Counted from the first letter of the stretch, positions 1-32,000 are shown. The stretch: 32,000 nt of DNA from Candidatus Helarchaeota ASGARD archaeon Hel_GB_B (GCA_005191425.1 SUPR01000021.1:1-32000), one strand, 5' to 3'. Made by a program: numbers and translations. Notes: generated by a model not told the origin, from the sequence alone.

Positions 1-9333: not shown

Positions 9334-9720
9334 TTTTTTTTATCTCTTTTTATTTTAAGTCTTTATTTTAAGAAAAATTGAGTTTTTACAAATTTCGCTA
9401 CTCCATTGCAAATAATAAAATTATTAAAAATTCTGTTCTTATTTTAAAAATTACCAGAAAATTTTTCATTAATCACTGTAGATCTTCTCCAAATTTATTT
9501 TCTGTAGATTTAAAGAGTTTAAAAAGAATAACCAATAAAAATTTAACCAAAATATTTTTATAAAATAAATAATTTCATTATAGTGAAATATTTTTCTATA
9601 AGATAAAATTAAAAAATAAATTAAAAATAATAAGAGTAATATAAAACTGAATCGACATAGCAAAAAAATACTATAAATAAAAATTAAAATAATAACAAAA
9701 AAATAATAATTATTATTAAA

Positions 9721-10347
9721 ATGGCTAGAAAAATGAAAAAAGATCCTAATTTAATTTTTCTTTTATTGGGTATGACATTAAATAATCTAAAATTAAATAA
9801 TGAATATAATTTTAACGAATTAAGGAAAAAGGTGGGTATTCATTGGATCACTTTAAAGAAATATGCAAATTTAGTTGTATTTATCCAAAAATATTTTCCA
9901 AAAATAGATGTTAATAATAAAAGAAATACAATAAAAATAAATGAAATAAGTGAACGAATAAATGAATTTGATCCGCTAGAAAAACAATTATTAATTTTTT
10001 ATTTATCCAAAGCTTTTGATGAAAAATCTGCATTAAACCTGGAATTTTATGATGATGAACAATTAAATTCAATTAATATTTTAAAAGAAATTGGTTTTAT
10101 TAAAGAATATAATAATAAAGCCTATTTATCTTTAGAGGGACGAAATATGGGATATATTTTAATATCAGATATATATAATGAAATGGAAAAGATTATATTA
10201 GTCAAATCTGATCAAAAATCCATTACTGAAAAAAATTATACAAATAAATTAAATAAAATTAGAGAAGATATCAATAATTTAAAAATTTTAAATATATATC
10301 AAGGGAATGTTCAAAATTTGTCTCAAAATCTTATAATAAATTCGTGA
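9721..10347 (+). CDS. Hypothetical protein, probable tandem winged-helix
   Basis: 208-aa ORF. FNELRKKVGIHWITLKKYANLV looks like an HTH; INILKEIGFIKEYNNKAYLSLEGR looks like a wing. Confidence 0.6.
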   Translation: MARKMKKDPNLIFLLLGMTLNNLKLNNEYNFNELRKKVGIHWITLKKYANLVVFIQKYFPKIDVNNKRNTIKINEISERINEFDPLEKQLLIFYLSKAFDEKSALNLEFYDDEQLNSINILKEIGFIKEYNNKAYLSLEGRNMGYILISDIYNEMEKIILVKSDQKSITEKNYTNKLNKIREDINNLKILNIYQGNVQNLSQNLIINS

Positions 10348-10397
10348 AAGAATTAATAATTTTATTTAAATATTAACATTCTGATTTTAAAAGTTAA

Positions 10398-12212
10398 TTG
10401 AAGATGATAAAAATTAGAGATCAATATAATTTTAGAAATAATAAAAGGAAAAAAAATAATATTATTATAAATATTATAAAATTTCAAATTGGAGATAATT
10501 TAGAAAATTTAAAAAAATTAGGAGTTATAGATGAATCTCAGGAGGAGATAGAACAAAAAATTATATATGATGGATTAATTTTTAAAAGAACTATTGAAAA
10601 ATATTTTAAAAATCAGGAATTAAATATTATTTTGGAATTTATAAAAAATTATCCAAAAAAATTACCAATTTTTAATTCTTTAATAATAAAAATAATACTT
10701 TATTATCGATACAGTTTTTTTGATTTGTTTTATAAAAATTTAATAGATCTAATGAACTTTACATTAGAAAAATATTATTTATCTGATCAATTTCGCTCTA
10801 ATGAACTAAATTTAAGAAAGATGCCCTTTAAATTAAGAATTTTAAGTAAGAATTTAATATACTATAGCAAAAAATTGTACAATATTTATCTAAATTTATA
10901 CAAACAATTTGACTTATGGTATGAAAATCTCTCACATTTAGATGAATTTCTTAGAATAGAAGAATTAAACACTTCAAAAATGATTTTAAAATATATCAAT
11001 AAAATAAGATTTAATTATATTTCATATATGATTGAAATTTATCATGGATTTTTAAATAAAAATATTGTTTCAAAAGAAAAAATAGAAATTATTAATAAAA
11101 GAATTAAAAATACCATAGAATATAATTTATTGAAAAAATATCGAGTTATATATACTAATTTTAAAGAAATAGAAGGAAAATTTGTGGAAATAAAAACATT
11201 AAATCCAGAGATTTACAATAATTTAAATATTATAAATAGAGAATTAAATAAAACTTCTAAAGGTATTAACACATTAATAAAAGAATTAAAGCAAAATGAT
11301 CAAATATATTCCATTCTTGAAAATCTGAAGTTTATAGAAGACTTTGATAGTCCACTATCTTTTTATGAAAATCATTTTAAAAATAAATTGTTAACAAATA
11401 AGCCATCGATAAGATTATTAGATATTTTTGATATAAATTTATTAACTGATTTAAACAAACTTTTTGATATTATGAAATATAACTTAATAGTTTCTAAAAA
11501 AATAAGTACTTTTAATTTTAATTTTAAGAAAAAATTAATTAAAATAATTGAAAATTCAAAAATCAAAAATTTTTACACAAAACTAACTTTATTTTGTTTA
11601 TATTTTTCAATATTTAATAAAGAAAAAGTTAGCTCGTTATTTATTGAAATTATTAATGAATTAATAATATCTGAAAAAAATATAGAAGAAATCATTAGTT
11701 CCCAAGATCTTTTTTTTAGATTATTTGATCAACAAAAATTATTTTTATTTAATAATGATTATAGACTAAATTTAAATATTATTCGATTAGAAAAAGAATT
11801 ATTTAATGGTTTTATTAATGAAATTTTTTATCATATTGATAAAAGTCAAAAAAATTTAAATTTTCTTTACTCTATTTTTATTGAAACTTGTAGAAAATTA
11901 TTTTTAGATAAAAAATTAATAATTTGTGCTAAAATAATAGGTTTTGCGTATAATTTAGGTATATTTAAAAATATTAAAAATAGTGAGGCATCATTCGTTT
12001 CTATTTTTAATAAGAAATTTTATGATGTTATAAAAATATTATCTGTTGATAAATCGGATTTTAAATTGGCATTAGAAAATTTAAAATGCTTAAAAGTTAT
12101 TTCTAAATATACAAAAGATAATTCTTATTATGAAAATGCTTTACAAATAATCAAAGAAATTTGGGCAGAATATTTTATTGATGATAAATTAAATATATTA
12201 TCAAAATCATAA
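10398..12212 (+). CDS. Large, predominantly alpha-helical hypothetical protein (start uncertain)
   Basis: 604 open codons in very AT-rich DNA cannot be chance; no recognisable catalytic motif; first ~30 codons are low complexity. Confidence 0.7.
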   Translation: MKMIKIRDQYNFRNNKRKKNNIIINIIKFQIGDNLENLKKLGVIDESQEEIEQKIIYDGLIFKRTIEKYFKNQELNIILEFIKNYPKKLPIFNSLIIKIILYYRYSFFDLFYKNLIDLMNFTLEKYYLSDQFRSNELNLRKMPFKLRILSKNLIYYSKKLYNIYLNLYKQFDLWYENLSHLDEFLRIEELNTSKMILKYINKIRFNYISYMIEIYHGFLNKNIVSKEKIEIINKRIKNTIEYNLLKKYRVIYTNFKEIEGKFVEIKTLNPEIYNNLNIINRELNKTSKGINTLIKELKQNDQIYSILENLKFIEDFDSPLSFYENHFKNKLLTNKPSIRLLDIFDINLLTDLNKLFDIMKYNLIVSKKISTFNFNFKKKLIKIIENSKIKNFYTKLTLFCLYFSIFNKEKVSSLFIEIINELIISEKNIEEIISSQDLFFRLFDQQKLFLFNNDYRLNLNIIRLEKELFNGFINEIFYHIDKSQKNLNFLYSIFIETCRKLFLDKKLIICAKIIGFAYNLGIFKNIKNSEASFVSIFNKKFYDVIKILSVDKSDFKLALENLKCLKVISKYTKDNSYYENALQIIKEIWAEYFIDDKLNILSKS

Positions 12213-12237
12213 ATCTGAAATTAAAGGGTAAATTTTT

Positions 12238-13164
12238 ATGGATAATACTAAATTTATTAGCTTAAGTTCTATTCGTGGTGGTTCTGGAAAAACTACAATT
12301 GCTTTAGGTCTATCGATTAATTTGACAAAATCAGGAAAAAAAGTATTACTTATAGATTTTGATTTGGCAGGACCGTTTCTAGATATAATTTTTAATTATA
12401 AACCAATATATACTTTAACTCATTATATTACAAGAAAAAATTTAGACATAGATTCGAAAATCTTGACTAAAAAGGAATTTAACTTGACATTAAAGCATAT
12501 TATTAAAAATTTTAAAATAAACAACATTAATCTCGATGTAATATTCGCTGATAGAGAATTATATAATATGAAAACATGTTTAAAAATTTTGGAAACAAAT
12601 GAAGGTCTTGAGTTCGTTTCCAACATTTTCAATGATTTAAAAGAAAATTATAATTATGATTATATTATAATTGATAATGGCCCAGGTATATTAGATACAA
12701 ATTTAATTTCAAATTTTATATCAAACTTCGTTTTTTTTATATTAAGAAAAAGAAATTCTGAAATAAAAGATCTTGGATATTGGATAAATATTTTTAAAAA
12801 TGCATTTTCCCAAAGCGATCAATTAATAGAGTGGGGGATTATATTTAATCAAAAAGTAAATAATAAAGTATTAATAAAAAATGACGAAATAAAAGATAAA
12901 ATTATTTTAGAAATTCCATTTTATCAAGATTTTGGAAAAATTACGGATAATGAATTTAAATATCTGATGAATAACGAGGAACACCCGTTCTTCAAGGACT
13001 TAAATTTAATTTTAGATTTCATGAAAAAAGAAACTGAAATAATAGACAAAAATTTATTTTGTGTTAATTGTGGAAGTAAATTAAGATTTTTTAATAAGAA
13101 TAGAAAAGATTATCAATATTTTTGCAAAAAATGTAATGCATGGGTAAAATCAAAAGGGAGTTAA
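12238..13164 (+). CDS. MinD/ParA-family ATPase with C-terminal Zn ribbon
   Basis: Deviant Walker A SIRGGSGKTT, KVLLIDFDLAGP (A'), YDYIIIDNGPG (B); C-terminal CVNC-x17-CKKC. Confidence 0.9.
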   Translation: MDNTKFISLSSIRGGSGKTTIALGLSINLTKSGKKVLLIDFDLAGPFLDIIFNYKPIYTLTHYITRKNLDIDSKILTKKEFNLTLKHIIKNFKINNINLDVIFADRELYNMKTCLKILETNEGLEFVSNIFNDLKENYNYDYIIIDNGPGILDTNLISNFISNFVFFILRKRNSEIKDLGYWINIFKNAFSQSDQLIEWGIIFNQKVNNKVLIKNDEIKDKIILEIPFYQDFGKITDNEFKYLMNNEEHPFFKDLNLILDFMKKETEIIDKNLFCVNCGSKLRFFNKNRKDYQYFCKKCNAWVKSKGS

Positions 13165-13213
13165 AGATTTTAGAAAATAATATATCGATCATATAATCTG
13201 GATGTTTTCATAA

Positions 13214-13894
13214 ATGGTTGAACTGACTATTATTGATAAAATTAAAGATGATATAAAACTAATGTATTATTTATATAAAATAGATAAAAATGATCATTAT
13301 AATATGCCTAATTTTATTAATACAGGAAATTTAAAAAATAAACTAATTAAAATGGGTATAATTGAATTTGTATCAAAAAAAAAGCATTTACATGAAAAAA
13401 CAATTCAAACAACAAAAAAAGGATCTTTAACCATTAGATTTTTAAAGGAAAATAAATATTTTGAGCCATTTGATTTAATTAGTTCAATAGATAATATCGA
13501 AACTTTTGAAAAAAAATATTATACTATTTTAGAAAAAAATAAATTAAAAAATGAATTATTAAGAATTCAGGATAATTTTTATTTTCTAAAACATTTAATA
13601 AATAAAAGACATAACAACGATAATTTAACTTTTAATATAGAAATTTATATTGCTGGTCATGAAATTTCTAAAAAAATTACATTAAAAATTTTACACATTA
13701 ACGAATTAGATAATGAAATTTCTATGAAAATTCAGTTTTTTTGTCCGCGTTGCGAGAATACCGTTTTTGTAGAAGATTTAAATTTGAATGAATATAATTG
13801 TTATGATCAAAAAAAAATTAAATGTGATAAATGTAATGCTAATATTATTTTTACAAAAAATCTTGAAAGGTGGTACCTTTTAGATGGAGATTGA
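13214..13894 (+). CDS. Hypothetical protein: wHTH-like N-terminus, C-terminal Zn ribbon
   Basis: LIKMGIIEF...QTTKKG wing-like segment; CPRC-x23-CDKC. Confidence 0.6.
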   Translation: MVELTIIDKIKDDIKLMYYLYKIDKNDHYNMPNFINTGNLKNKLIKMGIIEFVSKKKHLHEKTIQTTKKGSLTIRFLKENKYFEPFDLISSIDNIETFEKKYYTILEKNKLKNELLRIQDNFYFLKHLINKRHNNDNLTFNIEIYIAGHEISKKITLKILHINELDNEISMKIQFFCPRCENTVFVEDLNLNEYNCYDQKKIKCDKCNANIIFTKNLERWYLLDGD

Positions 13895-14281
13895 AATCCA
13901 TTTTTATAATTTTGATCCATTTTAATAAAATTTAATAATACTACGAGTTATTTTAGAAAATATTTTTTAATATAAATATAATATTATTTATAATATTTCG
14001 GACATTCTATTTTAAATTTTTATAAATAGAGAGATTAAAGCAAAAAAGTAATCTTTAAGGAATTATAATTTTTCACAGATTCCACATAAAACCTAGCACC
14101 TTAATTCTTTATCTATAAGTAAAAAAATCCATTGAATTAATTTCAAGTTTTTATTAACAGCAATTTTTCCACTATGAAATATTGTAGAATAATATTAGAC
14201 ATGTTATTATATTAAAAAACAGATCAGAGCATATCTAATTTTTTAGACTAAAACTATTAATTTTTTTATGATATACAATTT

Positions 14282-14290
14282 AAAAAAAAA
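14282..14290 (-). terminator. Oligo(dT) terminator of the MFS gene
   Basis: A9 on plus = T9 on minus, about 20 nt after the MFS stop. Confidence 0.45.
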
Positions 14291-14309
14291 CTCGAAAATT
14301 TAAAAATTT

Positions 14310-15581
14310 TCATTTAACAGATTTAATTTCATCTTTTTCGGTTTTTAGCACAAATTTAAAGATTAAACCTGAAACTAAAAGTGAACTACCTAAAATAGGG
14401 CATATAATATAAAAAGCATTTTCCATTCCGAAGAAAGATATTATAAAAAACATAATCATGGTACCAGTAGCGCCAGATAAATTCATAAAAATAGAGTTAA
14501 CGCCCATATAAGAAGCTTCTTGCTTTTTCTTTATCAGGTCCATTACAATTGACATTGGAAATACGAATATAGCAGCAAGTCCAACAGCAATTAATACAAT
14601 GAATATTAGTCCTTGTATAAGCATATAACCAAAAGACTTAGTAAAGTAAAATAAAGATCCAAATGGGAAAACTATTCCCATATAAATGAGAGCAAAGACC
14701 ATTGTCCGTTTTTTACCCCATTTATCTCCTTTAACTAAATAAACCACAAAAAATATACCTATAATTCCGAGTAATAACCCTGCAAATGGCCCAAATTCTT
14801 CTTCAGTTGGTAGACCTAAAATGACTGCAGCAATTGGACCTAAAGCTGCCAGGACTAAATTAAAAGCCATATTCCAGAGAAATTGACAGATTTCAAAAAT
14901 GATAAATTTTTTATTTTTAATTATTTCGATGAATGGAATTTTCTCTTCAGCAGGTTCAAATTGAGATTTAGGTTCTTTTATCATTAAAATTGTTATAAAA
15001 TTTGAGATAATTAATATTATAGCATAGATTAAAGATACTATTAACCAAGATTTTACCAATAAAATTATAATAGGAGGTAATATTAACCCCAGTGCTGTAC
15101 CAATTCCACCAAATAGTCCATAAGTTCCAGACATTTTAACTCTATTTTCAGGAAGTGTGATATCAGCCATTAATCCAAGATAGGGAGTATTAAGGGCATT
15201 AATGCAAACTGAATAAATAATATAAATTAGCATCAAATATATAATTGCATTATCATAATTGGTTGAGTATGGAAATGTAAGTAATATGAAAAAAATACCA
15301 GTTAGTGGCGAAGAGATAGCCATCCAAATTCGCCTTTTTCCCCATTTAGTCCTGGTTTTATCACTTAAATATCCAAAAAGAGGGCCAGCAAATATGCCAA
15401 TTATTAAGCCAACAGAGATTAACAAAAACCTTATTGCATCTTCATTAAGTGTAAAGTTTAATCCGCCCTCTGAAATATCACCGGTAAGAAAATGAAACAT
15501 ATAAGTAGCAGGAAATGAAAATAAAAGAAAAATACCAAAATTCGAGATGGCATAAAAAATTTTATTCTGTTTCTCTTCCAA
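14310..15581 (-). CDS. MFS transporter (GPH/MelB-like)
   Basis: About 12 hydrophobic segments; GYLSDKTRTKWGKRR and GDKWGKKR loop motifs; NTPYLGLMADIT...RVKMSG; GGTG SD before TTG. Confidence 0.9.
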   Translation of the reverse strand: MEEKQNKIFYAISNFGIFLLFSFPATYMFHFLTGDISEGGLNFTLNEDAIRFLLISVGLIIGIFAGPLFGYLSDKTRTKWGKRRIWMAISSPLTGIFFILLTFPYSTNYDNAIIYLMLIYIIYSVCINALNTPYLGLMADITLPENRVKMSGTYGLFGGIGTALGLILPPIIILLVKSWLIVSLIYAIILIISNFITILMIKEPKSQFEPAEEKIPFIEIIKNKKFIIFEICQFLWNMAFNLVLAALGPIAAVILGLPTEEEFGPFAGLLLGIIGIFFVVYLVKGDKWGKKRTMVFALIYMGIVFPFGSLFYFTKSFGYMLIQGLIFIVLIAVGLAAIFVFPMSIVMDLIKKKQEASYMGVNSIFMNLSGATGTMIMFFIISFFGMENAFYIICPILGSSLLVSGLIFKFVLKTEKDEIKSVK

Positions 15582-16124
15582 TTATGAACACCAAATATAG
15601 ATTTTTTATACAAAATAAAATATTGATTGTTTCTTAAATGTGATTTTGAATTTGTATGTTAATTCAAAAATAGGAAATTAATTTTTAAGTATATCTAATA
15701 AAAAATATTTTATTATTATTAAAATTTTCAAGAAACAACTTAAACTTATTTTAAGTATTTTTTACTGAAAAAATAATTTAAATCAAATAGAAATAGAGTC
15801 GATGCAAGCTATTTATAAAAAAATTTATAAAAGACAAAAATTTACTTAAATTATAAAAGCGAATGAATAAAAAATATCGATATAAAATTTTGGAATTTCT
15901 GCATCGGTTATAGGAATTTAAGATTTAAATTTAAAAACAAATTAACACTATTAAACAGCACGGACAATTTCTGAATTTTGCTATATATATGTCTGCGTGT
16001 ACTTAATCTTCCAGTGTTAAGATTATAACTGTAGAATCTATAGAATATCAATTTGGTTTAAATAATAGTTTAAAATTTTATTCCCCACACTTCTTGGAGG
16101 TGCTAAGAATAAAAGGTGAGACAT

Positions 16125-17336
16125 ATGAATGCCCAAAATATTACCAATGGAGACACAACAATTTTCAAGAAGAAAAATTATTATCCAAAGTTTAAAATTT
16201 TTAAAGAGACATTCCTTTCTTTAATTTTTGATTTAGGTGGATTAATTGCTGGAGCCATTATGGGATATTATGTTAGCCTCATTTCGGTGAAAACATGGGC
16301 TATAGCGATTTATCCAATTGTTTTAACTGGGAGGGGGGCATTAAACGGTATTTTAGGCGGAAAACTTAGTACAGGACTTCATCTCGGATTGATTAATACA
16401 AATATTAAAAAAAACACGAAGTATTTTTATTCTTTATTAGCCTCATTATGTTTAATTTCTTTAATTACTAGTTTTATCGTAGGAATAATAGCTTTTATCA
16501 TTACAGGTGCATTAATTGAAGATTTGTACACAATAGTCATTTCATGTATCGCAATTCAAGCTCTTACAATTTTAATAACGATACCGATCACATCAGTACT
16601 TGGTTTTATTACCTTCAAACGGGGCATTGACCCAGATATTGTTGTCTTCCCAATTTCATCTACAGTGGCAGATATTTGGGCAACAATTTCTTATTTAATT
16701 ACGTTATCAATGGTTTTTTGGTTCGGTTCACTTGGTATGTCCATAATTTATTTTATAAGTTTATTTTTCATAATTTTTGTAATTGTCCTAGCATTTTTAT
16801 TTAGAAGAGAACGGGAGTATTGGTACACTTTAAAAGAAGCACTATTCACGATACTCATAATAACATTAATTTCTGCAATATCGGGATTCTCTCTTTCAAA
16901 AATGAGAGATTATATCAAAAAAAGTCCAGGAATAATTGTGGTTTATCCAGCTCTAATTGATACACTGGGTGATGCAGCTGCAATTTTTGGATCGATTTCT
17001 ACTACAAAATTATTTATAGGTTTTATTAAGTCAAAAATTGGTCAGATACGAAGACAAACAGGCATTCTATCACAGATTTTAATTGCTACCTTTCTATTTT
17101 ATATAATATATGGTTTTATCGCATTTATTTACGAAAAAACTCTTATCTCCTTCTTTATGCCTATTTTTTCATTTTTATTATGTTTTCCGATAGTAATTAT
17201 CATAACATTCATAATGGCTATTCTAACATTTACTAAAGGGATGAATCCAGATAATTTTGTAATACCTATTGAAACAGCTTTGACTGATGCTATTTTTACT
17301 GTTGTTATAGCCACCCTTATAATTCTACTTTATTAA
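16125..17336 (+). CDS. MgtE/SLC41-type divalent-cation transporter with two MgtE membrane domains
   Basis: Repeat 1: YPIVLTGRGALNG...RLST-like KLSTGLHLG...GIDPDIVVFPISSTVAD. Repeat 2: YPALIDTLGD...GMNPDNFVIPIETALTD. AGGTGA SD 5 nt before ATG 16125. Confidence 0.88.
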   Translation: MNAQNITNGDTTIFKKKNYYPKFKIFKETFLSLIFDLGGLIAGAIMGYYVSLISVKTWAIAIYPIVLTGRGALNGILGGKLSTGLHLGLINTNIKKNTKYFYSLLASLCLISLITSFIVGIIAFIITGALIEDLYTIVISCIAIQALTILITIPITSVLGFITFKRGIDPDIVVFPISSTVADIWATISYLITLSMVFWFGSLGMSIIYFISLFFIIFVIVLAFLFRREREYWYTLKEALFTILIITLISAISGFSLSKMRDYIKKSPGIIVVYPALIDTLGDAAAIFGSISTTKLFIGFIKSKIGQIRRQTGILSQILIATFLFYIIYGFIAFIYEKTLISFFMPIFSFLLCFPIVIIITFIMAILTFTKGMNPDNFVIPIETALTDAIFTVVIATLIILLY

Positions 17337-17689
17337 TTTCAAAAATAAAATCAAATAAAAAGTATTGTAATAGTAGGACTATCAGTTATCATTTTACTCG
17401 GATGCCCTTGATTCTTTTATTTATGTTAATTAAATATTATGAAGAGTTTGAATCGGAAATTTTATATCTAAAAAACCTTTACAATCAATATTTGTGAATT
17501 TTAGATAAAAAAAAGTAAATTAAGTAATTTAAAAATATGAATAAATTAATTATAAAACATATTTTATCGTTAGAATAGAGAAAAAAGATAAAGTTTTAAC
17601 AAGTTCTTCTATTCTATTTTAAAATTAAAATTGTTTAGAGTTAGAATAAAAAAAATTAATGATTTATTTAAAATAAATTGTTAATTGGT

Positions 17690-18805
17690 CTAATAAGAAT
17701 CTTCTAACATTTTTTCATATTTATCTTTTAACTTGAAGTAAATATATGCGGGAATAAAGCCGTTCCAAAATTGAAATTCGATGTTTCTTAATTTAGTTTT
17801 TATAGAATTGATGGTAATAGATGATTTTTTAAATATTGATTTGTTTGACTTAGTATTATTGGAGACAGGATCTTGGGTTATGATTTTTAGAAAAACTTCT
17901 TTACCATAATCACAATGAATACTTGATATCATTTGGTTAATTACATGTTTTGGTAATTTATCTTCTAAAATGGCATAGATTTTAGACAAAATTAATAATT
18001 GATTTTGATTTAAGATATTAGACCATCCTGGATCGTCTTTTCGAATAATACATAGAGATTTTTTAACATGATAATTTTTGAGTTTTTCTTTACAAGTTTT
18101 ATTTTTATCACATTTTTCGCATATATAATGGTCATAAGAAACTTTTCCTGTAAAAATATTTATATTAAAAAGACCTTTTGCCGTTAAAATTTCAATTCTC
18201 TTATTATTTTTTATATTAAAACCGAGTTCCGTTAAAACTTCTTTAAACTTTTCATTTTGTTTCTTAATTTCTAAGTTCATTTCTCTTCGTTTTTCTAAAG
18301 TATAGCCAAAATAATCTAATGATAAATTACCAATTTGTTGGAAGAGATTATCTAAATTTAAATCATCTCTATTGATTTCATAATATATAGAATGATATAA
18401 ATTGCAGATTTCATCTATTCGGTCATTCATAGCAGCGGAGATTTCTGCATCATCTAAAGTGTATCCAATTAAAAAGGTAGGAACTGGCCCCAATATATTT
18501 CTAGCTTCAATAATCCAATTGGGAAGATTATTTATGTCGTCCATTTTATTCATTTCAAAAAATAATAATATAGCACAAGAGCCGTGGTAAAATGAAGTTC
18601 TAAAAAATCTGAACCGTTCATTTGCCGAAATGTCCCAAATAGAAAATGTTAATTCGTCATATTCTAACATTTCTTCTTTAATATAGATGTTGCACCCAAT
18701 AACATTAGAATAATCCCGGTTAAAGCAACTGTGAAGATACTTTTTTAAAATAATACTTTTATTTTTACTGCCCAACACAATTACTTTAAATTTAAAAGAA
18801 CCCAA
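17690..18805 (-). CDS. Rab-like pseudo-GTPase fused to a Cys-containing C-terminal domain
   Basis: FKVIVLG...FSIWDISANERFRFFRTSFYHGSCAILLFF is clearly Rab-like, but G1-G5 are degenerate; followed by about 200 extra aa with CEKC-x4-C...C. Confidence 0.8.
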   Translation of the reverse strand: MGSFKFKVIVLGSKNKSIILKKYLHSCFNRDYSNVIGCNIYIKEEMLEYDELTFSIWDISANERFRFFRTSFYHGSCAILLFFEMNKMDDINNLPNWIIEARNILGPVPTFLIGYTLDDAEISAAMNDRIDEICNLYHSIYYEINRDDLNLDNLFQQIGNLSLDYFGYTLEKRREMNLEIKKQNEKFKEVLTELGFNIKNNKRIEILTAKGLFNINIFTGKVSYDHYICEKCDKNKTCKEKLKNYHVKKSLCIIRKDDPGWSNILNQNQLLILSKIYAILEDKLPKHVINQMISSIHCDYGKEVFLKIITQDPVSNNTKSNKSIFKKSSITINSIKTKLRNIEFQFWNGFIPAYIYFKLKDKYEKMLEDSY

Positions 18806-18898
18806 TTTGAAATATCTACCATTAATTTTTATTTTTTTTCTACTCTAATATATATAAAATTTAGAAAAATAAAAAAATTTGGTTTCAAATAGCAATTT

Positions 18899-20122
18899 TT
18901 ATTTTTTATAGAGATAAATTAACACTAAATAAATTATAAAAAGAAACCCAATAACTATTGTGCCGAAATAAAATATTCTTAAATATTCTAGATGTAATTC
19001 AATTGGAACATCCCATTGTAAGAAATACAAGATAGGAATTATTATTTGAAAAAACGTTATGATATATGAAATAAAATAAGTTAAATTATCTTGATGAAAT
19101 GGAAAATTACGATGATTATTTTTTGAGAATATTTTGTTTTCTATTTTTATAAGTGTAATCAAACCAACAGGGATAATAATTGGAAATCCTAAAAATACAT
19201 TTCTATATACATCGGACGCTAATGCTATTTGAAAAACAAAAAATGGTACCATAATTGAAGAGTATTTTAAAAATGAGTCGTTATTTAGATTATGTGTTTT
19301 ATATATGCTGGGTAAGACTAAAATCCAAATTAAGGAAAATGTAATTAACACACCAAAAACTGAATTCGGCCAATGCGCAATGTGATATCCAATCCAAATA
19401 TTTTCGTATGTAGAGCCAGAGTAGGGAATAAAAGACCTTAAGAATAAATAAATTATGGTAGGAGGAATTGAAATAATAATAGTCTTAATTATTTTATATC
19501 CTTTATAACCTTTCGTAATCATAGCATAAATAGGAATTAAAAATATTATCGTTTCTTTATTGAGAATCCCAATACCCAAAATTAACATCATCAAAATTAT
19601 TTCTTTTGTACCTTTAATTTTACCTCTGGAAATATTTAATAAAATAATACAACCAATTAAAAATAAAAGATATTGCAGTGGATCAACAAAAATTGTATAA
19701 TAAAATAAATAAAAATTAGGTACTGAGACTAAAAAAATAATTGTACCTATTAAAGCATAGAAATTTTTGAAACCTAATAGTTTTAAATAGTGAAAAAACA
19801 ATAATGCTGTTATAAAAATACAGATGAAAGTAAACAACCAATATCCAATCAATGGATCCAATGGAAGCAAATAAATAATTGATGGGGTCAATATTCGATA
19901 GCAAAAAGGAGCATCTATTGCAGAGTTAAATGGAAAAATGCTCATATAATAGTAATGCCAAGCATCACCCCAGGGATGACCTAATGTCCCGGGATAACCG
20001 CGGCTTATTAAATTTAAATGGAATGGGGCTGTTAATAACGCCATTGAAATGGTAATTAACAAAATAAAAAGATATATAGTAATTATTTTACTAAAATTTT
20101 TTAATTTGCCCATTAAACTCAT
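18899..20122 (-). CDS. Polytopic membrane protein, possibly GT-C-fold glycosyltransferase
   Basis: About 10-11 TM segments; TM1 then a loop with WGDAWHYY and PFCYRILTP; later NKET and DVYR loops. The GT-C call is tentative. Confidence 0.5.
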   Translation of the reverse strand: MSLMGKLKNFSKIITIYLFILLITISMALLTAPFHLNLISRGYPGTLGHPWGDAWHYYYMSIFPFNSAIDAPFCYRILTPSIIYLLPLDPLIGYWLFTFICIFITALLFFHYLKLLGFKNFYALIGTIIFLVSVPNFYLFYYTIFVDPLQYLLFLIGCIILLNISRGKIKGTKEIILMMLILGIGILNKETIIFLIPIYAMITKGYKGYKIIKTIIISIPPTIIYLFLRSFIPYSGSTYENIWIGYHIAHWPNSVFGVLITFSLIWILVLPSIYKTHNLNNDSFLKYSSIMVPFFVFQIALASDVYRNVFLGFPIIIPVGLITLIKIENKIFSKNNHRNFPFHQDNLTYFISYIITFFQIIIPILYFLQWDVPIELHLEYLRIFYFGTIVIGFLFIIYLVLIYLYKK

Positions 20123-20164
20123 CTAATAAATTTTAAGATTTAAGCCAGAATCTCTAGAATAATT

Positions 20165-20962
20165 TTACCTATTAAATAATTTCTTTAAATTATTCTTAAC
20201 TTTTACTACATTTTCAAAAACTTTATCATCGTCATAAAAATGATGAGGTTCAATAATTATAAAAAGATTTGAGTTCGGAATTATATCTTTAAATTTTTCA
20301 AAATCATTACCAATATGCACCGCAATTAGACGATCTTTAAAATTTCTTAGAATTCTAAGACTATATCTCGCTGAATAATTTATACCATGTTCATAATCAA
20401 AAATGAATTTTAAATTTTGAAGGTCTGGATCGGAAAAAATCTGTTGTAAATAACCAATTTTTGATGTCATTCGAAAATCGCTATGGGTCATATTTTCAAT
20501 TCCCATAGTTATTCCAATATCTTCACATTTTTTAATGAGCATTTTAAAAACATCAATCGTTCGCTTAAGTGCGACTTTTCTCTGTTTTAATTCAAATTTA
20601 GAATTTGACCTGAATGAATTTTGACCCCCATGAAATAAACAATATTCAATCTTGTCAAATTCGCTGGCAAAATCAATTGTACTTAATAAAATTTCAATAG
20701 ATTTTTCTCGAATCCAAGGGTTGTAACTTGAAATATTAATGTCCTTGATAGGAGCATGAATTGAAATTTTAAAATTATAACTTTGAATAAGATCTAGTAT
20801 ATTTTTCTTAATTTTTGGAAATTTTTCAAATAATTCAGGATGTTCAGGTTGAATTTCAAGCCCATCTAAATTATTATTATTAAGTTCTTCGCATATTTTT
20901 TTAATAGAATATCCCCATGTGGCTCTATCTAATCCTAATAAGATTTTATGACGATTCATCAT
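20165..20962 (-). CDS. Sugar-phosphate isomerase/epimerase family TIM barrel (xylose isomerase-like/AP endonuclease 2)
   Basis: LEIQPEH, SIHAP..DINISSYNP.IRE.S, FHGG, MGIENM, FIFDYEH, AVH motifs. Confidence 0.85.
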   Translation of the reverse strand: MMNRHKILLGLDRATWGYSIKKICEELNNNNLDGLEIQPEHPELFEKFPKIKKNILDLIQSYNFKISIHAPIKDINISSYNPWIREKSIEILLSTIDFASEFDKIEYCLFHGGQNSFRSNSKFELKQRKVALKRTIDVFKMLIKKCEDIGITMGIENMTHSDFRMTSKIGYLQQIFSDPDLQNLKFIFDYEHGINYSARYSLRILRNFKDRLIAVHIGNDFEKFKDIIPNSNLFIIIEPHHFYDDDKVFENVVKVKNNLKKLFNR

Positions 20963-20993
20963 ATATTTTAAGTATAGAATATATAATAAATTT

Positions 20994-21293
20994 ATGTGTA
21001 TGAATCAATGGCAGACTAGAAGAGAAAAATTAGTCGATTTATTGTCAAATGTGAATCGACCAATAGACATTAATCAAATCTCGGAGATTTTAGAAGTCTT
21101 AGATAAGAAAATTATTATTAATGACCTTGAACATATAGACAAAAGTATAGGATATTCAAATAAAAAATTAATTGTAATCAATCCTCAATGTAAAAACTGT
21201 GGGTTTATATTCAAAAAGAAATTTAAAATTCCATCAAAATGTCCAAGATGTAAAAAATCTAGGATTAGCTTACCACAATTTCAAATAGTATAG
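20994..21293 (+). CDS. Archaeal HTH + Zn-ribbon putative transcriptional regulator (COG3357-like)
   Basis: TRREKLVDLL...DLEHIDKS...PQCKNCGFIF...PSKCPRCKKSRISLPQF. Confidence 0.85.
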   Translation: MCMNQWQTRREKLVDLLSNVNRPIDINQISEILEVLDKKIIINDLEHIDKSIGYSNKKLIVINPQCKNCGFIFKKKFKIPSKCPRCKKSRISLPQFQIV

Positions 21294-21309
21294 ATTAAAT
21301 TAAATGGAA

Positions 21310-21816
21310 TTAATCAATATTATAAAGGTATTTTAAAACATTTTTTATATGCTTATAAAAATTTAATGAAAATTGCCCACAGCCCAACTTTTTTATATGA
21401 GGGTGCTCTTTTAAATAGTTTAAAATTGAAATATAATCTTCTTTTTCCAATAGATTATTGTTAAGTGAATTACGGATATTTGAAAATGCTTTAACTAAAT
21501 TTAAATAAATTGTGTTCACTAAAATCTTAAAATTATTAATCTTCAAATATTTTATATGTTCACTATTTAATCTTTCATCAATTATAGCTAATAAAACAAA
21601 TGCTTTTTGAGCATCATCTAAATTTATAAATCGTTTTATAGTAAATTCGTTATTAAATTCTTTTATTTCTTTCTCGTTAATTTTTATTATTTCGTCCATA
21701 ATTTTTCTTATTTTTTTAATACGCTCATTATATGTATTTTCATTAATTAAAGTATTTTTTCTCATCCAATGTAAAATTTCTTGCATTATTTTCTCTGTTT
21801 CACTCCAATTTAACAC
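21310..21816 (-). CDS. Hypothetical protein
   Basis: 168-aa ORF, AAAGGT SD 7 nt before GTG; no recognisable motif. Confidence 0.6.
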   Translation of the reverse strand: MLNWSETEKIMQEILHWMRKNTLINENTYNERIKKIRKIMDEIIKINEKEIKEFNNEFTIKRFINLDDAQKAFVLLAIIDERLNSEHIKYLKINNFKILVNTIYLNLVKAFSNIRNSLNNNLLEKEDYISILNYLKEHPHIKKLGCGQFSLNFYKHIKNVLKYLYNID

Positions 21817-21971
21817 GAAAATGACCTTTATCTTTTAATAATATAGATTTGCTTAAACATTTATAACAAGGTTTTTATACATTTTAATTAAAGATAAAAC
21901 TATTCATAACATCATTTTTCTAAATTAGACTTTTATTTCATTTATTATTCATTTTAATATTAAAAGGTGTT

Positions 21972-22949
21972 ATAAGTATCATTCAAAATGAATCAGAAAA
22001 ATTAAGGTGGATAAAATCTATTAAAAAAACTCTTCGACGTGATGAAACACAAGTCATAAAATTTAAAGAACTCAGGACATACAATTATTTAACCAATGCA
22101 ATAGAATTAATTAAAGAAATCCTTAAAGACGAAGAGAAAAAATGGATCCGAATCTCTAACTTACAAGATATCATAAAAAAGGAATATAAAATAAAAATCG
22201 CGCAACCTAGTATTAGAGGACTTATTAAAAGAGTTGTTGAAGACAAAAACTTTAAAATCTTTCCCCAAAAAAGAGATAAAAATTTTCCTAATGAACAATG
22301 GGTATCTTTTAGGGGGACATTAAAAAAAGCTAAATATCGTTGTGGTGTCTGCTATACACCAATAGATAAAATATTTTATACTATGGAGAGTTCAAGAGAA
22401 ATTATTCGGGCTGAATGCCCAAACCCGGAATGTAATACATATTTAAAACCGAAACAATTTGGTCAGAATTTAATCCCATATGAAATAACAGAATGTCAAT
22501 TTTGTAAAGAGAAAAAACCAATATATTTAACATGCCCTACTTGTAATTTATATTTATGTAAAAAATGTATAGTATACCACGAAAAAGTCTTGCACCTGCA
22601 CCCAGAAATTCCGGTAGGTACTAGATGTAATGGGTGTCAATCATTATATATAGAATTACAATGTAGCATTTGTGAAAACTGGTATTGCGCCCGTTGTTTT
22701 CCTAAAAATCGAGAATATTTTGAATACTGGTATAAAGATGTTTACATTGATAACCCATTAAAAATTGACGAAAATTCAATTAAAAATTTATTAGATACAA
22801 TATGCATAAAGTGTATTGATTTTTTATTTAATTGCGATAATTGTGATACTAAAAATGACCCAGAATCCTGTAAACAATGTATTATAAAATCAAGAATAAG
22901 AATTTATGACCTGGCAATAAAAAAGCTAGAAAAAGATTTAAAAAAATAA
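21972..22949 (+). CDS. Multi-Zn-finger protein: wHTH-like N-terminus, Zn ribbon, two B-box-type fingers; non-canonical start
   Basis: The frame of the track ORF 22383-22949 is open back to 21924 with no ATG/GTG/TTG. AGGTGT at 21965-21970 precedes in-frame ATA 21972 / ATC 21978 / ATT 21981. Eleven CxxC-type pairs. Confidence 0.75.
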   Translation: MSIIQNESEKLRWIKSIKKTLRRDETQVIKFKELRTYNYLTNAIELIKEILKDEEKKWIRISNLQDIIKKEYKIKIAQPSIRGLIKRVVEDKNFKIFPQKRDKNFPNEQWVSFRGTLKKAKYRCGVCYTPIDKIFYTMESSREIIRAECPNPECNTYLKPKQFGQNLIPYEITECQFCKEKKPIYLTCPTCNLYLCKKCIVYHEKVLHLHPEIPVGTRCNGCQSLYIELQCSICENWYCARCFPKNREYFEYWYKDVYIDNPLKIDENSIKNLLDTICIKCIDFLFNCDNCDTKNDPESCKQCIIKSRIRIYDLAIKKLEKDLKK

Positions 22950-22967
22950 AAATGATGATGAATAAAA

Positions 22968-23291
22968 TTGACAGACTCTTTGTTTAACAATTATGAAAAA
23001 TTTGATGCTTATAATAAAAGAAACCTCAAAAGCTTATTAATTGGAATAATTCTAGCTATTTCTGGCTTTAGTATTTTAATTTACGATAAATTAAATTCAT
23101 ATTACTCTTATTATTCTGCTTTAATCTTTTTATCATTATTACTTATATGTACCAGTCCATTATTTATTTCTAATCTTTTTACAGAATTAAAATCAAGAAA
23201 CATTGGAGAGATTGGAAATAGAATTAAAAATTTTATCATTTTGGAAGTAATATTTATTGCAATTTCTTTTAATTTAATTTTTATTTTTTAA
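22968..23291 (+). CDS. Small three-TM membrane protein
   Basis: 107 aa, three hydrophobic segments, TTG start. Confidence 0.55.
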   Translation: MTDSLFNNYEKFDAYNKRNLKSLLIGIILAISGFSILIYDKLNSYYSYYSALIFLSLLLICTSPLFISNLFTELKSRNIGEIGNRIKNFIILEVIFIAISFNLIFIF

Positions 23292-23349
23292 ATTAATCTC
23301 AAAAAATTCCATTATTTTTAAATTTTAGGACTTAAATTTAATCTTTAGG

Positions 23350-23580
23350 ATGCCAATTATTATAGTAGATCTTGATAAATGTATTGGTTGTGGTAAATGT
23401 AGTGATATATGTATTAAAGCAGTATTCGAAACAATAAAACTTGAAAAATATAATTATATGACGAAATATTTTGCAGCTCACCCTGAAAATTGCCTTTTTT
23501 GTTGTTTATGTGTAGGAAGCTGTCCAGAATTAGCAATAACTCTTAAAAAGAAAACTTTTAATGAAATAAAGTCTTTTTAA
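23350..23580 (+). CDS. 2x[4Fe-4S] ferredoxin
   Basis: CIGCGKCSDIC and CLFCCLCVGSCP (two CxxCxxCxxxC motifs). Confidence 0.9.
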   Translation: MPIIIVDLDKCIGCGKCSDICIKAVFETIKLEKYNYMTKYFAAHPENCLFCCLCVGSCPELAITLKKKTFNEIKSF

Positions 23581-23979
23581 CTCTCAATGAATTTTTAATA
23601 AAAATTCAGATATTTAAAAGAAGAATTAATCAAATCTTGAATTCAATATATAATATTAAGGGAGAGTTTTTTTAATTTATTTAAAAGATAAATTTTAAAA
23701 TATTTATAATTAATTTTATTTGACTTTTTTAGGTTATTTAATTAAATAATTAGATTTTTTAAAATTTAATTAAATCTTAGATATTATTAAAGAAAAATAA
23801 ATGATAATGGAGATTATCATTATGAATTAAATTTTTTTCAAAAAAAGTTTAAATTATTTGAATATAGATAATTATTAATTAATTTCTTGGATTATTTGAT
23901 AATTGAAATTTATTTTAGATATGAAATAAAATTGAGTATTTCATAAATAAGAAAGGTTACTAAAATTCGAGGCATTTTA

Positions 23980-24510
23980 ATGATCAAGGAATACAAATTT
24001 AAAGTCGTTCTTTTAGGTGACCAAGGAGTAGGTAAAACAAGTATTATTGATAGATATGTCAATAACAGGTTTAAAGATAAATATCAGCCAACATTAGGGG
24101 TCGATTTTCTCATTAAGGATATTGAACTCAATGATGCTAAAATAAAATTAATTATTTGGGATATTGGGGGAGAAATTCAATGGAGAAATAAATTAAATCT
24201 GTATCTAAATGGAGCAGACAGCGCAATAATTGTTTTTGATTTGACGCGGGCAGATACATTTAAAAGTCTCAAATTTTGGCATGAAAAAGTCTTAAAAATT
24301 GCCGGCCGAATTCCTTATATTTTCGTAGGAAATAAAATGGACCTTGAGAAAAATCGAAATGTGAGTTTGTCCCAGGTTACGACATTTATTAAAAGGAAGA
24401 GTTATCCATTATATTTAGAAACATCGGCTAAATCTGGTGAAAAAATACAGAAATTATTTTTACGAATTACTGAAGAAATGCTGAGATTTAAAGAAAAAAA
24501 GAATAAATAA
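23980..24510 (+). CDS. Rab-like small GTPase (Ras superfamily)
   Basis: G1 GDQGVGKT, G2 YQPTLGVDF, G3 WDIGG, G4 NKMD, G5 ETSAK; no C-terminal Cys prenylation motif. Confidence 0.93.
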   Translation: MIKEYKFKVVLLGDQGVGKTSIIDRYVNNRFKDKYQPTLGVDFLIKDIELNDAKIKLIIWDIGGEIQWRNKLNLYLNGADSAIIVFDLTRADTFKSLKFWHEKVLKIAGRIPYIFVGNKMDLEKNRNVSLSQVTTFIKRKSYPLYLETSAKSGEKIQKLFLRITEEMLRFKEKKNK

Positions 24511-24608
24511 ATAATTTTTAATGGTCTAGAATTATTTTTAAATCAATATAAAATATTTAAGAGTAAATTAAAAAAGGTTGAAAAAATTCAAATTTTAGAG
24601 TTGGTAGT

Positions 24609-25676
24609 ATGACGTATAATGAATCAGATTTCGAGTTAATAAAAAAGTTGACGGAAACACCTGGTATTGCAGGGCATGAAGATGATATAAGAAAATTAAT
24701 CTATGATGAAATTAAGGATTATTGTGATAAAATTATTGTTGATAAATTGGGGAATTTAATTTGTCTAAAAAAGGGCGTTGATAATGGGCCAAAAATAATG
24801 ATTGCGGCTCATATGGACACAATCGGTTTTATGGTAAAATATATCGATAAGAATGGATTTATACGAATTGAACCGGTTGGTGGAATTGATTCTAGAATCA
24901 CAATTGGTCAATCAGTTATAATTTTTCATAACAAAGAGAGAATAAATGGAGTAATTGCTGCGAAGCCAATTCATCTATTAGATTTAGAGGAAAGAAATAA
25001 AGTTAAAAAAATTAATGAACTCCATTTGGATATAGGGGCTAAGTCTAAGGAAGATGCTGAAAACTTAGTATCAATTGGCGATTTTTTAACCTTTAATTAT
25101 AAATTTAAAAGGCTGGCAAATACTGTTTTTACTTCTGGAGGGCTTGATGATAGAGCTGGATGTATGGTATTAATACAAACGCTTAAATCTCTAAAAGACG
25201 TCAAGCATTTAAATGACCTTTATTTTGTATTTTGTTCACAAGAAGAAATAGGGACTCGAGGAGCCATTCCGTCAGCATTCAGAATAAACCCAGATATTGG
25301 ATTTGTATGTGAGGTTACTCATGCAATTGACTTTCCAGAAATTAAAAAAGAAAAATATGGAGATATTAAACTTGGTGGTGGTCCAGTAATCGATATGGGG
25401 CCAAATATTAACCCAAAATTGTTTAAGAAAATTGTTAAAATAGCTAAAGATAAAAATATACCATTTCAATTAAAAGTAAGTGGCCGACCTACACCAACTG
25501 ATTTGAGAAGTATCCAAATGACTCATGAGGGTGTTGCTACCGCATTAATTTCAATCCCACTTCGATATATGCACACAACAATCGAGGTAATGGATCTAGA
25601 AGATATTAACTCGACAATATCATTATTTACAAAATTACTTCCCATGCTAAAAAAGGACATCGATTTAAAATTATAA
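24609..25676 (+). CDS. M42 family metallo-aminopeptidase (TET/FrvX-like)
   Basis: PGIAGHE, AAHMDTIG, GGLDDRAG, SQEEIGTRGA, CEVTHA, TPTD, SIPLRYMHT. Confidence 0.95.
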   Translation: MTYNESDFELIKKLTETPGIAGHEDDIRKLIYDEIKDYCDKIIVDKLGNLICLKKGVDNGPKIMIAAHMDTIGFMVKYIDKNGFIRIEPVGGIDSRITIGQSVIIFHNKERINGVIAAKPIHLLDLEERNKVKKINELHLDIGAKSKEDAENLVSIGDFLTFNYKFKRLANTVFTSGGLDDRAGCMVLIQTLKSLKDVKHLNDLYFVFCSQEEIGTRGAIPSAFRINPDIGFVCEVTHAIDFPEIKKEKYGDIKLGGGPVIDMGPNINPKLFKKIVKIAKDKNIPFQLKVSGRPTPTDLRSIQMTHEGVATALISIPLRYMHTTIEVMDLEDINSTISLFTKLLPMLKKDIDLKL

Positions 25677-26585
25677 AATATATTTAATTACGTTTGTCAG
25701 ACTCTCAGTAAATGGTTTGATATATTCATTGATCACCTTAACTGCATCGGGGTTATTGTTAAAGGTAACTAAATAAAAAATTTGATTTGATACTTTTAAT
25801 GTCTTAAAAAAAAGCCATCCGTCCATTTGCGCCTGTATAAAATCAGGTACTTTCATTTTATAGGACCTTAATTTTTGTGCCATATTTGCGAAATAGGGGC
25901 CACAAACATGACAAATATTCAGTGATTCGTCATCTTTACTTGCTTCAGATAGAGCAAGAATATTATAATCTAAAAGAATTATTGATAATGAGTCTGTTTT
26001 TTCTAAAAACTCATTTAAATAATCATTTAATACATTCGATTTTGGAAATACATTCCTTAAGCTCTTTGAAAATACAAATAATAACTCTTCTCTATCAAAA
26101 ATAGTAGTTTCATAAAATTTGAATTTTTGAGGCAAATCAGCAAATAAATTTTTCATTGTTTTCACATTTTTTCTAATTCTATCATTGTTCCTGATGTCGG
26201 GATCGCTCTTATGGAGAAAAAATGTGATTTGTGGTAAGGACTCCCTGTCCTTCTCTAATAGTTCCCAAATTTTTAGAAAATATTCTATTGAATCAATAAA
26301 TCGGACATCATCTTGAATATCTATAACCCAAAAAATTTGGTTTGTATTCTCAAAATATTCTCTATGCTCCAAATATTTTTGTTGAAATTTTTTTTGACCG
26401 CCTAAATCCCAAACATAAATTGGTAGCCCAAGTATATTAAATAAACGTTTTGTTTCAAAACTTAAAGTTGGTTTTATATTTTCTATTTTATTGTAAGCAT
26501 TTTCAAGCGCATATAAAATTGAGGTTTTTCCGCTATTGTCTAGGCCTATGAACATTATTTTTAGAATCTCTTTATCTGCATCCAT
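25671..26585 (-). CDS. Arf/Rag-like small GTPase fused to a C-terminal roadblock/longin-like domain
   Basis: GLDNSGKTS, PTLSF, WDLGGQ, HKSD, ETTI; about 120-aa alpha/beta C-terminal domain (SIILLDYNILALS). Start at ATG 26585 or TTG 26600. Confidence 0.85.
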   Translation of the reverse strand: MDADKEILKIMFIGLDNSGKTSILYALENAYNKIENIKPTLSFETKRLFNILGLPIYVWDLGGQKKFQQKYLEHREYFENTNQIFWVIDIQDDVRFIDSIEYFLKIWELLEKDRESLPQITFFLHKSDPDIRNNDRIRKNVKTMKNLFADLPQKFKFYETTIFDREELLFVFSKSLRNVFPKSNVLNDYLNEFLEKTDSLSIILLDYNILALSEASKDDESLNICHVCGPYFANMAQKLRSYKMKVPDFIQAQMDGWLFFKTLKVSNQIFYLVTFNNNPDAVKVINEYIKPFTESLTNVIKYIL

Positions 26586-27086
26586 TTTAGACACTTTCAA
26601 ATAGAATTTAAAAAATGTAAATCGATATGAGTATCTTTTTTTAAATTATTAAATATTTATCCGTAAATTAAGATTTTAATTTTCCGAAAATTTTACAATT
26701 ATTTTATATAATATTCCATTATTTTTAACTCATTTCGATATTTTCTTCATTAGTAAAACAAAATGGTAGAAGTAAAAAGCATTATTTCATTGATATTAAT
26801 AAATTGGCATTCAAACATATTTTAAGATAAATTCAAGGTTATTTGAGAAAAGTTTCTTTAGAATATTTGGTCCTAAATTTTTAATTTAAAAAATTATTGT
26901 TTGAGATTAGGATAAATACGCTGTTATTCTTCTATAAAATTTTATTTTCTCAATTAATATTAATCGATAAAAAATATGAGTTTAAATATGAACCATTAGA
27001 AAAATTGGTAAATCATAGTAAATTAATCAAATTGCGTATAAAATTGAAATAATTTTATTAAATAATATTTAAAAAAAGGAATTAAT

Positions 27087-28319
27087 TTGATTAGAAATTT
27101 AGAAGGGTCTCAAAATTTGGAACTTTCAATAGAAAAACAAGAAAATTATTTGCCTAACGAGAATTTAGCATTTGAAATCACAAAAAGGCTAGCATTTCCT
27201 AGATTAATTGGCTCAGATGGAGAAAAAAAAGCGATTTTTATTGTGAAAGACGAATTCAGAAAAATCGGACTTGAACCAATTAGTGAAAAATTTCAAACTT
27301 CATTTGCTAATTGGGTAATTATTAGATTATTGTTCTTAATTTTAGGGACAGGATTAATAGCGAGTTCAATAATGTTTTTCTATTATCCGTTTATAACATC
27401 TTTAATTTCCATTTTATATATTTTTATTTGTTTATATTTATCTAAATTGTCCGGCGTAATTGGTACATTTGGAAAAACATATATTACAGAAAATATCATC
27501 GGAAAATTAAATTCAAAACTTGCAAATGCGAATGTTGTCTTAATGGCACATTGGGATTCCAAAGGTCAGAAATTTTCAGGGTCAGTCAGAATTATTACAA
27601 TGATAATTTCTTTATTTGGAGTAATAGTTATTTCCACATTATATTTAATATTCGGGGTTCTTTATTTACTGGGATTCTATAATTCACTAATAAACTATGG
27701 ATTATTTATTGGGACAATTTGTGTAATTAGTATAAGTTTTATAAATGTATTAAATAAAATAACTAACTGTTCACCTGGAGCTATAGATAACGCAGCATCA
27801 GTGGCGTCTTTATTGACTTTAGCACGTTATTTCCATTATACTAATAATATTAAAAACCTTAATCTCTATTTTGTCGCTACAGGAAGTGAAGAACTTAATC
27901 TGGCAGGAGCTTCCTCATTTATAAAAAAACATAAACTGGAATTTGAAGAGATCCCCACTTATTTCATTAATTTTGACTTAATTGGTGGGAGTGAAAAATT
28001 ATTAATGATAAATTCCTATGGTTTTCCCAAAAAAACTACCTCTTTATTTCTCTATAATTTATTTAAAATGGAAAGTAAAAAATTAAACATCCCTTTCAAA
28101 GCCATGTATCTTCCATTTGGAGCTTGGTGCGACTTAATGCCAATATTAAATGAAGGGTTCGATGGTTGTTGGATTGCATCAGAAGGTACATTTTCGCTAG
28201 CACATACAACTAATGACTCAATATACAATGTGTCCAAAAAAGGCTTGAAAAATGGTATAGACTTGACTATTGAAGTCATTAAAAAAATTGATCGAATTTA
28301 CCAGAATTTTATCAAATAA
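27087..28319 (+). CDS. Membrane-anchored M28 family Zn-peptidase
   Basis: PRLIGS, MAHWDSK, PGAIDNAASVA, TGSEELNLAG, INFDLIG, AHTTND; two hydrophobic hairpins within the catalytic domain. Confidence 0.85.
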   Translation: MIRNLEGSQNLELSIEKQENYLPNENLAFEITKRLAFPRLIGSDGEKKAIFIVKDEFRKIGLEPISEKFQTSFANWVIIRLLFLILGTGLIASSIMFFYYPFITSLISILYIFICLYLSKLSGVIGTFGKTYITENIIGKLNSKLANANVVLMAHWDSKGQKFSGSVRIITMIISLFGVIVISTLYLIFGVLYLLGFYNSLINYGLFIGTICVISISFINVLNKITNCSPGAIDNAASVASLLTLARYFHYTNNIKNLNLYFVATGSEELNLAGASSFIKKHKLEFEEIPTYFINFDLIGGSEKLLMINSYGFPKKTTSLFLYNLFKMESKKLNIPFKAMYLPFGAWCDLMPILNEGFDGCWIASEGTFSLAHTTNDSIYNVSKKGLKNGIDLTIEVIKKIDRIYQNFIK

Positions 28320-28582
28320 TTTTTCTATTTTTTTAATTTATAATTGAAATTTTTGTAGAAATTATCAATAAGCTTTATTTAACAACATTATTTTTTTCAA
28401 AGTTTTCAAATTTAATTTTAATATATCAATTTAGACCATAAAATTTGTCAACAAAATTATACTCTATTTTTCAAACTATTGATTTTACTACATATTTTAT
28501 TAAAATAATTTATAGAAAAAATTAACTATGATCGTAATACATAAATCAATGCATCTCAATATCATTTATTTAGGTGATTTAG

Positions 28583-29356
28583 ATATTATTTAAAAAAGAT
28601 TGTCTGTTATTTGCTAAAGAAAAACCTGATTCTTACTATGAACTAATTATAGCGGACCCACCTTATAATGATTGTATTAAAGCGGAATGGGATAACCAAT
28701 GGAAAGATGATAATGAATATTTAAACTGGTTAGAAGTTCGTATTAAAGAATTTAGTAGGATTCTAAAACCAAATGGAAACCTTCTAATGTACTGTAAACG
28801 GCAATTCAGTCATCATATTAAGATTATTCTAGACCAATATTTATACGAGCGGAGAATGATAATATGGGTTAGACGGAGAAATATGGACATAACTCGGGGT
28901 AAAACTTTAGCCAGTGGCTATGAACCTATTTTATGGTATAGTAAATCTGATCAATTTATTTTTAATTCAAAAGAAGCAAAAATTAAACCTCCAAAACGAT
29001 TACTTCAAAGACCTGAATACCAAAAAGGTGGACGCTTGGAAAAGGGAATTTCTTTGACAGATGCCTGGACAGATATACCAGCATTACCCCATAATAGTAA
29101 AGAAAAAACGGAGCACCCAACGCAAAAACCCCTAAAAATTTCAAAAAGGATTGTAAAAATATTTTCAACCCCCAGTGGAACAGTCTATATACCATTTGCA
29201 GGTAGTGGTAGTGAGGTCTTGGCTTGTATTTTTTTAAATAGAAAATGGGACGCCACTGAAATCAACCCAACATATATAAATTTGATTAAAAAAAGGCTCA
29301 AAAATTGTCCTACAAGCATTGAACGATGGCTCCCCGTAAAAGAGAAAATTAATTGA
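28583..29356 (+). CDS. Site-specific DNA methyltransferase (N6-A/N4-C, beta-class order), orphan; ATA start proposed
   Basis: The track ORF (28787) omits the catalytic motif. The frame is open from 28583: (M)LFKKDCLL...IIADPPYN...RILKPNG...HPTQKP...IPFAGSGSE. AGGTGA lies 5 nt before ATA 28583. Confidence 0.85.
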   Translation: MLFKKDCLLFAKEKPDSYYELIIADPPYNDCIKAEWDNQWKDDNEYLNWLEVRIKEFSRILKPNGNLLMYCKRQFSHHIKIILDQYLYERRMIIWVRRRNMDITRGKTLASGYEPILWYSKSDQFIFNSKEAKIKPPKRLLQRPEYQKGGRLEKGISLTDAWTDIPALPHNSKEKTEHPTQKPLKISKRIVKIFSTPSGTVYIPFAGSGSEVLACIFLNRKWDATEINPTYINLIKKRLKNCPTSIERWLPVKEKIN

Positions 29357-29781
29357 CTTTTAGCACCAAAAATTCATAATTAATTTAACGTTATTTTAGA
29401 ATTTGAAATTTTATAGTTTTAAGATTTTTGATTAATAGATTAATGATATTCATCAATCCGCTTAAAAATAAAATAATTTAGTAGATTTTCTTTTTAATAC
29501 CCAAATTAAGCTATCATTAGGTTATATCTATACGGTTATGATGCGCAGTATTTAAAAAATAACTTAATATGACCAATTTTCAGGTTAATTATATAATAAC
29601 TGGAAAATATTAGAAAAAATGAGATATTGGAGAGAGTATTTAATGATCAAATAGTATAAATTAATTTAAATTACTGTGTATTACTAGGATAACAACTATT
29701 TCTGAATGATTTTATTTTAAAATGATATTTATATTCTTGATTATCTATAAAATATAATATATTAATTATTAAATATTAATC

Positions 29782-30336
29782 GTGATTATAGTGCATAGAG
29801 GAAGATCAAAAAAAAGAATAGCAATTACAATTATTTTTATAGTTTCTGCTTTTATATCAATGGGATCATTTGTTGGACTTTATTATTTTTATTTACTGGG
29901 GCTAATATATTTAGGAATTTCATTAATAATTATATCGGGAATTATTTTATTAATTAGTATTTGTCTATTTTTTTCGCAATCAAGGGAATCTGACATTTTT
30001 CTCTCAAGATTTGAAAAAAAAGAAGAACAAAAAATTGAGAAAGAAACTTTTGAAGCAAATAAAGATGAATACGAATATATTAAAAGATATTTTGAAGCTC
30101 CGCCCAAGAAGGCACCTTCAATAAAAGATCTTATTGAATATCTAAGTGAATTCGAAAAAATCTCAATAACAGACATTACTAACCACTTTTATCCAAGAGA
30201 TTTAATAGAAAATAAGGCTATGTTTGGAAATGTTTCTTGGAAAATTAAAGAGAAAATTTGGGATAACTATAGAAAAATTAAAAATGTAATAGAATTGATG
30301 ATCTCAGAAAAAAAAATAGAAGGGTTTTTACGATAA
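29782..30336 (+). CDS. Two-TM membrane protein with PCI-like winged-helix C-terminus
   Basis: Two N-terminal TM helices; C-terminal KISITDI...IKNVIELMISEKKIEGFL resembles the PCI wHTH. The fold call is tentative. Confidence 0.55.
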   Translation: MIIVHRGRSKKRIAITIIFIVSAFISMGSFVGLYYFYLLGLIYLGISLIIISGIILLISICLFFSQSRESDIFLSRFEKKEEQKIEKETFEANKDEYEYIKRYFEAPPKKAPSIKDLIEYLSEFEKISITDITNHFYPRDLIENKAMFGNVSWKIKEKIWDNYRKIKNVIELMISEKKIEGFLR

Positions 30337-30605
30337 TTGGATATAGAACTATATTATTTTAATCCAAATTATAATAAAAATTAAGAAATTTGAAAATAAT
30401 TCTAAATTTTAATTGAAAATAAAATTCTAATAATAAATAAGGTGTGGGTATAGAAATTTTGCCAATTACTTTAAGAGAAAATTAATAGCAGTTGAGATTT
30501 AAATCGAGAATTTCAAAAATAATATTGTAGAGACGATTATTTTTAAATTATAAAATAAAAATGGAAAAAGTTAATTAATCTGAAAGAAAATAGGTTTTTT
30601 GGGCT

Positions 30606-31868
30606 ATGAACGACAAAAAATTGGTTGAATTAGATCAACACATTAAAGATAAGATTATTGAAATATTAACAGGACAGTGGTTAACTAGACCAGAAATTTT
30701 TGAAAAATTACCAAGGCTTACAAAAATAGAAGATGTACGACTTATAAACAATTTTATTGAATCGCAAATAAATGAAGGAATTATTTCAAAAAAAATAATA
30801 GGTCATAGGCTTTCCTTTGGTATTTTTAAAAAGGAAGACTTAGAACCAGATATAAATAATCGTTCTGAAAATGAAATTAAATTAAAATCAAAAGCTTTAC
30901 TAAAAAATTGGAGTGATACTGGATTAAGAGTAAAAGTTGGTAAAACAATTTATATAGACCCTGATTCAAAGAAAAAAGTTAAGCCAAATAAAAATGTTAA
31001 AGTCGGTAACAATTACTTTTTAGTGATAGATGGTAATAATGACTTCAAACTAAAATCTAAAGAAAATAATTGGCATGGAAAGGGGACACAAGAAGACCCA
31101 TATATTGTTGAAAATTTAATCATAGATGGAAATTCTAAAAAGGATGGTATTTTAATTAAAAATACTGATATTTGGTTCATTTTACATGAATGCTCAGTAA
31201 GAAGCTGTAAAAACTTCGGGATTTCACTTGAAAATGTTAAAAATTGCATAATAATAAAAAATAGAATTGTATTAAATAGTGGAACCGGATTAATTTTAAG
31301 AAATTCCTCTAAAATTCAAGTAGATAACAATTATTTTTTGAATAATTTAATAGGAATTGAAATTAGTAACTCAGATTTAAATGAAATAAAAGCAAATGAA
31401 ATAAATACCAATTCACAATCAGGAATTGTAATCGAATCCTCATTAAATAATAACCTTGTTGATAATTTATATTCTTATAATGGAATTGGAATTGATATTA
31501 AGCAATCAAATAATTGTATTATTAAAGGGTGTGAAATTAAATTAAATAAAAAAATTGGATTAAGACTAATTGATTGCTCAGAAAATGAAATCATTGAAAA
31601 TATGATAATAAAAAATGGGACTGGAATTGAAATAATTAATTCTAATGTTAATCAAATACATAAAAATCAAATAAAGTTTAATCAAAATGATGGAATTGCT
31701 CTATTTAACTCATACGAAAATTTAATTGAAATGAATATGGCTATTAAAAATAAATGTGGAATATATTTAGACAGATGCGCTAAAAATATAATAAAAAATA
31801 ATTTAACAGAATATAACCAAGAAAATGGAATATATCTTTTTCAATCATACGAAAATGAAGTCGCATAA
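30606..31868 (+). CDS. NosD/CASH-type right-handed beta-helix protein with N-terminal wHTH-like domain
   Basis: GKGTQEDPYIVENL lead-in, then about 9 repeats of ~22-23 aa (GIxIxxSxxNxIxxNxIxxNxxxGI); no signal peptide or TM segment. Confidence 0.85.
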   Translation: MNDKKLVELDQHIKDKIIEILTGQWLTRPEIFEKLPRLTKIEDVRLINNFIESQINEGIISKKIIGHRLSFGIFKKEDLEPDINNRSENEIKLKSKALLKNWSDTGLRVKVGKTIYIDPDSKKKVKPNKNVKVGNNYFLVIDGNNDFKLKSKENNWHGKGTQEDPYIVENLIIDGNSKKDGILIKNTDIWFILHECSVRSCKNFGISLENVKNCIIIKNRIVLNSGTGLILRNSSKIQVDNNYFLNNLIGIEISNSDLNEIKANEINTNSQSGIVIESSLNNNLVDNLYSYNGIGIDIKQSNNCIIKGCEIKLNKKIGLRLIDCSENEIIENMIIKNGTGIEIINSNVNQIHKNQIKFNQNDGIALFNSYENLIEMNMAIKNKCGIYLDRCAKNIIKNNLTEYNQENGIYLFQSYENEVA

Positions 31869-31980
31869 TTTCAATACTTCAAGTATATTTTGTTCCATGA
31901 CTTTTTAAATTTTTTTCCTGCTAGTTAAATCTTTAATTCAAGTGAAAGACCTTTTTTATCGAAATTAAGGTGTACAAACT

Positions 31981-32000
31981 ATGACTGAATTCAATAAAAA
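31981..32000 (+). CDS. Start of a CDS running off the right edge (MTEFNK...)
   Basis: AGGTG SD 8 nt before ATG 31981; open to the window end. Confidence 0.45.

Follow-up and report, generated by a model that had tools for sequence, protein, structure and literature searches.

A candidate Rab-derived pseudoGTPase family of Asgard archaea, fused to a C-terminal domain with conserved cysteines

A gene at positions 17690..18805 (minus strand) of the window, by which we mean the whole 32,000-nt stretch of DNA analysed, raises the question of what a Rab-like protein does once its nucleotide-binding motifs are degenerate, and what the domain attached to it contributes. The window has a G+C content of about 25% and carries genes typical of Asgard archaea. 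The gene comprises 371 codons plus a stop codon and begins with a TTG at 18805. An in-frame stop lies 14 codons upstream of this TTG, which aligns exactly with the Met of orthologues starting MG[ST][FY]KFK and was therefore kept as the start; in-frame ATT and ATA codons further upstream were rejected on the same ground. Public gene calls (P0003, P0188-P0193) are shorter, with 361, 362 or 326 aa as compared to 371 aa, and the 361-aa form aligns from residue 11 of our reading, inside the first strand, with 97% of the query covered. The public records name relatives 'Rab family GTPase', though the GTP motifs are absent. The C-terminus reads ...KMLEDSY and is devoid of cysteines for prenylation, which archaeal Rab-like proteins generally lack (PMC4915359).

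Residues 1-167 (18305..18805, minus strand) were assigned to a Rab/Ras-like G domain by Pfam, AF2 and Foldseek. The Pfam Ras profile PF00071 matched residues 7-158 with an E-value of 1.9e-17 and 63.8 bits against a cut-off of 21.6, and the Roc profile was matched as well. In a full-length AlphaFold (AF2) model built with nine sequences the G domain reached pLDDT values of 70-93, and its best Foldseek matches in the PDB were Rab8a, Ypt32/Rab11, Rab1b and Ypt7, with TM-scores by target of about 0.78, the values over the Rab matches being 0.72-0.81. The pTM of the full-length model was 0.54, so that the mutual placement of the two domains is uncertain, and co-folding of the G domain (1-167) with the C-terminal core (168-317) as two chains gave a score of 0.00, which is uninformative either way.

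An earlier note on this DNA had described all five G motifs as degenerate. Each was confirmed by alignment with the intact Ras-like gene at 23980-24510 (plus strand) of the window, which also holds a Gtr1/RagA-like gene (25671-26600, minus strand). At G1, the P-loop remnant GSKNKS (residues 12-17; 18755..18772, minus strand) is two residues shorter than GxxxxGK[ST]; LGSKNKS stands in place of LGDQGVGKT, the glycine of GK being gone and K-S (K16, S17) being kept. The switch I/G2 stretch SNVIGCNI (residues 33-40; 18686..18709, minus strand) shows YSNVIG instead of YQPTLG, with Val replacing the Thr and a RabF1-like IG retained. In the segment spanning beta3, G3 and switch II, which starts WDISANERFRFF (residues 57-83; 18557..18637, minus strand), WDISAN corresponds to WDIGGE, which means that the Gly of DxxG is changed to Ala while D58 is preserved. 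At the G4 position (IGYTLD, residues 113-118; 18452..18469, minus strand) NKxD is replaced, GYTLD facing GNKMD, and at the G5 position (YYEINRD, residues 141-147; 18365..18385, minus strand) YEINR has taken the place of ETSAK. Among the 43 PF00071 domains of the 3.5-Mb genome, this protein is the sole one that lacks G1, G2, G3 and G4 together, and with 66 bits it scores below a block of 21 canonical Ras domains of the same genome (114-193 bits). Judged from these motifs, the G domain has very probably lost canonical GTP binding.

The Rab-family segment that had been reported as retained, WD..ERFRFFRTSFYHGS, is present at residues 57-76. With the RabF motifs defined as in Surkont and Pereira-Leal (PMC4915359), partial matches outside a formal RabF scoring are seen at IGCNI, FSIW, RFRFFR, FYHGS and ILLFFE. 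Within the G domain, conservation is highest at the RabF-type interswitch and switch-II residues, in line with the earlier claim that the effector surface is kept. The claim of an intact reading frame of about 200 aa beyond the G domain is likewise borne out, since 204 more residues follow, including CEKCDKNKTC, Cys252 and Cys298.

Five orthologues with 55-59% identity, labelled Helarchaeota or Lokiarchaeota where named, carry the same degenerate G1-G5: a short LGxxxKS (P0004-P0006 and P0008), Val in switch I, DIS[APS], GYx[LT][DEN] and YEIx. The reading frame is intact in every genome examined. Nei-Gojobori counts on the two orthologues with DNA sequence gave a dN of 0.31-0.37 for the G domain and of 0.22-0.24 for the C-terminal core, at a synonymous proportion pS of 0.59-0.76; as this is saturated, the ratio lies well below one and its exact value cannot be derived. 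At non-synonymous sites the G domain changes roughly three times as fast as the intact Ras-like gene of 23980-24510 (dN 0.31 vs 0.10-0.12), as is expected if part of the constraint is gone. Between the genomes compared, the whole protein is 58-59% identical, compared to 83-88% for the intact Ras, 78-80% for the Rag-like protein, 52-62% for the adjacent membrane protein and 41-52% for two small ORFs of unknown kind. Split by part, orthologue identity amounts to 65-68% in the C-terminal core, 55-57% in the G domain and 41-45% in the tail. Contigs from four DNA runs depart from the gene at just three sites, by K181M and by silent changes in codons D50 and D58; the depth is low at each, and the number is too small for a population test. 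Among the public runs, none with RNA of the gene is listed. The earlier note had named intact motifs in orthologues together with relaxed selection in this copy as the finding that would speak against it; shared degenerate motifs in five orthologues, a dN far below dS and family-wide motif loss among Asgard homologues with this C-terminal domain point the other way. According to this, the degenerate motifs are conserved under purifying selection and are not a private decay.

A profile of the C-terminal region retrieved 33 proteins from a 90%-clustered collection and 143 clusters, 66 of them with E < 1e-10, from an exhaustive 50%-clustered library. The C-terminal domain profile matches 129 of 400 genomes of the phylum, mostly as one copy and as up to six in genomes of the same order. 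Named members belong to Helarchaeota, Lokiarchaeota/Promethearchaeota, Thorarchaeota (e.g. P0071) and Hodarchaeota, and one MAG carries a bacterial label. The N-terminal parts of 99 family proteins, 98 without the query, matched an HMM derived from this genome's 21 canonical Ras domains. Of these 98, 50 keep none of G1-G5 and 45 keep the switch-I Thr alone. A true NKxD occurs in 0 of 98, the one automatic hit being a chance TKED, and an intact P-loop in only one (P0049, GAVGTGKT), which yet has DIAA at G3 and AKAE at G4. P0049 and P0147, from a neighbouring clade, retain a full-length P-loop. The P-loop lysine is not conserved family-wide, many members having LQAGF or LMAGY, and thirty additional genomic copies gave the same picture of motif loss. 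Conserved throughout the family are K7, G12, G37, W57, R69, F72, G75 and E100, with G12 and G37 at 99% each and the Rab-type W57, R69, F72 and G75 in the switch II segment; these positions correspond to the structural core and the RabF sites of PMC4915359. In a quick maximum-likelihood tree a branch (SH-aLRT 79) sets the N-domains of the fused family apart; they lie next to the genome's canonical Rab-like group and away from Arf, Rag and MglA-like proteins. The query groups with its four orthologues at a support of 99, and P0049 is found in neighbouring groups. This moderately supported tree suggests that the family arose once from a Rab-like GTPase and that G3 and G4 disappeared first, the P-loop decaying afterwards in several lineages.

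The G domain could still be alive, with a reshaped pocket that takes up a nucleotide or some other phosphorylated ligand, and act as a ligand-dependent switch. Nucleotide binding persists in some eukaryotic proteins whose G motifs are poor, and the query's subfamily has retained K16-S17 and the G3 aspartate D58. Since K16-S17 survive and P0049 still has GxxGxGKT, some residual phosphate binding is conceivable, and both the 99% conservation of G12, the first P-loop glycine, and the full-length P-loops of P0049 and P0147 fit such a view. Nevertheless, the P-loop of the query lacks the two residues it would need to reach around the beta-phosphate, the ligands of magnesium and gamma-phosphate (switch-I Thr, DxxG Gly) are gone, the guanine-specifying NKxD and SAK are missing from the query and all orthologues, and the P-loop lysine is not kept family-wide. 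A living switch of this sort, class ii/iii in the pseudoGTPase scheme (PMC12490416) or one of changed specificity, is therefore unlikely in our judgement. Far less credit still is due to a decaying GTPase paralogue devoid of a function of its own: the gene does evolve faster than the nearby intact Ras and Rag-like genes, but its frame is open in all genomes examined, its degenerate motifs are the same at about 57% identity, its dN is far below the saturated dS, its C-terminal core is well preserved between orthologues, and 129 of 400 genomes carry the family, most of them once.

The core of the C-terminal domain was delimited by AF2 and profile searches to residues 168-312 (17870..18304, minus strand). 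An AF2 model of residues 168-371, computed with a 111-sequence alignment, had a pLDDT of 88.8 and predicts a long helix, three strands, a zinc loop, a short fourth strand and three helices, followed by a disordered linker and a helical hairpin. A CxxC-x5-C motif (C229, C232, C238; 18092..18121, minus strand) and C298 within SIHC (residues 295-298; 17912..17923, minus strand) co-vary: the four cysteines are jointly present in 90 of 111 sequences, all of which have all five cysteines, and in 18 of 111, all from one subfamily of about 300 aa, exactly these four are lost and C252 is kept. The joint loss indicates that the four belong together, in the simplest case as a Zn(Cys)4 knuckle with C298 as putative fourth ligand; metal binding is thus predicted. 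C252 belongs to a second set of conserved residues. It lies in LCIIRKDDPGWSN (residues 251-263; 18017..18055, minus strand), which carries a C252-x7-GW motif and is followed by helices with near-invariant K275 and Q291 (17930..17989, minus strand). Over the 111 sequences, C252 was counted 110, G260 108, W261 105, K275 104 and Q291 103 times. No conserved His or Asp accompanies the C252 set in these sequences, which argues against a Cys-His hydrolase. A poorly conserved linker (residues 313-329) leads to a subfamily-specific helical hairpin tail with a KLRNxExxFW motif (residues 330-371; 17693..17818, minus strand).

The earlier note had called this domain unknown and Cys-rich, and had proposed structure prediction and Foldseek as a check. 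These were carried out, and besides revealing the Cys4 set and C252 they left the domain without a match in the libraries. Pfam did not match it in the 371-aa protein and yielded nothing relevant among the 25 families listed at E <=5 for the 111 domain members; NCBIfam gave nothing relevant to it for seven proteins. Two C-domain profiles searched against PDB sequences returned only E-values > 0.4, and Foldseek of the C-domain model against the PDB gave nothing below E = 1. The ESM Atlas had no usable match by features, either for the whole C-terminal part or for the core, and by shape the best TM-score was 0.42 (DUF4132, DUF4304, YbjN, TY-Chap1), none of these being convincing. Weak structural matches over the core comprised YbjN, type-III chaperone folds and MotA, in a range that is common for unrelated folds.

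The domain also occurs apart from a G domain and is thus an independent module. It stands alone with proline-rich tails in P0056, P0060 and P0135, and in the metagenomic proteins P0124 and P0160 the complete domain (Cys4, C..GW, K, Q) lies N-terminal to a TFIIB cyclin repeat. As it exceeds the G domain in identity and holds a near-invariant cysteine outside the zinc site, it may be the functional core of the protein and not an appendage. A helical tail motif, LRELRxLF or KLRNxExxFW, recurs in P0056, P0060, P0135, P0049 and the window protein (residues 335-349); in the stand-alone forms it is present at both ends, next to proline-rich stretches of the NPPP type. It may be a docking motif.

Gene context varied among relatives. 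In orthologue-bearing genomes the genes for an AP-endonuclease-2-type TIM barrel, for a roughly 407-aa membrane protein, for the pseudoGTPase and for an MFS transporter follow each other on one strand; in the window the last two are separated by an MgtE-type gene. The distances from the pseudoGTPase gene to its neighbours are 93-220 bp. The gene directly upstream (18899-20122, minus strand) encodes a 407-aa polytopic membrane protein with no Pfam or NCBIfam match, conserved in position at 52-62% identity. In the Thorarchaeota-type subfamily a SLOG cluster-4 gene comes within about 20 bp downstream and is followed by a calcineurin-like metallophosphoesterase gene at 10 loci (L022:2119-3472 and its equivalents in L018, L023-L026 and L033-L036); this set may be a nucleotide-signal-related operon. 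Another subfamily has UPF0047 and a Rag/Arf-like GTPase as neighbours. A neighbour common to the whole family was not found in 34 loci, neighbours being subfamily-specific, so that context gives no partner for the pseudoGTPase. In those orthologue-bearing contigs that were read, the gene also keeps its synteny with three genes at 5-8 kb, which encode the Rag-like GTPase, an M42 peptidase and the intact Ras; this was not adopted as a functional link.

For the C-terminal domain, a very divergent UBC/RWD (E2-like) fold was weighed, in which C252 would be the catalytic thioester Cys and the Rab-like domain would provide targeting. The predicted elements, a helix, four strands and three helices, come in the order typical of UBC and RWD domains, as in UbcH5. 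C252 follows the fourth strand, with G-W seven residues on and just before the next helix, a spacing that resembles the Cys-then-Trp spacing of E2s; moreover, C252 is conserved independently of the zinc site, and the genome has a ubiquitin-type system with three UQ_con E2 genes. Scores for sequence, profile and structure are, however, not significant: when compared by hhalign with 17 Asgard E2s, the core profile reached a probability of 0.8% over 10 aligned columns, UQ_con, RWD and UEV are absent among the 25 families listed at E <=5 for the 111 members, and the protein itself matches neither PF00179 nor PF05773. The HPN motif and the YPxxPP loop are lacking, a zinc-knuckle sequence inserted before the last strand occupies the place of HPN, and none of the 34 loci has an adjoining ubiquitin-system gene. 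An E2-like fold is thus distinctly unlikely. A broader version, in which the module would be a new thiol-dependent enzyme, possibly divergent E2-like, with an active C252 and mounted on a switch-less Rab-derived domain as a conjugation or transfer enzyme of fixed address, strikes us as quite improbable; if true, small GTPases and ubiquitin-type chemistry would have been joined in one pre-eukaryote family. A role in gene regulation instead of membrane- or trafficking-type signalling would follow if the domain were a zinc-ribbon-type module for nucleic acids or the transcription machinery. The fusions in P0124 and P0160 (Pfam TFIIB 3.3e-05 and 8.8e-11, NCBIfam TFIIB 1.3e-05) place it where the zinc ribbon of real TFB is located, the Cys4 site is present, and the weak structural matches include the MotA DNA-binding domain. 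Such fusions, however, make up only 2 of 10 clusters of odd architecture scanned, no DNA-binding family was matched, and one subfamily without the zinc site keeps the rest of the domain, which means that the zinc knuckle is not the conserved functional element. We regard this role as very improbable.

The reading that we prefer, and consider reasonably probable, is that of a nucleotide-independent, Rab-derived adaptor of the class-i type joined to a new domain with a probably functional site. The product would be a cytoplasmic two-domain protein of an Asgard-wide family. Its N-terminal domain would descend from a Rab-like small GTPase whose contacts to phosphate, magnesium and guanine have been lost, the P-loop being additionally two residues short in the query's subfamily, and it would most likely be free of nucleotide, as in a class-i-type pseudoGTPase. 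In real Rabs the interswitch and switch-II residues form the surface for regulators and effectors. With this Rab-type surface kept and no nucleotide switch to move it, the surface would be frozen in one state and offer a constitutive protein-binding face; from this we infer a scaffold or decoy role, as had been suggested before. The C-terminal alpha/beta module would be stabilised by the Cys4 zinc knuckle, and C252, G260-W261, K275 and Q291 would form a separate site, the 'business end', either as a binding pocket or as a reactive thiol. The pseudoGTPase domain would then be a fixed targeting or docking module for the C-terminal domain. That class-i pseudoGTPases work by protein binding is established in eukaryotes (PMC12490416, PMC5593906); the motif loss, the fold, the co-variation of the cysteines (C229, C232, C238 and C298) and the spread of the domain come from the present analysis.

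With Asgard Rab-like small GTPases (Thor-Rab; Surkont and Pereira-Leal 2016, PMC4915359; Tran et al. 2024, PMC10933270) the protein shares the G-domain fold, the Pfam Ras and Roc matches, RabF-type residues (IG of switch I, W after beta3, RFR and [FY]xG in switch II) and the lack of prenylation Cys. It differs from them by the absence of the five nucleotide-binding motifs, by its shortened P-loop, by a C-terminal region of 200 residues and by an about threefold faster non-synonymous evolution. Eukaryotic class-i pseudoGTPases (p190RhoGAP pG1/pG2, PMC5593906; AAGAB psGD, PMC12490416; CENP-M) likewise have a degenerate GTPase fold that is under selection and attached to other domains, and are thought to work by protein-protein contact and not as a nucleotide switch. 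Unlike these, the present protein is archaeal, seems to have arisen independently from a Rab-like ancestor within Asgard archaea, has a new partner domain, and owes its presumed nucleotide status to sequence. It keeps the switch-II/RabF surface, whereas AAGAB uses the opposite face. The dynein light intermediate chain (PMC4359372) also combines a Ras-like structural module with a following C-terminal region of adaptor function, but it is not related past the superfamily, and the C-terminal part of our protein is a folded zinc/cysteine domain and not a cargo-binding helix region.

A full-text literature search returned no paper joining Asgard with pseudoGTPase, and the passages of the main papers on Asgard GTPases reached by term searches mention no degenerate or fused forms of such kind. 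PseudoGTPases as a kind are known; what appears to be new, as far as the sources searched show, is this archaeal family with its distribution and its graded loss of motifs, together with the C-terminal domain. Few eukaryote-like proteins of Asgard archaea have attracted as much discussion as small GTPases. Roughly one third of the phylum's sampled genomes seem to keep a Rab-derived protein unable to use the canonical GTP site, and counts of 'Rab-like switches' would therefore overstate switching capacity. Turning dead GTPases into fixed binding modules is known chiefly from eukaryotes and appears to have arisen in their archaeal relatives too. Members of the family range from an intact P-loop (P0049) to full loss, a natural series that can serve to study how a switch becomes a scaffold. 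The C-terminal domain, widespread in Asgard archaea and hitherto undescribed, offers a clear candidate for a functional site (C252, GW, K275, Q291).

A 300-aa paralogue (G000:C137:12485-13387, minus strand, identical to L006:808-1710, minus strand) matches the first half of the C-terminal domain at its residues 6-69 (helix, strands, CxxC..C) and, weakly, the LC..G motif near residue 234; about 160 unrelated residues starting KFIILGFNDQEIS lie between. It has no Pfam and no Ras HMM match and may represent an inserted or permuted arrangement of the domain. Two proteins of 367 aa (G000:C152; L044:1279-2382, minus strand) and 429 aa (G000:C178; L045:1120-2409, minus strand) consist of repeated RWD-like units with a C-terminal RING-like Cys/His cluster, a layout that recalls FANCL-type E3 ligases.
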